Below are positions 1-50,668 of a DNA stretch of 50,668 bases, in pieces. How positions within the stretch are numbered: position 1 is the first letter of the stretch; each line of letters starts with the position of its first letter. The notes beneath the pieces are model-generated. The model saw only the letters and a program-made list of their open reading frames with translations, was not told the DNA's origin and did not search any database. Location of the stretch: assembly GCA_964466835.1 (NCBI GenBank), contig CAYXNV010000006.1, positions 1 through 50,668 of the forward strand. The letters run 5' to 3'. The DNA is from an uncultured Gammaproteobacteria bacterium (lineage in GTDB: Bacteria > Patescibacteriota > Patescibacteriia > Patescibacteriales > UBA12465). A program made the position numbers and the translations under genes.

Positions 1-48
1 AAATTAACTTATAGATATATAATATCATATAATTAGAGAAAAGTCAAT

Positions 49-80
49 ACAAAAACAACTCCTTACAGAGTCGTTTTTGT
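49..80 (-). terminator. Hairpin terminator following the tRNA-Gly-like 3' fragment
   Basis: ACAAAAACAACTC-6nt-GAGTCGTTTTTGT; U-rich 3' arm on the minus strand. Confidence 0.7.
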
Positions 81-81
81 T

Positions 82-111
82 TAGTGAGCGGGTAACGGGA
101 ATTGAAACAAA
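82..111 (-). repeat. att site (left), 30-bp direct repeat containing a tRNA-Gly-like 3' end
   Basis: TAGTGAGCGGGTAACGGGAATTGAAACAAA is identical to 6060-6089; reverse complement contains T-loop TTCAATT, CCCGT and acceptor strand TACCCGC-T. Confidence 0.9.
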
Positions 112-226
112 GAGAATAAAAAAGACAATAGCCCAATATATATGGATTATTGTCTATTGTTAGGTAATTATTGTTTAATCAATATTTATCTATACCAACC
201 CCAATTTATCTACTTTTATCACTATC

Positions 227-245
227 TGGGCAACATATGGTCAAC
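227..245 (+). promoter_or_regulatory. Putative integrase arm-type binding site
   Basis: TGGGCAACA-TA-TGGTCAAC, 17/19 identical to 5929-5947. Confidence 0.6.
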
Positions 246-299
246 GCTTTATAGCGGGGCAATACAGTGTTTGGTGGTAAATAGATTTATAACTTCTAT

Positions 300-1448
300 T
301 TAGTCTAAATAATAGTATATCTGATCTAGACAAAGAATGGCCTGCAATGCCCTCTCTTTTGTATATTCTGACTCTTTCGCTACTCCATGACCAGAACTGT
401 GTCTAGATATATCAATGTCATTTTTTTTCAAATCAAAATTTTTAAAAACTACTTTTTTTAAGTATTGAAGAAAAGGAATTGGTAAATACAAGGAATAATC
501 CGATCCTGATTTGTTTTTTCCCTTATCAACAATAAAGTCTATTAATTCACTGGCTTTCATCTTATCATTTTTTGTATCATTAAAATATTTTATTCTAATA
601 ATTCCTTCTATTTCAGATAGTAAAGTTTTTATAGAATTAATATATCCTTTATTGTTGTTTAATAGATATGCCTCTATGCCAGCTTCTAAAATTTGCTTTT
701 TATCTTCATATAACGTTTTTGACCACCATTTTGAAGTTAACTTTGATAATCTATTTTTATCAAATTTATTTACCACACTAGCAATTATTTTTTCTTGATT
801 AAACTTGTTATTAACATACAAATTGCTTATTTTCTTATATTCATCTCCTAATATTTCTATAAAAGGAAACCATCCGTCCTTTAACAGTTCATCAAATTTT
901 TTATTAGATTCTAATATATTATAGACATATTGAAATTCTAAATATCTGTACAAACTTCCAAGTTCGTTATAAATATCATCAATATTTAACTTTTTCTTAT
1001 TATTAAAATCAAAAAATAAACCAAACTTCCAACCAACTTTAAAACAAACAATAATTTTATCTGTTTCTTTGATGTTAATATTTTTAAATTTTAAGCTTTT
1101 TATATCCGCTATGTCATTTCTGGTTATAGCTTCGCCCTTTTTAATATCTCTCTTAGGACTTATATTCAACAGTATCCCCAAATCATTTATATGAACCTCG
1201 GCAGTGTTATCTTCGTGGACTAATGCCAGAAAGTTAGATATATAATTTATACCACCTATCTGACCTAAAAAAATATTTGAAATTTGCTCTATATACTTAT
1301 AAAAATTTAACTCATCAGAGGTCATTGAGTTTCTTGTCACCAACTTTACTATTGCCCCACCCTTTGGAACATTCTCTGTAACAAAGCCGGATATTTTTAC
1401 TTCTTTTGTTAAATTAATTTTTGTCATGTAGATATAAATTTTAACCAA
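300..1448 (-). CDS. Hypothetical protein with C-terminal HEPN-like RNase motif
   Basis: 382 aa; EGIIR (ExxxR) followed by RHSSGH (Rx4H)G near the C-terminus. Confidence 0.6.
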   Translation of the reverse strand: MVKIYIYMTKINLTKEVKISGFVTENVPKGGAIVKLVTRNSMTSDELNFYKYIEQISNIFLGQIGGINYISNFLALVHEDNTAEVHINDLGILLNISPKRDIKKGEAITRNDIADIKSLKFKNINIKETDKIIVCFKVGWKFGLFFDFNNKKKLNIDDIYNELGSLYRYLEFQYVYNILESNKKFDELLKDGWFPFIEILGDEYKKISNLYVNNKFNQEKIIASVVNKFDKNRLSKLTSKWWSKTLYEDKKQILEAGIEAYLLNNNKGYINSIKTLLSEIEGIIRIKYFNDTKNDKMKASELIDFIVDKGKNKSGSDYSLYLPIPFLQYLKKVVFKNFDLKKNDIDISRHSSGHGVAKESEYTKERALQAILCLDQIYYYLD

Positions 1449-1452
1449 TAAA

Positions 1453-1653
1453 TTATCTAAAATTTATTTTACCAAAATCATCTTCTGAATAGTCTGTATC
1501 ACATTTTTTACAAAATATTCTCTCTATGCCATCAGTTTTCTCTTTATAGACTGTTAACTCACTATCTTCTGGAGATAAAGAGGCCTCATGAAAAATAATT
1601 TCTTGGATATAAAAATCTGCTCCACCGCATTTTTTACACTTTTTTATTTTCAT
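1453..1653 (-). CDS. Small zinc-ribbon protein
   Basis: 66 aa, two CKKC motifs; 4-nt gaps to both neighbours. Confidence 0.75.
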   Translation of the reverse strand: MKIKKCKKCGGADFYIQEIIFHEASLSPEDSELTVYKEKTDGIERIFCKKCDTDYSEDDFGKINFR

Positions 1654-1657
1654 AATT

Positions 1658-2425
1658 TTATTTCAACTTATATTTACCCCTATCCAAAAACTCTAGATAC
1701 CCTTTATCTCTCAAAAACTGTAATTGTTGTCTAATTTTATCTTTTACATGCTGATTATTTGGATGTTTGTTTTGTAAGTATTCTTCAAATTGATAAACTT
1801 CTTGTAAGCTAAATTCTTTTTTGCCCAACTTATCAATACACTTCATCACATCCAATATCCAACCTTTTAATTCTTGATTTCTGGTCTCTCTCAAAAATAA
1901 AGTTTTTTGCCAATTAGAAACAATTATTTCTTTACTTTCTGGTTTACCATTTTTGATATAGAATATTTTCCCACTATCGGGAATATCTTGAAGTAAAATA
2001 TTACACCCAATCCAACCAGCTCTTCTTGCTGTTGAAGACAACGGTTTTCTCTTTTCTATAATTTCAGGAGTAAAAAAATGTTTAGGGATAACTATAAAAT
2101 TTAACACTTCAAATTTTATTGGGTCATAATTAAGAAAAAAGAAATTTGGATTATCGCTACTATTTAATCTTTCAATCATTGTTCTGTACGCACCATCAAC
2201 TATCTTTTTGCCAATAAAATCTTTTTTACTTTTTAATTCATACTCTTCGCCACAATTAGGGCAATAAAAGTCAGCAACTGGCCTATTATTCTCATAATTA
2301 CTGATATTCGTTCCGCAAGCAGGACAAAAAACTTCTTTATCAACCCAGCCTTCTGTTAAAACTCTTATTTTTTGAGAAGTGCTTTTATACGCTTCTGCAA
2401 CTTTTGTGTCAAATAAAATTTTCAT
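1658..2425 (-). CDS. DpnI-family (Dam-replacing) methyl-directed restriction endonuclease
   Basis: SQKIRVLTEGW, CPAC/CPNC, NNRPVADFYC..EEYELKSK, RRAGWIGCNI, winged-helix tail HPNNQHVKDKIRQQLQFLRDKG. Confidence 0.92.
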   Translation of the reverse strand: MKILFDTKVAEAYKSTSQKIRVLTEGWVDKEVFCPACGTNISNYENNRPVADFYCPNCGEEYELKSKKDFIGKKIVDGAYRTMIERLNSSDNPNFFFLNYDPIKFEVLNFIVIPKHFFTPEIIEKRKPLSSTARRAGWIGCNILLQDIPDSGKIFYIKNGKPESKEIIVSNWQKTLFLRETRNQELKGWILDVMKCIDKLGKKEFSLQEVYQFEEYLQNKHPNNQHVKDKIRQQLQFLRDKGYLEFLDRGKYKLK

Positions 2426-2875
2426 TTACTTTTTGATGTTGTCTAATATTTTATATGACAAATTAATATCCAAAGGGGTTTCAGAAACTACTTCAAATTT
2501 ATTTCCTTTTTTTTGAGATATTCTATAAAAATATTTTCCGCTTTCTGTTATTTGTATTCCTTGAATATTTGTTATACTTCTCAACCTCTTATCTCCTTTT
2601 TTAGACTTTAAAGTATTAGAAAACTCATTTAGAGCCTTGCCTGCGGGGTCAATGAGCTCCAATTTTATATCTGATGTATTTTCTTTTGAAAAATCGTCTA
2701 TAGTCCAGAGGCTCACAAGCTGTAAATTAACAGGAATAACTAGCTTATCACTCTTAGGCATTTTAGATTTATCTATCTCTAACTTCATTTCTTCTATACA
2801 GTTAAACAAACTTAATGAGTTAGTTTGAGAATCTATAGAAGAATTACTACAAATTATTGACCAAACATTTTTCAT
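2426..2875 (-). CDS. DUF6941-like beta-sandwich protein
   Basis: 149 aa; ICxxSxxD..SLFN, LIDPAG and GKYFY pattern recalled for this family. Confidence 0.55.
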   Translation of the reverse strand: MKNVWSIICSNSSIDSQTNSLSLFNCIEEMKLEIDKSKMPKSDKLVIPVNLQLVSLWTIDDFSKENTSDIKLELIDPAGKALNEFSNTLKSKKGDKRLRSITNIQGIQITESGKYFYRISQKKGNKFEVVSETPLDINLSYKILDNIKK

Positions 2876-2879
2876 ATTT

Positions 2880-3284
2880 TTAATTATTAATTAATAAAGA
2901 ATTTAAAGACAAGGTTTTGTCTTTTTCTTTTACGCTATAGCTAGCGGTATTACTTCCAATAAATGAAATTATATATGGAGTATTAAAGTTAAAAACTCTA
3001 CCCCAATTTTCATGATCAAATCCTAAAACATCTGCTATTCTATTTAACAAAGAAAAGCCAACATTGACATCACCATTTTCAACTCTAGAAATAACTTTTT
3101 GAGTGGTTTCCGCTTTTTTAGCCAGATCCTGTTGACTAATTTTTAAACTTTCTCTAGTGTTGTGAATTTCAACACCCAGCTTAATTCTTTCTTTTGCCTC
3201 TTTTGAATATTTATTAAAATATTTTCCCTTTCTAGCTTCAGCTATAGGATCAATATTTATTTTTTTGTTATTCATATTTTTCAT
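2880..3284 (-). CDS. XRE/HTH_3 antitoxin (HigA-like) with C-terminal extension
   Basis: ISQQDLAKKAETTQKVISRVENG HTH; overlaps the toxin gene. Confidence 0.85.
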   Translation of the reverse strand: MKNMNNKKINIDPIAEARKGKYFNKYSKEAKERIKLGVEIHNTRESLKISQQDLAKKAETTQKVISRVENGDVNVGFSLLNRIADVLGFDHENWGRVFNFNTPYIISFIGSNTASYSVKEKDKTLSLNSLLINN

Positions 3285-3693
3285 AACTTTTTGGATTTAA
3301 TTTAAATATATTTAAATATTTTTCACCAATTTGATTTTGTTTATCAACCTTTTTTCGTTCTCTTTCCGTATCATAATTAGCAGGCTTTTCAAAAGCGTGA
3401 AGAAGAACTACTTTGTCTTGATGTCTAAAATAAAGAATTCTGATTACCGTCTTTGCATCTTTTGGATTTAAGATTTCAAAACAACTATACCCATGTAATG
3501 GCTTAGAAATTGGGGGAGCAGGTATTCCTCCGCTTTCTCTAACATGATCAATTTTAGCATCAATATCAGCTAATATTTTTTGCTTTCTCTGAATTGTTTT
3601 TTCCTTGTCTTTATTTATTGGTAAATATTGTTTTAAATATTCTTTTACTGGACAGTATTTTGAATCTTCATCATAAAAATAAACAACCTCCAT
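3268..3693 (-). CDS. RelE/ParE-superfamily toxin (HigB/Gp49-like)
   Basis: CPVKEYL, SKPLHG..FEI, RILYF, VLLHAFEK; toxin-first order. Confidence 0.85.
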   Translation of the reverse strand: MEVVYFYDEDSKYCPVKEYLKQYLPINKDKEKTIQRKQKILADIDAKIDHVRESGGIPAPPISKPLHGYSCFEILNPKDAKTVIRILYFRHQDKVVLLHAFEKPANYDTERERKKVDKQNQIGEKYLNIFKLNPKSYEKYE

Positions 3694-3723
3694 ATAAAAT
3701 TATATTTTATGTTATACAAACAT

Positions 3724-3751
3724 ATTATATCCTATTGGATATAATTGTCAA
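3724..3751 (-). promoter_or_regulatory. sigma70 promoter with overlapping palindromic operator for the six-gene operon
   Basis: TTGACA (3751-3746), 16 bp, TATAAT (3729-3724); inverted repeat ATTATATCC-4-GGATATAAT at 3724-3745. Confidence 0.8.
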
Positions 3752-4148
3752 TAGCTTCTCTTTTGTTTGTAATCATTTTTTTAAAAATTACCCCAAATTC
3801 CCAAACTTTTTTAGCCTATATTAGTCACACTAAAAAGTTACCCTAAATCTTCCCCGTAACTTAGGGTAAACTCATTTTGCTATGGTGCTGACAGAAGCTA
3901 CTTTGACATAAATTTGATTAGTTTTAATCAATAAATATAGCTCTTGTTTAAATTGACCTAAATGTTGACGTCAACTTTCGTCAACATGCTCATGCTATCT
4001 TTATTTTACTCTTCTTTAAATAACATTTGGTTTATAGATAAAGCGATATCTTTTTTCGGCGATTGCCCACGCCGAAAAAAGATTGCTTATTAAACTAATG
4101 TTTTGGGAATAAAAAAAGACCTCTTGATTATCGAGGCCTTTGAGTAAT

Positions 4149-4451
4149 TTAATGTGATATGCCTGGCTTTAAGTCTTTCTTGCGAACTGGCAAGTTATTT
4201 TCCTTGCAGAATTTTTCAAGAAAGTCATAGAATTTTTGCTCCTTAGGAAGCCAAACACTAACTTTTACATGATATCCGTTAGGATGATAGTTATAGCTAT
4301 CAATCTTAGCAGGAACTCGTCCATAATGCGTATCATCACACGCAAATTCTTCTCCAAAAGCTAGGGCGAACGTCCATACTAATTCTTCAGGAATAGTCAC
4401 AGTAAATTGTATGCTTTTCCAATAAATGATTACTTCGCGATCTTTACTCAT
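4149..4451 (-). CDS. Hypothetical protein
   Basis: 100-aa ORF with a downstream hairpin at about 4111-4141. Confidence 0.65.
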   Translation of the reverse strand: MSKDREVIIYWKSIQFTVTIPEELVWTFALAFGEEFACDDTHYGRVPAKIDSYNYHPNGYHVKVSVWLPKEQKFYDFLEKFCKENNLPVRKKDLKPGISH

Positions 4452-4706
4452 GACAATGAATGTTTAATGAACAATAAAAATGAATTATATTAAATTACCA
4501 CAGCAAGCCCAAAAAGTCAAAGGATCCCTACATATCTTAACTTGATTATAACCACACATCTAACGAAAACTATTCTTGCCCAATAGTAATGTTAGATAAA
4601 AAACATAATTTTTGTTGTAAAAACTAAAGGATGTTGATAGAGTAATATAATGTTGTTTCAGACTTTCACTTGAAAGACACTGTATTGCTCTTTAACAATT
4701 AATGAT

Positions 4707-4901
4707 ATGACTGGTTTAAATACTCTTGAATCTCTATACAACATAGATCAAGTATCCTCTGCTTTAGGAATATCTAAAATCACTCTATATAGATTGGTAG
4801 AATCTAGAAAAATACCTTTCTATAGAATAAAGGGGTGTATTAGATTTTCTGAAAGAGATATAAAAGATTATCTAGATAGTATTCGTATTGAACCAGTCTA
4901 A
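4707..4901 (+). CDS. Excisionase-type HTH (HTH_17)
   Basis: YNIDQVSSALGISKITLYRLV..IPFYRI..IRF; directly upstream of the integrase. Confidence 0.88.
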   Translation: MTGLNTLESLYNIDQVSSALGISKITLYRLVESRKIPFYRIKGCIRFSERDIKDYLDSIRIEPV

Positions 4902-4909
4902 ATAAATAT

Positions 4910-6055
4910 ATGAGTGTAAGAAAAATACGAAACTCTTGGTGGATAGATTTCAGATTTAATAACTTTAGATACAGAAAAAGAAGTCCTGTTAATTCTAAAC
5001 AAGGAGCTAAAAACTACGAGGCCTTGCTTAGACAGAAACTATCTAGAGGAGAGAGCATAGAAGAAGAAAAATCTGAAAGCAAACAATTGTTTTCTCAATT
5101 TGCTTGGTATTGGTTTGATGTATATGTGAAAACTAATAACAAATATTCTGAAATTATAAACAAAGAAGGATTATTAAGAGTTCATTTAATCCCCTTCTTT
5201 GGTAAAACTAAATTAGATTGTATAAACAATCAAATGGTTGAGAAGTATAAACGAGAAAAGCAAAAAACAAAGCTGTGTAATAAAAGCATTAACAATCAGC
5301 TAACTATCCTCAGAAAATGCTTAGACACGGCTGTAGAGTGGCAAATATTGGAAAATATGCCAAGAATAAAGCTCCTCAAGACTCCACCAAATAAGTTTGA
5401 TTATCTTAATGAAGAAGAATGCGAAATATTATTAAATAATAGTTCTGGCAATCTTCATGACTTAATACTATTAGCTCTCAATGCTGGTCTTCGCTTTGGC
5501 GAATTAATTGCTCTCACATGGAAAGATGTTGATTTCAACAAAAAGATTCTTTCTATTAACAAGGCAGTAGCTAGAGGTAGACTAGGAACAACTAAGAGTA
5601 ATAAGAATAGACATATTCCTTTAACTAATTCTGTCCTAGAAATGTTTCACAACAGAAAAAGAGACAATGAATTAATATTTTCTGAAAATGACACTTTTCT
5701 AGTTCAAGCTAAATACGTGAAGAAGATACATAAGCTATGTAAAGACTTAGAATTTAGAAGAATTGGTTGGCATGTGCTTAGACACACCTTTGCTTCGCAC
5801 TTAGCGCAAAAAGGAATATCTCTAAAAGCAATCCAAGAATTGCTAGGCCATAGTGATATCCAAACCACTATGCGTTATGCTCACCTCAGCCCTAAAGAAT
5901 TAAGACAAGCGGTAGATGTTTTAAGTTTTGGGCAACAGGTGGTCAACACTCCTAATTTCAATCTTAATCTACCTATTTCATATAATAATGGGCAAAGTGA
6001 TTTAAGCCCATTAACAAAGCAAAAAGCAGAGCTTTTAAACTCTGCTTCTTGCTAA
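4910..6055 (+). CDS. Tyrosine recombinase/integrase
   Basis: GLRFGE, HVLRHT, LGHSDIQTTMRY; N-terminal arm-binding-like domain. Confidence 0.95.
   Translation: MSVRKIRNSWWIDFRFNNFRYRKRSPVNSKQGAKNYEALLRQKLSRGESIEEEKSESKQLFSQFAWYWFDVYVKTNNKYSEIINKEGLLRVHLIPFFGKTKLDCINNQMVEKYKREKQKTKLCNKSINNQLTILRKCLDTAVEWQILENMPRIKLLKTPPNKFDYLNEEECEILLNNSSGNLHDLILLALNAGLRFGELIALTWKDVDFNKKILSINKAVARGRLGTTKSNKNRHIPLTNSVLEMFHNRKRDNELIFSENDTFLVQAKYVKKIHKLCKDLEFRRIGWHVLRHTFASHLAQKGISLKAIQELLGHSDIQTTMRYAHLSPKELRQAVDVLSFGQQVVNTPNFNLNLPISYNNGQSDLSPLTKQKAELLNSASC
5929..5947 (+). promoter_or_regulatory. Putative integrase arm-type binding site
   Basis: TGGGCAACA-GG-TGGTCAAC, partner of 227-245, inside the integrase 3' end. 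Confidence 0.6.
6018..6053 (-). terminator. Hairpin terminator following the tRNA-Gly-like fragment
   Basis: AGCAAAAAGCAGAG-8nt-CTCTGCTTCTTGCT. Confidence 0.65.
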
Positions 6056-6059
6056 ATTA

Positions 6060-6089
6060 TAGTGAGCGGGTAACGGGAATTGAAACAAA
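6060..6089 (-). repeat. att site (right), 30-bp direct repeat
   Basis: Identical to 82-111; 4 nt after the integrase stop. Confidence 0.9.
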
Positions 6090-6100
6090 ATATAATATGC

Positions 6101-6763
6101 TCATATAATATTTTTTCTTCTAACCAATTTTATCCAAGCAATAATTTGTTCTTTATACAGCCTACTACTGATTGTTATGTTGCCCACTCCATAAGACAAT
6201 CTTTTTGTAGGGCATTTCCCTTGAATATAGCTACTCCCCATAAACTTATTTAGAGATAATCCAACCTCCTTTGACCAATAATTTTTACATTTATTATCAT
6301 CCAAATCTGGGTATAGAATTAAATAAATTTTAGCTTTATGGCTTATTTTAGGTAAATATTTTTGTAAAAATTTATAAAACAATTTGATCATTAAAGGGTC
6401 TGTATTAGCCACCCTTATCATGCCATTTTCTAACTTGCTGTCTCCTTCTCCCCAATATATCATTAAACCAGCAATAAATAATTTATCTTTTACAAATTTT
6501 TTAAATTGATTTTCGGCTATAATTTTTTGTCTTTTATAATTTTCTTTCAATTCGTTTCGTCTTTTATGACTAATTATCATCATCCTTTTTCTAGCATTTT
6601 CTCTGGCCATTTTTGATAAATTACTCTTAGTTTTTTCAGACCATTCAACGTTACTAAACCAATTAGATAAAGTACTCTTGGGGATATTAAGAAAATCAGA
6701 AATATACTGATAACTTTTACCTTTTTTTCTTAATTGTATTGCTTTTGTTTTGTCTTGTCGCAT
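6101..6763 (-). CDS. HTH plus LAGLIDADG-like domain protein
   Basis: N-terminal HTH (LRKKGKSYQYISDFLNIPKSTLSNW), then IAGLMIYWGEG and ANTDP motifs. Confidence 0.65.
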   Translation of the reverse strand: MRQDKTKAIQLRKKGKSYQYISDFLNIPKSTLSNWFSNVEWSEKTKSNLSKMARENARKRMMIISHKRRNELKENYKRQKIIAENQFKKFVKDKLFIAGLMIYWGEGDSKLENGMIRVANTDPLMIKLFYKFLQKYLPKISHKAKIYLILYPDLDDNKCKNYWSKEVGLSLNKFMGSSYIQGKCPTKRLSYGVGNITISSRLYKEQIIAWIKLVRRKNII

Positions 6764-6825
6764 AAATTGAACTATTGATATTACTTATACTATATCATAT
6801 AACAGTATTAAGTAAAAATTTTACC

Positions 6826-6865
6826 AATAAACAAAACAACTCTATAAAGAGTTGCTTTGTTTATT
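6826..6865 (-). terminator. Terminator of the ssrA-tRNA-Leu-tRNA-Gly transcript
   Basis: 18-bp stem with 4-nt loop directly 3' of tRNA-Gly. Confidence 0.8.
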
Positions 6866-6866
6866 G

Positions 6867-6938
6867 AGCGGGTGAGCGGAATTGAACCGCCGTCTTATGC
6901 TTGGCAAGCATACGTACTAACCATTGTACTACACCCGC
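6867..6938 (-). tRNA. tRNA-Gly(GCC)
   Basis: GCGGGTG/CACCCGC acceptor stem, TATGC-TTGCCAA-GCATA anticodon arm, U73. Confidence 0.97.
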
Positions 6939-6946
6939 ATATTATG

Positions 6947-7028
6947 TGGTCCAGGTGGGAATCGAACCCACATGCCTTGCGGCACAGCATTTTAAGTGCT
7001 GCGTGTATACCAGTTCCACCACTGGACC
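6947..7028 (-). tRNA. tRNA-Leu(TAA)
   Basis: CAGCA-CTTAAAA-TGCTG anticodon arm, long variable arm, A73. Confidence 0.97.
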
Positions 7029-7038
7029 TACTATATTG

Positions 7039-7421
7039 TGGAGATGATGGGAGTTGAACCCATGTCCAACAGGCTTAACTAAACACATTTACAAGAATAG
7101 TCTGATTTATTTTAATTCATCTTAAACATCAAAAACCAAACAAAAGCGTTCAAGACTATCTTTCACTTGCTTCAATACTTCTTCAGAAAGAACAAAGAAG
7201 TATCTATCTTCATGAAATGACACCAGTAACCAACTATGAAGACTTGTTGGACTGATGGTTACGGCTCAAATTTTAGGCCATAACAGGAGCATAACTTGGA
7301 GTCTTCCAAGTGAATGCTTTTGCCATTTTGGCAGTTATGTTTGTTAGGTTATTTTTACGTTATAACTTAAACACGTCTCGAATGTTTAGAAAAATTCCTA
7401 CTGTCGATTCCTGGCATCCCC
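7039..7421 (-). ncRNA. ssrA: tmRNA
   Basis: 5' GGGGATG, 3' GTTCAACTCCCATCATCTCCA with G3:U70; tag frame after ATAACT at 7332-7273; 3 nt downstream of smpB. Confidence 0.95.
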
Positions 7422-7424
7422 AAT

Positions 7425-7883
7425 TTATTTTCTTTTTGTTAATGACCGCAATCGTCTATCTACTTCTCTTTTTTTAATAGACTCGCGTTTATCATATTTT
7501 TTCTTACCTCTAGCTACTGCAAATTCCAGTTTCAAAAAACTATGCTTAGTATATATTTTGAGAGGGATCAATGTCAAGCCTTGTTCTCCTGTTTTACCTA
7601 ATAGATGATTTATCTCCGAACGATTTAATAATAATTTTCGTTCTCTAGTTTGATTATAATCAACTAAGGTGCCAGCTTGTTTATATTTTGAAACCTGACA
7701 ATTAATTAAATATAATTCCGTCTTCCCGTCCTTAGTTCTAATGCTAATATAACTTCCTTTAAGGCTAGCCTGACCAGCTTTTATTGCCTTAACTTCATGA
7801 CCATACAAAACGAGCCCAGCTTCATGAGTATCTAGGATTTCATAATCAAATTTAGCTTTTTTGTTTATCGCTAGGGTTGGCAT
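7425..7883 (-). CDS. smpB: SsrA-binding protein
   Basis: NKKAKFDY, EAGLVLYGHEVK, RERKLLL, GKKKYDKR. Confidence 0.97.
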   Translation of the reverse strand: MPTLAINKKAKFDYEILDTHEAGLVLYGHEVKAIKAGQASLKGSYISIRTKDGKTELYLINCQVSKYKQAGTLVDYNQTRERKLLLNRSEINHLLGKTGEQGLTLIPLKIYTKHSFLKLEFAVARGKKKYDKRESIKKREVDRRLRSLTKRK

Positions 7884-9165
7884 AATTCCATTCTTTGAGC
7901 TTAGCGATTACTTTTTCGTTAGTCAAAATATTATTTAAATAATGATGATAGCTTGGTTCATTAATCATCTTTGAAACCTCTGGATTACCTTCATACATTT
8001 TTTTAAGTTCAGCAATTTTATTTTCAATTTCTTTTTTCTCAGGAGCAATTTTTTCTTTGATGGCTAACTCTCTGATTATTAAAGCAGACTTCACTCTTTT
8101 TACAGCGTTAGACATCATCTCTAACATCAACTCATCCTTAGTCTTTTTCATGTGACCAAGATAATCTTCAAATTTACCTCCTTGACGAACAACTGATTGT
8201 TCTAATTCAGCCATCATGTTTCGGCTTTCGCTTTCAACAACTGTTTCTGGCAAATCACCAAACTTAGTATTATTCATAATCTTTTCTAACATAGCGGCTT
8301 CATTGCGACTCTCTGTTTGTTTTTGTTTATCAGCTTTAATATTATCAGCAATTCCTTTTTTTAATTCTTCCATGTTCTTTAATTTAAACATCTCAGCAAA
8401 TTTATCATTCATTTCAGGAAGTTTTCTTTCAAATACTTCTTTTACCTTTACTTCAAAATCAACTTTTTTGCCTGCCAAATCTTTCTTATGATGATCTTGA
8501 GGATATTCTAATTGAAACTTTTTTTCTTCACCTTTTTTACTTCCTAAAATATTTTTATCAAAACCAGGAACAAAATAATCTTTACCAATCATAATTGCCA
8601 AATCTTTACCACCACTCTCTTCTAGTGGCACCTTGTCTAATAGCATTTTAATATCAACCATAACCTTGTCACCGTCCTTTACTTCTCTATCAACAGCCGC
8701 TTCAGTCGCTCTCATTTCCCTGAGATCATTAAGAGCCTTTTCAACCTCTTTATCATCAACCTTAACCTCTTCAATTTTAATATTTAAATTCTTATATTCG
8801 CCCAAAGTCATTTCTGGTAGTAACGGAACGACAACTTTATAGACGAAAGGGTTATCTGGAGCTAATTTAGTAATATTAACTTGAGGTTGACCAATCGCTT
8901 GTCTTTCCTTGGTAGTATTTTTCTGAATAACTTCATCAAGAGTACCATTAACAGCAAAACGACTAGCTTCTTCCAAGATAGCCATTTCTCCTACTTTTTG
9001 CTTAATAACTTCATAATTAGCCTTGCCAGGACGAAAACCTTCAATTTTTACATCTTTAGAAACTTTTTCTACTCCTTTATCAATATAGGGCTTAAACTCA
9101 TCTAGGGTTAATTCAACAGTGAGCTCAATTTGTGATTTTTCTAAATCTTTTTTAGATACTTGCAT
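7852..9165 (-). CDS. tig: Trigger factor
   Basis: GFRPGK ribosome-binding motif, FKBP-like middle domain, 437 aa. Confidence 0.96.
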   Translation of the reverse strand: MQVSKKDLEKSQIELTVELTLDEFKPYIDKGVEKVSKDVKIEGFRPGKANYEVIKQKVGEMAILEEASRFAVNGTLDEVIQKNTTKERQAIGQPQVNITKLAPDNPFVYKVVVPLLPEMTLGEYKNLNIKIEEVKVDDKEVEKALNDLREMRATEAAVDREVKDGDKVMVDIKMLLDKVPLEESGGKDLAIMIGKDYFVPGFDKNILGSKKGEEKKFQLEYPQDHHKKDLAGKKVDFEVKVKEVFERKLPEMNDKFAEMFKLKNMEELKKGIADNIKADKQKQTESRNEAAMLEKIMNNTKFGDLPETVVESESRNMMAELEQSVVRQGGKFEDYLGHMKKTKDELMLEMMSNAVKRVKSALIIRELAIKEKIAPEKKEIENKIAELKKMYEGNPEVSKMINEPSYHHYLNNILTNEKVIAKLKEWNYANPSDKQKS

Positions 9166-9343
9166 AGTTTAATAGTTATTATAAACAGGTCCAAAGACCT
9201 GCTTTTTATTATTTATGAGTTTATATTGTAGCACTTTATTGAGAAAAATCAAGGCTTAGATATAGTTATTATTGACAATATAAGGAAAACATTATAAAAT
9301 AATATATTCTTTTACAATTCAATAATTAATTAAAACTACTAAA

Positions 9344-9658
9344 ATGAGCAAAAACGAATACCTGCCGTCTCATAAAAATATTGTTCCTTTTATAGAAGAT
9401 CAATTTAAGAGTCATTTAGAAAATAAACTAAAAAATGATGGTCGTGATATCGCCATTGGTGCTATCTATGGAGCACTTATGATTTTGAAAGAAAGCTTCG
9501 TGCCCAAAGAAGATATTAAAACTTTAATTTCTAGCTTAATTCTTTTACAGCAAAAATATGCTAAAAAATATTCTCAAATAACAGAAGAAGTTAATCCCCA
9601 CTTCCTTTTATTAGATTCTGTTTTTACCGAAGCAATTAAAGATCTTCAAAGTCGATAA
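9344..9658 (+). CDS. Hypothetical protein (stand-alone unit)
   Basis: 104 aa; upstream TTGACA..TAAAAT promoter; terminator at 9676-9706. Confidence 0.65.
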   Translation: MSKNEYLPSHKNIVPFIEDQFKSHLENKLKNDGRDIAIGAIYGALMILKESFVPKEDIKTLISSLILLQQKYAKKYSQITEEVNPHFLLLDSVFTEAIKDLQSR

Positions 9659-9728
9659 AAGAAATTTATCAAATTAAAACACCCCTGTGTTACAAGGGTG
9701 TTTTTTATATCCAAATATATTCTTTAAA

Positions 9729-11741
9729 TTATATTAACAAAGCAACAATAAGGAGGGCGACAATATTAAGAACCTTAATCATTGGATTAATGGCTGGGCC
9801 AGCTGTATCTTTATAGGGATCACCAACTGTATCACCAGTCACAGCTGCTTTATGAGCATCTGATCCTTTGCCACCATGATTACCGTCTTCAATATATTTC
9901 TTGGCATTGTCCCAGGCGCCACCACCAGAAGTCATAGATACAGCCACAAAAATACCAGTTACGATTGAACCAACTAATACACCAGCTAAAGCTTCTAAAC
10001 CATGACCGACAAAAGCAAAGCCAACAATAATTGGAACTGCAACTGGGATTAGAGCTGGAACAACCATTTCTTTAATAGCTGACTTGGTGACAATATCAAC
10101 TGTGCGACCATAATCTGGTTTTTCTGTGCCCTGCATAATTCCCAATTTTTCCTTAAATTGTTTTCTCACATCTTTTACTACTGCACCAGCTGCTTTTCCA
10201 ACTGCAGTCATTGATAGGGCAGCGAAATAGAATGGTAATAGACCGCCAATAAATAAACCAATTAAAACATAGGGGTTGTCAATCATAAATTCAGCATTAC
10301 CACCACCAGTAATAATCTTGTGAGTATAGTCAGCAAATAAAACCAAAGCAGCTAAAGCAGCTGAGCCAATAGCATAACCCTTGGTGACAGCTTTAGTAGT
10401 GTTACCAACTGCATCTAATGGATCAGTAATATTTCTTACATCTTCTCCTAGCTCAGCCATTTCAGCAATACCACCAGCATTATCAGTAATTGGGCCATAG
10501 GCGTCCATAGTAACAATAATACCAGTCAAAGAAAGCATAGCCATAGCAGCAACGGCAATACCATAAAGGCCAGCAAAGAAATATGCTCCTAAAATAGCAA
10601 TAACAATAACAATGATTGGCCAAGCAGTTGATTTCATGGACACTGCCAAGCCAGCAATAACATTAGTACCATGACCAGTTTCTGATGCTTTAGCAATATC
10701 TTTCACTGGTTTAAATTTAGTAGATGTATAATATTCAGTGATGATAACTAATAAGGCTGTTACTACTAAACCAATCAAACTAGCAAAGTAGATGTTTAAG
10801 CTCATGGCTGAATCAGTAATTAATCTTTGAGAAATAAAATAGAACGCTACTGCAGCTAAAACTCCTGCTACTGCTAATCCTTTATATAAAGCCTTCATTA
10901 TATTCTTCTTCTTTCCCAAACGAATAAAGAAAATACCGATGATTGAAGTAATAATAGAAGCTGCTCCTAGAACTAGCGGATATAAAATAATATTAGGATC
11001 ACTAGAAAAAGTTAAAGCTCCTAAAATCATAGTAGCAATGGAAGTAACAGCATAAGTTTCAAATAAGTCGGCGGCCATACCAGCACAATCACCAACGTTG
11101 TCACCAACATTATCAGCAATTACAGCTGGATTTCGAGGATCGTCCTCAGGAATACTAGCTTCAACCTTGCCTACTAAGTCTGCCCCTACATCAGCTGCCT
11201 TAGTATAGATACCACCACCTAAACGAGCAAAGATAGAAATTAATGAACTACCAAAAGCAAAACCAATTAAAGCTTCTAGATTATGTTCAAGCCCCATTTC
11301 TTTACCAATAAAATAAAAGCCAGCTGTACCTAATAAGGCTAAACCGACCACTAACATGCCAGTTACACTTCCGCCTTTAACAGCCACCCTCATTGCTTTT
11401 GGCAAACCTTTGCGAGCTGCTTCAGTAGTGCGAACATTAGCTCTAACACTAACATACATACCAATATAACCAGTGAGACCAGATAAAATTGCGCCCAATA
11501 AGAAGGCGATAGCGGTTGGCCAATTTAACAAAAAGCCAATTACTAAAAATAAGATAATTGCTACAAATGCCACTGTCTTATACTGACGATTAAGAAAGGC
11601 CTTGGCACCCGCTTGAATAGCACTAGCAATTTCTTTCATCTTTTCATTGCCACCTGGTAAACGAAGGATAGAAGCGCCTACTAAGATGCCATAAATGATA
11701 GCTAAGATAGCGCTTCCAAAGATTAATATTGTTGTGTACAT
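9729..11741 (-). CDS. hppA: Membrane H+-translocating pyrophosphatase, K+-independent type
   Basis: [26 protein letters not shown]. Confidence 0.95.
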
Positions 11742-11763
11742 ACTTTTCTTAAATTATTTATAA

Positions 11764-13185
11764 TTATTTTTTAGTAGTTTTCTTTTCTTTTTTTACTTCT
11801 TCCTTTTCTTTTTTCTTGGCAGTGGTTTTCTTCTTAATTTCTTTTTTTTCTGGTTTTTCTTCATCTTTATCTTCTTTTTTCTTAGTAGTCTTTTTTTCTT
11901 TCTTATCATCCTTCTCTTTAGTTTTCTTTTCGGTCTTTTTTTCTTTTTTTTCTTTTTCTTTAGAATCATCTTCTTCTTCATCACCTTTAATTACCTTTTT
12001 TTCTTTGCCATCCTCAGTAGCTTCAATGATATCAATCTTCCAACCAGTTAATCGAGCTGCCAAACGAACATTTTGACCATTTTTGCCAATTGCTAAAGAT
12101 AACTTATCAGAACTAACCTTGACTACTGCTTTTTTTTCTTTCTCTTCTAGATCAATGTTAAGAATCTGGGCTGGTGCTAGGGCGTTAGCGATGAACCTAG
12201 CTTGATCTTCATTATATTCAATAATATCAATTTTTTCACCACCCAACTCATTAATAATGGTTTGAATGCGAGAACCGCGTTGGCCAACACAAGAACCAAC
12301 TGGATCAACATTTTCTGCTTCAGTATAAATAGCTACTTTAGAACGAGAGCCAGCTTCACGAGCAACTGCTTTAATTTCAACTAAACCATTGGCAACCTCT
12401 GGTATTTCTAAATAAAATATCTTTCTAAGAATCTCTTCAGAGCGACGGGAAAGAATAATTTCTGGACCTTTATGTCCTTCTCGCACTTCTTTTATAAATA
12501 CCTTAACTCTTTCGCCGGGGTTATAGCGTTCACCATATATTTGTTCTTCGGCTGGCAATAGACCAATTGCTTTACCTAAATCAACAAAAACGAAACGACC
12601 TTCACGACGTTGAACAATACCACCGACAACTTCATTTTCCTTGCCTTTAAATTCATCAAAAACCATATCTCTTTCCATCTCTCTTAACTTCTGAATAATA
12701 ACCTGTTTGGCAGTTTGAGCAGCCATGCGACCATAACTTTCGGGGATAGGTAATTCAGTAGTAATTTCATCGTCAATCTTAGCATCATGTTTAAGAATAA
12801 CCGCTTCCTTTAATTGAATATCTGTTTTGGGATTGAATTTTTTTACTTCTTCCTCTCCTTCTTCTTTTCTTTCTATTCTTTCTCCTCTAATCTTTTCTTC
12901 TTCCCTAATCTCTTCTTTTTTTATCTCTTTAACATCAGGATTATATAAATTCTTCAACATCTCAGCCTCTTCTTCTTCGGGAAGATCCTCAACTACTGTT
13001 TTTACATCAAAAATTTCTGATTCTCCAGTCTTGGGATCAAATTTAACCCTAATATTTTGATTGCGTTCACCATAGTCTTTGCGATAGGCAGCTGCTAGAG
13101 CCATTTCAATAGCAGTGATTACAGATTTATAATCCAGATTCTTTTCTTCGCAAAGTTGCTTAATAGCATTGCTTATATCTGACAT
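11764..13185 (-). CDS. nusA: Transcription termination/antitermination factor NusA
   Basis: GRMAAQTAKQ, S1 and KH domains, AREAGSRSK, AIGKNGQNVRLA. Confidence 0.97.
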   Translation of the reverse strand: MSDISNAIKQLCEEKNLDYKSVITAIEMALAAAYRKDYGERNQNIRVKFDPKTGESEIFDVKTVVEDLPEEEEAEMLKNLYNPDVKEIKKEEIREEEKIRGERIERKEEGEEEVKKFNPKTDIQLKEAVILKHDAKIDDEITTELPIPESYGRMAAQTAKQVIIQKLREMERDMVFDEFKGKENEVVGGIVQRREGRFVFVDLGKAIGLLPAEEQIYGERYNPGERVKVFIKEVREGHKGPEIILSRRSEEILRKIFYLEIPEVANGLVEIKAVAREAGSRSKVAIYTEAENVDPVGSCVGQRGSRIQTIINELGGEKIDIIEYNEDQARFIANALAPAQILNIDLEEKEKKAVVKVSSDKLSLAIGKNGQNVRLAARLTGWKIDIIEATEDGKEKKVIKGDEEEDDSKEKEKKEKKTEKKTKEKDDKKEKKTTKKKEDKDEEKPEKKEIKKKTTAKKKEKEEVKKEKKTTKK

Positions 13186-13288
13186 ATTATTATTTATTAA
13201 TATTTAACTTAGATAAATAAAAAGCTAATTGTAAAAACAACTAGCTTTGTATATATAATAGCATATTTAGGATTTTTGTCAAAATTCT

Positions 13289-13729
13289 TTAAATCGGATA
13301 CCAAGGGTCAACTCTGTTCTCTACCGCTGATCTAATTCGGAGTAAAACCCAACGAGAAATTGCCCAAGCACCCATGGTGACCATTAAACCAATAATTGCG
13401 TTTCTAATTTGAGTAGTTGAGTATTTAGTCTTCTCCTCATTACCGCCAGCCATCATATAACGATAACCAGCAATTAATAACAACACTAAAAAGACAATTG
13501 CTACAAAACCTAAAATAATATTAATTATCTTAGCAGCGATTATTCTTAAATCAGTTTTTTCATTCCCAAAAACCTGCCCAATTTCATTTAAGCCAGTTTG
13601 AGTCTCAAGCAGGGTTTCTGTACCGGCTGCTTGTACTGAAGAAGTTAATGGTAATAGTATAAAAGCTTGACTTAAACAGAAAAGAGATAGAATAATAAAA
13701 GAAAAAATATGCTTTTTAGTGATTTTCAT
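13289..13729 (-). CDS. Pilin-like membrane protein (TrbC/VirB2-like)
   Basis: Signal-like N-terminus, then TM-AGYRYMMAGGNEE-IRNAIIG-TM. Confidence 0.75.
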   Translation of the reverse strand: MKITKKHIFSFIILSLFCLSQAFILLPLTSSVQAAGTETLLETQTGLNEIGQVFGNEKTDLRIIAAKIINIILGFVAIVFLVLLLIAGYRYMMAGGNEEKTKYSTTQIRNAIIGLMVTMGAWAISRWVLLRIRSAVENRVDPWYPI

Positions 13730-13792
13730 AAATATGATATAATTGTCTTAGATATTAATATTATATAGAAATACTACTAAAAAAACAAGAAA

Positions 13793-15280
13793 ATGAACCT
13801 AGCTGCTGCCGTTGCTAAAAATACTTTCATCCAAATAATTGGCAAAATGGTCTCCACCCTTTTGGGGATTTTTTCTTTGGCCCTAATGACCCGCTACTTA
13901 GGGCAGGATGGTTTTGGTGAATATACAACCATAATAACCTTCCTCACCTTCTTTGCCGTAATTGCTGATTTAGGTATCACCTTGATAACTGCCCAAATGA
14001 TCGCTGGTGAAAAGGATAAAATCAAAGAAAGGAAAATATTAAATAATCTTTTCAGTTTACGCTTAATTTCAATATTAATCTTTCTTAGCTTAGCGCCATT
14101 ATCAGTCATCTTTTTCCCTTATAGCGCGGCTGTTAAATGGGGTGTGTTAATTGCTGCTATCTCTTTTGTTTTTCCAGCCTTGAATCAAGTTTTAGTAGGT
14201 TTGTTCCAAAAAAAGTTAAGCATGGATCGAGTTTCAATTGCTGAAATCGCCAGTCGAATAGTATTAATTATCGCAGTTATTTTAGCAATTGATTCAAACG
14301 CTGGTTTAAATGGAATTTTATTCGCCACAATTGCCTCGGCAGCGATTAATTTTATTCTCCACTATTTTTTCTCCTTTAAATTCGTTAAAATAAAATTAGA
14401 ATTTGATTTTTCTTTATGGAAAAAAATATTTACTAGATCTTGGCCCCTGGCGGTAACTATTGTCCTTAACTTAATCTACCTTCGAGCTGACACTTTAATA
14501 TTATCTATTTTCCGTGGACCAGGAGAAGTGGGATTATATGGAGCCGCCTATAGAATTATCGATGTCCTTACTACCCTACCCTTTATGTTCGCCGGAATTA
14601 TTCTGCCAATCCTAACTATGTCTTGGTTGGATAATAATCGTGAATATTTTAAAAAAGTGTTACAAAAATCTTTTGATTTTATGGCAATGATTGCCATCCC
14701 TCTGGTAGTTGGAGCTCAATTTCTAGCTGATCCAGTAATGTCATTAATCGCCGGTCGTGATTTTATTGCTTCGGGAGCAATCTTAAAAATTTTAATATTC
14801 TCTGTAGCTGCTATATTTTTAGGAACAATTTTCTCCCATGCTGTTATTGCTTTAAACAAACAAAGGGAGGTGATCCGTTTCTATATTTTTACTAGTATTA
14901 CCGCTTTAACCGCCTATTTTATTTTTGTCCCTAAATATTCCTATATCGGGGCTGCCAGTGTAACCATCTATAGTGAAGTAATGATTGCTATCTTTTGTAT
15001 CTACTGTGTCTTTAAAAACAGTCATTTTCTGCCCCGCCTAATAGTTAGTTTAAAATCAATTCTATCTGCTGGAGTAATGGGTTTAGTTATCTATTTGTTC
15101 CCCATCCAATACCAATCTACTTTAGGGGGACTAATCTTTATTATTGTCCTTGCTGCTCTAATATACTTTTTCTGTCTCTATTGTTTCGGAGGGATTAAGC
15201 CAGAAGATTTAAAAATGATTTTAAATAGAAAAGATAAGGGTGGTAATCGTCCCACCTATGAACCAGGAACTAATTTCTAA
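13793..15280 (+). CDS. Wzx-type oligosaccharide flippase
   Basis: TRYLGQDGFG, ADLG, RAD..EVGLYGAAYR; many TM helices. Confidence 0.9.
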   Translation: MNLAAAVAKNTFIQIIGKMVSTLLGIFSLALMTRYLGQDGFGEYTTIITFLTFFAVIADLGITLITAQMIAGEKDKIKERKILNNLFSLRLISILIFLSLAPLSVIFFPYSAAVKWGVLIAAISFVFPALNQVLVGLFQKKLSMDRVSIAEIASRIVLIIAVILAIDSNAGLNGILFATIASAAINFILHYFFSFKFVKIKLEFDFSLWKKIFTRSWPLAVTIVLNLIYLRADTLILSIFRGPGEVGLYGAAYRIIDVLTTLPFMFAGIILPILTMSWLDNNREYFKKVLQKSFDFMAMIAIPLVVGAQFLADPVMSLIAGRDFIASGAILKILIFSVAAIFLGTIFSHAVIALNKQREVIRFYIFTSITALTAYFIFVPKYSYIGAASVTIYSEVMIAIFCIYCVFKNSHFLPRLIVSLKSILSAGVMGLVIYLFPIQYQSTLGGLIFIIVLAALIYFFCLYCFGGIKPEDLKMILNRKDKGGNRPTYEPGTNF

Positions 15281-15283
15281 AAT

Positions 15284-16051
15284 ATGAATAATAATTTTCC
15301 AGAGATAATTTTTGAAGATGAAAACTATTTGGTAATAAACAAGCCAGCTGGCTTAGCTGTTCACCAGGGTGGGAATATCGCTGAAGAAACTTTAGCTGAT
15401 CTTTTGCTTGAAAAATATCCCGACATTGCCCAGGTTGGCGATGATCCGGTTCGTCCTGGCATAGTTCATCGCCTAGACAAAGAGGTTAATGGACTAATGG
15501 TAGTTGCTAAAAATAATAATAGTTTTCTTGATTTAAAAGATCAATTTAAAAATAGAGAAGTTTTCAAAAGTTACACTGCCTTAGTCCATGGTCAACTAGC
15601 TAAAGAAGAAGATAAAATTAATTTTACTATTAAAAGATCAAGTAGCGGTCACAAAATGGCAGCGATGCCATTAAATACCGAGGATTTATTAACCCGTCGC
15701 ACTCCCCAAAGTCGTGATCGAGGCAATATTGAGGGAGTCTTTAAAGCTAAAGAAGCAATTACTGAATTCAAAGTGATTAAAAAACTAATAAACTACACTT
15801 TAGTAAAAGTAAATATTAAAACTGGACGCACCCATCAAATTAGAGTTCATTTTTTCGCCTATGGTCACCCCTTGGTCGGTGATAATCTATACTCAACTCG
15901 GAAAACTAAAGAAAAGAATAAAAAAATAGATCTCAAAAGAATTTTTCTAATTGCCGATGAACTAAGTTTTAAAGACCTTGATGGAAAAAAGAAAAAATTT
16001 TCTTTAGATTTGCCAACTGAATTGCAAGCTATTTTAAAGGAATTAAAATAA
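15284..16051 (+). CDS. RluA-family pseudouridine synthase
   Basis: NKPAGL, HRLD, TGRTHQIRVH, HPLVGD. Confidence 0.93.
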   Translation: MNNNFPEIIFEDENYLVINKPAGLAVHQGGNIAEETLADLLLEKYPDIAQVGDDPVRPGIVHRLDKEVNGLMVVAKNNNSFLDLKDQFKNREVFKSYTALVHGQLAKEEDKINFTIKRSSSGHKMAAMPLNTEDLLTRRTPQSRDRGNIEGVFKAKEAITEFKVIKKLINYTLVKVNIKTGRTHQIRVHFFAYGHPLVGDNLYSTRKTKEKNKKIDLKRIFLIADELSFKDLDGKKKKFSLDLPTELQAILKELK

Positions 16052-16140
16052 TAATAATTATCAATCATTATTTTAGCTTTGACGCTATTTTTTATTTACA
16101 TTATAATAAAATAAGTTAATAAAAATCTAATTATAAATTT

Positions 16141-17139
16141 ATGAAGAAAAAATTTAATAAACTAGTAAATTCTAAATCATTTACTCGTATTATTCTACCA
16201 ATTATTTTAGTAATTGTTTTAGCTTTTATCGGCTATTCATCCCTTAAAGGCCCGGGCAAACTATTGAACAAAGAAGAGGCGATAGTAAAAGCGGAAGAAT
16301 TCATTAATAACTTCCTAATGCAAAGTGGCAATAAAGCAACTGTTCAAGAAATCACTGCTGAATATGGCTTATATAAACTAAAAGTTGATATTGTTAACGA
16401 TGTAGTTGAATCATATCTAACTAAAGACGGGAAATTATTCTTTCCTCAAAGTTTAGACATTGATGAAATTACCGGCAAGCAAACTACCAATAATGCCAAT
16501 CCTGCTAATATCGCAACTAATGTTCCCAAAAATGATAAACCAGAGGTAGAGCTATTTATTATGAGTTATTGTCCTTATGGTACTCAGATGCAAAAAGGAA
16601 TTCTGCCAGTTTTAGAAACTTTAGGAGATGAAATTGATTTTGAACTAAAATTTGTTGATTACATTATGCATGACAAAAAAGAAATAACAGAAAATTTAGT
16701 TCAATACTGCATTCAAGAAGAAGAGCCAAATAAATTAAATGATTACCTTAATTGTTTTTTGAAAGATGGTCAAAGTGATGCTTGTTTGACTGAGACAGGA
16801 ATTAATCAAAGAAAATTAAACAACTGTACTGCTAAAACTGACAAAAAATATAAGATAACCGATAACTATGAAAACAAAGTAGGCTATCGTGGTAGTTACC
16901 CTGGATTTGATGTTAATAAAGAAGATACTACTGAATATGGAGTTAATGGTTCACCAACTCTGATTATTAATGGCCAAGAAATTAGAAGTGGTCGTGATTC
17001 TGCTAGCTTATTAGGTACAATCTGTAATGCTTTTGAAGACCAGCCAAGTGAATGTCAAACTGAACTACCAAGCGCCTCACCAAGTCCTGGTTTTGGTTTT
17101 AACACCACCACTAACAATGCTGCCGCGACTTGTAATTAA
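16141..17139 (+). CDS. Membrane-anchored thioredoxin/DsbA-fold protein
   Basis: N-terminal TM; FIMSYCPYG; GVNGSPTLIING cis-Pro loop. Confidence 0.7.
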   Translation: MKKKFNKLVNSKSFTRIILPIILVIVLAFIGYSSLKGPGKLLNKEEAIVKAEEFINNFLMQSGNKATVQEITAEYGLYKLKVDIVNDVVESYLTKDGKLFFPQSLDIDEITGKQTTNNANPANIATNVPKNDKPEVELFIMSYCPYGTQMQKGILPVLETLGDEIDFELKFVDYIMHDKKEITENLVQYCIQEEEPNKLNDYLNCFLKDGQSDACLTETGINQRKLNNCTAKTDKKYKITDNYENKVGYRGSYPGFDVNKEDTTEYGVNGSPTLIINGQEIRSGRDSASLLGTICNAFEDQPSECQTELPSASPSPGFGFNTTTNNAAATCN

Positions 17140-17159
17140 ATAGATTTATTTAATAGAAC

Positions 17160-17190
17160 AAAAAGACCAGCTATATAGCTGGTCTTTTTT
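17160..17190. terminator. Bidirectional terminator
   Basis: AAAAAGACCAGCTATATAGCTGGTCTTTTT between convergent genes. Confidence 0.85.
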
Positions 17191-17220
17191 ATATAAGAGA
17201 TTCCATCTTATATTAAAACC

Positions 17221-18447
17221 TTAACTCCGACCACGATATTTTTCAGCTGTTAGTATTTTTTTAACTGCTAAAATATAGGCAGCGGTTCTTAAAGTAATTT
17301 TTTTCTCTTCTTCAATATATTTATAGTAGACTCTTTGCCAATTAACTCTCATTTTCTTTTCTAGCAATTCCTTTAAATAATCTTGATCAAGAATTTGGCC
17401 GGTTCGATTCTGTGCCCATTCAAAATAACTAACAATTACTCCACCAGAATTTGCTAGAATATCAGGAATAACTATTTTATTATTCTGAAAAAGAATTTGG
17501 TCAGCCTCGTGGGTAATAGGGCCATTAGCTAGTTCTACAATATAATTGGCCTGAATATTGTTAGCATTCACTTCAGTAATTTGATTTTCTAAAGCAGCCA
17601 ACACTAAAATATCAACTCCTAATTCTAATAATTCTTCATTACTAATTTTATTACCTGATTGATATTCAATCACTGATTGTTTGCTATTTTTTAATTCAAT
17701 TAATTCTTTAATATCCAGTCCTTCATTGTTATATACACTACCCTTACTATCAGATACAGCCACTATTTTATAACCATCATTATATAATTTTTCAGCCATG
17801 AATAGGCCAGCATTGCCAAAGCCTTGAATAGCAACCGTAATATCTTTTTTATCTGGTATAAAATTGGTAATCATTTCTTTAGTAACGATATAGCCTCCCT
17901 GAGCAGTAGCATCACTGCGAATAGTAATTCCCCCTAATTCAATTGGTTTGCCAGTAATCATGCCTGGCTCATGTTTATTATTTTTCTTTTCAAATTCATC
18001 TAACATCCAAGCCATTATTTGGCTATTGGTATAAACATCTGGTGCAGGAATATCTTTATCTTGGCCTAAATGCTCACTAAAAATATTGGCATATTGACGA
18101 CTCACTAACTCTAACTCCTCAACATCAGCTTCTTTGGGATTAAATTTTACTCCTCCCTTGCCTCCGCCATAGGGGATGTCAGCTAAAGAGTTTTTTAAAG
18201 CCATCCAAAAAGCTAAAGATTTGACTTCGTCTTCACTGACATCAGGATGGAATCTAATTCCTCCCTTACCTGGACCAAGGGCACGATTATAGACAATACG
18301 CCAAGCAGGATATTTTTTCCCTTTAATATCTAGCTCAACATAATTAATCTGAGCTGGTTCTAATAGTGATTCCATCTCTTGGTCACTAATCTTTTCAATC
18401 GCTTGAACTTCTTTTAATCTTTTTAAATTATCTTCAAAAATACTCAT
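17221..18447 (-). CDS. gdhA: Glutamate dehydrogenase (Glu/Leu/Phe/Val family)
   Basis: KGGIRFHP, GGGKGG, DIPAPD, QGFGNAG, ELANGP, GVIVSYFEW. Confidence 0.92.
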   Translation of the reverse strand: MSIFEDNLKRLKEVQAIEKISDQEMESLLEPAQINYVELDIKGKKYPAWRIVYNRALGPGKGGIRFHPDVSEDEVKSLAFWMALKNSLADIPYGGGKGGVKFNPKEADVEELELVSRQYANIFSEHLGQDKDIPAPDVYTNSQIMAWMLDEFEKKNNKHEPGMITGKPIELGGITIRSDATAQGGYIVTKEMITNFIPDKKDITVAIQGFGNAGLFMAEKLYNDGYKIVAVSDSKGSVYNNEGLDIKELIELKNSKQSVIEYQSGNKISNEELLELGVDILVLAALENQITEVNANNIQANYIVELANGPITHEADQILFQNNKIVIPDILANSGGVIVSYFEWAQNRTGQILDQDYLKELLEKKMRVNWQRVYYKYIEEEKKITLRTAAYILAVKKILTAEKYRGRS

Positions 18448-18450
18448 ATA

Positions 18451-18783
18451 TTATTTCAATAAATTTTCTATTTCTTCTTTTAGCGTTTCTTTGTTACGCA
18501 AACCAATAATTTCACCAACTACTTTCCCTTCTTTAAAAACCTTCATATTGGGGATGCTTTGAATTTGATATTCCATTGCCAAATCTTGATTATTAGCATC
18601 TTCAGTGTTAACTTTCACAATTTTTATTTTATCAGAGATTTCTCCGGCTAACTCATCCAAAACTGGAGCCATCATCTGACAAGGTTGACACCAAGGCGCC
18701 CAAAAATCTACTAAAACTGGTAATTCACTTTCTAAAACTTCTGACTTGAAGTTTTCCTTGGTTAATTCTAATGCTTGAGACAT
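18451..18783 (-). CDS. trxA: Thioredoxin
   Basis: VLVDFWAPWCQPC, IQSIP; start moved to MSQ. Confidence 0.93.
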   Translation of the reverse strand: MSQALELTKENFKSEVLESELPVLVDFWAPWCQPCQMMAPVLDELAGEISDKIKIVKVNTEDANNQDLAMEYQIQSIPNMKVFKEGKVVGEIIGLRNKETLKEEIENLLK

Positions 18784-18833
18784 AAATTTATTATTTTTAT
18801 TCATCTAAAAAAGAAGAATAAAAATCTAGTTTA

Positions 18834-19076
18834 TTATTTTTTAATTATTTCTTTAAATATTTTTTCTAATTTATCTTTGTTGCTTGCTTTTTCGCTAACT
18901 AAACAATGATCTAGTTCGGTTGCAATTGTTTTTTCCATTAAAGAAGCTATAGCTGATTTGATTGCTTTCATTTGAATTAGAACCGAAAAACAATCTCGTT
19001 GTTTATCACAAGCCATCTTTTTAACTCCTTCTAGCTGCCCAATAATGTTATTTATTCTTTGTTCAGTTGTTTTCAT
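18834..19076 (-). CDS. CsoR/RcnR-family repressor
   Basis: RINNIIGQLEGVKKM, DCFSVLIQMKA, ELDHCL; start moved to MKT. Confidence 0.88.
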   Translation of the reverse strand: MKTTEQRINNIIGQLEGVKKMACDKQRDCFSVLIQMKAIKSAIASLMEKTIATELDHCLVSEKASNKDKLEKIFKEIIKK

Positions 19077-19083
19077 ATTCATT

Positions 19084-19113
19084 ATTATATCACATACCCC
19101 CAGGGGGTGTCAA
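19084..19113 (-). promoter_or_regulatory. Promoter with CsoR-type operator
   Basis: TTGACA-18bp-TATAAT with ACCCCC-A-GGGGGT (19096-19108) in the spacer. Confidence 0.85.
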
Positions 19114-19147
19114 GAAGATAAAAAAATAACTCTAAATATAGAGAATT

Positions 19148-19834
19148 TTACTTTAATATTAGCCAATAATTATATTTATCTTTATATGAATCAATAATTG
19201 TTAATTTTGCTTTTTGAGCTAAAGATTTTAGTTCCCTGGTGGTAAAAGCATGATAATACCTCTCACTCACTTCTTCACCCTGAGAATTTTTCCAAGGAAA
19301 CATAATATCACCCCAATCCATTTTATTATTACCAAAAAGTTTTTTAAAATAAAATTTATAAATTAATTTTCTGTGCTTCCCCGCCCACATGTTCCAATTA
19401 CTAATAATAATTTCTCCATCTTGTCTTAGCTTACTCTTCATTTGTTGTAAAGCCTGGACTCTTAATTCTCTGCTGGGAATATGTTGTAAAACTGCTAAAC
19501 AAAAAATATAATCAAAATTATTATTTGGCACCGAGGCTAATTCAAGCAAATTACCAACCAGAAATTCATTGGGATAATTATTTCTAGCTAATTGGATAAG
19601 TTCTTTGCTGCTATCAATCCCTAAATATTCTATTTGTTTATCTTTAAACGCATCTAATAATCGACCATTGCCACAACCAACATCCAAAACTCTATCGCCA
19701 TTATTTATTTTCTCAGCTACTTTTCTAATTTCTGGCCAAATTTCTTTACGACGAGTAGTATTAAAATCATCAGCAATTGTTCTATAATTACTTTCCACCA
19801 ATCCTAACAAATTGTCTCTAGTTTTTTGATCCAT
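19148..19834 (-). CDS. Class I SAM methyltransferase, Trm9/ALKBH8-like
   Basis: YxxIAxxFxxTR..WP, DVGCGNG, AVLQH..RELRV, SKLRQDG, DIMFPW, RYYHAF..EL, NYW; start moved to MDQ. Confidence 0.75.
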   Translation of the reverse strand: MDQKTRDNLLGLVESNYRTIADDFNTTRRKEIWPEIRKVAEKINNGDRVLDVGCGNGRLLDAFKDKQIEYLGIDSSKELIQLARNNYPNEFLVGNLLELASVPNNNFDYIFCLAVLQHIPSRELRVQALQQMKSKLRQDGEIIISNWNMWAGKHRKLIYKFYFKKLFGNNKMDWGDIMFPWKNSQGEEVSERYYHAFTTRELKSLAQKAKLTIIDSYKDKYNYWLILK

Positions 19835-20312
19835 TTTGTTTAGAAGATATTGTCCAGCCAACCTCATTAAATGCTTTAAGTGCTTCATCTTTACAAACTC
19901 CAATTACTACTTCTGGTTCATCAGAGAAAATTGGACTAAATTGAGACAAATCTTTATCACCAAGAATATTCCATTTGGTATAGCCCCCCATTAATGGCGA
20001 AGTAAGAGCAAACACAACTCTCCCAACTTTATGCTCTCTGATCATAAAGGCGCACATGGGACAAGGCTCAAAATTAGAATATAAAGTGCACTCTGATAAA
20101 TCTTGTGTATTTAATTTTTTAACTGCTTCTTGCATTGCTAAAATTTCTGCATGGTGAGTGATTTCTTCCATCGAACCATTGTTTGTTTCGATAACAACTT
20201 CACCACCTTTAGTAATAACGCAACCGAAGGGGTTTCTGCCATTATCAACAGATTCTCTAGCTAACTCTATACACCTTTTAATAAATTTTTCATCATTATT
20301 TTGTTGTTTCAT
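19818..20312 (-). CDS. Nucleoside deaminase (TadA/guanine deaminase superfamily)
   Basis: PFG, HAE and EPCPMC zinc motifs. Confidence 0.88.
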   Translation of the reverse strand: MKQQNNDEKFIKRCIELARESVDNGRNPFGCVITKGGEVVIETNNGSMEEITHHAEILAMQEAVKKLNTQDLSECTLYSNFEPCPMCAFMIREHKVGRVVFALTSPLMGGYTKWNILGDKDLSQFSPIFSDEPEVVIGVCKDEALKAFNEVGWTISSKQNGSKN

Positions 20313-20318
20313 ATGTTT

Positions 20319-22100
20319 TTACCCTAAATACTCTTTATAACGATAGTCTTCACCTGTTTTGGTCTTATTCTTCTTTAATTTTATACAACCATCGCATTGA
20401 TTACAAGGCTTAGAGTCTGCATCACCAAAATAATTTAAAATATATTCTTGACGACAGCCTAAATGATAGACATAATTCTCCATTTCATCAAGTTTTTCAT
20501 AGGCTCGAGCGGCTTTAGCTTTAAGGGCTTTAAAATCTAAATTTAAATCTTCTGGCTCTACTATTTTAAGGATTCTAATTTCAGTCCCTCGAAAAGGGGG
20601 GCGATATTCAACTAATTCTTTCTCAGCTAATTTTTTAACTGTTCGTAATAATGAGTCTTTTTTTACTTTTAAGACAACTGCTACTTCTTCAGGATTAAAT
20701 TCCCAACCAGATTTTAACTCTTTAGTATATTTTTCACTTAACTTTTCAACTATTTCTCTTTGCACCTTGGCTCGTTTACTAAGAGATTCAAATATTTTTT
20801 CCCAGTCCTTTTTTATTTTCAAGAAAGAGTTAGAGTTTCTTTCATTGGGCCGAGTAATATATCCTTCTTTCTCTAAAATCTTTAATGAAGTGCCAATTGC
20901 CATTTCAGGAACAGCTTCAGACAAACTTTGGGCAATATCAGCATAAGTAATTAGGATTGAGGCCTTGGGATCAATCTCGTTTTCTATCTTTTGTAAAAGA
21001 AAATCATAGATTTCAATAATTATCCTCGGATCAGGGTTGTCGCCTTTGATGAAAAACTCACGTAGATAACGATCTTGTTTGTGATGAAAAAGAATACAAA
21101 AACTAGCTTGATTATCTCGACCAGCTCGCCCCGCCTCTTGATAATAGGCTTCAATTGTGCCGGGTAAATCAAAATGAATAACAAAACGAATATCCTTTTT
21201 ATTGATCCCCAAACCAAAAGCATTAGTGGCCACTACCACTTGAGCCTGGTCTTTCATAAATTGTTCTTGTACCCAGTCACGACTATTACTATCCATGCCA
21301 GCATGATAGACAACCGCTTTAACATCACTGTCTGTCAGTATATCAACAATTTCATCAGCTTTAGATCTGGTACCAACATAAATAATACCCGAACCTAAAT
21401 CTGGGTTAGTGGTTAATAGATTTAAAATATTATCTAGCTTTTGACCATTACCAGCGGAAACAACAGCAAATTGCAAATTGGGACGAGCAAAACCAGTTAC
21501 TACTAATTCTGGATCTTTTAAGTTTAATTGTTTAATAACATCTTCCCGTACTTCTGGGGTAGCAGTAGCAGTCAAAGCAACAACTACCGGCGAACCAACT
21601 AATTTAATCGCCTCTTTTAATCTTAAATAACTGGGACGAAAATCATGCCCCCATTGACTAACACAGTGAGCCTCATCAATAGCAAATAAAGAGACTTTAA
21701 TATCTTTTAACTGCCTGATAAAATTATGATTATAGAATCTCTCTGGAGCAATATAGACCAATTTGTATTCACCTGATTTTATCTTTTGTAATCGTTTTTC
21801 TGTTTCTAATATCGAAATAGAAGAGTTAATAAAAGTAGCGGGTATGCCAACTTTATCCAAGGAATCAACTTGATCTTTCATCAAAGCAATTAGAGGAGAA
21901 ATTACAATTGTAACTCCCTCTAACACTAAAGCTGGTAACTGAAAAATCATTGACTTACCCCCTCCGGTTGGTAAAACAACCATTGTATTCTTATTAAATA
22001 AAATGTTATCAATCGCCTCTTCTTGGCCAGGTAAAAAAGATTCATAACCAAAATGAATCTTTAATAATTCTAATAATTGTTTTTTCTTTTTTGCTGACAT
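20319..22100 (-). CDS. recQ: RecQ-family DNA helicase (no HRDC domain)
   Basis: PTGGGKS, DEAHCVSQWGHDFRP, QEAGRAGRD, C-terminal Zn ligands. Confidence 0.93.
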   Translation of the reverse strand: MSAKKKKQLLELLKIHFGYESFLPGQEEAIDNILFNKNTMVVLPTGGGKSMIFQLPALVLEGVTIVISPLIALMKDQVDSLDKVGIPATFINSSISILETEKRLQKIKSGEYKLVYIAPERFYNHNFIRQLKDIKVSLFAIDEAHCVSQWGHDFRPSYLRLKEAIKLVGSPVVVALTATATPEVREDVIKQLNLKDPELVVTGFARPNLQFAVVSAGNGQKLDNILNLLTTNPDLGSGIIYVGTRSKADEIVDILTDSDVKAVVYHAGMDSNSRDWVQEQFMKDQAQVVVATNAFGLGINKKDIRFVIHFDLPGTIEAYYQEAGRAGRDNQASFCILFHHKQDRYLREFFIKGDNPDPRIIIEIYDFLLQKIENEIDPKASILITYADIAQSLSEAVPEMAIGTSLKILEKEGYITRPNERNSNSFLKIKKDWEKIFESLSKRAKVQREIVEKLSEKYTKELKSGWEFNPEEVAVVLKVKKDSLLRTVKKLAEKELVEYRPPFRGTEIRILKIVEPEDLNLDFKALKAKAARAYEKLDEMENYVYHLGCRQEYILNYFGDADSKPCNQCDGCIKLKKNKTKTGEDYRYKEYLG

Positions 22101-22109
22101 TAGGTGTGT

Positions 22110-22796
22110 TTATTGTTCTTTTTTAACAAATAAAATTTGATTCCCGTTTTCAGGATCTTCTGATCGAATAAAATCAACTCCTAAATATCCTTCAGCTAAT
22201 AATTTTTCAACTGTCTCATGGTCGTTTGGATTAACCAAGACTTGATCATCCATCTTGCTATAATCATTGCTGTCCTTTATTGATAAATTCTTACGATAAA
22301 AATAATTTATTTCATTATCCCTAGCATCAATTCCTTCTATTTTATAGCCATTTTTCATTCTTAAATTCATACTAGGAAAATTATCATTAGCAATAACTGT
22401 AACAATAGAACTTTTCCCTGCTTCACGTGCTATTCGATCTTGCTCAGCTAATAATTTTTTACCTATACCTTCCTCTCTTTTATTTTTATCAACTACTGTT
22501 CCAGCTGCCCAAGCTTCATTTGGTTTTATTTTCTTACCCATGGTACCCGACTCTAAAACCACCACTGAAGTGCCAATTATCTGATTACCTTTATTGATTT
22601 TAGCTACTTTTAATTGATTTTCTTTTATTTGCTTTTGCCTAAAAGCAACCATTTTATCAAAAGTGGTTTCTTTGGGCACCTCTGAAAAACCTTGGTTAAT
22701 TTCAAATTGGTAGTAATTAGATACATCTTGAATATCATCTGGATTTACTTCGAAAGTTTTAATATTTTCGAACGGTTGTCTTTTTTCAAAATTCAT
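22110..22796 (-). CDS. GNAT-family acetyltransferase
   Basis: VDKNKREEGIGKKL motif A; N..S....KNGY. Confidence 0.8.
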   Translation of the reverse strand: MNFEKRQPFENIKTFEVNPDDIQDVSNYYQFEINQGFSEVPKETTFDKMVAFRQKQIKENQLKVAKINKGNQIIGTSVVVLESGTMGKKIKPNEAWAAGTVVDKNKREEGIGKKLLAEQDRIAREAGKSSIVTVIANDNFPSMNLRMKNGYKIEGIDARDNEINYFYRKNLSIKDSNDYSKMDDQVLVNPNDHETVEKLLAEGYLGVDFIRSEDPENGNQILFVKKEQ

Positions 22797-23592
22797 ATTT
22801 ATTGTTCTTTCTTTTATAAATTTCTAAAACATTTTTAAATAAAAAGGCAATGGTCATTGGCCCAATCCCGCCAGGCACAGGAGTGATATAGGCTACTTTA
22901 TCTTTAACGCTTTCAAAATCTACATCTCCTAATACTTTATCGTTAATTTTAGTAATACCAATATCAATAACTACTGCTCCTTCTTTAACCATCTCTTTTT
23001 TGATAGATTGAGGTGCCCCTAAAGCGGTAATTAATAAATCAGCATCAACTGATTTATTATCTGAACAAATTTTCAAACCTAAATCTTCTAAAAGTTTCTT
23101 TACACTCTGGCCAAAAATATCTGAGTTATATAAAACACAAGCCGTTTTATCCTTAGCTTCAAATTTGATTTCCTCCAAACAGGCCTTGATTGAAGCTAAG
23201 ACTGGTGAAAGAACATAATCTGGGCATTGGGGATGAAAACCATCTACATCTTTGTTAGGATTAATTACTTTAATTATCTTATTGGCATCAAATTTTTCTG
23301 GCAAAGGTAGTTGTACTAAAATCCCGTCAACTGCTTCATCTTTATTTAGCCAATTTATTGTTTCTAAAATTTTATCTTCATTTTCATCTTTATCAATCTT
23401 ATATAAACAAGTATCTACCCCTATTTTTACTCCTTCTTTTTCTTTAAGAGAAACATATAATTGGGAATCTGATCGATTACCAATTAAAATAATAGCCAAG
23501 TTTGGTCTTGGCCCTTGAAAGTCATAAATTTCTTTAGCGATCTTATCCTTAATTCTTTCAGCAATCGCTTTACCATTAATTAATTCAGCCAT
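22786..23592 (-). CDS. folD: Methylene-THF dehydrogenase/cyclohydrolase (divergent)
   Basis: YVSLK, GILVQLPLP, KDVDG, DIG, TPVPGGIGPMT. Confidence 0.92.
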   Translation of the reverse strand: MAELINGKAIAERIKDKIAKEIYDFQGPRPNLAIILIGNRSDSQLYVSLKEKEGVKIGVDTCLYKIDKDENEDKILETINWLNKDEAVDGILVQLPLPEKFDANKIIKVINPNKDVDGFHPQCPDYVLSPVLASIKACLEEIKFEAKDKTACVLYNSDIFGQSVKKLLEDLGLKICSDNKSVDADLLITALGAPQSIKKEMVKEGAVVIDIGITKINDKVLGDVDFESVKDKVAYITPVPGGIGPMTIAFLFKNVLEIYKRKNNKYEF

Positions 23593-23598
23593 AATTAA

Positions 23599-24843
23599 TT
23601 AGTTACTTGGAATGGGGAATTTTAAACATAATTCCCTAACTTTATCTTTTAATTTATTTAACTCATCTTCACTATCTTTATTTTTCAGAGCTAAATCAAT
23701 AAATTCAACAATAGTTTTTATTTCCGCCTCTTTCATTCCTCTGGTAGTAACGGCTGGGGTGCCAATTCTGATTCCAGAAGGATTATATGGTGGTCTTGGA
23801 TCATCAGGAATGGTTGATCTAGATATAGAAACACCAATTTTCTCTAAAGTTTTTTCCGCTTCTTTCCCACTTAAATCTTTATTACTTAAATCAACTACAA
23901 TTAAATGATTATCCGTTCCATCAGAAATAACTTTATAATCTAATTTAATAAATTCCTCGGCCATTATTTTAGCATTGGCAATTACTTGTTTAGAATATTC
24001 TTTGAACTCTGGTTTTAGGGCTTCAGCAAAGGCGACTGCTTTGGCAGCGGTAATATGATCATGAGGACCACCTTGCATACCAGGAAAAACTGCCCGATCA
24101 ACTTGTTTAGCAAACTCTTCTTTGCACATTATAATTGCTCCTCGTGGTCCGCGAAGAGTTTTGTGGGTAGTGGTGGAAACAACATCAAAAATTGGCACTG
24201 GATTAGTTAAAATGCCGGCAGCAATTAAGCCAGCCACATGAGCAATGTCAGCAAAAGTATAAGCACCAACCTCATCGGCAATTTCTTTGAACTTTTGCCA
24301 ATCAATTTCTCGGGAATAGGCACTAAAACCAGCTACAATCATCTTTGGTTTTTCTCGTAGAGCTACTTCTCTAACTTCTTCCATGTCGATTTTCCCTGTT
24401 TTGGGGTCAACACCATATTGAACAAAATTATATAGACGTCCAGAAAAATTAACATCATGCCCATGCGATAAATGACCCCCGTGGTCTAATTTTAGCCCCA
24501 ACACCTTGTCACCTGGCTCTAAAAAGGCCATGTAGACAGCCGCGTTAGCGGGAGAACCAGATAAAGGCTGGACATTAACATGTTCAGCTTTAAATAATTG
24601 TTTGGCTCGTTCAATTGCTAAATCCTCCACTTCATCAACAATTTGATTACCACCATAATAACGTTTACCACTATAGCCTTCACTATATTTATTGGTTAAA
24701 ACAGTCGCCATTGCTTCTAAAACAGCTGTAGAAACATAATTTTCTGAGGCAATTAGCTCTATTTCTTCATTTTGACGCTTAGCTTCACGTTCAATAATCT
24801 CTAAAATAGCCGGATCTTGTTGTTTTATATGCTTATAGTCCAT
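23599..24843 (-). CDS. glyA: Serine hydroxymethyltransferase
   Basis: LIASEN, NKYSEGY, GGHLSHG, TTTHKTLRGPRG. Confidence 0.98.
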   Translation of the reverse strand: MDYKHIKQQDPAILEIIEREAKRQNEEIELIASENYVSTAVLEAMATVLTNKYSEGYSGKRYYGGNQIVDEVEDLAIERAKQLFKAEHVNVQPLSGSPANAAVYMAFLEPGDKVLGLKLDHGGHLSHGHDVNFSGRLYNFVQYGVDPKTGKIDMEEVREVALREKPKMIVAGFSAYSREIDWQKFKEIADEVGAYTFADIAHVAGLIAAGILTNPVPIFDVVSTTTHKTLRGPRGAIIMCKEEFAKQVDRAVFPGMQGGPHDHITAAKAVAFAEALKPEFKEYSKQVIANAKIMAEEFIKLDYKVISDGTDNHLIVVDLSNKDLSGKEAEKTLEKIGVSISRSTIPDDPRPPYNPSGIRIGTPAVTTRGMKEAEIKTIVEFIDLALKNKDSEDELNKLKDKVRELCLKFPIPSN

Positions 24844-24883
24844 AACTTAATATTAGTTTAAGGAAAGGGGTTTGTCAAAACTA

Positions 24884-26461
24884 TTATAACCCCTTAATCA
24901 TATAGGTATTTTTAAGTTTATACCCTAGTTTTTTATAATATCCTCTTACACCTACTCCAGAAATAATAGTTAATGTATCTATTTTATTTTTCTTAACAAT
25001 CTTTTCTGCTTCAATCATTAATTTCTTTCCTAAGCCACTGTGTTGAACTTTTTTCTTCTGACCGACTGAAACTAATTCACCATAGACATGAAGTTCGCGA
25101 ATAAAAGCAGGATAATTTTCATTATTTTGATCAATTCTTAAGCGACAAAAACCATATAGAACCTTTTTATTTTTACTATCAGCGCTGATAAAATATTCTG
25201 TGCCTTCAGAGGCAGGATATTTAATAATATTAATTTTATATTTTTCTATTTTTTTATCCCTAGCTTCACGGCAACGAATACAGCTACATTTAACCCCCTG
25301 GTCTTTCATCACCTGACGAAGATTAGTAATTTTGTTGCCAGCAATAATTGATTCACCTGGGATATCCCTGACTAATCTAATAATTCTAACATATTTAGGT
25401 ACGAGGGCTTTACATTTAATAATTAAATTTTGTAGAACTTTGTTAGAATAAGGTTTATATTCCCCTCGCTTGTACCAACGATATAATAAACTACCCTTAG
25501 TAACGACAGTGGGATAGAATTTAATTTGATCAGGCTGAAAATTTTGATCAGTGAATAATTTCTTAAATAATTTTAAATCTTTAGCTGGAGTTGCTCCTGG
25601 TAAAGCTGGCATTAAATGATAGGTAACTTTGAAACCATAATCTTTTAACAATTTGGTGGCTTCAATTATTTCTTTAACCCCATGTCCGCGTTTATTTAAT
25701 TTTAATATTTTATCATCAACCGCTTGGACACCCATCTCTACTCGCGTACAGCCAAATTCTCTCATTTCCAAAACTTCATCTTTATCAATATAGTCTGGCC
25801 TAGTTTCTAGAGTGAGCCCAATAATTTTATATTTAGCAATTTCATTTCTCTTTTGTTCTTTTTTTAATAACTTTTTAAAGTCTTCCATCTTCAAATTTTT
25901 TCTATAAACACTTTTAAGGTCAATTTTCTTCTTCTGATAATCATTAGCGGCTTTAAAACAATTTAAGATATACCAATATTTATATTTAATTGGTAGATAA
26001 CTCCAAGTACCACCAATGACAATCAATTCAATTTTGGTAGGATTATGACCATTGGCCTCTAAAGCCTTTAATCTAAGCACTACTTGTTTATAGGGATTAT
26101 AACCACAACGAATCGCTCTCATTACCGCTGGCTCATTAGATAAATAGCTAGTTGGTACTTCTTTTTCATGGGGGCAATAAGCACAAGTTCCTGGGCAGGG
26201 ATAGGCTTTGGTTAAAACCGCTACCGGGGCAATGCCAGACATGGTTCTAATAGCTCGTTTCCGTAATGCCTTTTCCAATAATCCATTTTTGCGTATCTTT
26301 TTTTTCTGTAATAAAAGCCGATATCCTGCTAAAATATCAGAATTAAGTAAAGAAGGAAGATTATATTTCCGACAAATTTTTCGTCTTAACACCTCTAAAT
26401 CTTCTCTATTTTTTACATTTTTTCCATGTTTTTCCAATAATTCTTTTATTGCTTCCGACAT
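24884..26461 (-). CDS. elp3: Elp3 radical SAM/KAT tRNA U34 carboxymethyltransferase
   Basis: CPGTCAYC, GGT, ETRPD, EMGVQ, RDIP, CIRCRE, IRELHVYG, QHSGLG, ISGVGVRGYY; start moved to MSE. Confidence 0.93.
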   Translation of the reverse strand: MSEAIKELLEKHGKNVKNREDLEVLRRKICRKYNLPSLLNSDILAGYRLLLQKKKIRKNGLLEKALRKRAIRTMSGIAPVAVLTKAYPCPGTCAYCPHEKEVPTSYLSNEPAVMRAIRCGYNPYKQVVLRLKALEANGHNPTKIELIVIGGTWSYLPIKYKYWYILNCFKAANDYQKKKIDLKSVYRKNLKMEDFKKLLKKEQKRNEIAKYKIIGLTLETRPDYIDKDEVLEMREFGCTRVEMGVQAVDDKILKLNKRGHGVKEIIEATKLLKDYGFKVTYHLMPALPGATPAKDLKLFKKLFTDQNFQPDQIKFYPTVVTKGSLLYRWYKRGEYKPYSNKVLQNLIIKCKALVPKYVRIIRLVRDIPGESIIAGNKITNLRQVMKDQGVKCSCIRCREARDKKIEKYKINIIKYPASEGTEYFISADSKNKKVLYGFCRLRIDQNNENYPAFIRELHVYGELVSVGQKKKVQHSGLGKKLMIEAEKIVKKNKIDTLTIISGVGVRGYYKKLGYKLKNTYMIKGL

Positions 26462-26522
26462 AAATTTACTGTATAATTGAACTATTATCATATAATAATT
26501 TTTATAATTTAACAATGCTTTT

Positions 26523-27668
26523 ATGAAATTAAAAAAACTAGGGATTATATTATTACTAGCCCTATTTCTATTACCACTAACAGCTGTCCATGCTTTTGAT
26601 GCAAAAGCAGGCGACTCTATCTACGTAGCTAAAGATGAAATTGTAACTGGTAATTTATTTGCCACTGGTCAAACTATCACTATTGATGGCGTGGTTAGTG
26701 GTGACTTAATTGCGGCTGCTCAAAACATCAACATTAATGGTCGTGTGGATGGTGATATCATTGCCATGGTAGCTCAAAGTATTAATGTTAATGGTGAGGT
26801 TGGTGGTAATATCCGTGTAGCTGGTAATTCCATTATCCTTAACGGCTCAGTTGTTCGCAATGTAAATGCCTTTGGTTCTAATATTATTTTTGGAAACAAT
26901 GCTCGAATTGGTTGGGATGCCTTAGTGTTTGGTTCTAATGTTGAAGTCAGAGGCAATATTTCTGGCCGACTTGATGGCGCCTCTGAACAAGCTTTGATCT
27001 CTGGTAAATTGGGGAAAGATGTAAATATTAAAGTATCAAAAAAACTTTCTGATCGGGCTTTAATAATCGCACCAGAAGCAATTATTAATGGTGATGTTAT
27101 TTATACTAGTCGTAATGAAGCTAGAATTTCTGAACAAGCTAAAATTGGTGGATCAATTGAACAAAAACTACCTGGTGATAAAGAGGAAAATTGGTTCTTG
27201 AGTTGGATTTGGAAAAAATTATTTGCTATCTTCTCAACTCTAGTAGTCGGTCTAGTTCTGGTCTTTCTGTTGAAAAAAATTACCCCTAAAATCACACAAA
27301 CAATTGAAGAACAGCCCATAAAAACTATTTTACCTGGCTTAGTAATAATGCTTGTTGTGCCACCAGTTGCTATCTTACTTGCGTTCACATTAATCGGTAT
27401 TCCATTAGCTTTAATTATTAGTGCAATTTGGATAATTCTTATCTGTCTAGCTAAAATATTAACAGCTATTTTAGTTGGTAAATTATTAATAAAGAAAATC
27501 GGCAAAAAAGAAAATATTTCCCTTTTCTGGTCTCTGGCTTTGGGCGTTCTTGTTTGCTGGTTATTATTCTCCATTCCTTTTGTCGGCTGGATTCTATCAT
27601 TACTAGCAATCTGGTTCGGCTTAGGAGGAATTTGGTTATATGCTTCCAATCAATCCCGAAATATTTAA
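26523..27668 (+). CDS. Bactofilin-like beta-helix repeat membrane protein
   Basis: Signal peptide, repeated I.G.V.GD units, C-terminal TM bundle. Confidence 0.75.
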   Translation: MKLKKLGIILLLALFLLPLTAVHAFDAKAGDSIYVAKDEIVTGNLFATGQTITIDGVVSGDLIAAAQNININGRVDGDIIAMVAQSINVNGEVGGNIRVAGNSIILNGSVVRNVNAFGSNIIFGNNARIGWDALVFGSNVEVRGNISGRLDGASEQALISGKLGKDVNIKVSKKLSDRALIIAPEAIINGDVIYTSRNEARISEQAKIGGSIEQKLPGDKEENWFLSWIWKKLFAIFSTLVVGLVLVFLLKKITPKITQTIEEQPIKTILPGLVIMLVVPPVAILLAFTLIGIPLALIISAIWIILICLAKILTAILVGKLLIKKIGKKENISLFWSLALGVLVCWLLFSIPFVGWILSLLAIWFGLGGIWLYASNQSRNI

Positions 27669-29013
27669 AGCCTACGATATTCGTGGCATCTACGGTCAAG
27701 ATTATGATAACGAATTAGGTTATCTCCTGGGCTTAGCTTATGTTGAACTAAGAAAAAAAGATTCAGACTACTCAACCGACAAACAATTACAAATTGTGGT
27801 TGGTTGTGATATGCGTTTGTCATCCCCAGCTCTAAAAGAAAACTTAATTCGTGGATTAACTACAGCTGGAGCTAAAGTGATAGATATTGGTATGGTTTCT
27901 ACTCCCACTTTCTATTTCGCAGTTGGTAAATATAATTATGATGGTGGATTAATTGTTTCTGCTTCCCATAATCCTAAAGAATGGAATGGTTTTAAAATTG
28001 TTAGAGACAAAGGAAAGGCAGTTAGCCAAGAAACTGGAATAGAATTTCTAAAAGAAAAGGTGTTAGAAAATCGTTTTATCCCTGCTGAAACTCCCGGAGA
28101 AGTGATTATTAAGGAAAATATATTAGATGAAGAGATTGAACATGCTTTGAAGTATGTTGATCTTAGTAAAATAAAACCTTTCAAAATTGTTGCCGACGCT
28201 GCTAATAGCATGGGAGCACCTTATTTGGAAAAACTCTTTTTTAAAGCTCCAGGTAGGTTGATTGGTCTTAATTTTGAACTAGATGGAAATTTTCCTGCTC
28301 ACGAAGCTGATCCAATAAAGGAGGAAAATCTAGTTCAACTGAAAAATTCTGTGATTGCCCAACAAGCTCATCTAGGAATTGCCACTGATGGTGATGGCGA
28401 TCGAGTTTTCTTTATTGATAACCAAGGTAATCTTATCAACCCGGCTCTTATTCGAGGTTTGTTAGCAAAAATATTCCTCCGTGATAAACCAGGAGCTAAA
28501 ATTGGTTATGATGTTCGCCCTGGAAAGATAACCACTGATTTAATTGAAGAAAACGGAGGACAAGCAGTAATGACTAGGGTGGGTCATTCATTAATAAAAG
28601 ATCAGATGCTTAAAGAAGATATTTATTTTGCTGGCGAATCTTCTGGTCATTTTTTTCTTCAAACTGACATCGGTTGTTTCGAATATCCAACCATCATGAT
28701 CCTAAAATTATTGGAAGAATTTTCTACCTTAAAAGAAAGTGTGGCCGAATATGTTTCTCAATATAATAAATATTCTATCTCCGGCGAAATTAATCGTGAT
28801 GTAGAGGACAAAGAAGCAGTAATAAAAAGAATTGAAGAAAAATATAAAGACGGAAAAATACACAAACTTGATGGCATTAGTGTGGAATATGATAATTTCT
28901 GGTTCAACGTTCGTGGCTCCAATACTGAAAACAAAATTCGCTTAAATTTAGAAGCTGTTAGCAAAGAAGTGATGGAAGAAAAACGAGATGAAGTCTTAGA
29001 ATTGATAAAATAG
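27640..29013 (+). CDS. Phosphomannomutase/phosphoglucomutase
   Basis: FKAYDIRG, SASHNP, DGDGDR, GESSGH. Confidence 0.95.
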   Translation: MLPINPEIFKAYDIRGIYGQDYDNELGYLLGLAYVELRKKDSDYSTDKQLQIVVGCDMRLSSPALKENLIRGLTTAGAKVIDIGMVSTPTFYFAVGKYNYDGGLIVSASHNPKEWNGFKIVRDKGKAVSQETGIEFLKEKVLENRFIPAETPGEVIIKENILDEEIEHALKYVDLSKIKPFKIVADAANSMGAPYLEKLFFKAPGRLIGLNFELDGNFPAHEADPIKEENLVQLKNSVIAQQAHLGIATDGDGDRVFFIDNQGNLINPALIRGLLAKIFLRDKPGAKIGYDVRPGKITTDLIEENGGQAVMTRVGHSLIKDQMLKEDIYFAGESSGHFFLQTDIGCFEYPTIMILKLLEEFSTLKESVAEYVSQYNKYSISGEINRDVEDKEAVIKRIEEKYKDGKIHKLDGISVEYDNFWFNVRGSNTENKIRLNLEAVSKEVMEEKRDEVLELIK

Positions 29014-29065
29014 ATAAATAAAAAAAAGACTTTATTCTTAAATAAGTCTTTTTTTATTTTTTAAT

Positions 29066-29341
29066 TTATTTTCTTTCTACTTCAATTGTACATTTAGTCA
29101 TTAAAGCGGCTAAAGCACCGAGGGCGGCTAGAATTGGAGCAAAGACTGTCCCAATCACAGCAAAGGTCACGGGGACTTCCATCATCACTTTTCCTTTTTC
29201 ATTCTTAATGATAATTCGACGAACATTACCTTCCTTAATTAAAGCTTTTACTTTCTCTAAAAGCTCATGACCATAAACTTTAAATTGTTCAGTGGTTGGA
29301 CCAGTTTTCTTTTTGGTATTAGTTTTCTTTTTAGTAGGCAT
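29066..29341 (-). CDS. DUF4342-domain protein
   Basis: VKALIKEGNVRRIII, glycine/alanine-rich TM, CTIEVER. Confidence 0.8.
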   Translation of the reverse strand: MPTKKKTNTKKKTGPTTEQFKVYGHELLEKVKALIKEGNVRRIIIKNEKGKVMMEVPVTFAVIGTVFAPILAALGALAALMTKCTIEVERK

Positions 29342-29357
29342 AAATTTATTTGTTAAT

Positions 29358-29774
29358 TTATTTTTTTAATTTATTTTCCTGACGACGAGCATGATATAAC
29401 GCCTTGGATTTATTAGTAATAGCTAAAATAGTGAGAACAGCTACATAGGCAGACAAAACTGAACCTGGCAATTGATATGATTTCTCAAAAGAAAAATCTA
29501 AAATTATCAATGTGAATACCAAAACCGTCCAAACAACAACAAAGACTTCCCCCGGATGTTTTCCTCGATGATTATCATACCAGCGCTCAAATTCCTTATT
29601 ACCAACGTAAATCGCTAATACACTAATATAAACTATGGACAGGATATTTAAAATTTCTAAATGAGCATTATTAGCTAAAAAATCATAGATAATAGTGATA
29701 ATAAAAAAGACTGACCAGAAATTAATCAGATAACGCCAAAACTTAAAATCTACAGTGATAAAATTATTACTCAT
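29358..29774 (-). CDS. Four-TM hypothetical membrane protein
   Basis: Hydrophobic segments flanking KEFERW..GE; extended -10 just upstream. Confidence 0.75.
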   Translation of the reverse strand: MSNNFITVDFKFWRYLINFWSVFFIITIIYDFLANNAHLEILNILSIVYISVLAIYVGNKEFERWYDNHRGKHPGEVFVVVWTVLVFTLIILDFSFEKSYQLPGSVLSAYVAVLTILAITNKSKALYHARRQENKLKK

Positions 29775-29883
29775 ATACTATTATTATAGCAAATATAAGG
29801 ATAAATTCCTCCCCCCTTTACAAAATAACAAAAGTGTGTTATTATAGATAATTAAATAAAAACGTTCTTTAAAAAATAGAAAC

Positions 29884-31008
29884 ATGAAGAAAATTAGTAA
29901 AATTATTATTAACATTGTTTGGGCTATTTTTAATCCCCAAAAAATAGAACGTCTAAAGAACCGTTCGGTTTCATTGGACGAGCTTCCCACCTCCTATTTT
30001 GAGGCGGATAATAATGGCCAAATAATTTATGCCAATCAGGCAGCTCTAAAAGAATTTGGCTACGAAACCACTAAAAGTCTTACTATCTTTGATTTCATTC
30101 ATCATGACGAACTTGAAGAGGTGAAACAAATATTCCAAGAGATTAAAGAGGGGCGCCCTCCTGAGCTCGGCGCAAGAAGATTGTTAACAAGAGCTAATGG
30201 GACAAATTTTCCTGGAATTCTTTTTTTATCTTCATTAGCTGTTAATAAAAAACTTAAGAAGATAAAAGGAGTAATAATTAATCATACTGAGCAAGAAAAA
30301 TTGGAAAACAAATTAAAAGAAATAAATGAAAAAAAAGACAAAATGTTTTCCATTGTTGCCCATGATTTAAGAAGCCCTTTTAATTCTATTCTAGGATTAT
30401 CAGACGTTTTGTGTGATGACCTTTCTGAGATGTCCACCGATGAAGTACAAAAAATTGCTAGAACGATCAAAGAGGCTGCTAAAACAACCCATGAATTCCT
30501 AGAAAATCTTCTTGAATGGGCTCGTCTACAAATGAATACAACAAAAATTGACACCATGAAGCTTGATTTACAAAAAGAAGTAAATAATATTATCAGCTTA
30601 TATGGAGCTCAGGCCCAAAAAAAAGGAGTTGTTTTGAAAAACAATATTTTTCAAACCAAAGTTTTAGCAGACACTTCAATGTTGCAGACAATTCTTAGAA
30701 ATCTAATCGCTAATGCCATAAAATTTACTAACCCTGGTGGAGAGGTGAAGATTATGGCTCTTCCTAATAATAAAATGGTTGAAGTGATGGTTATTGACAA
30801 TGGCATTGGAATAACGCCAGAAAATCAAAAAAAATTATTCCAAATCGGAGAAGATATATCAACTCCTGGTACTGCCGAAGAATCTGGGACTGGCCTTGGT
30901 CTGTTAATTTGTAAAGATATGGTCGAAAAACAGGGTGGAACAATTCGAGTTGAGACTAAGCCAAAAGAAGGTAGTAAATTTATTTTTACTCTACCACTTG
31001 CAAACTAA
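29884..31008 (+). CDS. PAS-domain sensor histidine kinase (orphan)
   Basis: PAS (IIYAN, FIH), AHDLRSP, NLIANAIKF, DNGIG, GTGLGL. Confidence 0.92.
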   Translation: MKKISKIIINIVWAIFNPQKIERLKNRSVSLDELPTSYFEADNNGQIIYANQAALKEFGYETTKSLTIFDFIHHDELEEVKQIFQEIKEGRPPELGARRLLTRANGTNFPGILFLSSLAVNKKLKKIKGVIINHTEQEKLENKLKEINEKKDKMFSIVAHDLRSPFNSILGLSDVLCDDLSEMSTDEVQKIARTIKEAAKTTHEFLENLLEWARLQMNTTKIDTMKLDLQKEVNNIISLYGAQAQKKGVVLKNNIFQTKVLADTSMLQTILRNLIANAIKFTNPGGEVKIMALPNNKMVEVMVIDNGIGITPENQKKLFQIGEDISTPGTAEESGTGLGLLICKDMVEKQGGTIRVETKPKEGSKFIFTLPLAN

Positions 31009-31082
31009 CGTTCATTCGTAAAAAATCTAAGGGATCCAATTTAGGATCCCTTTTTCTTTTATCTTATTATTTATAACGTTAC

Positions 31083-32753
31083 TTATAGATAAGCTTCCTG
31101 AGCATATTGTTGGACAACTCTTTCAGTGTTAAAGAAAGAAGCGTTAACACCAATTACAAAGCGCATTGCTTCTCGCCATTTCTCTGGGGTTTGATAATAT
31201 CTTGGCAAAATTTCCTTTTCTAACAAATCATATAAACTTTTAGCATCTCGTTTATTAATATCACCAATTGTTTTTGATTCCTTGTCTCCTCTAATTGTCC
31301 AGCCAGTTCTATTTCTAATATAGCCTTCTCGCCACCAACCATCAAAGGTACTAAAATGCAAGACACCGTTATGGGCGGCTTTCATCCCGCTAGTGCCAGA
31401 GGCTTCATTGGGTGGTAGTGGAGTATTAAGCCAAATATCAACTCCAGCCACCATTAACTTAGCTAAATCTAATTCATAATCCTCTAAAAAAATAATCTTA
31501 ATTTCCTTTTTATACTGCTCTTTAATTTTATGAACATACTCAATTAATTTTTTACCACCTTCATCATGAGGATGAGCTTTGCCAGCATAAATTATTTGCA
31601 TCTTGCCCACCTTTTTATGGATTTTCAAAAGTCTTTTTATGTTCATAAATAACAACTCTGGTCTTTTATAGGAAGTAAAACGACGGGCAAAGCCAATTGT
31701 GAAAACATTTTCCTGTAATTTCACGTTATATCTCTTCTCTATATAATTAAATAATTGTTTTTTAGCTTTTTTATGTGCTTCCCAAATCTCAGGGAGAGGG
31801 ATAATAAAAGCATTGCGAAGAGACAGACTAGAATTTCGCCAATTAGGGATATGTTTATCATACAACTTCTGGAACTCTGGCGAAGTCCAAGTGGTAGAGT
31901 GAACACCATTGGTAACAGCGTGAATAATATGACTGGGGAACATTTTGCTAGAAACCTTTTTATGACTTAAAGCAACTCCGTTTACATACTCACTAAAATA
32001 AAGAGCTAATTTGGTCATGTTCACAGTGTTGTTATTTACTAGACCTGATAAATTACTTGGGAAATCTGGTTGATATTTTAACATTAGAGATAACGGGAAA
32101 ATGTCATGAGCCATTTTAACTGGAGTGTGAGTGGTAAAAATACAACTTTCTCTTACCTCTTTAACCTTGGCTTGATCAGTTTTTTTAACACAATTTAAAA
32201 ACAGTTCAATTGTTGCTAAACTGCCATGACCCTCATTAATATGAAATTTATCAATATTTTTATAGCCCAAAGCTTTAACTAATTTTATTCCTCCCCTGCC
32301 TAAAATTATTTCTTGCATTAATCTATATTCTTTATCGCCTCCATAAAGTTGGCCCGTAAGATTACGATACTTTCGATCATTGCCATTAACATTTGTGTCC
32401 AGAAGATAAATTGGAATCTCAAAGTTATCTTTATTTTTAAGTAAATACCGCCAAACATTAACTTTCACTTTATCTTTCCCAATATTAACAGAAATATTTT
32501 CTGATAATTTTTTTAATTTAGAAAAATTATAATCTGGAGCTGGATATTCTTGTTGAGAGCCCTCGCTTATTTTTTGCTCAAAATAACCTTGATCATTTAA
32601 TAAGGTTATTCCAATCATTGGCAACCTTAAATCAGCGGCTGACTTAAGAATATCACCAGCCAAAACTCCTAAGCCTCCGGCATAGGTTTTAATATCATTC
32701 TCTAAAGCAATCTCCATACTAAAATAGGCGATTTTAAATTCGTGTTTTTCCAT
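31083..32753 (-). CDS. glgP: Alpha-glucan phosphorylase
   Basis: YFSME, GGLGVLAGD, NEGH, ARRFTSYKR, EASGTSGMK. Confidence 0.95.
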   Translation of the reverse strand: MEKHEFKIAYFSMEIALENDIKTYAGGLGVLAGDILKSAADLRLPMIGITLLNDQGYFEQKISEGSQQEYPAPDYNFSKLKKLSENISVNIGKDKVKVNVWRYLLKNKDNFEIPIYLLDTNVNGNDRKYRNLTGQLYGGDKEYRLMQEIILGRGGIKLVKALGYKNIDKFHINEGHGSLATIELFLNCVKKTDQAKVKEVRESCIFTTHTPVKMAHDIFPLSLMLKYQPDFPSNLSGLVNNNTVNMTKLALYFSEYVNGVALSHKKVSSKMFPSHIIHAVTNGVHSTTWTSPEFQKLYDKHIPNWRNSSLSLRNAFIIPLPEIWEAHKKAKKQLFNYIEKRYNVKLQENVFTIGFARRFTSYKRPELLFMNIKRLLKIHKKVGKMQIIYAGKAHPHDEGGKKLIEYVHKIKEQYKKEIKIIFLEDYELDLAKLMVAGVDIWLNTPLPPNEASGTSGMKAAHNGVLHFSTFDGWWREGYIRNRTGWTIRGDKESKTIGDINKRDAKSLYDLLEKEILPRYYQTPEKWREAMRFVIGVNASFFNTERVVQQYAQEAYL

Positions 32754-32762
32754 AATTATAAA

Positions 32763-33758
32763 TTAAAATATAGCGAATAATTTCCCAATGAATAATAGAT
32801 ATAACATTAGATACATTGCGCCTTCCCAAAGATATATTTTTTTCGATATACCAGAGATAATAAATAAGATAGTAGCGAAAGCCATGGCTGGGACACCAAT
32901 AGAAAAAGTTTTTTCATCAACTTCTAAATCTTTAAATATACCAGGAATTCCAATTACTATTAGAGCGTTAAAAACATTAGAGCCAAATATTGTTCCTAGA
33001 GCAATTTCAGCCTTCCTTCTCATGGCTGCTTTAACAGAAACTATTAACTCTGGTAAAGAGGTGCCAAAGGCCACTGCTGATATGGCAATAACTCCAGCGG
33101 CAACATTTAAAATAATTGATAATTGGATTACTGCTTCAATTAAATATTTAGCACCAAAGACCAAACAAAACACTCCAATAATTAACATTAAAACATCCCT
33201 AAAGACAATTTTTGGTATAGGAATTTTATTTTTTATTTTAACTGGAACATGTTTGCGTCGTTCCTGACGAGAAGGTAAAAAAGCAGCTGGGTGTTCAAAT
33301 CCCTCTTCTTCTCTGTGGAAAATAGTGTAGAGGAGATAAATTACATAAGAAACTAACAACAATAAAGATTCAATCATTGTCACTTGTCTATCCCAAACAA
33401 TCCCTAAAAGCATTACTGTGCTAATAGCTAAAAGCGGCAAATCAATATCAATTAAATTCTTAGTTACCACTAACCTTCGACCAAATATAGCTGAAAAACC
33501 AACAATCAAAAGAACATTGGCAATATTAGAACCAATTGCATTTGCGGTTACAATATCAGTTGCTCCCCTGAAAACAGCTGTTAAAGAAGAAACTACCTCA
33601 GGGAAAGAGGTGCCGATACCAACAATAATCACTCCCACGACAAAAGGAGATAATCCGGCCGCCAAACCAATTCTTTCTGAACTAGTCAACATCCAATCCG
33701 CCCCCTTAATTAAAACTGCTAGAGAAACAATAAAAACTAAAATCCAAACTATAAGCAT
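32763..33758 (-). CDS. Ca2+/Na+ antiporter (YrbG/CaCA family)
   Basis: Two alpha repeats GTS(F/L)PE...GSN. Confidence 0.93.
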   Translation of the reverse strand: MLIVWILVFIVSLAVLIKGADWMLTSSERIGLAAGLSPFVVGVIIVGIGTSFPEVVSSLTAVFRGATDIVTANAIGSNIANVLLIVGFSAIFGRRLVVTKNLIDIDLPLLAISTVMLLGIVWDRQVTMIESLLLLVSYVIYLLYTIFHREEEGFEHPAAFLPSRQERRKHVPVKIKNKIPIPKIVFRDVLMLIIGVFCLVFGAKYLIEAVIQLSIILNVAAGVIAISAVAFGTSLPELIVSVKAAMRRKAEIALGTIFGSNVFNALIVIGIPGIFKDLEVDEKTFSIGVPAMAFATILFIISGISKKIYLWEGAMYLMLYLLFIGKLFAIF

Positions 33759-33826
33759 ATATTTATCTTTAGGTAATTATAGTTTAATAATAACAAAAAA
33801 CCGTCCCAATTGGAACGGTTTAATAT

Positions 33827-34588
33827 TTATTCAAAATCCAGATATAAAGCTAGGTGATCAGAAACTTCATCCGGCAAAACCTTAAAATCATTTATTTTTA
33901 TGCCTGGCGAGGCAAAGACATAGTCGGCCATTTTTTCACTCCTATCATAATAACCGCTTCTGGTAGAGGTTATATTATATTTCTCTATTAAATCGCGTCT
34001 CCCTTCTCTCACTATTTCAAGGCTCTGAGTATTGGGTAATAAATTAAAATCTCCGCCCAACACTGTATCATTCTCAATACCATCTAAGAATTTCTTTATG
34101 CTCTCAGACTGCTTTATTCTTTCATCAGTATCACCCTTCCCCTGCCCAGTCCAAATTCCATGAAAATTAGCGATGGTATATTTTTTATTATTACTATTAA
34201 AAGTGATGTATTGTAGATTCCTCCCCATAGTTTGGGCTCCAATGGTTTGTCCGTTCCTGCGTCCGTGCACAAAAACATCATCACATTCTTCAACTTTAAT
34301 AGATTTTTTAATAAAAATAGCTAAACCAAATGAATTGGCAAAATCAACCGGTCCTCTAATATCTACATTATCTTGGGTAGAGGCAAAATATCCTTGATAC
34401 TCGGATAAAACTCTTTCTAATTCCTGAAAAATATTTGTTCGAATGCCATTACTAATTTTCTTATCTGTATTAGTAGAAAAAACTTCTTGAAAACAGAAAA
34501 CATCAATCTCACTAGAATGTTTTTTAACAAATTCTATAAAAGGCTCATATAGTTTAGCCCCCCAAATGTTTAGATAGATTAATTTCAT
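33827..34588 (-). CDS. Endonuclease/exonuclease/phosphatase family protein
   Basis: LNIW, FQEV, GDFN, DYVF, SDH. Confidence 0.9.
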   Translation of the reverse strand: MKLIYLNIWGAKLYEPFIEFVKKHSSEIDVFCFQEVFSTNTDKKISNGIRTNIFQELERVLSEYQGYFASTQDNVDIRGPVDFANSFGLAIFIKKSIKVEECDDVFVHGRRNGQTIGAQTMGRNLQYITFNSNNKKYTIANFHGIWTGQGKGDTDERIKQSESIKKFLDGIENDTVLGGDFNLLPNTQSLEIVREGRRDLIEKYNITSTRSGYYDRSEKMADYVFASPGIKINDFKVLPDEVSDHLALYLDFE

Positions 34589-34593
34589 AATAT

Positions 34594-35040
34594 TTATAGT
34601 AAACCTATATTCTTGACACTGTCCAAATTCTTGCCATATCTTTTAATAAATTTAGAAATAAAAATTATCATTTCTTCCTTTGCTTCAGGAGGGCTCTCTG
34701 CTACCCAAACTGCCAATCTATATAGTTCCATTTCATCAACAACTAACCAAGCCTTATTGAGATAAAAAAATATTAATAAGGTTGTCATTGCAATTCTTTT
34801 GTTACCATTTTGGAATGGGTGGTTTTTAATTAATAAATAAAACAATATGGCTGCTTTAGCAATAAATCCTTTATAGAGCTCCCTTCCACCATATCGTTGG
34901 AATGGAGTATTAATACAACTTTCTAAAATATTTGGATATCTCGTACTAAACTCCGGTATAGGCTCATCCCAATTCATAGTTTGGGTAGCTAAAACATGGG
35001 CAATATTTTTTACAATTTTAACAGATATATTTTTGGTCAT
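34594..35040 (-). CDS. Doc-type Fic-family toxin
   Basis: HPFQNGNKRIA (GNKR, Doc-like). Confidence 0.88.
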   Translation of the reverse strand: MTKNISVKIVKNIAHVLATQTMNWDEPIPEFSTRYPNILESCINTPFQRYGGRELYKGFIAKAAILFYLLIKNHPFQNGNKRIAMTTLLIFFYLNKAWLVVDEMELYRLAVWVAESPPEAKEEMIIFISKFIKRYGKNLDSVKNIGLL

Positions 35041-35044
35041 ATAA

Positions 35045-35311
35045 TTATTCTTTTCCCAGTCTTTTTAGCGTTTCGCCATATTCACTAATTACTTTGTTTA
35101 CGCCTTTCTCAATTTCTTTTTTTAGCTTATCTGTTAACTCTTCATTAGCTGTTTCACCAAGTTCACTTTTAGGAATTATATAATTTCTTCCAATCTTTTC
35201 ACCTTTAATCTGACCATTCTTAATTTTTTTAAAAATAGTCACCCTACTAACACCTAATCTATCAGCTAATTCCTTAACTGATAAATAATCTTTAATATTA
35301 TCTTGTTTCAT
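35045..35311 (-). CDS. HTH_17 protein, probable antitoxin of the Doc toxin
   Basis: YLSVKELADRLGVSRVTI HTH; tail EYGETLKRLG; 4 nt upstream of doc. Confidence 0.75.
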   Translation of the reverse strand: MKQDNIKDYLSVKELADRLGVSRVTIFKKIKNGQIKGEKIGRNYIIPKSELGETANEELTDKLKKEIEKGVNKVISEYGETLKRLGKE

Positions 35312-35334
35312 ATTTTTGTTAACTTTATATTCAT

Positions 35335-35372
35335 ATATTAACATATGTTAACTATTATGTAAATAGTTAACA
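35335..35372 (-). promoter_or_regulatory. Promoter/operator of the HTH-doc module
   Basis: TTTACA-17bp-TAATAT overlapped by inverted repeat TGTTAACTATT-5-AATAGTTAACA (35346-35372). Confidence 0.7.
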
Positions 35373-35403
35373 AAAAATATCACTAATATTAGTGATATTT
35401 TTT
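35372..35403 (-). terminator. Palindromic terminator
   Basis: AAAAAATATCACTAATATTAGTGATATTTTTT. Confidence 0.7.
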
Positions 35404-35432
35404 AAAATTCCTTTGAAAACATTAAAATTATT

Positions 35433-35606
35433 TTATTCCTTCCCTTTCGAAATTAAAGCTGTTACTACAAGTCCTAATCCTAGCCCTAATAATAGACAAG
35501 CGACGAATGCAAAGGGATTACTGGGCATGAAGAAAAACCCTGCACCAATACCCATTAAAAGGCCTCCACCTGTTGCCCAATCACTTTTATCTTGTTTTTT
35601 AGTCAT
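35433..35606 (-). CDS. 57-aa glycine-rich two-TM protein (absent from the ORF track)
   Basis: MTKKQDKSDWATGGGLLMGIGAGFFFMPSNPFAFVACLLLGLGLGLVVTALISKGKE; co-oriented with the upstream gene and followed by a terminator. Confidence 0.75.
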   Translation of the reverse strand: MTKKQDKSDWATGGGLLMGIGAGFFFMPSNPFAFVACLLLGLGLGLVVTALISKGKE

Positions 35607-35628
35607 AATATTAAAATTAATAATAAAT

Positions 35629-36510
35629 TTATTTTCTACCTTTTATTATAGAATGTTCAAAAACATACATCGCGTCTTCATCGCCATATTTCTTCTTCAT
35701 CTTATTGAAAAAATTTAAAACTGGTTTAGCAAGAACATGATCTATTTTTTGATCTTTAACAACTTCATTAAATATATCCATGTCTTTTGCCATATATTTG
35801 AGATAAAAGCCCAGGGCAGGATGTTTCTCTTTTAAATTTCTTTTAATAGCATTGGATATAGCCTGATTATCTCCAGAGCTTTCAGATATTATTTTAATTG
35901 CCTTACGAAAATCTATCTTATTTTTTTTCATAACCAACAATCCTTGAGTGCTAGCTAATAAATTCATGGCGAAAAGAAAATTATTTAAAGACTTAACGTA
36001 CATACCTGAGCCAAAGGGGCCTAAGTGAACAATAATTTCTCCCATGGCCTTAAATATTGGTAGACATTTTTGAAAAGATTTTTTATCACCCCCAACCATA
36101 ATTGATAAAGTGCCTTTAATGGCTGCCTGTTGACCTCTAGATACTGGCGCATCCATCATAATAACACCTTTCTTCTTCAAACGTTTCATTATTTTAGTGG
36201 TTTCCACTGGATTAGATGTGCTCATATCAATTATAATTTGGTTTTTGGATAAACCTTGAGCTAACCCATTTTTGCCAAAAATTACATCGTTTGTTTCTTT
36301 GTGTGTAGGTAACATTAAAATAATAATCTCGCATTGTTCAGCTACTTGTTTGGGTGTTTGGGTAATACCTAAGCCCAGCTTCTTTAATTCATTTAAAACT
36401 TTCTTGGAACGATTATATCCAACAACTTGATAATTATTTTTGATTAAATTCTTGGCCATGTATTTGCCCATCATGCCAAGCCCAATAAATCCTATTTGTG
36501 TTTTTTTCAT
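35629..36510 (-). CDS. NAD(P)-dependent beta-hydroxyacid dehydrogenase (HIBADH family)
   Basis: GFIGLGMMG, IIDMST, DAPVSRG, KSLNN. Confidence 0.88.
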   Translation of the reverse strand: MKKTQIGFIGLGMMGKYMAKNLIKNNYQVVGYNRSKKVLNELKKLGLGITQTPKQVAEQCEIIILMLPTHKETNDVIFGKNGLAQGLSKNQIIIDMSTSNPVETTKIMKRLKKKGVIMMDAPVSRGQQAAIKGTLSIMVGGDKKSFQKCLPIFKAMGEIIVHLGPFGSGMYVKSLNNFLFAMNLLASTQGLLVMKKNKIDFRKAIKIISESSGDNQAISNAIKRNLKEKHPALGFYLKYMAKDMDIFNEVVKDQKIDHVLAKPVLNFFNKMKKKYGDEDAMYVFEHSIIKGRK

Positions 36511-36642
36511 AAAAATTGATTATTCTGTTAACTATTTTAGTATACCAAAAAATTACTTTGCAATGAAGTTGTTTTTCATATAAATCATAAGGGGAATAAA
36601 AAAGCCGGATATTTAAACCCGACTAAAATTTGATCTTTCCTG

Positions 36643-37065
36643 TTAAGGATACAGGGTTTGATGGAATTCTGGTGACAAAACCTTCTTCAGGGCTTCACAA
36701 ATTTCTTCATATTTTGGTGCTTTTACCGTAACAGCTGACCAATGACTGCTAGAGTGTTTAACAACAATCGTATAATCTCCCGGATTGTCATTTACTTTAG
36801 CCCTCTTTTGAATTGAAGGTAATAATTTTGTCGTTTCGACTTTCTCAACGTGTAATACTGCCTGTTTGGACATATTCTCAAGCTGATTCATGTCTTCTTC
36901 GGATAAATAAAACTCTGGCCTTAATGTCCCCAGTTCTCCTGAAATCTTCAAACATTCTGCATTGCAGGTAACTCCACCAAACGCATCCTTTAATTGTTTT
37001 GTGAAATTTGCAAATGTGGTCTTAGACTCACCATTCTTTAAAAAAGTTAATTCTGCTGTGATCAT
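36643..37065 (-). CDS. Hypothetical protein (stand-alone unit)
   Basis: 140 aa; upstream TTGACA; downstream hairpin near 36600-36628. Confidence 0.65.
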   Translation of the reverse strand: MITAELTFLKNGESKTTFANFTKQLKDAFGGVTCNAECLKISGELGTLRPEFYLSEEDMNQLENMSKQAVLHVEKVETTKLLPSIQKRAKVNDNPGDYTIVVKHSSSHWSAVTVKAPKYEEICEALKKVLSPEFHQTLYP

Positions 37066-37185
37066 TTTTAAATAATTTTTATGCGTTATTAAATAACTGT
37101 TTAACTAAATATCTATATGTTTCTATAAGGCTATAATAAATTTAACTGCTTGTCAATAACTTAAAATAACATAAATTAGAATCTC

Positions 37186-38235
37186 TTAATCTATTTTTCT
37201 TACCACCCCATTATTAGCATCTACCTCAACAATATCCCCGTCTTTAAAAATTTTAGTCGCCACCTCTGTTGCTAGAACACATGGTTTTTTTAGCTCTCTG
37301 GCTACTATAGCGGCGTGAGAAAGCATCCCTCCAGCATCAGTAACAAATGCACCAGCTTTTTTCATTAACGGCAAGAACTCGGGTCTGGTCATCCCAGTTA
37401 TTAAAATATCTCCTTCATTGAATTCTTTTACCTTATATGGATCAAATATAATTCTAGCAACACCCTTGGCTTTACCCAGAAAAGCAGCTGACCCTTTAAG
37501 TTGCTCTTTACTCTCTCCAATCAAAATTTTTTGTGTCTGATTAAAATCTTCACCACTTAACAATTTCATCTCCTGATTACTACAAAATAATATTATTCCT
37601 TGAGAACGGATAGAAAGCTCTTTTTCATTTGGCGCTTTTTTTGTTTGTAAAAATTCTAAAATCTCATCAACTGTTAAAAAACAAGAAACCTTCTTAGAAT
37701 AATTTTTTTCTTTCGCTATATGCTCAGCATACAAACATAATACACGATCTACTTCATTAAACAAATCTTCTGTTTCTATTCTGGCGCTTCTCAGGGTTGG
37801 CTCTAAATCAGCCTGTAGTCTTGAAGGAAGATAATCAATAACTTTTTTAATGCCAAAATGAGGAGGTATATGTTCGTAAAACTTGTTTTTAACATTCAAT
37901 AGATTTTGATAACTAACTTCTTCTTCAGCTGTTTTTAAAAGTCGTTTTAATTCTTTTGCCGTAACCACAGTATCTTCAGCCCATTTGACGGCAAGACTAC
38001 TATCCCTGCTTATTTTATTAGCCATATACTCACAATATTCATCCAATTCAGTTTTTACTATATAATTTGAGCTTGATTCTTTTTCACACACCAACAAATT
38101 AATAGACAAATTTCTACCAATATATTTATCTAAATCTGTTGTATACAAAAAATACAAAGAAGCAAAGGGCGTTTTCCAATGACCAGACCAATTCTTAGTC
38201 CACTTATTGTTCTGTATTTCTTTTAATATAGACAT
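37186..38235 (-). CDS. PEP-utilising enzyme mobile-domain protein
   Basis: C-terminal GDILITGMTRPE..TDAGGMLSHAAIVARE; no ATP-grasp domain evident. Confidence 0.85.
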   Translation of the reverse strand: MSILKEIQNNKWTKNWSGHWKTPFASLYFLYTTDLDKYIGRNLSINLLVCEKESSSNYIVKTELDEYCEYMANKISRDSSLAVKWAEDTVVTAKELKRLLKTAEEEVSYQNLLNVKNKFYEHIPPHFGIKKVIDYLPSRLQADLEPTLRSARIETEDLFNEVDRVLCLYAEHIAKEKNYSKKVSCFLTVDEILEFLQTKKAPNEKELSIRSQGIILFCSNQEMKLLSGEDFNQTQKILIGESKEQLKGSAAFLGKAKGVARIIFDPYKVKEFNEGDILITGMTRPEFLPLMKKAGAFVTDAGGMLSHAAIVARELKKPCVLATEVATKIFKDGDIVEVDANNGVVRKID

Positions 38236-38280
38236 ATCTCAATTTTACCACATTTTTTAGATTCCCCTTAAGGGGCGACA

Positions 38281-38309
38281 AAAAACACCCCAAAGTAGGG
38301 GGTGTTTTT
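38281..38309 (-). terminator. Terminator after tRNA-His
   Basis: AAAAACACCCC-loop-GGGGTGTTTTT. Confidence 0.8.
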
Positions 38310-38314
38310 ATATG

Positions 38315-38386
38315 GGTGCCTAGAGGGAATCGAACCCTCGCTAACGGAACCACAATCCGCTGTTCTACCATTAAACTATAGGCACC
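38315..38386 (-). tRNA. tRNA-His(GTG)
   Basis: G-1:C73; GCGGA-TTGTGGT-TCCGT anticodon arm. Confidence 0.97.
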
Positions 38387-38392
38387 ATACAG

Positions 38393-38464
38393 TACGCCCA
38401 GAGGGAATCGAACCCCCATCTAGAGCTTAGAAGGCTCCCGTTCTATCCGTTGAACTATGGGCGC
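38393..38464 (-). tRNA. tRNA-Arg(TCT)
   Basis: GGAGC-CTTCTAA-GCTCT anticodon arm; complete cloverleaf. Confidence 0.97.
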
Positions 38465-38502
38465 ATATTTTATGCTTATATTAATAGAAAGACTCATCAT
38501 TG

Positions 38503-39300
38503 TCAATCTATACTTCTTTCTATACTTCTTTGTCTAATTGCCTCAAAAACAATAATAGCAGCTGAAACTGATACATTTAACGAATCTATTCCTTCTTTCA
38601 TTGGTATCTTTATTATTTCATCGGCCTGCTCTATCCACTCCTTGCTTAATCCGTTTGCTTCAGAGCCTAAAACAATAGCAACTGCTTCCTTAAAGTTCTG
38701 TTCGGAATAATTTATTTCAGCGTCAGTGGTGGTAGCAAAACTTTTAATATTATTCTGTTTCAACCACTTCTTCGTCTCCCCTCTCGAGACCACAACTATT
38801 TGATTAGCAAATATCTTTCCTTCACTAGCTCTGATAACATTGGGATTATAGATATCAGTTTGATTATCATTAATAATAACTGCATCAACACCAATAGCAC
38901 AAGCTGTTCTAATAATAGCTCCTAAATTACCTGGCTTCTCTACTGCCTCTAAAATAATTATCAAAGGGGCCTTGCTTAATTTAATGTCTGTTAATGTTAA
39001 ATCTTTTCTTTTCGCTATTGCTAAAAATCCATCTGGATTATCTTTATAGCAAATCTTTTTAAAAACATTTTCTGGTACTTCAATAATCTTTTCTTTATTT
39101 ATCTTTGGTGGTTGTTCTGAACTTAATTCTGGGCAATAGAATAGTTCTTGTATTTCTATTTTAGCTTTAATTGCTTCTTCTATCTCTCTCAGACCATCAA
39201 TTACAAAAAGACCTTGCTCTTTTCTAGCACTCTTTTTCTGTAACAACTTAACAACATTCTTTATTTTTGGATTTTGGAGACTATTTAAAGTATTCATCAT
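38503..39300 (-). CDS. TrmH/SpoU-family RNA methyltransferase
   Basis: PGNLGAIIRTA, LGSEANG, IPM..DSLNVS. Confidence 0.94.
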   Translation of the reverse strand: MMNTLNSLQNPKIKNVVKLLQKKSARKEQGLFVIDGLREIEEAIKAKIEIQELFYCPELSSEQPPKINKEKIIEVPENVFKKICYKDNPDGFLAIAKRKDLTLTDIKLSKAPLIIILEAVEKPGNLGAIIRTACAIGVDAVIINDNQTDIYNPNVIRASEGKIFANQIVVVSRGETKKWLKQNNIKSFATTTDAEINYSEQNFKEAVAIVLGSEANGLSKEWIEQADEIIKIPMKEGIDSLNVSVSAAIIVFEAIRQRSIERSID

Positions 39301-39353
39301 CTTTATTATAGACTAAAATTTGACAAAATCATACCATCAGCTATAATAATTTT

Positions 39354-39485
39354 ATGGATTTCTACAATCTTAACAACACTATTATTATTAACAGCTTGAT
39401 TATTATTAATCAAGCTGGTTTTGATGTGTAAATAGTTTAATTTATATACTATCTAAAACCGGCCTTAAAAATTGGCCGGTTTTTT
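39354..39485 (+). promoter_or_regulatory. Putative leader-peptide transcription attenuator
   Basis: 25-aa ORF (39354-39431) with two ATT-ATT-ATT runs; alternative 1:2, 2:3 and 3:4 hairpins; U-tract; promoter at 39320-39347. Confidence 0.65.
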
Positions 39486-39538
39486 AATTAAGAAATTTAA
39501 CAACAAAATAAATACTAACATTTTAAAAAGGAGGAAAA

Positions 39539-39724
39539 ATGAATCAAACTGCTGATTCCAAGAAAACAAATGATGTTGCTGGGAAAGTTGAAGCCCTAAT
39601 TGAAACAATAAAAAAGGCCGGAGAAGAGGACCCCAAAGGTACTCAGGATAAAATAACTACTGTGATTAAACAGTTAGAGTTAGAAAGGTTATATTTGGAT
39701 AAAAGCAACATCATGTCTTGTTAA
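39539..39724 (+). CDS. Small hypothetical protein
   Basis: 61 aa; AAGGAGG upstream; terminator at 39733-39759. Confidence 0.65.
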   Translation: MNQTADSKKTNDVAGKVEALIETIKKAGEEDPKGTQDKITTVIKQLELERLYLDKSNIMSC

Positions 39725-39826
39725 ATCAAGCCAAAAAGGGACAATCTTGTCCCTTTTTTATTTAACATTAGCCAACCTTTTGCTAGTTTAATTAAAATGT
39801 TATAATATTAAGGAAATTATTAATTT

Positions 39827-42694
39827 ATGCCTATCCCGCAATTACAAAAACGAAAAACTCAAACCTGGAGAAATCAAAGAAAAAAACATAAACCAGCCAG
39901 AAAAACTTCTTCCAGAAAAAGTTTTAAGAGAAAAGAAAGAAAAATAAGAAATTTAAAGAAAAAACTATTTTCAATCGCAATAACTCTATTTTTGGTTGTT
40001 GTTATTTTTGTTTTTCTGTTTGTTGCCTGGCTTTCACGTAATATCCCTAACCCAAATCAATTAATTAACCGCGAGGTTGCTCAAAGCACCAAAATTTATG
40101 ACCGTACCGGTGAAAATATTCTTTACGAAATTCATGGTGAAGAAAAAAGAACCTTAGTTTCTTTAGAAGACATTCCTGATTATGTGAAAGAAGCGGCGAT
40201 AGCGATTGAAGATAAAAATTTCTATAAACATAGTGGCATCAGTCTCTGGGCAATGTTTAGAACTTTAATCACCAACGTTCTTCGCAATGAACGAGCTGGT
40301 GGTTCAACCCTAACTCAACAATTTATTAAAAATGCTGTTCTCACTCCGGAAAAAAGAATTTCTCGAAAGATAAAAGAAATCGTTTTAGCTCAACGCTTAG
40401 AAAAAAAGTTTTCTAAAGATGAAATTCTTCAAATGTATTTGAATGAAATCCCTTATGGCTCTAATGCCTATGGAGTTGAAGCTGCTAGTCAAAAATACTT
40501 TGGTAAAAGCGTCCAAGATATTAGTTTAGCTGAAGCAGCTGTGCTGGCGGCTCTGCCACAAGCTCCTAGTCGCTATTCTCCCTATGGTCCCAACAAAGAT
40601 TTATTACTAGGAAGAAAAAATTATGTTCTAGATCTAATGGAAGAACAAGGATATATCACTGATGAAGAAAGAAAGACTTCTCAAGAAGAAGAAATTAAAT
40701 TCCGTGGGCCAGAAACTAACATCACTGCCCCTCACTTTGTAATGTATATAAAAAATATTCTCTCAGAAAAATACGGAGAAAAAATGATTGAACAAGAGGG
40801 TCTAAAAATATACACTACCCTAGATTTATATAAACAAGAAATTGCCGAAGAAGTAATCGCTGAAAAAACCGAAAAATACGAAGAAAATTTCAATGCCAGC
40901 AATGTTTCTTTGGTGACAATTGACCCTAAAACTGGACAAATATTAGCGATGATCGGTTCTCGTGATTATTTTGACGATGAAATTGATGGCCAAGTAAATG
41001 TCTCTACTCGTCCTCGCCAACCCGGGTCCTCAATGAAACCAATTGTCTACGCTGCTCTTTTTGAAAAGGGCTACACCCCTGATACAGTTCTTTACGACGT
41101 AGTCACAAATTTCTCTACCGACCCTGACGAGCCATACGAACCACACAACTATGATGGTAATGAAAATGGTCCAGTTAGTATAAGGAAAGCCTTAGCTGGC
41201 TCTTTAAATATCCCAGCGGTAAAAGCTATTTATTTAGCTAATATAAATAATGTTCTTGATTTAGCTGATAACTTGGGTTACACCACCCTTTACCCTCGAA
41301 ATCGCTTTGGTCTTTCTTTGGTGTTGGGTGGAGGAGAAGTAAAACTACTAGAACATGTTAACGCCTATAGCGCCTTTGCTCGTGACGGTTATGTCAGCCC
41401 AATTGTGGGGATATTAAAAGTGGAAGATAAAGACGGCAAAGTGATTGAAGAGTATAAAGAAAGCCGAGAGAAGGTGATTACCCCTCAAGTTGCCCGAATG
41501 ATTAATAGTATTCTTTCAGATAATGACGCTCGCACATTTGCTTTTGGCGAAAACAACCCCCTCACCCTTGGTGATCGCCCCGTAGCGGCTAAAACTGGTA
41601 CCACCAACGACTACCACGATGCTTGGACGATTGGTTATACTCCTTCTATTGTTACTGGTGTCTGGGTGGGTAATAGCAATAATGACAAAATGGTTGATGG
41701 TGCTGGCGGCAGTACTTTAGCTGGTCCGATTTGGCATGATTTTATGAAAAAGGTATTGGGTGACACCCCGATTGAAGTTTTTAAAGAGCCTGATGAATAT
41801 AAAACTGGAAAAGCTATTTTAGATGGAGAAATGCCTTTAGAATTAGTTAAAATAGATTCTAGTTCTGGTCTATTAGCTAATGAACTAACTCCTCTTGAAT
41901 TAATTATTGAAAGAATGGCTCCTGTGCATCACAATATTCTTTTCTATGTTGATAAAGAAAACCCAACTGGGAAAAATCCTGAAAACCCAAGCCTTGATTC
42001 ACAATTTGATCTTTGGGAGGAAGCAATACAAACTTGGTCTGGAGAAAACGCTACCTCCTCATTAGAACTACCAGAAGATTACGACCGCTTCCATAATGAA
42101 GAAAACAAACCTACTCTAAAAATTCTTTCTCCTAATAAAAATGAAACCATTAATAAGTCTGAACTAAAAATCAAAATAAAAGCTAATGCTCCTCGTAGTA
42201 TTGGTCGAGTTGAATATTATATTAATAATAATATCTGGGGAACTAAATGGGGTGAACCAGGAGAGTTTAGTAAAGATATTAGTTTTTTAAACAATGGCTT
42301 TCATTCTCTAAGGGTAAAAGCTTGTGATGATATTGAAAACTGCTCTGAAAGTAGTATCAACTTTAATTTATTAATTAAAGACAACCACATTACTACTGAT
42401 AAAAACTCTATCCAAATGGTTGAACCAAGCAATGGTTTAGCTTTAAACACTATTGATTTTCCTTTACAAATAAAACTACTAATAAACAACCCCGAACGAA
42501 CTGCTAAGATAGATATTGTAATAGAAACCAGTGAAAAAATTGAAGTGGTCCGAAGAATAATACCAACTGAAAAAAGCATAACTATCAACTGGGGCAGTCC
42601 GCCAACTAGCGGAACCTATTTATTCTATGCCAGATTGCATGATTGGAATGGTGATGTCCTAGAAAGTAATAAAATTAATCTAACTGTTAATTAA
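39827..42694 (+). CDS. Class A penicillin-binding protein (PBP1A family) with C-terminal Ig-like domains
   Basis: EDKNFY, GGSTLTQQ, RKIKE; transpeptidase SSMK, SLN, KTGT. Confidence 0.95.
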   Translation: MPIPQLQKRKTQTWRNQRKKHKPARKTSSRKSFKRKERKIRNLKKKLFSIAITLFLVVVIFVFLFVAWLSRNIPNPNQLINREVAQSTKIYDRTGENILYEIHGEEKRTLVSLEDIPDYVKEAAIAIEDKNFYKHSGISLWAMFRTLITNVLRNERAGGSTLTQQFIKNAVLTPEKRISRKIKEIVLAQRLEKKFSKDEILQMYLNEIPYGSNAYGVEAASQKYFGKSVQDISLAEAAVLAALPQAPSRYSPYGPNKDLLLGRKNYVLDLMEEQGYITDEERKTSQEEEIKFRGPETNITAPHFVMYIKNILSEKYGEKMIEQEGLKIYTTLDLYKQEIAEEVIAEKTEKYEENFNASNVSLVTIDPKTGQILAMIGSRDYFDDEIDGQVNVSTRPRQPGSSMKPIVYAALFEKGYTPDTVLYDVVTNFSTDPDEPYEPHNYDGNENGPVSIRKALAGSLNIPAVKAIYLANINNVLDLADNLGYTTLYPRNRFGLSLVLGGGEVKLLEHVNAYSAFARDGYVSPIVGILKVEDKDGKVIEEYKESREKVITPQVARMINSILSDNDARTFAFGENNPLTLGDRPVAAKTGTTNDYHDAWTIGYTPSIVTGVWVGNSNNDKMVDGAGGSTLAGPIWHDFMKKVLGDTPIEVFKEPDEYKTGKAILDGEMPLELVKIDSSSGLLANELTPLELIIERMAPVHHNILFYVDKENPTGKNPENPSLDSQFDLWEEAIQTWSGENATSSLELPEDYDRFHNEENKPTLKILSPNKNETINKSELKIKIKANAPRSIGRVEYYINNNIWGTKWGEPGEFSKDISFLNNGFHSLRVKACDDIENCSESSINFNLLIKDNHITTDKNSIQMVEPSNGLALNTIDFPLQIKLLINNPERTAKIDIVIETSEKIEVVRRIIPTEKSITINWGSPPTSGTYLFYARLHDWNGDVLESNKINLTVN

Positions 42695-42760
42695 ATTCAA
42701 TAAATTATTAACAAAAAACAGGCTTCTAAGCCTGTTTTTTTTATCTTTTATTTAAACCCA

Positions 42761-43891
42761 TTATTGTTTAATCGGCATAACAATATATAAATAATTATTT
42801 TCCTTTTCTGGCCTCAACACACAGGGAGTGTTATTGTTGATAACCCCAATTTTTACTCTATCGCCCTCAATATTATTTAAACCATCAAGGAAATAACGAT
42901 AATTAACTATCACTTCGTTATTCCCACCACTAATCTCAGCCTCTAACTCAACCTGGCTTTCACCGCTTTGTCCTGAAAAAGCAGAAACAATAATTTTGTC
43001 CTTAGAAAATTGTAAATTAACATCATTAATTCCTGTTTTAGAGAATAGCGCTGAAGCTTTAACTGCTCTTACTAACTCTGACCGTTCAACCAATATCTCT
43101 GTTTGAATTTTTTCAGGAATAATTTGTTTATAGTCGGGGTAATGACCATTTATTAAACGCGAAATTAGATCAACTGAATCGACAGTGAATAAAATTTGAT
43201 TATCTGATAAATAAAACTTTACTTCTTGTTTCTCATCTAAATCATCTCCTTCTGAACCAAAATTATTTAGAATTCTTAACAACTCTTGAACGGTTTTAGC
43301 AGGGACAATTATTTTTTGTTCGTTTTCAGTTGAATTTGTTTTAATATTAATTTCTCTTTCAGCTAAACGATAACTATCAGTGGCTGCTAATTTCAAAGTT
43401 TTTTTATTAAAAGAGAATAGAATACCAGTTAATTCAATTCTGTTCTCGCTATTAGAAACTGCGAAGACAACACTATTTAAAGCTCTTCTTAGCTCATCCA
43501 CTCCGCAACTATAGTGGATTTCTTTAGGAATAGTAGGAATAAGAGGAAATTCTTTAGCTGACTCACCTTTTATTTTAGTTCTATAATTACCACACTCCAC
43601 CCTAAGCTCATTATCTTTCTCTTCAATTTTAACTTTTTCTCCACCGCTTAACAAACCAACATACTCTGTTATTAATTTTGAATCAATTGTAAACTGACCA
43701 TCTTTTTCAATCTTTCCTCTAACCTTATGAATCACCCCAATTTCTAAGTTAGTCCCAATAAATTCAATATTACCCTCTTCTGCTTTTATTAGAATATTAT
43801 TTAAAATGGGTAAATTAATATTCTTGGCGGTTATATGCCCCACTATATTTAAACCTCTTTTTAGATTTTCCTGTAAACTGATAAATTTCAT
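42761..43891 (-). CDS. dnaN: DNA polymerase III beta clamp
   Basis: ATDSYRL, YPDY, IVMP; downstream of dnaA. Confidence 0.97.
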   Translation of the reverse strand: MKFISLQENLKRGLNIVGHITAKNINLPILNNILIKAEEGNIEFIGTNLEIGVIHKVRGKIEKDGQFTIDSKLITEYVGLLSGGEKVKIEEKDNELRVECGNYRTKIKGESAKEFPLIPTIPKEIHYSCGVDELRRALNSVVFAVSNSENRIELTGILFSFNKKTLKLAATDSYRLAEREINIKTNSTENEQKIIVPAKTVQELLRILNNFGSEGDDLDEKQEVKFYLSDNQILFTVDSVDLISRLINGHYPDYKQIIPEKIQTEILVERSELVRAVKASALFSKTGINDVNLQFSKDKIIVSAFSGQSGESQVELEAEISGGNNEVIVNYRYFLDGLNNIEGDRVKIGVINNNTPCVLRPEKENNYLYIVMPIKQ

Positions 43892-44149
43892 ATGTTTATA
43901 TATTTATTATACTATATATTATATTTAAATAATAACAATAATAAGGGAGGGGATAAGTTAGGTTTAATTTAATTTTAATAATGTTTTATTAGTGTTTTTA
44001 TTGTTTTTAGCTGTTTAAAACTTGAGGTTAAGGTGGGTGTTAAAATTGAACTATTTGTTGATAATTTTTAATGGGTTTAAGTTATCAACATTTTATTAAA
44101 AGTAATCCAGTTTGAATTAACACTTTATTAACAAACTATTCCCCAGATT
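43892..44149. other. oriC (dnaA-dnaN intergenic region)
   Basis: DnaA-box variants at 43948-43956, 44056-44064, 44082-44090, 44125-44133; trio repeats and AT-rich tract; most genes to the left are on the minus strand. Confidence 0.8.
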
Positions 44150-45532
44150 TTAATAGCTAGCACTAAATAATTGTTTAATTGATTCCACCTCTTGTTTTAT
44201 TTTTTCGTTTTCTTTTTCTCTTATTTCTTTTGCGATCTTATTATAAGCGTGCATCGCGGTAGTGTGGTCTCTGCCACCTAATTCTTGACCGATAGTTGGG
44301 TAGGAAGTATTTAATTCTTCTCTAATTAAATAAACAGCTATTTGTCGAGGCCCAACCAATTCTTTTTTCCGACTATTACCAGTTAATTCTTTATAATTTA
44401 CATTATAGAATTTGCCAACCGCTTCAATTATTTCTTTTGGTGTTAATGATTTTAATTGAATATTTGAAATAATATCACTAAGAACCTCTTTTACACTTTT
44501 AATAGTTGGGGTCAGGTTTTTAAATTGATGAGAGACGACTACTTTAGTTAATGCGCCCTCTAATTCTCTGATATTATTTTGAACATGTTCAGCTATGTAG
44601 GTTAAAATTTCTTTATCTAAATCATAATTCTTTTCTACTGCCTTTTTTTCTAAAATAGCTATTTTAGTTTCAATATCTGGCTTACCAATATCAGCCACCA
44701 TTCCAGCCTCAAAGCGGGAAATCAATCTTTTTTCAATTGCAGGAATAGATTTTGGCGGACGATCAGAGGTAATAATTATTTGTTTGTCATTTTGTTGTAG
44801 TTCATTAAAGGTGTGAAAGAATTCTTCTTGGGTACCGTCTTTTCCCCCCATAAATTGGACATCATCTACTAACAATAAGTCAACATTACGGTATAAATTC
44901 TTAAATTCTTTAGCTTTTCCAGTGTGAACAGCCTGGATATAGTTGTTAGTAAATTTTTCACTAGTAGTATAAAGAATCTTGTCAGTTTTTTTAGCGACTT
45001 CATTACCGATTGCTTGGAGTAAATGAGTTTTACCTAAGCCAACGCCTCCATAAATAAAAAGAGGGTTGTAAGCCTTCCCTAAATTATTAACTACTGCCCA
45101 ACAAGCAGCATGGGCTAACTCATTTCCCTTCCCAACAATAAAATTTTCAAAAATATAGCGAGAGTTTAAACCAAAACGATTACAATTAATTTTATTATTT
45201 ATTTTTTCTTTTTTAGGCTCAACTATTTCTTCGTTTTTTTCTTCAGCTTTTTTTATTTGGAAAGAATTGTTGTTGCCACCCTTTTTTAATTCAATTTTAT
45301 AAATGATTTCTTCAATCTTTTGTTTAACAACATTTTCTAAAGCATTTAGAATGTTTTTGTGGTATTTTTCTTCTAGCCATTTTTTTACAAAAGCATTGGG
45401 GACACAAATGACTATCCGGCCGTTTTCAAAAGAAGAGATAAAAGTGTCTTTAAACCAAGTAATAAAATTAGCTCGAGATAAGCTAATTTCGATTTCTCCT
45501 AAGACAGCCTGCCAAACTTGTTCATTGGTCAT
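44150..45532 (-). CDS. dnaA: Replication initiator DnaA
   Basis: YNPLFIYGGVGLGKTHL, DDVQF, RELEGAL, GGRDHTT. Confidence 0.98.
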   Translation of the reverse strand: MTNEQVWQAVLGEIEISLSRANFITWFKDTFISSFENGRIVICVPNAFVKKWLEEKYHKNILNALENVVKQKIEEIIYKIELKKGGNNNSFQIKKAEEKNEEIVEPKKEKINNKINCNRFGLNSRYIFENFIVGKGNELAHAACWAVVNNLGKAYNPLFIYGGVGLGKTHLLQAIGNEVAKKTDKILYTTSEKFTNNYIQAVHTGKAKEFKNLYRNVDLLLVDDVQFMGGKDGTQEEFFHTFNELQQNDKQIIITSDRPPKSIPAIEKRLISRFEAGMVADIGKPDIETKIAILEKKAVEKNYDLDKEILTYIAEHVQNNIRELEGALTKVVVSHQFKNLTPTIKSVKEVLSDIISNIQLKSLTPKEIIEAVGKFYNVNYKELTGNSRKKELVGPRQIAVYLIREELNTSYPTIGQELGGRDHTTAMHAYNKIAKEIREKENEKIKQEVESIKQLFSASY

Positions 45533-45726
45533 AGTTTATGAGGATTAGAAATTTTTAGAAAGTTTATTTTCTAATTATATTAAATAAACAGTTTTCTCAC
45601 AAGGCTAAAGCTTGTTTAAAATATGTTGATAAAAAGTGTATAACTTAGACAAGAAACCTTTGTTGACACCTATTAGTATAAGTGTTATCTTATAGGCACA
45701 GTTTAATCTTAAGTTTAATTTAGTTT

Positions 45727-45864
45727 ATGCCGAAAAGAACATATCAACCGAATAAGCGTCGTGCTAAGAAAAAACATGGCTTTCGCAAGAGAATGCAAAC
45801 CGAGGATGGACGTAATGTTTTAAAGAGTCGTCGTGACAAAGGAAGAGCAAAACTTTCTAAATAG
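45727..45864 (+). CDS. rpmH: 50S ribosomal protein L34 (absent from the ORF track)
   Basis: [45 protein letters not shown]. Confidence 0.97.
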
Positions 45865-45870
45865 CTTCAC

Positions 45871-46230
45871 ATGCTAAAGAAGAAGAATCGAATAAATTTA
45901 AATAAAGACTTTGACCAAGTTTTCAAAAACAGTCAGTCTTTTTATAATGATGTTTTTGGACTAAAATTAGCCAAAAATAATTTAAAAGATTTTCGTTTAG
46001 GTGTTTTAATTGGGGTTAAAGTTAGCAAAAAGGCTGTAATCAGGAATAAGCTTAAACGCCAAATTAGAGAAATTATCAAGCAAGAAATACCTTTATTTAA
46101 AGAGGGGTATGATCTAGTTATTATTGTTCTTCCGCGAATATTAGATAAAAATTTTGATGAAATTAAAAAATCTTTATTATCAGGATTAAATGAGCTGAAA
46201 ATTTATAAAGATAGTCCAGAAAAACCTTAA
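45871..46230 (+). CDS. rnpA: RNase P protein
   Basis: [14 protein letters not shown]; synteny with rpmH. Confidence 0.95.
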
Positions 46231-46235
46231 TTTTT

Positions 46236-46493
46236 ATGTTAAATTACTTAAAATATTTTCCTCGCAGGCTTCTAATTGTTTTAATTCGTTTCTATCAAAA
46301 AACCCTATCTTTTGACCATGGTCCGCTAAAAGCCCTTTATCCCCATGGTTTTTGTCGCTTTCATCCAACCTGCTCTCAGTATGGGCTAGAATCAATCAAG
46401 AAATATGGAGTAATTAAAGGAGGAATAATGACTTGTTGGCGGATTTTACGTTGCAATCCTTGGAACAAGGGTGGTAACGATCCAGTTAAATAA
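46236..46493 (+). CDS. yidD: Membrane protein insertion efficiency factor
   Basis: [18 protein letters not shown]. Confidence 0.95.
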
Positions 46494-46509
46494 TTATTAA
46501 TAAATTTAT

Positions 46510-47286
46510 ATGATTCATTTTTTCACGGTTGCTTTTTATCAACCCCTGTTAAATCTATTGGTTTGGCTCTACAACACTGTTTCTTTTGGTGATTTTGGAG
46601 TCGCCGTAATCCTTTTAACAGTTGTTATTAAAGTTGTTTTATGGCCCCTGGGGCAGAAATCAATTAAATCTCAAAAAGCTTTAACTGATTTACAACCAAA
46701 GATTGATGAGGTAAAGAAAAAATATAAAGGCAACCAAAAAGAACTAGGGAAAGCAATGATGGAGTTATATAAAGAGAATAAAGTTAATCCTTTTTCTTCT
46801 TGTTTGCCTCTATTAATCCAACTTCCCTTCTTGTTTGCTGTTTATCGAGTCTTCCGCGATGGTGTTAATAATAATTTAGATTTAGTCTATTCTTTTATTT
46901 ATCGACCGGAAACAATTAATACAATTTCTTTTGGTTTTGTTGATTTAGCGCAAAAGAATATCTATTTAGCTCTTTTAGCTGGTGTCGCTCAATTTTGGCA
47001 AGCTAAAATGATGATTGCTAAAAAACCCAAGACTAAAACTCCTGGCTCTAAAGATGAAAGTATGGCTGCCATCATGAATAAGCAAATGCTTTATTTCATG
47101 CCAGTCCTAACAGTTTTCATTGGTGCTTCTCTTCCTGGTGGTTTAACTTTATATTGGTTCGTAGTCACTCTTCTAACAGCTGTGCAGCAAGTAATCGTGT
47201 TTAAGTCTCAAAAGAAAAAGAAGGATAAAGATGATAATAAAGATAAGAATAATACAGTAGTAGAGGGAGAATTGGTTAAATCATAA
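46510..47286 (+). CDS. yidC: YidC/Oxa1 insertase (short form)
   Basis: LQPKI, NPFSSCLPLLIQLP, GLTLYW. Confidence 0.95.
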   Translation: MIHFFTVAFYQPLLNLLVWLYNTVSFGDFGVAVILLTVVIKVVLWPLGQKSIKSQKALTDLQPKIDEVKKKYKGNQKELGKAMMELYKENKVNPFSSCLPLLIQLPFLFAVYRVFRDGVNNNLDLVYSFIYRPETINTISFGFVDLAQKNIYLALLAGVAQFWQAKMMIAKKPKTKTPGSKDESMAAIMNKQMLYFMPVLTVFIGASLPGGLTLYWFVVTLLTAVQQVIVFKSQKKKKDKDDNKDKNNTVVEGELVKS

Positions 47287-47418
47287 AAAAATACTTATAT
47301 ATTAAAAAAACAACTGTTTGAACAGTTGTTTTTTGTTTCATTGACAAACTATATAAATATTATTAATATATTATATTAATATTGAACTTTGAAAATATAA
47401 ACTAAAACTTAGATAACG

Positions 47419-48195
47419 ATGAAAAAAGATGTTAAATTACTACTTAAAGAAGTTAAAAAAGGGGCGGGAGAATTGAGAGCTGATGCCTTAGGAAAATACG
47501 CAAAGCTTATCTACTATGCCTTGCTCCTAGTATTAATAATTATTTTAATTTTTATTGCTTTTCATATACAATCCATAAAAGAAACAGCGAGTATATCCAC
47601 TATTTTTTGGTGGGGCGCTGGTTTAATGGCAACAGTTGGCTTGGTTATTTATTTTATTAAACGTTTTGGGAAAGAAACCAAAACTATCAGATCCTTTTTA
47701 GTGTTTTGGTGTTCTTATAATAGAACAGCTCAAAAAGACCGGTTACTTTCTAAACGAGTGGAATATGAGAGAAAAATAAATGAAGCTCATGAGGTGGCTC
47801 TTGGTGTGAAAACTATTCAAATGATTATCATGAATTTTTTTCTGCAAATAGATGTCGGGTTTAAAGAGGCAAAAGAAAAATATGGTCAAGCAGACTCATT
47901 CAATGTCAATTATGACATGTTGCTAGAGTGTTTTGCTTGGCAAACAAAGGGCATTGAATTGTTGATTGCAGAAAAATATCCAGAAGTTGATCAAGATATG
48001 ATTAAAGCAACATTGAAAACATATTTTAAAACATTGAAGAGATCACTTGCTAATGTTGTAAAATATGACAAGAATGAAAAGGACGAGATAGAAAATTTAA
48101 TTAATTCTCTTTTTAACAATGTCAGGGAGTTAATTAAAGCAACTTATAAAAGAAGAATTGAGATAGCGGGATCGCTATTAAACACAGAATTCTAA
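47419..48195 (+). CDS. Hypothetical two-TM protein (stand-alone unit)
   Basis: 258 aa; follows the yidC terminator (about 47304-47334); TTGACA at 47341. Confidence 0.7.
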   Translation: MKKDVKLLLKEVKKGAGELRADALGKYAKLIYYALLLVLIIILIFIAFHIQSIKETASISTIFWWGAGLMATVGLVIYFIKRFGKETKTIRSFLVFWCSYNRTAQKDRLLSKRVEYERKINEAHEVALGVKTIQMIIMNFFLQIDVGFKEAKEKYGQADSFNVNYDMLLECFAWQTKGIELLIAEKYPEVDQDMIKATLKTYFKTLKRSLANVVKYDKNEKDEIENLINSLFNNVRELIKATYKRRIEIAGSLLNTEF

Positions 48196-48203
48196 TAAAG
48201 TTC

Positions 48204-48238
48204 AAACAAGAAGACCAATAAACAAGAAGACCAATAAA
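48204..48238 (+). repeat. 16-bp tandem duplication
   Basis: AAACAAGAAGACCAAT twice, in the 5' arm of a terminator-like hairpin. Confidence 0.85.
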
Positions 48239-48275
48239 TGGCCTTCTTTTTATTTTAATTTATTAATTTGTGTTT

Positions 48276-50111
48276 TTAATTCTCTATAGTTGAAGTAGCT
48301 ATTTTTTCGGTGCTGGTAGCTTCTACACCAAGAAGACAAACCTCTTGCCAAGGAACGTAATGAGAGGTGAAGCGCACTTCCTTTTTTAGGGGGGTGGTGG
48401 TAGCTCCTTCAGGGTAAGTGACAATATAATCAAAATAAGCATCAGCACCATTATGAGAATGTTCAGTACATTTTTTTTCTCCTGGTGGTAGCTCAGTTGT
48501 TTCTACAATTTTAGTTGGTTCAGGTTTTACAATGTTAAAAATAGTTGGCTGGGTGCTAGTAGCGATTCGGCCATCTTTAATTCCCCAAAAATCAAAGTAT
48601 AAATCATTACGGTCCTCTATCCTGGCTTGAATTAGAATATAATTACCAGTATCATTCATAAATTTAACATCTGGCCAAGGGTCATAGACGGCCGCATCTG
48701 TGCCAGCTGGCTCATAATAGCTAACGCGATAGGAATGGTTACGTCGGGCAGTAATTGGTAAGCCAGAAGCTAAGGCAGTTCTAAAGATAGTAGTACCTAT
48801 TTGGCAAAGACCACCCCCATATTCTGGGATAGTTTCATTTCCTTTAATAACTAATTCTGGTAGATAATCAGATGTTTCGTCTATTACCCCCAGTGTTTGG
48901 ACCAAAGAAAACTCTTCATCAGGCTTAACTAAAATTCCATGAACAGAATCAGCCCCAATTTTAATATTATGACGCCTATTATCTGGTGAGCCCGCGAAAT
49001 TAGAGTAGCCAGTACCAATTATTTCTTTAATTTGGAAGCCAGATTCAGGAATATATTCATCATTAGTTATATCTTCTATCTCTAAAGAAATTTTTCTTTC
49101 TCCTACTAATAGTTCCTTGGTTATTTTTAGGTAACTTTCTTCAATTTTTAATTTTCGACCATCTTCACCAGTAATCCAGCTAGTCACCTTATTGTCTTCA
49201 ATTTCAAATTTAGGTCTAATTACTTCTTTATCAATTTCGGGGGCGACCTCAATTTCTAAATACTCTTTTACTTTATTAGAATCAAGAGATAATATTAATT
49301 TCTTCTTTTCTTTTTTGGCGATAAACCAGGTTATTAGTTTAGCTGGTTTTATTCTCCAGGTTTTTTTACCAAAGATTAATGATAGGTTCCCTTTGCTAAT
49401 AACTTTTTCCGCTTCATCTTCTAATATACTTAAATCAGCCTCTTTCACTTCTGGATACTTAGTTTGAGTTTTTATAATTATAACCTCTTCTTTGAGTAGA
49501 TTTAGATTATTTTTTAAATTAAAAAATATTTGTTCATAATCTATTTCTTTACCAATTCTTTCAGGACTAGTTTTTAATTTAATTTCTCCTTCTTTATTAT
49601 CTACGATAGAAAATTGAGCGTTAATTGGAGGAATTTCTAATTCAGGGAAATTTTCTGTGATTAATTCTTTTATTAATTTTTCATCTAGAGTATAAACAGC
49701 TGTGATTTGTCTTTTTTCTTTTGATTTCAATTTGTGATCTAAATAATCCCAAAAGTTTTGGCTAATTTTATTTTCAAATGCTCGCGCAGTCGTTTCATTA
49801 ATATCAAAGAATAGAGTGGGGGCTGATAAGTCAGAATCAAAGGAAGAAACAACAGATTCAAGCACTATTTCTTTATCATTATATTTAAATGTTATCCCAT
49901 TATTTTCTATTTGTTTGGTTTGTTTAGCAATTATTTCTTTTGCTTCAGCAAAGCTTAGTCCACTCAAATCAAAATCACCCAGTGTTATGCCGGGATAGAC
50001 ACGATGATAGTAATTTTTTTTCCAGATTAGATAGTTGCTGATTGAGAAAACAAGCAACAAAAAAACCATTAGAGCGACAATGGTTCTTCCTGGGTGCCGT
50101 TTTTTATTCAT
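48276..50111 (-). CDS. VanW-family protein with peptidoglycan-binding region
   Basis: GGGLCQIGTT, RRNHS, GTDA, DVKFMNDT; N-terminal TM. Confidence 0.9.
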   Translation of the reverse strand: MNKKRHPGRTIVALMVFLLLVFSISNYLIWKKNYYHRVYPGITLGDFDLSGLSFAEAKEIIAKQTKQIENNGITFKYNDKEIVLESVVSSFDSDLSAPTLFFDINETTARAFENKISQNFWDYLDHKLKSKEKRQITAVYTLDEKLIKELITENFPELEIPPINAQFSIVDNKEGEIKLKTSPERIGKEIDYEQIFFNLKNNLNLLKEEVIIIKTQTKYPEVKEADLSILEDEAEKVISKGNLSLIFGKKTWRIKPAKLITWFIAKKEKKKLILSLDSNKVKEYLEIEVAPEIDKEVIRPKFEIEDNKVTSWITGEDGRKLKIEESYLKITKELLVGERKISLEIEDITNDEYIPESGFQIKEIIGTGYSNFAGSPDNRRHNIKIGADSVHGILVKPDEEFSLVQTLGVIDETSDYLPELVIKGNETIPEYGGGLCQIGTTIFRTALASGLPITARRNHSYRVSYYEPAGTDAAVYDPWPDVKFMNDTGNYILIQARIEDRNDLYFDFWGIKDGRIATSTQPTIFNIVKPEPTKIVETTELPPGEKKCTEHSHNGADAYFDYIVTYPEGATTTPLKKEVRFTSHYVPWQEVCLLGVEATSTEKIATSTIEN

Positions 50112-50112
50112 A

Positions 50113-50529
50113 TTAATCTTTGGATTTTACCTTGATTTGGCCTGGTTTACTTTTATATAAAGTAACTGTTAGTACTCCATTTTCTAATTCAGCTTCTACT
50201 CGTTTATTATCTACTTCTGAGGGAAGAATGATTGAACGGGAGAAAGAACCCCAATAACATTCCCGATATAAATAATCTTCTTCACTAATTTCTGTGCTGG
50301 AACCTCGGTGCCCCTTAATAGAGAGAAGATCATTGTGTAGGGATATTTTTAAATCTTCTGGCTTAGCGCCAGCGATGGTAGATTTAATTATTATTTTCTT
50401 ATCAGTTTGATATACATCAATCGCTAACTGTCCTTCAGCTTCTGGCTCTTCTTCAATCCATTCACTAATTGCCGGAGCTTCTTTTTCAGTTACTAGATTT
50501 TGTTTCTTTGTTTTTTTTGAAAAAAGCAT
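50113..50529 (-). CDS. Hsp20/alpha-crystallin small heat-shock protein
   Basis: IDVYQ, GSFSRSIILP, AELENGVLTV; start moved to MLF. Confidence 0.93.
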   Translation of the reverse strand: MLFSKKTKKQNLVTEKEAPAISEWIEEEPEAEGQLAIDVYQTDKKIIIKSTIAGAKPEDLKISLHNDLLSIKGHRGSSTEISEEDYLYRECYWGSFSRSIILPSEVDNKRVEAELENGVLTVTLYKSKPGQIKVKSKD

Positions 50530-50608
50530 ATGTATATAATTTAGCAATTATTAAGATAAAAGTAAATAATTTAAACAAAAAACACCTCTAGTTTATTAGA
50601 AATGTTTT

Positions 50609-50668
50609 TGGTGGACTCGGCCCGACTCGAACGGGCGACCTCTACGATGTCAACGTAGCGCTCTAACC
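50609..50668 (-). tRNA. tRNA-Val(GAC), 5' end cut by the window edge
   Basis: CTACG-TTGACAT-CGTAG anticodon arm, T arm, encoded CCA. Confidence 0.93.

Follow-up and report, generated by a model that had tools for sequence, protein, structure and literature searches.

The cluster of six minus-strand open reading frames at positions 300-3693 of the window (the whole 50,668-nt stretch analysed) is likely to be a composite of three separately conserved modules. The modules are arranged head to tail on an approximately 6-kb, integrase-bearing cassette at a tRNA-Gly hot spot in a small Patescibacteria genome. Related sequences divide the cluster at gene borders into modules A (genes 1-3), B (genes 4 and 5), and C (gene 6). 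The initial annotation recognized the six co-oriented genes and interpreted them as one layered defence system. Its fallback, accretion of unrelated cargo, is the better description.

Table 1 Features of the six-gene cluster and of the island that carries it (window coordinates)
Feature	Position	Strand	Evidence or remark
Gene 1, Gp49-like toxin, RelE/ParE superfamily, 141 aa	3268..3693	-	Pfam PF05973, 24.7 bits (cut-off 23.9)
Gene 2, XRE-family HTH antitoxin-like repressor, 134 aa	2880..3284	-	HTH_3, 40.7 bits
Gene 3, DUF6941-like all-beta (Ig-like sandwich) protein, 149 aa	2426..2875	-	DUF6941, 20.1 bits, below cut-off of 27
Gene 4, DpnI-family methyl-directed restriction endonuclease, 255 aa	1658..2425	-	PF06044, 273 bits; PF17726, 118 bits
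Gene 5, CxxC...CxxC zinc-ribbon protein, 66 aa	1453..1653	-	Conserved downstream partner of DpnI
Gene 6, protein of an unnamed family, 375 aa	300..1427 (ATG) or 300-1448 (TTG)	-	HEPN-like C-terminal domain, Rx4H
Promoter, sigma-70-type: -35 TTGACA (3751..3746), 16-nt spacer, -10 TATAAT (3729..3724)	3724..3751	-	12/12 consensus match
Putative operator, perfect 9-bp inverted repeat ATTATATCC-TATT-GGATATAAT, 4-nt centre	3724..3745		Covers -10 box and spacer
Left direct repeat, att-like, resembles tRNA-Gly 3' end	82..111		Exact 30-nt repeat of 6060-6089
Right direct repeat	6060..6089		Exact 30-nt repeat of 82-111
Tyrosine integrase	4910..6055	+	PF00589, 112 bits; SAM-like N-terminal domains
HTH_17 excisionase-like gene	4707..4901	+	PF12728, 48 bits
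ORF inside island, 100 aa	4149..4451	-	No Pfam or PADLOC match
Terminator-like hairpin, 14 pairs, then T-rich sequence; likely operon end	49..80	-	Just outside island repeat

The genes of the cluster are tightly packed. The toxin gene precedes the antitoxin gene and overlaps it by 17 nt, and the next three gaps measure 4, 0, and 4 nt, in agreement with the initial description of overlaps or gaps of at most 4 nt. The exception is the gap between genes 5 and 6, which is 4 nt from the TTG start only and 25 nt from the ATG, the codon at which the homologues of gene 6 start (alignment A1). Among the gene names proposed initially, DpnI is firm, the Gp49 toxin is just above its cut-off, and HEPN is supported by the fold together with the Rx4H motif, whereas DUF6941 falls below its cut-off and HigA is reduced to a generic XRE-HTH. 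The assignment of gene 2 as a HigA equivalog was rejected, as it scores 17.9 with the NCBIfam HigA model against a cut-off of 47.7; its match to HTH_37 reaches 16 bits of the 27 required.

Module A would regulate itself and form a self-contained unit. Its recurrences in Patescibacteria keep the promoter and the operator, and the toxins from the triples of same-genus genomes are 72-92% identical to gene 1. Gp49/RelE-type toxins are ribosome-dependent mRNA nucleases. A gene 2-like HTH gene is positioned directly 5' of gene 3 relatives in ten of twelve class-level and three of four phylum-level loci. In the same 12 and 4 loci, the flanks of approximately 1-1.5 kb do not contain DpnI, the zinc ribbon, or gene 6. 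The same-genus genome G751 carries genes 1-3 with the identical operator directly beside tRNA-Gly, and its gene 3 is followed by an unrelated 265-aa ORF and no DpnI. The model of the gene 3 protein (AF2 pLDDT 90.9) has nine strands and gives only generic beta-sandwich matches, with Z of at most 9.5; the DUF6941 profile matches 12 of the 21 members of its family. Like the Gp49 (PF05973)/HTH type II pairs of the HigBA kind described in PMC7157771 and PMC11980606, genes 1 and 2 are toxin-first, overlapping, combine a RelE/ParE toxin with an HTH antitoxin, and are located on a mobile element. They differ from those pairs in that gene 1 barely passes the Pfam cut-off, gene 2 is a generic XRE-HTH, and most copies come with a third gene.

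The consensus promoter overlapped by a perfect inverted repeat, as noted initially, is confirmed. Of the 27 promoter-like sites, a number for which shuffling predicts 27.6, no other matches the consensus perfectly. The window contains 46 perfect 9-bp inverted repeats, compared to 5.9 +/- 3.6 expected from Markov-1 simulations, and such a repeat by itself is not rare there. The repeat is meaningful because TTGACA and a palindrome containing the -10 box are conserved upstream of related toxin genes. This arrangement, with covarying arms, precedes 7 of the 12 toxin genes examined, the window included, and three further genes have looser palindromes. The arms covary in loci L067, L068, L066, L069, and L076. 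G751 shares the operator without a single difference over a 26-nt palindrome (11-bp arms), whereas identity across the surrounding region drops to 74%. The palindrome travels with module A, and the gene 2 antitoxin would bind it over its own -10 box.

Module B is predicted to combine a DpnI-type enzyme cutting adenine-methylated GATC DNA with a small zinc-ribbon partner. Gene 4 matches both domains of the type IIM DpnI of Streptococcus pneumoniae (Pfam DpnI and DpnI_C) over their full lengths, and it matches the PADLOC mREase_II profile with 388 bits over 1-254 of 256 positions. The acidic/lysine catalytic triad (D52, E63, and K65) and the cluster of four cysteines are invariant in the family alignment A4. 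A D12-class Dam methylase was not found in the host genome, as expected of a DpnI carrier. The clade of gene 4 differs from pneumococcal DpnI in the conserved 66-aa zinc-ribbon gene downstream, in place of which the pneumococcal cassette has dpnD, and its G(m6)ATC specificity is predicted. Gene 5 has no family match, a Lar-family match having an E value of only 0.054, and it has 17 relatives, including the protein from the window. DpnI lies directly upstream of the zinc ribbon in all five metagenome loci with upstream sequence and in two family genomes. The genes 3' of the ribbon vary between the metagenome loci and encode an OLD-like ATPase, an HD protein, or DruA-like and HerA-like proteins; gene 6 is never found there in the five loci. 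Integrases 41-46% identical to that of the island adjoin the DpnI/zinc-ribbon pairs in loci L052 and L124.

Module C is a widespread stand-alone family, with 517 relatives when clustered at 90% and 1,115 clusters at the 50% level. The protein is composed of an N-terminal alpha/beta domain, a helical middle part, and a HEPN-like C-terminal domain that is probably RNA-cleaving. Residues ~236-375 match HEPN structures with Z of 5-7.2. R342 and H347 of the Rx4H motif are invariant in 20 sequences, and the model places the motif in a loop predicted with low confidence (pLDDT <50 at 343-347). The C-terminal ~140 residues superpose on the HEPN RNases AbiV, RnlA/LsoA, HEPN-MNT toxins, and Csm6 with Z of 4.4-7.2 and rmsd of 2.6-4.9 Å over 107-139 residues. 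Unlike these, gene 6 has no Pfam HEPN sequence match, no partner antitoxin, and no conserved neighbour, and its N-terminal 235 residues may act in sensing or restraint. Searches of Pfam, including its HEPN families, PADLOC, and NCBIfam gave no match, and no neighbour recurs at 22 loci from bacterial phyla and archaea.

The distribution of the modules argues against the layered system proposed in the initial annotation. In that reading, a phage depletes the labile antitoxin, which frees the toxin and co-induces DpnI, the zinc ribbon, and the HEPN-like RNase from the single repressed promoter. Outside close relatives, none of 147 same-family genomes has a match crossing a module border, convincing relatives of genes 1-5 occur at none of the 22 gene 6-family loci, and genes 1, 3, 5, or 6 occur at none of 14 other DpnI loci. 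Some of the neighbourhood searches, that of the same-family genomes among them, extended over no more than 1.5 kb of flank, and members of one family are not independent samples. The same-family matches end at or within ~25 nt of the end of gene 3, or at or near the borders of the DpnI/zinc-ribbon pair. Seven of the 147 genomes match all of genes 3-2-1 and the promoter, from query positions 2122-2150 (gene 3 ends at 2127), and further ones match DpnI alone or DpnI with the ribbon. In G1191, the match at query 1151-2126 covers exactly genes 5 and 4 with 86% identity, and a gene 1/2 match is on a different contig. Every module is also found in different contexts where the other two are absent, and therefore none depends on the others.

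The initial annotation had named a failure of the genes to co-occur elsewhere as evidence against a single system; the sole exception to such a failure is a ~90%-identical relative in metagenome run X7, from another study. Its contigs bridge the gene 3/DpnI junction (record 20, 2090-2468), with a DUF6941-like gene abutting DpnI, so the fusion of modules A and B also exists outside this assembly and has been kept for some time. Two X7 contig joints, each resting on a single contig (shorter sides of 36 and 41 letters, 85% likeness), leave out precisely gene 6 (287->1453) and the integrase block (3824->6016), respectively, which suggests that both are missing in the relative and that gene 6 can be dropped.

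All six genes of this strain are probably read from the module A promoter, which would make modules B and C hitch-hikers on a toxin-antitoxin promoter. The operator lies over the -10 box of this one perfect promoter, no internal promoter was found in the cluster, and the six genes contain a single minus-strand terminator candidate, a weak hairpin of 6 pairs (1983..1968). It is therefore plausible that transcription from the antitoxin-controlled promoter continues into DpnI, the zinc ribbon, and the HEPN-like gene. Together with the tight junctions of 0-25 nt, this makes functional coupling in this lineage possible. Gp49-family toxins with a third gene are also reported as abortive-infection defence in PMC11980606. 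Given the distribution of the modules, a genuine layered unit is nevertheless unlikely, and the probable shared transcription looks like a by-product of the compact packing of a mobile cassette rather than a mechanism evolved from six parts.

The assignment of the cluster to an integrative element is supported by the exact direct repeats, with the integrase and the excisionase-like gene between them. A 17-nt core of the repeats is confined to these two sites of the window (chance expectation 0) and equals the 3' end of the tRNA-Gly(GCC) of G751. The island adjoins tRNA-Gly, tRNA-Leu, and tmRNA genes, with a second short unit between the island and the tRNA. The hairpin at the likely operon end is 81% like the one behind the resident tRNA-Gly (repeat family D13). 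Tandem islands and cassette stacks at tRNA/tmRNA genes, such as the ssrA islands of Dehalococcoides, are similar to that described here, which is bounded by copies of the tRNA-Gly 3' end near tmRNA. It is possible, although quite improbable as the principal explanation, that module A mainly serves to addict cells to the island or to stabilise it, killing or arresting those that lose it, with DpnI, the ribbon, and gene 6 as selectable defence cargo. Module A is at the tRNA-Gly insertion hot spot both here and in G751, and PMC7157771 describes Gp49/HTH pairs on mobile elements such as Tn3-family transposons, near the recombination site. However, several same-family genomes have the triple among ordinary genes (peroxiredoxin, sugar epimerase), with no recombinase within 1.5 kb. 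The addiction reading is compatible with the composite explanation and not opposed to it.

An assembly chimera is highly improbable: the window comes from a 32-contig metagenome-assembled genome, and no listed piece of the best metagenome run, X1, bridges the gene 5/gene 6 junction, but independent X1 contigs cover each of the 30 depth bins (10 of 12 records at least 99% alike) and bridge the 5/4, 4/3, 3/2, and 2/1 junctions and the promoter (records 3-6), and X7, from the other study, bridges 4/3. A 249-nt contig from run X4 (1227-1475) crosses the gap between genes 5 and 6, reaching only 23 nt into gene 5.

The most interesting by-product of the analysis of this composite cluster is the C-terminal tail of the antitoxin, which recalls toxin-antitoxin-chaperone (TAC) systems. 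These consist of a HigB-type toxin, a HigA-type antitoxin whose C-terminal extension confers chaperone addiction, and a SecB-like chaperone (PMC5105189, PMC6377645, and bioRxiv 10.1101/2024.02.24.581848); the gp49 toxin family includes a TAC toxin (PMC11980606). Module A has the order toxin, antitoxin, and third protein, and the extra antitoxin tail is present only alongside the third gene. In contrast to TAC systems, the third protein is an Ig-like beta-sandwich and not SecB-like. The window copy has a tail of 41 residues. Of the 14 copies linked to gene 3, 13 have tails of 34-49 residues, against 17 residues in all five copies without gene 3, which come from one genus only. The antitoxins with a DUF6941-like partner thus have tails longer by 17-32 residues, and the gene 3 protein probably works via this extra segment.

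The cluster of six minus-strand genes (genes 1–6) is a composite defence-type cassette made up of a three-part toxin-antitoxin variant that is possibly new (module A, genes 1–3), a DpnI with a small partner (module B, genes 4 and 5), and a member of an unnamed HEPN-like family (module C, gene 6). The source genome is small (842 kb in 32 contigs, 94.6% complete); the window is its contig 6, and the relatives of the window's proteins are labelled Patescibacteria and Falkowbacteria. The initial annotation had described the cluster as a candidate layered defence operon under one operator. Its anatomy and gene labels largely stood, but the dedicated six-gene system did not. The open reading frames and the promoter match agree with the described arrangement of six minus-strand genes under one promoter that is overlapped by a perfect 9-bp inverted repeat. 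The junctions from gene 1 to gene 6 consist of a 17-nt overlap followed by gaps of 4, 0, 4, and 25 nt. The spacing of at most 4 nt attributed to all junctions is thus correct for four of them, but not for that between genes 5 and 6, which shrinks from 25 to 4 nt only with a TTG start at 1448, whereas gene 6 homologues use ATG. The only minus-strand hairpin within the genes is a weak one of 6 pairs at 1983..1968.

Genes and control elements of the six-gene cluster
Feature	Position	Strand	Remark
Gene 1	3268-3693	-	ORF
Gene 2	2880-3284	-	ORF
Gene 3	2426-2875	-	ORF
Gene 4	1658-2425	-	ORF
Gene 5	1453-1653	-	ORF
Gene 6	300-1427	-	ORF, ATG start
Promoter TTGACA-16-TATAAT	3751..3724	-	sole perfect match within 4.7 kb
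Inverted repeat ATTATATCC-TATT-GGATATAAT, perfect, 9 bp	3724-3745		spans the -10 box and spacer of the promoter
Terminator-like hairpin, 14 pairs	80..49		after gene 6

Homologous toxin genes are preceded by TTGACA and then by a palindrome that has the -10 box in its right arm. In seven of twelve upstream regions, the window being counted among the twelve, a palindrome across the -10 box recurs with covarying arms. The arms are ATATCC/GGATAT in the window and in a genome of the same genus (G751), ATACC/GGTAT at loci L067, L069, and L066, and ATATCT/AGATAT at L068; looser versions are present at L058, L059, and L071. The palindrome of G751 is identical to that of the window within a region that is just 74% identical. 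Such covariation is the pattern expected of an autoregulated toxin-antitoxin promoter. The putative operator belongs to module A, and the protein encoded by gene 2 presumably binds to it.

Gene 1 is a marginal member of the RelE/ParE superfamily, with 24.7 bits against the Pfam family Gp49 (PF05973; cut-off 23.9, E 2.5e-5). Searches of PDB sequences with genes 1, 3, and 5 returned no match below E 0.02. Gene 2 contains an HTH_3 domain (40.7 bits) and follows its partner in toxin-first order; the pairing of toxin and HTH gene is retained in all 18 loci with a gene 1 homologue found by tblastn. However, gene 2 reaches 17.9 bits with the NCBIfam HigA equivalog, for which 47.7 are required, and 16.1 of 27 bits with Pfam HTH_37. 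By these scores gene 2 is an XRE-HTH protein with a predicted HigA-like role and no HigA equivalog.

The antitoxins differ in their C-terminal tails. In 13 of 14 measurable antitoxins with an adjoining gene 3 homologue, 34–49 residues follow the HTH domain; the one outlier, at L118, has decayed. Only 17 residues follow it in all five antitoxins of pairs without gene 3. The tails were also compared by alignment (19 versus 4). The additional tails are rich in Ser, Thr, and Asn and have an alternating hydrophobic stretch at the end. Because all five tail-less copies are from one genus, the difference may go back to a single evolutionary event. The genus g604 (L126, L128, and L131–L133) contains a lineage of Gp49/HTH pairs without a third gene, in which the antitoxins are exactly 110 aa long and the downstream genes vary, including, for example, an HD-like 236-aa ORF.

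Gene 3 is, by profile comparison, a distant branch of DUF6941 (PF22091). Of 21 gene 3 relatives, 12 match the family with E values of 0.01 or lower (8.5e-6 for the best one), but gene 3 itself scores 20.1 bits, below the Pfam gathering cut-off of 27. Close relatives of gene 3 form 48 clusters. An HMM of the gene 3 branch recovers just 3 of 30 Chloroflexota DUF6941 proteins. In the AF2 model of gene 3 (pLDDT 90.9), nine strands form a beta-sandwich, and there are no helices. It is structurally most similar to carbohydrate-binding or Ig-like sandwiches, matches that are generic and provide no functional clue, and a match to the SecB family is absent. In a sample of 400 genomes of the phylum, Gp49-like and HTH genes lie directly upstream in three of four good gene 3 matches. 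Among 12 gene 3 matches from a 400-genome sample of the class, ten have a gene 2-like HTH gene upstream and two have no such partner; DpnI, the ribbon, and gene 6 are near none of the 12. Genes 1–3 are a recurrent, predicted three-gene toxin-antitoxin module of tiny-genome bacteria, which can be tested as a unit. Neither the name DUF6941 nor a description of the third protein of module A and its matching antitoxin tail was found in the literature searched.

Of 351 Chloroflexota genomes sampled, 148 encode canonical DUF6941 (five unpublished genomes are included in the tally), which is strikingly common for a family of unknown function. A general link between DUF6941 and toxin-antitoxin genes was rejected, as HTH_3 was found in only one of 46 upstream ORFs at 30 Chloroflexota loci. 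The Chloroflexota DUF6941 loci (L085–L114) mostly contain one copy that adjoins ordinary metabolic genes, and several of the DUF6941 genes are followed by a conserved-looking ORF of 75–86 aa.

Module A resembles toxin-antitoxin-chaperone (TAC) systems, in which the antitoxin has been given a C-terminal extension and with it a dependence on a SecB-like chaperone (PMC5105189, PMC6377645, bioRxiv 10.1101/2024.02.24.581848). One TAC toxin, which protects through abortive infection, belongs to the gp49 toxin family (PMC11980606). In module A, the antitoxin extension may be tied to the third gene in a similar way, although the tail-less copies are from one genus. In contrast to the SecB-like chaperone encoded by the third gene of TAC, the third protein of module A is a beta-sandwich. 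Since gene 3 is not SecB-like, module A is at most an analogue of TAC.

Gene 4 is a firmly predicted DpnI, in agreement with its initial label. Both Pfam domains exceed their cut-offs (PF06044, the catalytic domain at the N terminus, 273.4 bits against 26.7; PF17726, the C-terminal winged-helix domain, 117.8 bits against 23), and the PADLOC model mREase_II scores 388 bits over residues 1–254 of 256. Residues D52, E63, and K65, which we take to be catalytic as in the solved DpnI enzyme, are invariant in 13 sequences, as are C34, C37, C55, and C58 of a putative Cys4 zinc site. A D12-class Dam methylase was not found in the 94.6%-complete source genome, but five of its proteins or domains score above the cut-off as N6_N4 methylases, of unassigned specificity. 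Full-length DpnI occurs in 14 other Patescibacteria genomes of 400 sampled, and in none of the 14 are genes 1, 3, 5, or 6 located within 1.5 kb of it.

Gene 5 encodes a CxxC...CxxC zinc ribbon that belongs to no family in Pfam, PADLOC, or NCBIfam and has only 17 relatives, the protein of the window included. A similarity to a Lar-type restriction-alleviation protein at E 0.054 only is a lead. DpnI lies directly upstream of the ribbon in all five metagenome loci with upstream sequence; in two more loci the ribbon is at the contig edge, where the contig starts. Downstream of the ribbon, the loci differ, with an OLD/AriA-like ATPase, an HD protein, or DruA-like and HerA-like genes, and never gene 6. 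The ribbon is a conserved small partner of DpnI, and the pair is a second testable unit. Elsewhere, DpnI/ribbon pairs head small defence-type islands. The pair is followed by the DruA-like (214 bits) and HerA-like genes at L052 (1700-8664), by the OLD/AriA-like ATPase at L049 (115-3477), and by a 462-aa protein, ParB-like by eye only, at L124 (1453-3845). Integrases 41–46% identical to that of the island described below adjoin the pairs of L052 and L124.

The model of gene 6 (pLDDT 82.9) matches about 20 HEPN structures with residues ~236–375, at modest Z scores of 4.4–7.2, and HEPN folds make up most of the best 18 matches. They include HI0074, AF_0298, HEPN-MNT toxins, sacsin HEPN, AbiA, Csm6, AbiV, RnlA, and LsoA. 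Among 20 diverse sequences, residues R342 and H347 of an Rx4-6H motif (RHSSGH) do not vary; the Rx4H motif sits in a low-confidence loop of the model. Foldseek returned nothing from the PDB at E up to 0.001, a profile search of PDB sequences gave only chance lysozyme matches at E 0.09 or more, and none of the 20 family members matched Pfam, PADLOC, or NCBIfam at E up to 1. In a language-model atlas, gene 6 falls into unnamed clusters only, and DUF4209, at 0.81, is a weak lead. The HEPN label is therefore upheld by the helical-bundle fold and the Rx4H motif, but not by membership in a named HEPN sequence family. A DpnI-like N-terminal half of gene 6 was considered and rejected. The tblastn matches of DpnI inside the gene 6 homologues of L021 (E 4e-4, same frame) and L018 (E 0.009) were dismissed as chance because the profile-profile probability is 0.2%.

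The gene 6 family is large, with 517 relatives at 90% clustering. At 50% identity it comprises 1,115 clusters, 785 of which have E values of 1e-10 or lower. Relatives 50–57% identical to gene 6 come from Nitrospirae, Deltaproteobacteria, Spirochaetes, Dehalococcoidia, and Methanophagales. In 22 genome loci, gene 6 has no relatives of genes 1–5 nearby and no recurring neighbour family; most of the genes around it are ordinary ones, and a few encode methylases, helicases, and ParE toxins. Relatives of gene 6 are absent from viral contigs, as are those of gene 3, and from phage records. Eight plasmids carry gene 6 relatives, which are annotated as hypothetical. On one of the plasmid loci, L135 from Agrobacterium (CP144667.1, 4932-7281), a 33%-identical relative follows a DUF2513 gene, and the gene directly after it is annotated 'Swt1 family HEPN domain-containing protein'. 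This unnamed HEPN-like family, with more than 1,000 50%-identity clusters over bacteria and archaea, is a third unit for testing.

The initial annotation placed the cluster inside an integrative element. This is confirmed because two direct repeats, exact over 30 nt (82-111 and 6060-6089), enclose a tyrosine integrase (PF00589, 112 bits), and the repeat core is identical to the 3' end of the G751 tRNA-Gly(GCC). The 17-nt core is present at two places only, both in the direct repeats, with 0 expected by chance. The repeats also enclose the six genes, a 100-aa ORF, and an HTH_17 excisionase-like gene, which is located together with the integrase within 4707-6055.

The borders of the modules are visible in related genomes. 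Seven of 147 other genomes of the same family match genes 3-2-1 and the promoter at the DNA level, and these matches start at positions 2122–2150 of the cluster sequence used as query, in which gene 3 ends at 2127. In another genome of the family (G1191), query positions 1151–2126, exactly genes 5 and 4, match at 86%, and a gene 1/2 match is on a separate contig. Other same-family genomes match DpnI alone, and one weakly matches parts of gene 6. No match in the 147 genomes crosses a module border, and protein searches of the loci agree. In G751, genes 1–3 directly adjoin tRNA-Gly, and an unrelated ORF of 265 aa comes after gene 3. The idea that module A serves as a promoter head for interchangeable defence cargo was rejected, since what lies downstream of it at eight loci of the family includes a peroxiredoxin, a hydrolase, or opposite-strand genes.

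Two metagenome runs provide closer relatives. Near-identical contigs of run X1 cover the whole stretch and bridge four of the five gene junctions, and they therefore argue against an assembly chimera. Contigs of run X7, from another study, are ~90% identical over about 1453-3900. Because one of them bridges the junction of gene 3 and DpnI, the fusion of modules A and B is common to close relatives. A single-contig joint in X7 connects 287 to 1453, placing the end of the ribbon gene directly next to the sequence past gene 6. A second single-contig joint runs from the promoter region at 3824 to 6016, where 40 nt of the integrase gene are left, and skips the block made up of the 100-aa ORF, excisionase-like gene, and integrase. 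The joints have the look of variants that lack gene 6 or the integrase; both gene 6 and the block with the integrase seem separable.

The comparisons show how the modules are distributed and where they break, that the operator sequence is conserved, and which folds the domains have; the working of the cassette can be proposed as follows. From its family, DpnI would cleave GATC sites with methylated adenine in the DNA of invading phages or plasmids, and HEPN-like domains are known for RNA cleavage. The ribbon may modulate DpnI, and gene 6 would contain an RNA-cleaving HEPN-like domain that is restrained or triggered by the N-terminal part. The product of gene 1 would act as an mRNA nuclease restrained by gene 2, which would also repress the promoter, and gene 3 may act on the antitoxin tail. 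The toxin family of gene 1 is described as ribosome-dependent mRNA nucleases (PMC11980606). In this strain, all six genes would be read from one promoter, and loss of the antitoxin would therefore raise all six.

This six-gene coupling is probably a by-product of the compact packing of genes on a mobile cassette. A more elaborate reading, which we consider rather unlikely, is that genes 1–3 are a new CPR kind of three-part toxin-antitoxin system. Its Ig-like beta-sandwich of the DUF6941 branch would replace the SecB-like chaperone and hold or sense the antitoxin through the tail, and its operator promoter would have been co-opted so that antitoxin release also switches on a methyl-directed DNase, a zinc ribbon, and a solo HEPN RNase. 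An evolved layered six-gene defence system is improbable: the shared promoter speaks for it, but the modules occur apart, none of the 147 same-family genomes contains a border-crossing match, and gene-neighbourhood comparison found genes 1–6 joined nowhere among 22 gene 6 loci and 14 DpnI loci. PADLOC-DB 2.0 recognized no multi-gene named system, only mREase_II and generic HTH models matched, and genes 1, 3, 5, and 6 had no match. We replace the six-gene system by the three testable units. Compaction on a mobile cassette, the reading we prefer, implies that a toxin-antitoxin promoter can come to drive unrelated defence genes, and calls for caution in guilt-by-association defence predictions from a single operon.

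The resident tRNA-Gly, tRNA-Leu, and tmRNA of the window are located at 6866-7421, past the right repeat. A third, degenerate copy of the repeat (73%) at 6862-6891 overlaps the 3' end of the tRNA-Gly, and at least two units are therefore stacked at this tRNA. A 220-aa ORF between the right repeat and tRNA-Gly (6101-6763, minus strand) has weak HTH matches, all below cut-offs, and no PADLOC match; it may be a remnant of an older cassette. The 100-aa ORF of the island (4149-4451, minus strand) is without a family. Just upstream of it (3962-4083) are an inverted repeat of 9 bp at 3962 and a strong hairpin of 14 pairs (4048-4083), which may serve as a terminator or a recombination site. ARAGORN predicts unusual tmRNA tag peptides, which are conserved between the window (AKMAKAFTWKTPSYAPVMA, 7038-7421) and G751 (AKTARAFTWLTPSYAPVMA, L077 2602-2988).

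What the first reader, a model, noticed from the sequence alone, without database searches (positions are those of the whole stretch)
19148..26461. Elp3 plus a Trm9-like methyltransferase: possible eukaryote/archaea-type mcm5U34 pathway in a bacterium
Seen: one minus-strand run elp3-glyA-folD-GNAT-recQ-deaminase-methyltransferase with gaps of 40 nt or less. The methyltransferase has, in order, motifs I recall from yeast Trm9/ALKBH8 (YxxIAxxFxxTR, WP, DVGCGNG, AVxxH..RExRV, SKLRQxG, DxxxPW, RxYH..EL, NxW). tRNA-Arg(UCU), a classic Trm9 substrate, is in the window. Known: Elp3 makes cm5U34 and Trm9 (with Trm112) methylates it, whereas most bacteria use MnmE/MnmG. Inference: this lineage may decode AAA/GAA/AGA with mcm5U, perhaps without Trm112.
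Basis: partly seen in the sequence, partly recalled or inferred. Interest (0 to 1): 0.78.

Follow-up and report, generated by a model that had tools for sequence, protein, structure and literature searches.

The report
Bacterial Elp3 plus stand-alone Trm9 methyltransferase
A tiny-genome (Patescibacteria/CPR) bacterium carries Elp3 and a Trm9-type methyltransferase, the two enzymes eukaryotes and archaea use to build the tRNA wobble base mcm5U, and it apparently does so without the helper protein Trm112 that eukaryotic Trm9 needs.

Summary
One minus-strand run, elp3-glyA-folD-GNAT-recQ-deaminase-methyltransferase, lies at 19148-26461 with gaps of 40 nt or less.

- **Elp3 is genuine:** TIGR01211 scores 531 bits against a cut-off of 350.
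- **The 228-aa methyltransferase is Trm9-type:** the family profile hits the Yarrowia Trm9 chain 5cm2_Z at 1.3e-32, against 8e-21 for the next structure. Foldseek ranks it first. All 8 residues essential in yeast Trm9 are present.
- **It travels with Elp3:** across 301 genomes of the phylum, 79 of 81 genomes with a hit of 60 bits or more have Elp3. In 65 genomes the two genes sit head to head.
- **This window's layout is a variant:** it is a co-directional cluster shared with its closest relatives.
- **Rest of the genome (94.6% complete):** MnmA is present. No MnmG, MnmE, Trm112, CmoA or CmoB was found.
- **Trm112 independence:** two Trm112-contact positions that are hydrophobic in 18 of 19 eukaryotic sequences are polar in about 90% of the bacterial ones.

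The predicted products are mcm5U34 and mcm5s2U34, made without Trm112. No chemistry was tested. This scan has already noted the same gene pair on at least 9 other genomes. I found no paper describing it.

The parts
24884..26461 (-). Elp3: radical-SAM plus GNAT/KAT enzyme, the predicted cm5U34 synthase. The ORF could also start at TTG 26515.
   Evidence: TIGR01211 scores 531 bits against a cut-off of 350, covering model positions 9-521 of 522. The best solved match is the 'ELP3 family' chain 5l7j_A at 1.2e-116. The sequence shows CPGTCAYC and QHSGLGKKL motifs.
19148..19834 (-). Trm9-type class I SAM methyltransferase (228 aa), the predicted cm5U34 to mcm5U34 carboxyl O-methyltransferase. It stands alone, with no Trm112.
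   Evidence: 5cm2_Z (Y. lipolytica Trm9) is the best sequence, profile and fold match. The AF2 model has pLDDT 96.1. R28, D74, H118, W147, W181, R192, Y194 and N222 match the 8 essential ScTrm9 residues. It co-occurs with and lies next to Elp3 across the phylum.
23599..24843 (-). glyA (serine hydroxymethyltransferase). It lies between elp3 and the methyltransferase. It is conserved synteny in this lineage, with no shown role in the pathway.
   Evidence: PF00464 at 544 bits and NF000586 at 613 bits. The same order is seen in relatives.
22786..23592 (-). folD (methylene-THF dehydrogenase/cyclohydrolase).
   Evidence: PF02882 and PF00763 match. NCBIfam FolD models are below their equivalog cut-offs but are the only hits.
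22110..22796 (-). GNAT-family acetyltransferase of unknown substrate. It was not detected in the relatives' clusters.
   Evidence: PF00583 at 28 bits. No tblastn hit at 1e-8 in any of the 80 related loci.
20319..22100 (-). RecQ-family helicase. In relatives it lies directly upstream of the methyltransferase.
   Evidence: TIGR00614 at 423 bits against a cut-off of 220. recQ is directly upstream of the methyltransferase in 16 of 80 loci.
19818..20312 (-). CDA-superfamily deaminase of unresolved specificity. It overlaps the methyltransferase start by 17 nt.
   Evidence: PF00383 at 80 bits. TadA scores only 57 bits against a cut-off of 150. TadA, guanosine-deaminase and dCMP-deaminase structures all score about 62-71 bits. 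It was not detected in the relatives' clusters.
19084..19113 (-). Sigma-70-like promoter (TTGACA-18-TATAAT, 12 of 12, with TG) in the 65-nt gap after the methyltransferase. It suggests that csoR-trx-gdh form a separate unit and that the methyltransferase ends the elp3 unit.
   Evidence: This is a consensus match only. The total number of promoter-like sites in the region (50) is not above the shuffles (42.9 +/- 6.7).
38392..38464 (-). tRNA-Arg(UCU), a candidate U34 substrate.
   Evidence: ARAGORN. Its status as a substrate is inferred from yeast.
6946..7028 (-). tRNA-Leu(UAA), another U34 tRNA in the window and a possible substrate.
   Evidence: ARAGORN. Its status as a substrate is speculative.

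Best explanation
The window encodes a two-enzyme route to the wobble-uridine side chain mcm5.

1. **Elp3 (24884-26461)** works alone, as in archaea and in Dehalococcoides. It uses SAM and acetyl-CoA to put a carboxymethyl group on C5 of U34 (cm5U).
2. **The 228-aa Trm9-type methyltransferase (19148-19834)** then uses SAM to methyl-esterify that carboxyl group (mcm5U). By homology with the yeast enzyme's model:
   - R28 and H118 position the carboxylate.
   - N222 reads the uracil.
   - W147 stacks on the uracil.
3. **The genome's bacterial-type MnmA** adds the 2-thio group on tRNA-Lys(UUU), Glu(UUC) and Gln(UUG), giving mcm5s2U.

Unlike eukaryotic and Haloferax Trm9, the enzyme works without Trm112: part of the surface that Trm112 covers has become polar.

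- **Shown here:** gene identities, conservation of the residues, genomic linkage, and the apparent lack of the MnmEG, CmoAB and Trm112 genes.
- **Inferred:** the chemistry, the tRNA substrates and the independence from Trm112.
For: **Elp3.** It is over the family cut-off and full length.

**Methyltransferase identity.**
- phmmer finds 5cm2_Z at 4e-18; the next structure is at 7e-8.
- The 50-sequence profile finds it at 1.3e-32; the next is at 8e-21.
- Foldseek ranks it first: E 8.9e-18, target TM 0.83.
- A named ALKBH8 aligns over 95% of the protein.

**Essential residues.** The ScTrm9 residues R29, D72, H116, W145, W168, R241, Y243 and N271 (PMC4678810, passages) are 8 of 8 in the window protein. 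Among 41 diverse bacterial members the counts are R 41, D 39 (+2 E), H 41, W 41, W 34 (+6 F), R 40, Y 18 and N 39.

**Linkage to Elp3.**
- Elp3 is over the cut-off in 118 of 301 phylum genomes.
- 79 of the 81 genomes with a methyltransferase hit of 60 bits or more are among them.
- In 65 genomes the pair is 300 bp or less apart, and always divergent.
- 52 of 80 loci from named genome records hold Elp3.
- All 5 relatives checked that have the window's arrangement have Elp3.

**This genome.** No MnmG. No MnmE over the cut-off. No Trm112. No CmoB or CmoA. MnmA scores 390 bits. The U34 tRNAs Lys, Glu, Gln, Arg-UCU, Gly-UCC and Leu-UAA are present.

**Trm112 across the phylum.** It is over the cut-off in only 12 of 301 genomes, always inside open frames of 201-758 aa, mostly about 300 aa or more.

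**Interface positions.** At YlTrm9 V59 and F78, eukaryotes are hydrophobic in 18 of 19 and 18 of 19 sequences. The bacterial family is hydrophobic in 3 of 41 and 4 of 41. The window protein has R48 and E69.

**Clade test.** p-AU 0.858.
Against: - No nucleoside or enzyme data exist for any of these organisms, and no RNA run is listed for this DNA.
- In eukaryotes Trm9 is insoluble or inactive without Trm112 (PMC4678810), and no partner was found here.
- The Y243-equivalent is Tyr in only 18 of 41 bacterial members.
- 26 of 118 Elp3-positive genomes, including all 14 of family f28, have no methyltransferase hit of 40 bits or more. The methyl ester is therefore not obligatory downstream of Elp3.
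- One genome (G069) has the methyltransferase without a detected Elp3.
- The free quick tree put 5 long-branch paralogs on the Trm9 side. The bacterial group was not one clean clade in it.
- No archaeal Trm9 sequence could be obtained for the tree.
- In this window the two genes are 5 kb apart, not adjacent.
- Related genomes are not independent, so the co-occurrence counts overstate the statistics.
Confidence: 0.7

Rival explanations
1. The methyltransferase does act on Elp3-modified tRNA, but it needs an unrecognised partner that replaces Trm112. Alternatively it works as a homo-oligomer that covers the same surface.
For: Eukaryotic and Haloferax Trm9 need Trm112 (PMC4678810; PMC6144793). 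Part of the interface stays hydrophobic in the bacterial family: the F116 position in 40 of 41 sequences and the V102 position in 26 of 41.
Against: No gene family other than Elp3 and lineage-specific glyA/recQ/folD recurs beside the methyltransferase in 120 loci. Trm112 is over the cut-off in 12 of 301 genomes. Two core contact positions are charged or polar in about 90% of members.
Confidence: 0.12
2. The methyltransferase is linked to Elp3 but makes a different end product. For example, it might methylate another intermediate or atom of the side chain, or cm5U might be routed mainly to an amide (ncm5U-like) form.
For: In yeast trm9 mutants ncm5U accumulates, which shows that the pathway's chemistry is not fully settled (title and abstract of PMC3110198 in the listing). 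The Y243-equivalent varies. 26 Elp3-positive genomes lack the enzyme.
Against: Seven of the eight residues that build the cm5U-binding pocket are nearly invariant, including the Arg/His pair proposed to hold the carboxylate.
Confidence: 0.1
3. The protein is a generic class I methyltransferase with an unrelated substrate (small molecule, protein or rRNA). Its likeness to Trm9 and its place near elp3 would reflect ancestry and synteny only.
For: Pfam and NCBIfam give only generic methyltransferase families, and every NCBIfam hit is far below its cut-off. Public records call it 'class I SAM-dependent methyltransferase' or UbiE/UbiG-like.
Against: Divergent adjacency to Elp3 is kept in 65 genomes from many families of the phylum. 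Co-occurrence is 79 of 81 against a background of 118 of 301. The Trm9-specific C-terminal motifs (PW, RYYH, N-x-W) are conserved. No cmo5U pathway exists that could supply another carboxylated uridine.
Confidence: 0.06

Closest known systems
Yeast / Yarrowia Trm9-Trm112 (PDB 5CM2) and the methyltransferase domain of animal ALKBH8
   Same: It has the same fold and is the best sequence, profile and structure match. It shares the N-terminal F-x-x-T-R, motif I D-x-GCGNG, the A-V-x-H-H-type motif, W145, P-W, R-Y-Y-H and N-x-W. All 8 residues essential in ScTrm9 are present. The substrate-making enzyme Elp3 is present.
   Different: No Trm112 was found. Two Trm112-contact core positions are polar. 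There is no AlkB or RRM domain. The protein is shorter than ScTrm9. Thiolation would come from bacterial MnmA, not from the eukaryotic Ncs6/Urm1 route (recalled). Elp3 stands alone, without the other Elongator subunits (not searched here; stated for bacteria in PMC6367351 and PMC13315578).
Archaeal stand-alone Elp3 plus Trm9-Trm112 (Haloferax volcanii; elp3-trm9 gene cluster in Sulfolobus solfataricus)
   Same: It pairs a stand-alone Elp3 with a Trm9 orthologue, and the two genes cluster (PMC6144793, passages).
   Different: The archaeal Trm9 was shown to bind Trm112 (PMC6144793), and no Trm112 is found here. The host is a bacterium. I could not obtain an archaeal Trm9 sequence to compare directly.
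Dehalococcoides mccartyi Elp3 (DmcElp3)
   Same: It is a bacterial stand-alone Elp3. The window's Elp3 matches the 'ELP3 family' chain 5l7j_A at 1.2e-116 over residues 86-542. That 5l7j is DmcElp3 is recalled.
   Different: The papers I read call it a 'rare example of bacterial Elp3s' (PMC6367351), and the passages I saw do not mention a downstream methyltransferase. Here Elp3 is common: 118 of 301 genomes of the phylum sample, and it is paired with Trm9.
Bacterial MnmE-MnmG (cmnm5U/mnm5U) with MnmA, and CmoM (methyl ester of cmo5U)
   Same: They do the same job, tuning U34 decoding of NNA/NNG codons. MnmA thiolation is shared. CmoM is a functional analogue, a SAM-dependent methyl esterification of a wobble-uridine carboxyl group (recalled).
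   Different: The enzymes that build the side chain are unrelated. MnmG and MnmE were not found in this genome, and MnmG is in only 11 of 301 phylum genomes. CmoA and CmoB were not found.

Membership tests
Trm9 / ALKBH8-type tRNA (cm5U34) methyltransferase | Class I SAM-methyltransferase fold with motif I and an acidic residue at the end of strand 2 that binds SAM (ScTrm9 D72) | tested here: met
   Pfam Methyltransf_23/11/25 match. The AF2 model has pLDDT 96.1 and a Rossmann-like strand order. D74 aligns with YlD83/ScD72 and is D in 39 of 41 members and E in 2.
Trm9 / ALKBH8-type tRNA (cm5U34) methyltransferase | Closer to Trm9 than to any other characterised methyltransferase | tested here: met
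   5cm2_Z scores 69 bits against 36 for the next, and 116 against 77 bits with the profile. It is the Foldseek top hit. Only solved structures and one library of names were compared.
Trm9 / ALKBH8-type tRNA (cm5U34) methyltransferase | Active-site residues shown essential in ScTrm9: R29, D72, H116, W145, W168, R241, Y243, N271 | tested here: met
   8 of 8 are present in the window protein (R28, D74, H118, W147, W181, R192, Y194, N222). Seven are nearly invariant in 41 bacterial members. The Y243 position is Tyr in 18 of 41.
Trm9 / ALKBH8-type tRNA (cm5U34) methyltransferase | One clade with eukaryotic and archaeal Trm9 to the exclusion of other methyltransferases | tested here: inconclusive
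   In the quick ML tree of 87 rows, a branch with SH-aLRT 93 joins 41 bacterial, 19 named eukaryotic and 11 unnamed rows, but also 5 long-branch paralogs. The AU test does not reject the clean clade: p 0.858, with the constrained tree 33 lnL better. The tree has no archaeal Trm9 and few outgroup families.
Trm9 / ALKBH8-type tRNA (cm5U34) methyltransferase | Obligate heterodimer with Trm112 | tested here: not met
   PF03966 was not found in this genome. It is over the cut-off in 12 of 301 phylum genomes, and only inside larger ORFs. The core contact positions V59 and F78 are polar in 38 of 41 and 37 of 41 members. This is why I call it a variant rather than a plain member.
Trm9 / ALKBH8-type tRNA (cm5U34) methyltransferase | Works downstream of Elp3/Elongator (the substrate cm5U34 is available) | tested here: met
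   Elp3 is in the same strand run. 79 of 81 genomes co-occur, and 65 have divergent adjacent pairs. This is genomic inference only.
Trm9 / ALKBH8-type tRNA (cm5U34) methyltransferase | Catalyses cm5U34 to mcm5U34 on tRNA | not testable with these tools
   It needs an enzyme assay or nucleoside mass spectrometry.
Elp3 (tRNA U34 carboxymethyl-forming radical-SAM/GNAT enzyme) | Full-length match to the Elp3 model, with radical-SAM and C-terminal acetyltransferase domains | tested here: met
   TIGR01211 scores 531 bits against a cut-off of 350, covering model positions 9-521 of 522. Radical_SAM, Radical_SAM_C and GNAT Pfam domains match. Solved Elp3 chains match at 1e-116 to 2e-85.
Elp3 (tRNA U34 carboxymethyl-forming radical-SAM/GNAT enzyme) | Forms cm5U34 on tRNA | not testable with these tools
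   The papers read (PMC6367351, PMC13315578) treat Elp3 as a tRNA-modifying enzyme in all three domains and as the likely sole maker of cm5U in archaea and bacteria. It has not been tested for this protein.

The most novel reading that the evidence does not exclude
Patescibacteria make the 'eukaryote-type' wobble base mcm5s2U by a chimeric pathway: a stand-alone Elp3, a naturally Trm112-independent Trm9 and the bacterial thiolase MnmA.

- mcm5U would then be a three-domain modification rather than one 'found only in eukaryotes'.
- The bacterial Trm9 would show how replacing a few hydrophobic surface residues frees a Trm112-client methyltransferase from its activator.
- About 57% of sampled genomes of the phylum (172 of 301) have neither Elp3 nor MnmG but mostly keep MnmA, so they may decode with s2U alone or with an unknown C5 pathway.
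Probability: 0.5. Interest if true: 0.75.

Novelty: new variant of a known kind. Interest (0 to 1): 0.62.

Why it matters
[quoted passage not shown] Archaeal Trm9 was added in 2018 (PMC6144793).

- **A bacterial mcm5U pathway.** If the prediction holds, a large bacterial radiation uses this pathway in place of MnmEG. Elp3 is in 118 of 301 sampled genomes, and the methyltransferase family has 3,074 clusters at E 1e-30 or better among 1.84 billion representatives.
- **Evolution of the modification.** That bears on how wobble-uridine modification evolved and on how reduced genomes decode AAA, GAA, CAA and AGA.
- **A tool for biochemistry.** A small, probably soluble, Trm112-independent Trm9 would help biochemistry and structural work with tRNA, because the eukaryotic enzyme must be co-expressed with Trm112.

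Tried and rejected
1. **Trm112-fused methyltransferase in f28 as a replacement Trm9.** Family f28 has Elp3 in 14 of 14 genomes but no hit to the window's methyltransferase. Its 308-aa methyltransferase with a C-terminal Trm112-like knuckle (L126:341-1267) best matches PH0226 (1ve3), not Trm9. It lacks the W145 and R241 equivalents. Rejected.
2. **Link between Elp3 and the lack of TilS (with tRNA-Ile-UAU).** The 2x2 table over 301 genomes is 51/67/69/114, which shows no association. Rejected.
3. **A conserved third gene or Trm112 analogue beside the pair.** All-against-all clustering of ORFs in 120 loci finds only Elp3 (94 loci), glyA (17), recQ (17), folD (12) and recurrent short ORFs. I take the short ORFs to be antisense shadows of conserved genes; I checked this by coordinates for one example only.
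4. **cmo5U/CmoM-type role.** No CmoA or CmoB was found.
5. **Expression.** No RNA holder is listed for this DNA.
6. **Archaeal Trm9 sequences.**
   - The genome-contig scan returned only bacterial-type loci among its best 80.
   - The unnamed short relatives of ALKBH8 carry no organism names.
   - ESM Atlas look-alike clusters (Chloroflexota, Promethearchaeota, Nucleocytoviricota) are leads only.
7. **My own mapping error.** In one search I first equated ScTrm9 D72 with the motif-I Asp (D51). Numbering against the 5cm2 chain shows it is D74.
8. **The free quick tree.** It placed 5 long-branch paralogs among the family. The constrained tree is better.

Full report
**1. Observation.**

They are Elp3 (24884-26461), glyA, folD, a GNAT, recQ, a CDA-type deaminase and a methyltransferase (19148-19834).

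- The gaps are 40, 6, -11, 9, 6 and -17 nt.
- Family scans confirm each assignment.
- Elp3 reaches 531 bits on TIGR01211 (cut-off 350). It matches solved Elp3 chains at 1e-116 to 2e-85.
- The methyltransferase gets only generic class I families from Pfam and NCBIfam.
- Its likely start is ATG 19834 (228 aa), as in the database gene call P0001 and many homologue alignments. TTG 19903 is less likely.
- tRNA-Arg(UCU) is at 38392-38464.

**2. Is the methyltransferase Trm9-like?**

Sequence and fold searches agree:
- Against all solved structures, the single sequence hits 5cm2_Z at 4e-18 (69 bits) over residues 52-251 of the long ORF. The next hit has 36 bits. Foldseek titles 5cm2 the Y. lipolytica Trm9-Trm112 complex.
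- A 50-sequence family profile (A1) raises this to 1.3e-32 (116 bits), against 8e-21 for the next structure.
- An AlphaFold model built on A1 (pLDDT 96.1) has 5cm2_Z as its top Foldseek match: E 8.9e-18, target TM 0.83.
- A named mite ALKBH8 (P0125), found among longer proteins, aligns over residues 12-228 against its C-terminal domain 400-647.

The active-site residues match:
- Letoquart et al. 2015 (PMC4678810; passages read) showed by mutagenesis that ScTrm9 R29, D72, H116, W145, W168, R241, Y243 and N271 are needed for activity.
- In the window protein these are R28, D74, H118, W147, W181, R192, Y194 and N222, so 8 of 8 are present.
- In 41 diverse bacterial members the counts are R 41, D 39 (+2 E), H 41, W 41, W 34 (+6 F, 1 E), R 40, Y 18 and N 39.
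- The 19 named eukaryotic sequences keep them in 18-19 of 19.

**3. Phylogeny.**

I built a quick ML tree of 87 rows:

| Group | Rows |
|---|---|
| Bacterial family members | 41 |
| Named eukaryotic Trm9/ALKBH8 | 19 |
| Unnamed short relatives of ALKBH8 | 11 |
| Paralogous class I methyltransferases from the same phylum (plus L126) | 16 |

- One branch (SH-aLRT 93) puts all 71 family rows together, with 5 very long-branch paralogs. The other 11 paralogs fall on the other side.
- The eukaryotic and unnamed rows form a clade (SH-aLRT 98) that is separate from the bacterial rows.
- The groups were named before the tree was seen. The AU test does not reject the 71 rows as one clade (p-AU 0.858). 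The constrained tree is 33 lnL units better than the one the free search found.
- This is supportive, not conclusive. No archaeal Trm9 could be obtained and the outgroups are few. No rows were left out of this tree.

**4. Linkage with Elp3.**

I searched a sample of 301 genomes of the phylum, including the window's own:
- 117 genomes have a hit to the methyltransferase at E 1e-10 or better.
- 118 have Elp3 over the cut-off.
- Of the 81 genomes with a methyltransferase hit of 60 bits or more, 79 have Elp3.
- One exception, G276, has an Elp3 fragment at the contig end right beside the methyltransferase. The other is G069.
- In 65 genomes the two genes are 300 bp or less apart, and always divergent. 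In 12 more, including this one, they are within 6 kb.
- Weaker full-length hits (43-56 bits) that sit next to Elp3 show that the 60-bit line undercounts the family.
- 26 Elp3-positive genomes have no hit of 40 bits or more, including all 14 of family f28.

Among the best 80 loci from named genome records:
- 52 hold Elp3: 51 divergent and 1 in tandem (L082).
- 16 have recQ directly upstream of the methyltransferase.

**5. What is particular to this window.**

Its closest relatives (methyltransferase 44-54% identical) share a co-directional cluster: elp3-glyA-folD-recQ-methyltransferase-csoR-trx.
- L059 shows the Elp3 C-terminus upstream of glyA.
- All 5 such genomes checked have Elp3 over the cut-off. 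In 3 of them (G302, G303, G305) the coordinates place it just upstream of glyA.
- So in this lineage the usual head-to-head pair was rearranged into one strand run. The window is the only 'same-strand' case among the 78 same-contig hits within 6 kb in the phylum sample.
- The GNAT and the deaminase were not detected in any of the 80 loci, so they look like additions in this genome.
- A 12 of 12 sigma-70-like site at 19113-19084 precedes csoR. This suggests that the methyltransferase ends the elp3 unit. It is a consensus match only.

**6. Genome context.**

The genome has 841,841 bp in 32 contigs and is 94.64% complete.

| Gene | Result in this genome |
|---|---|
| MnmG | no match |
| MnmE | only GTPase-domain matches, at most 104 bits (cut-off 253) |
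| Trm112 (PF03966) | no match |
| CmoB, CmoA | nothing over the cut-off; the best 'CmoB' hit is this methyltransferase at 32 bits |
| MnmA | present, 390 bits |

- ARAGORN finds 41 tRNAs. They include Lys-UUU (2), Glu-UUC, Gln-UUG, Arg-UCU, Gly-UCC and Leu-UAA, together with the C34 partners Lys-CUU, Glu-CUC, Gln-CUG and Arg-CCU.
- Absence is stated for an incomplete genome.

Across the phylum sample:
- MnmG is in 11 of 301 genomes, and none of those has Elp3 over the cut-off.
- MnmA is over the cut-off in 257 of 301.
- 172 of 301 have neither Elp3 nor MnmG.

**7. Trm112.**

- PF03966 is over the cut-off in 12 of 301 genomes, and always inside open frames of 201-758 aa, mostly about 300 aa or more.
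- PMC4678810 names the Trm9 hydrophobic core that Trm112 shields: YlTrm9 V59, F78, V102, A110, P112 and F116. It says this explains why Trm9 must be co-expressed with Trm112.
- I mapped these positions through the 5cm2 and ALKBH8 alignments.

| YlTrm9 position | Eukaryotes hydrophobic | Bacterial family hydrophobic | Window residue |
|---|---|---|---|
| V59 | 18 of 19 | 3 of 41 | R48 |
| F78 | 18 of 19 | 4 of 41 | E69 |
| V102 | 19 of 19 | 26 of 41 | L92 |
| F116 | 19 of 19 | 40 of 41 | F107 |

- The loop positions A110 and P112 align poorly.
- Supplementary Table S1 of that paper, which gives the interface details, could not be seen.
- This pattern fits a stand-alone enzyme but does not prove one.
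- No other conserved neighbour was found in 120 loci.

**8. Mechanism proposed.**

- Elp3 makes cm5U34. PMC6367351 and PMC13315578 (passages) say Elp3 works as a tRNA modifier in all three domains, and probably alone in archaea and bacteria. The radical mechanism itself is recalled, not read here.
- The Trm9-type enzyme methylates the carboxyl group. The residue roles follow the docking model of PMC4678810.
- MnmA adds s2 on Lys, Glu and Gln tRNAs (its role is recalled).
- The products and substrates are inferred.

**9. Literature and earlier notes.**

- PMC6144793 (passages) establishes archaeal Trm9-Trm112. It notes an elp3-trm9 cluster in Sulfolobus and says 'nothing is known on bacterial Trm112 orthologues'.
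- Searches that found no description of a bacterial Trm9:
  - Elp3/Trm9/bacterial/Patescibacteria.
  - Elp3 plus 'Candidate Phyla Radiation', 0 papers.
  - Patescibacteria/tRNA modification/wobble/MnmG, where none of the 12 listed papers holds 'Patescibacteria'.
  - Dehalococcoides plus Trm9.
  - The phrase 'bacterial Trm9', 0 occurrences in the 20 papers listed of 21.
- The library lacks most subscription journals, and supplements were closed.
- This scan's own notebook holds the same Elp3-Trm9 reading for at least 9 other genomes. Those notes are unchecked AI notes. I had already found the linkage before I read them.

**10. Caveats.**

- The 301-genome tallies include G154, which flags as unpublished. 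It is one of the 120 TilS-positive genomes and one of the MnmA-negative ones.
- Related genomes are not independent.
- Organism labels on many TPA records (for example 'uncultured Gammaproteobacteria') are the depositors' own and may be unreliable.

**Verdict.** The finding is a Trm112-less bacterial variant of the Elp3/Trm9 pathway. It is widespread in Patescibacteria, it has been seen repeatedly by this scan, and I did not find it in print.

Noticed in passing
G000:C21:12078-12154 (outside the window), and the whole genome: The genome has a tRNA-Ile(UAU) and only two CAU tRNAs. No TilS was found. TilS is over the cut-off in only 120 of 301 genomes of the phylum sample, and in none of the 17 sampled genomes of the window's class, its own included. 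AUA is therefore probably read by a U34 tRNA. There is no association with Elp3 (51/67/69/114).
   Followed up: partly
window 19818-20312 (-): The CDA-type deaminase overlaps the methyltransferase start. TadA, guanosine-deaminase and dCMP-deaminase structures all score about 62-71 bits. The genome has tRNA-Arg(GCG), not ACG, so the usual TadA substrate is missing. The gene is not seen at this place in relatives.
   Followed up: partly
phylum sample of 301 genomes: 172 of 301 genomes have neither Elp3 nor MnmG, while MnmA is over the cut-off in 257 of 301. Most of the phylum may carry s2U34 without any known C5 side-chain pathway.
   Followed up: no
L126:341-1267 (+) (G174:C1) and family f28: Family f28 has Elp3 in 14 of 14 genomes but no Trm9-type hit. 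It encodes a 308-aa class I methyltransferase with a C-terminal Trm112-like zinc knuckle next to a ksgA/rsmA-like gene. This protein is not Trm9-like: its best solved match is 1ve3.
   Followed up: yes
P0121-P0124; L132 (G199:C1) and L133 (G127:C3): In some organisms the Trm9-type domain is fused to a C-terminal WecG/TagA-type glycosyltransferase domain (PF03808), giving proteins of about 490-525 aa. The Trm9 signature residues are largely kept.
   Followed up: partly
window 19084-19113 (-): A perfect sigma-70-like promoter (TTGACA-18-TATAAT with an upstream TG) lies in front of csoR-trx-gdh. A strong terminator-like hairpin lies at 17189-17160 after gdh.
   Followed up: no
P0014 (348 aa): One homologue carries thioredoxin domains fused after the methyltransferase. 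This echoes the methyltransferase-csoR-trx order in this lineage. It could be a real fusion or a read-through gene call.
   Followed up: no
window 6866-7421 (-): A tmRNA (tag AKMAKAFTWKTPSYAPVMA) lies directly beside tRNA-Leu(UAA) and tRNA-Gly(GCC).
   Followed up: no
ESM Atlas: Look-alike clusters of the methyltransferase are listed from Chloroflexota, Promethearchaeota (Asgard archaea) and Nucleocytoviricota, as well as from CPR phyla. These are leads to where else the family occurs and were not verified.
   Followed up: no
L064, L089, L094, L110, L116: In several head-to-head loci glyA lies just downstream of elp3 on the same strand. An elp3-glyA link therefore exists outside the window's lineage too. 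I have no functional reason for it.
   Followed up: no

What the first reader, a model, noticed from the sequence alone, without database searches (positions are those of the whole stretch)
39320..39759. Complete Ile-rich leader-peptide attenuator controlling an unknown 61-aa gene
Seen: promoter TTGACA-16-TATAAT; leaderless ORF MDFYNLNNTIIINSLIIINQAGFDV* (six ATT codons, five Asn). Hairpin 1:2 is CAGCTTGATTA/TAATCAAGCTG (39392-39417). Antiterminator 2:3 pairs GCTGGTTTT (39414-39422) with AAAACCGGC (39455-39463), extended by TGTGTAAAT/ATTTATATA. Terminator 3:4 (39455-39485) has a U-tract. Known: this is the thr/ilv attenuator layout. Inference: an amino-acid starvation or ribosome-stalling sensor in a lineage thought to be largely auxotrophic, driving an unknown small protein or left over after loss of its original operon.
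Basis: partly seen in the sequence, partly recalled or inferred. Interest (0 to 1): 0.72.

Follow-up and report, generated by a model that had tools for sequence, protein, structure and literature searches.

The report
Orphaned isoleucine-sensing switch in an auxotroph
A 25-codon isoleucine-rich mini-gene with a conserved stop/go RNA switch, of the type that sits in front of the isoleucine-synthesis enzyme citramalate synthase in related bacteria, is kept in a tiny bacterium whose genome shows no isoleucine pathway, where it likely turns on an unknown 61-residue protein when isoleucine runs short.

Summary
The promoter, leaderless 25-codon ORF, 1:2, 2:3 and 3:4 helices, RBS, 61-aa ORF and second terminator are all present. 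The host is a Patescibacteria (CPR) genome. The same Ile-rich leader sits at the same spoU|PBP1A/galT site in 7 of 99 family genomes read. It belongs to an order-wide leader scaffold with compensatory changes in both terminator and antiterminator. Codon content follows the regulated pathway: 15 of 20 citramalate-synthase-type genes carry leaders of 28-38% Ile, and 10 of 10 leuA genes carry Leu-rich ones. So this is a cimA-type (Ile-only) attenuator, not thr/ilv. This genome lacks CimA/LeuA, AHAS, IlvD, IlvE and IlvA-type enzymes; only 2 of 148 family genomes keep a CimA/LeuA-like enzyme. The slot behind the leader holds small, mostly unrelated ORFs. One of them shows purifying selection, and it decayed where the leader was deleted. 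The 61-aa protein is a predicted helical hairpin with one homolog and no known function. No experiment or RNA data exist. The scan has reported CPR leader attenuators and Ile/cimA leaders before on other DNA; what is new here is retention and rewiring in an auxotroph.

The parts
39320..39347 (+). sigma-70 promoter TTGACA-16-TATAAT
   Evidence: 12/12 consensus; conserved in homologs; the same -35 precedes PBP1A directly in relatives without the cassette
39354..39431 (+). leaderless leader ORF, 25 aa, Ile codons 10-12 (39381-39389) and 16-18 (39399-39407)
   Evidence: nine same-site homologous leaders with 5-7 Ile each
39392..39417 (+). anti-antiterminator (1:2) hairpin, extendable to 39376-39429
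   Evidence: -15.6 / -19.6 kcal/mol; cognate 1:2 duplexes -16.7 vs -11.4 non-cognate over 47 leaders
39414..39463 (+). antiterminator (2:3), GCTGGTTTT with AAAACCGGC plus inner stem
   Evidence: -17.4 kcal/mol; 30 two-sided changes, 0/500 shuffles
39455..39485 (+). intrinsic terminator (3:4) with U tract
   Evidence: -16.3 kcal/mol; 50 two-sided changes, 0/500 shuffles
39529..39534 (+). Shine-Dalgarno AGGAGG of the cargo gene
   Evidence: sequence
39539..39724 (+). 61-aa cargo ORF, predicted helical hairpin, C-terminal Cys, no family
39733..39762 (+). second intrinsic terminator closing the cassette
   Evidence: a terminator-like hairpin follows the cargo in all 11 loci printed
39798..39806 (+). 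extended -10 (TGnTATAAT), likely separate promoter of PBP1A
   Evidence: sequence; inferred
38503..39300 (-). flanking SpoU rRNA methyltransferase (divergent; marks the site)
   Evidence: Pfam PF00588
39827..42694 (+). flanking PBP1A (transglycosylase-transpeptidase)
   Evidence: Pfam PF00912, PF00905

Best explanation
This is a conserved leader-peptide transcription attenuator of the citramalate-synthase (Ile-only) type, kept in a genome with no detectable isoleucine pathway, where it likely switches on the 61-aa gene when charged tRNA-Ile(GAU) is scarce. Shown: the sequence anatomy, conservation at one site, covariation of the helices, the Ile-leader/cimA link in the order, and the missing pathway. 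Inferred mechanism: a ribosome starts at the 5' AUG. With Ile plentiful it passes codon 19-20, covers strand 2, and the terminator forms, giving a ~130-nt RNA. With Ile scarce it stalls at codons 10-12 or 16-18, melts 1:2 and leaves strand 2 free; the antiterminator forms first and RNA polymerase reads into the small gene, stopping at 39733-39762. Also inferred: the leader once controlled cimA and survived its loss by being re-coupled to small genes. The small protein most likely acts as a starvation-response factor; that role is a guess.
For: Same-site homologs in G158, G108, G111, G116, G106, G110, G069 and metagenome contigs L100 and L092 keep the promoter, an ATG 6-7 nt after the -10, the frame and 5-7 Ile codons. 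Ile codons show ATT/ATC exchange but almost no ATA: 43 ATT, 8 ATC, 2 ATA after codon 7, against 22% ATA genome-wide. Cargo-first test on the 30 best of 47 matches from 316 order genomes: 15 of 20 CimA-type genes have leaders of 28-38% Ile, and 10 of 10 LeuA genes have leaders of 27-36% Leu with at most 8% Ile. Phe/Tyr-rich leaders precede prephenate dehydratase and ADH synthase. Covariation. All six Ile codons fall in the window where a stalled ribosome leaves 2:3 free, which closes at codon 18-20 depending on footprint. No HMGL-like, IlvD, aminotransferase IV, TPP-enzyme or PALP match in the own genome, 94.6% complete. Cargo in genus g33: 15 synonymous vs 3 non-synonymous codon changes (G116 vs L092), and 6 vs 0 over 23 codons (G111 vs G116). 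In G101 a 96-nt deletion between TTAAGAA repeats removed the leader but kept the terminator, and the cargo lost its start codon and gained stops.
Against: No experiment. At equilibrium the terminator wins at every ribosome position (p >= 0.97), and the lower part of 2:3 forms even without a ribosome (p = 0.95), so switching must be kinetic. Leaders upstream of cimA/leuA were picked by eye among several short ORFs, and 11 of the 20 'CimA-type' proteins are below the TIGR00977 cut-off. Ile content here (24%) is lower than in cimA leaders (mean 31.5%) and Asn is twice as high. The cassette is missing at 67 of 99 sites. Cargo frameshifts occur in G106 and L093. The selection evidence concerns the g33 cargo, which is not detectably related to the 61-aa protein.
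Confidence: 0.68

Rival explanations
1. Regulatory relic: the Ile attenuator is real in origin but now drifts; the 61-aa ORF is dispensable filler and the cassette is being lost.
For: 67 of 99 sites are empty; decayed forms exist (G101, G138); cargo is frameshifted in G106 and L093; other leaders of the scaffold have no cargo ORF within 220 nt, e.g. L156, L142. The 61-aa protein has no match in 315 other order genomes.
Against: Leader peptides stay 32-71% identical (six of this group) while SpoU is 51-56% identical between carriers. The g33 cargo is under purifying selection. The 61-aa protein has a 46-48% identical homolog with the same C-terminal Cys and folds confidently as a hairpin.
Confidence: 0.17
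2. General translation-stress or dual Ile/Asn sensor: any stall in codons 10-18 (antibiotics, Asn shortage) would open the switch, and the ATT runs mainly keep the RNA AU-rich.
For: Any stall up to codon 17-19 favours 2:3 in the model. G000, G158, L100 and G069 carry 4-5 Asn. The AGF/RPAF tail is read in different frames in different leaders, so part of the peptide is dictated by RNA.
Against: Asn falls to 0-2 in four g33 homologs while Ile stays at 6-7. Other leaders on the same scaffold use Leu, Phe/Tyr, Met or Asn runs, and the Ile, Leu and Phe/Tyr ones match their cargo pathway. No resistance gene follows.
Confidence: 0.1
3. The product that matters is the terminated ~130-nt RNA or the 25-aa peptide acting in trans (as with S. 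meliloti rnTrpL/peTrpL), or the switch tunes PBP1A by read-through.
For: The cargo is exchangeable while the leader is conserved. A trans precedent is in PMC6614838 and PMC7298713 (search listing and abstract openings only).
Against: Antiterminator covariation and cargo decay after leader deletion (G101) point to cis control. A second terminator and a separate promoter insulate PBP1A/galT.
Confidence: 0.05

Closest known systems
Enterobacterial leader-peptide transcription attenuators (thrL, ilvL, leuL, pheL, trpL; recalled)
   Same: Short ORF with tandem control codons, 1:2 / 2:3 / 3:4 helices, U-tract terminator, ribosome window ending just after the last control codon.
   Different: Leaderless start; Ile-only control codons; no Rfam match at gathering score; the gene downstream is not biosynthetic.
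Listeria monocytogenes Rli60 (PMC5864092; passages read)
   Same: BCAA-codon leader with terminator/antiterminator, shown there to sense BCAA supply; Ile serves as a host-derived signal.
   Different: Rli60 has an RBS and a 13-aa peptide and controls an intact ilv-leu operon; here the pathway is absent.
Corynebacterium glutamicum ilvBNC attenuator, IlvL (PMC11857589; passages read)
   Same: Start codon next to +1; three overlapping hairpins (anti-antiterminator, antiterminator, terminator).
   Different: Mixed Ile/Leu/Val codons; controls AHAS.
Mycobacterial leaderless poly-Cys sORFs (bioRxiv 10.1101/834739; abstract and outline read)
   Same: Leaderless sORF with a run of one codon type; several operons share the design.
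   Different: Those control translation by RBS sequestration; this one has an intrinsic terminator.
Ile-rich leaders before citramalate synthase (TIGR00977) in the same order (found here)
   Same: Two Ile runs ending 4-6 codons before a Phe in most, same length range, terminator behind.
   Different: Here cimA is absent and a small orphan ORF follows.

Membership tests
Ribosome-mediated leader-peptide transcription attenuator | Short ORF between promoter and regulated gene | tested here: met
   conserved in nine same-site leaders
Ribosome-mediated leader-peptide transcription attenuator | Tandem control codons conserved at amino-acid level | tested here: met
   5-7 Ile in all nine, ATT/ATC exchange
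Ribosome-mediated leader-peptide transcription attenuator | Mutually exclusive antiterminator and terminator with covariation | tested here: met
   the alignment was fitted to the terminator, not to the antiterminator
Ribosome-mediated leader-peptide transcription attenuator | Stall geometry frees strand 2 | tested here: met
   (model only; terminator still wins at equilibrium)
Ribosome-mediated leader-peptide transcription attenuator | Regulated gene belongs to the sensed amino acid's pathway | tested here: not met
   61-aa orphan; pathway absent. Met in order relatives
Ribosome-mediated leader-peptide transcription attenuator | Amino-acid-dependent termination shown in vivo or in vitro | not testable with these tools
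   needs reporter or Term-seq
thr/ilv leaders (thrL, ilvL) | Thr+Ile or Ile+Leu+Val codon mix; Rfam family match | tested here: not met
   1 Thr, 1 Val, 2 Leu; no Thr/Leu leader family among the Rfam matches; reference compositions recalled
cimA-type Ile-only leader (this order) | Two Ile runs, few Leu/Val/Thr, terminator behind | tested here: met
   model R2 also scores the cimA leaders of G047 and G279
T-box or riboswitch | Rfam match at this site | tested here: not met
   (two sub-threshold T-box hits lie elsewhere)

The most novel reading that the evidence does not exclude
After losing amino-acid biosynthesis, this CPR family kept its ribosome-based amino-acid sensors (Ile here, Phe at C22, Asn-, Trp- and other types in relatives) and rewired them to a set of fast-evolving small proteins and uncharacterised 230-300-aa proteins. 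That would form an amino-acid-specific starvation regulon with which a host-dependent epibiont reads the nutrient supply from its host; the 61-aa Cys-terminated hairpin would be one effector.
Probability: 0.35. Interest if true: 0.78.

Novelty: new variant of a known kind. Interest (0 to 1): 0.52.

Why it matters
Almost nothing is known about native gene regulation in Patescibacteria. My five library searches pairing CPR terms with attenuation terms and two for cimA attenuation listed no paper whose title or abstract opening describes such elements; subscription journals are mostly not covered. If the switch is active, it marks unknown small proteins as products made on shortage of one named amino acid in an organism that cannot make it. 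That gives a direct handle on CPR starvation and host-sensing biology, and an example of a biosynthetic attenuator outliving its pathway. The switch is short enough to test in E. coli or B. subtilis.

Tried and rejected
Rfam: 27 weak matches, none at gathering score. 61-aa protein: no Pfam family above cut-off; only itself in two word-index searches, plus P0006 in the second; no usable ESM Atlas hit; none in 315 other order genomes or viral contigs; no PDB sequence match below E 0.06; no Foldseek match. The wide structural search was not run, so remote fold matches remain open. CimA-remnant idea rejected: no significant phmmer hit of eight small cargos to the CimA/LeuA frames among 24,497 six-frame segments. 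One common cargo family rejected: best z = 2.2 for the 61-aa protein against 21 other small cargos. An arrest motif in the AGF/RPAF tail rejected: the same nucleotides are read in different frames. Control of PBP1A judged unlikely. Exact-pattern scans: 13 GTDB hits, of which 5 are family members already found, 7 lie in unrelated coding regions and 1 (L091) was not inspected; 9 metagenome hits, 3 real. AlphaFold model of the 230-300-aa cargo was unusable (pLDDT 38). No RNA holder was listed. The genomic context of homolog P0006 could not be obtained.

Full report
1. Observation. The unit runs: promoter 39320-39347, ATG 39354, 25-codon ORF to 39431, hairpin 39392-39417, antiterminator 39414-39463, terminator 39455-39485, RBS, 61-aa ORF 39539-39724, terminator 39733-39762. 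It lies between a divergent spoU methyltransferase and PBP1A. The genome is 842 kb and 94.6% complete. Records identical to same-family loci are titled 'Patescibacteria group bacterium' (L089, L090), so I treat the host as CPR.

2. Conservation at this site. BLAST and a sequence-only model found the leader at the same site in G158, G108, G111, G116, G106 and G110. Pattern scans added metagenome contigs L100, L092 and L093. G069 has it before galT-PBP1A with a different upstream gene. I read the DNA upstream of spoU in 99 of the 133 family genomes with a SpoU match. Seven have the full cassette (2 of 55 in the own genus, 5 of 14 in genus g33) and 67 have the next long gene within 220 nt. G101 has a deleted leader, G138 a decayed leader without cargo, G065 and G062 a small ORF without leader, and G133 a Phe/Tyr leader; 20 have other genes or contig ends. 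On a quick SpoU tree the carriers are scattered over deep branches. An ancestral cassette lost many times is the simplest reading; transfer among relatives is not excluded, and the tree is unrooted.

3. A wider scaffold. A covariance model from 16 leaders gave 48 places in 40 of 148 family genomes and 39 places in 34 of 151 sampled order genomes (the training sequences match by construction). Most have a promoter, a near-leaderless ATG, a 23-36-codon ORF and a terminator. On 47 chosen hits the terminator is 89.5% paired with 50 two-sided changes. The antiterminator, to which the alignment was not fitted, is 79.8% paired with 30 two-sided changes. Both counts exceed all 500 shuffles and all slid registers, though two of the five antiterminator measures do not beat the shuffles and kin are not independent. 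Cognate 2:3 duplexes average -19.0 kcal/mol against -12.5 for non-cognate pairs, while the 1:3 control shows no difference (-6.3 vs -6.2).

4. What is sensed. The conserved tail (AGF, RPAF) is the antiterminator read in different frames, so it is not an arrest motif. The codon runs upstream differ by leader. I tested from the enzyme side: TIGR00977 matched 39 of 316 order genomes, and I classified the 30 best of 47 matches. Twenty are closest to citramalate synthase (9 above cut-off) and ten are LeuA above cut-off. Within 420 nt upstream, 15 of the 20 have a leader with 28-38% Ile, two have weaker ones (16-17%), one has an Ile run without ATG, one has none and one has no upstream DNA. All 10 LeuA genes have leaders of 27-36% Leu. 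I chose the leader by eye where several short ORFs were present. Phe/Tyr-rich leaders precede prephenate dehydratase and ADH synthase. The G054 cimA leader MNLIQKITKIIINIIIIIINDDFCYPLKT closely parallels ours, and G133, the one family genome with a TIGR00977 match, has an Ile leader in front of its CimA-like gene. Citramalate synthase opens the threonine-independent route to isoleucine (established knowledge), which explains an Ile-only leader. After codon 7 the same-site leaders use 43 ATT, 8 ATC and 2 ATA, pointing to tRNA-Ile(GAU), which the genome encodes.

5. Geometry. With the ribosome modelled as a 9-15-nt block, the antiterminator stays free for A-site codons up to 17-19 and is blocked beyond, just past the last Ile codon. 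Caveats: the lower stem of 2:3 forms even with no ribosome, and on the full-length RNA the terminator wins at equilibrium. The switch must therefore be kinetic, as is usual for this class (recalled).

6. Auxotrophy. The own genome has no HMGL-like (CimA/LeuA), IlvD, aminotransferase IV, TPP-enzyme, PALP or prephenate dehydratase match. The KARI_N hit is a weak partial match to the 293-aa dehydrogenase at 35629-36510. Only 2 of 148 family genomes have an HMGL-like enzyme. A RelA/SpoT domain is present.

7. The cargo. The ORFs behind the same-site leaders are 49-80 aa and mostly not detectably related to each other. The g33 type is under purifying selection (15 synonymous: 3 non-synonymous; spoU 67:8 and galT 76:29 in the same pair). 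In G101 the leader was deleted between two TTAAGAA repeats 96 nt apart, leaving promoter plus terminator, and the cargo is a pseudogene, as expected if it needs the leader to be expressed. Against this, G106 and L093 have frameshifted cargos with intact leaders. The 61-aa protein has one homolog among 1.84 billion representatives (P0006, 56 aa, E 2.7e-6, C-terminal Cys kept). It is predicted as a two-helix hairpin (residues 13-30 and 32-59, pLDDT 82) with no structural match. Its function is unresolved; a starvation-response role is my inference from the regulation alone.

8. Comparison and novelty. It works like thrL, ilvL, Rli60 and the leaderless C. glutamicum IlvL. It meets the structural criteria of a leader-peptide attenuator but fails the usual 'controls its own pathway' criterion. 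Seven literature searches listed nothing on CPR or cimA attenuators by title or abstract opening. The scan's own notes report CPR leaderless attenuators and Ile/cimA leaders on other DNA; these are unchecked and not counted as support. Verdict: real, a new variant of a known kind. Ile-sensing attenuator driving the small gene 0.68; relic 0.17; general or Ile/Asn sensor 0.10; trans-acting 0.05.

Noticed in passing
own genome C22:6760-7123 (+): Second leader of the same scaffold, Phe-rich (MHNISKNRQFFFFSFYTGSSLVDFCDVKL), after a uppP-like gene (named from its sequence, recalled), followed by a 48-aa ORF ending in Cys. Orthologs in G106, G111, G116; cargo lost in G101. No pheA in the genome.
   Followed up: partly
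L107, L111, L115, L116 (after a pyrH-like gene); L064, L065, L113, L119-L123, L130, L161, L167: Trp/hydrophobic and Asn-rich leaders precede a family of 230-300-aa proteins with no Pfam/NCBIfam match in those tested (DC.. and Y.Q.F motifs; possibly a degenerate ATP-grasp fold, my guess).
   Followed up: partly
L105, L110, L025, L162, L165, L147, C22, P0005, P0006: Many small cargo ORFs behind these leaders end in a C-terminal cysteine, although most are not detectably homologous.
   Followed up: no
L156 (G253), L142 (G213): Intact Leu-rich and Met-rich leaders with terminators but no cargo ORF within 220 nt downstream.
   Followed up: no
L196, L198, L199, L208: A second, mixed Val/Ile/Leu leader lies 400-900 nt upstream of the Ile leader of cimA: tandem attenuators in one region.
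   Followed up: no
own genome tRNA set: ARAGORN lists a tRNA-Ile with UAU anticodon besides GAU, and no tRNA-Asn among 41 tRNAs (likely unassembled).
   Followed up: no
own genome C1:109055-109218 (-), C30:3040-3222 (+): Two sub-threshold T-box matches; the first precedes a 602-aa ThrRS-like ORF (named from its sequence), the second a 266-aa unknown ORF.
   Followed up: partly
L294, L295 (G065, G062): At the same site a 59-60-aa charged ORF follows the promoter directly, without any leader.
   Followed up: partly
window 44150-45532 and 42761-43891: dnaA- and dnaN-like genes (named from their sequences) lie 3-6 kb away, with a GC-skew minimum near 44-46 kb: the cassette is probably close to the replication origin.
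   Followed up: no
L082, L088: Contigs identical to Patescibacteria family loci carry record titles naming uncultured Gammaproteobacteria.
   Followed up: no
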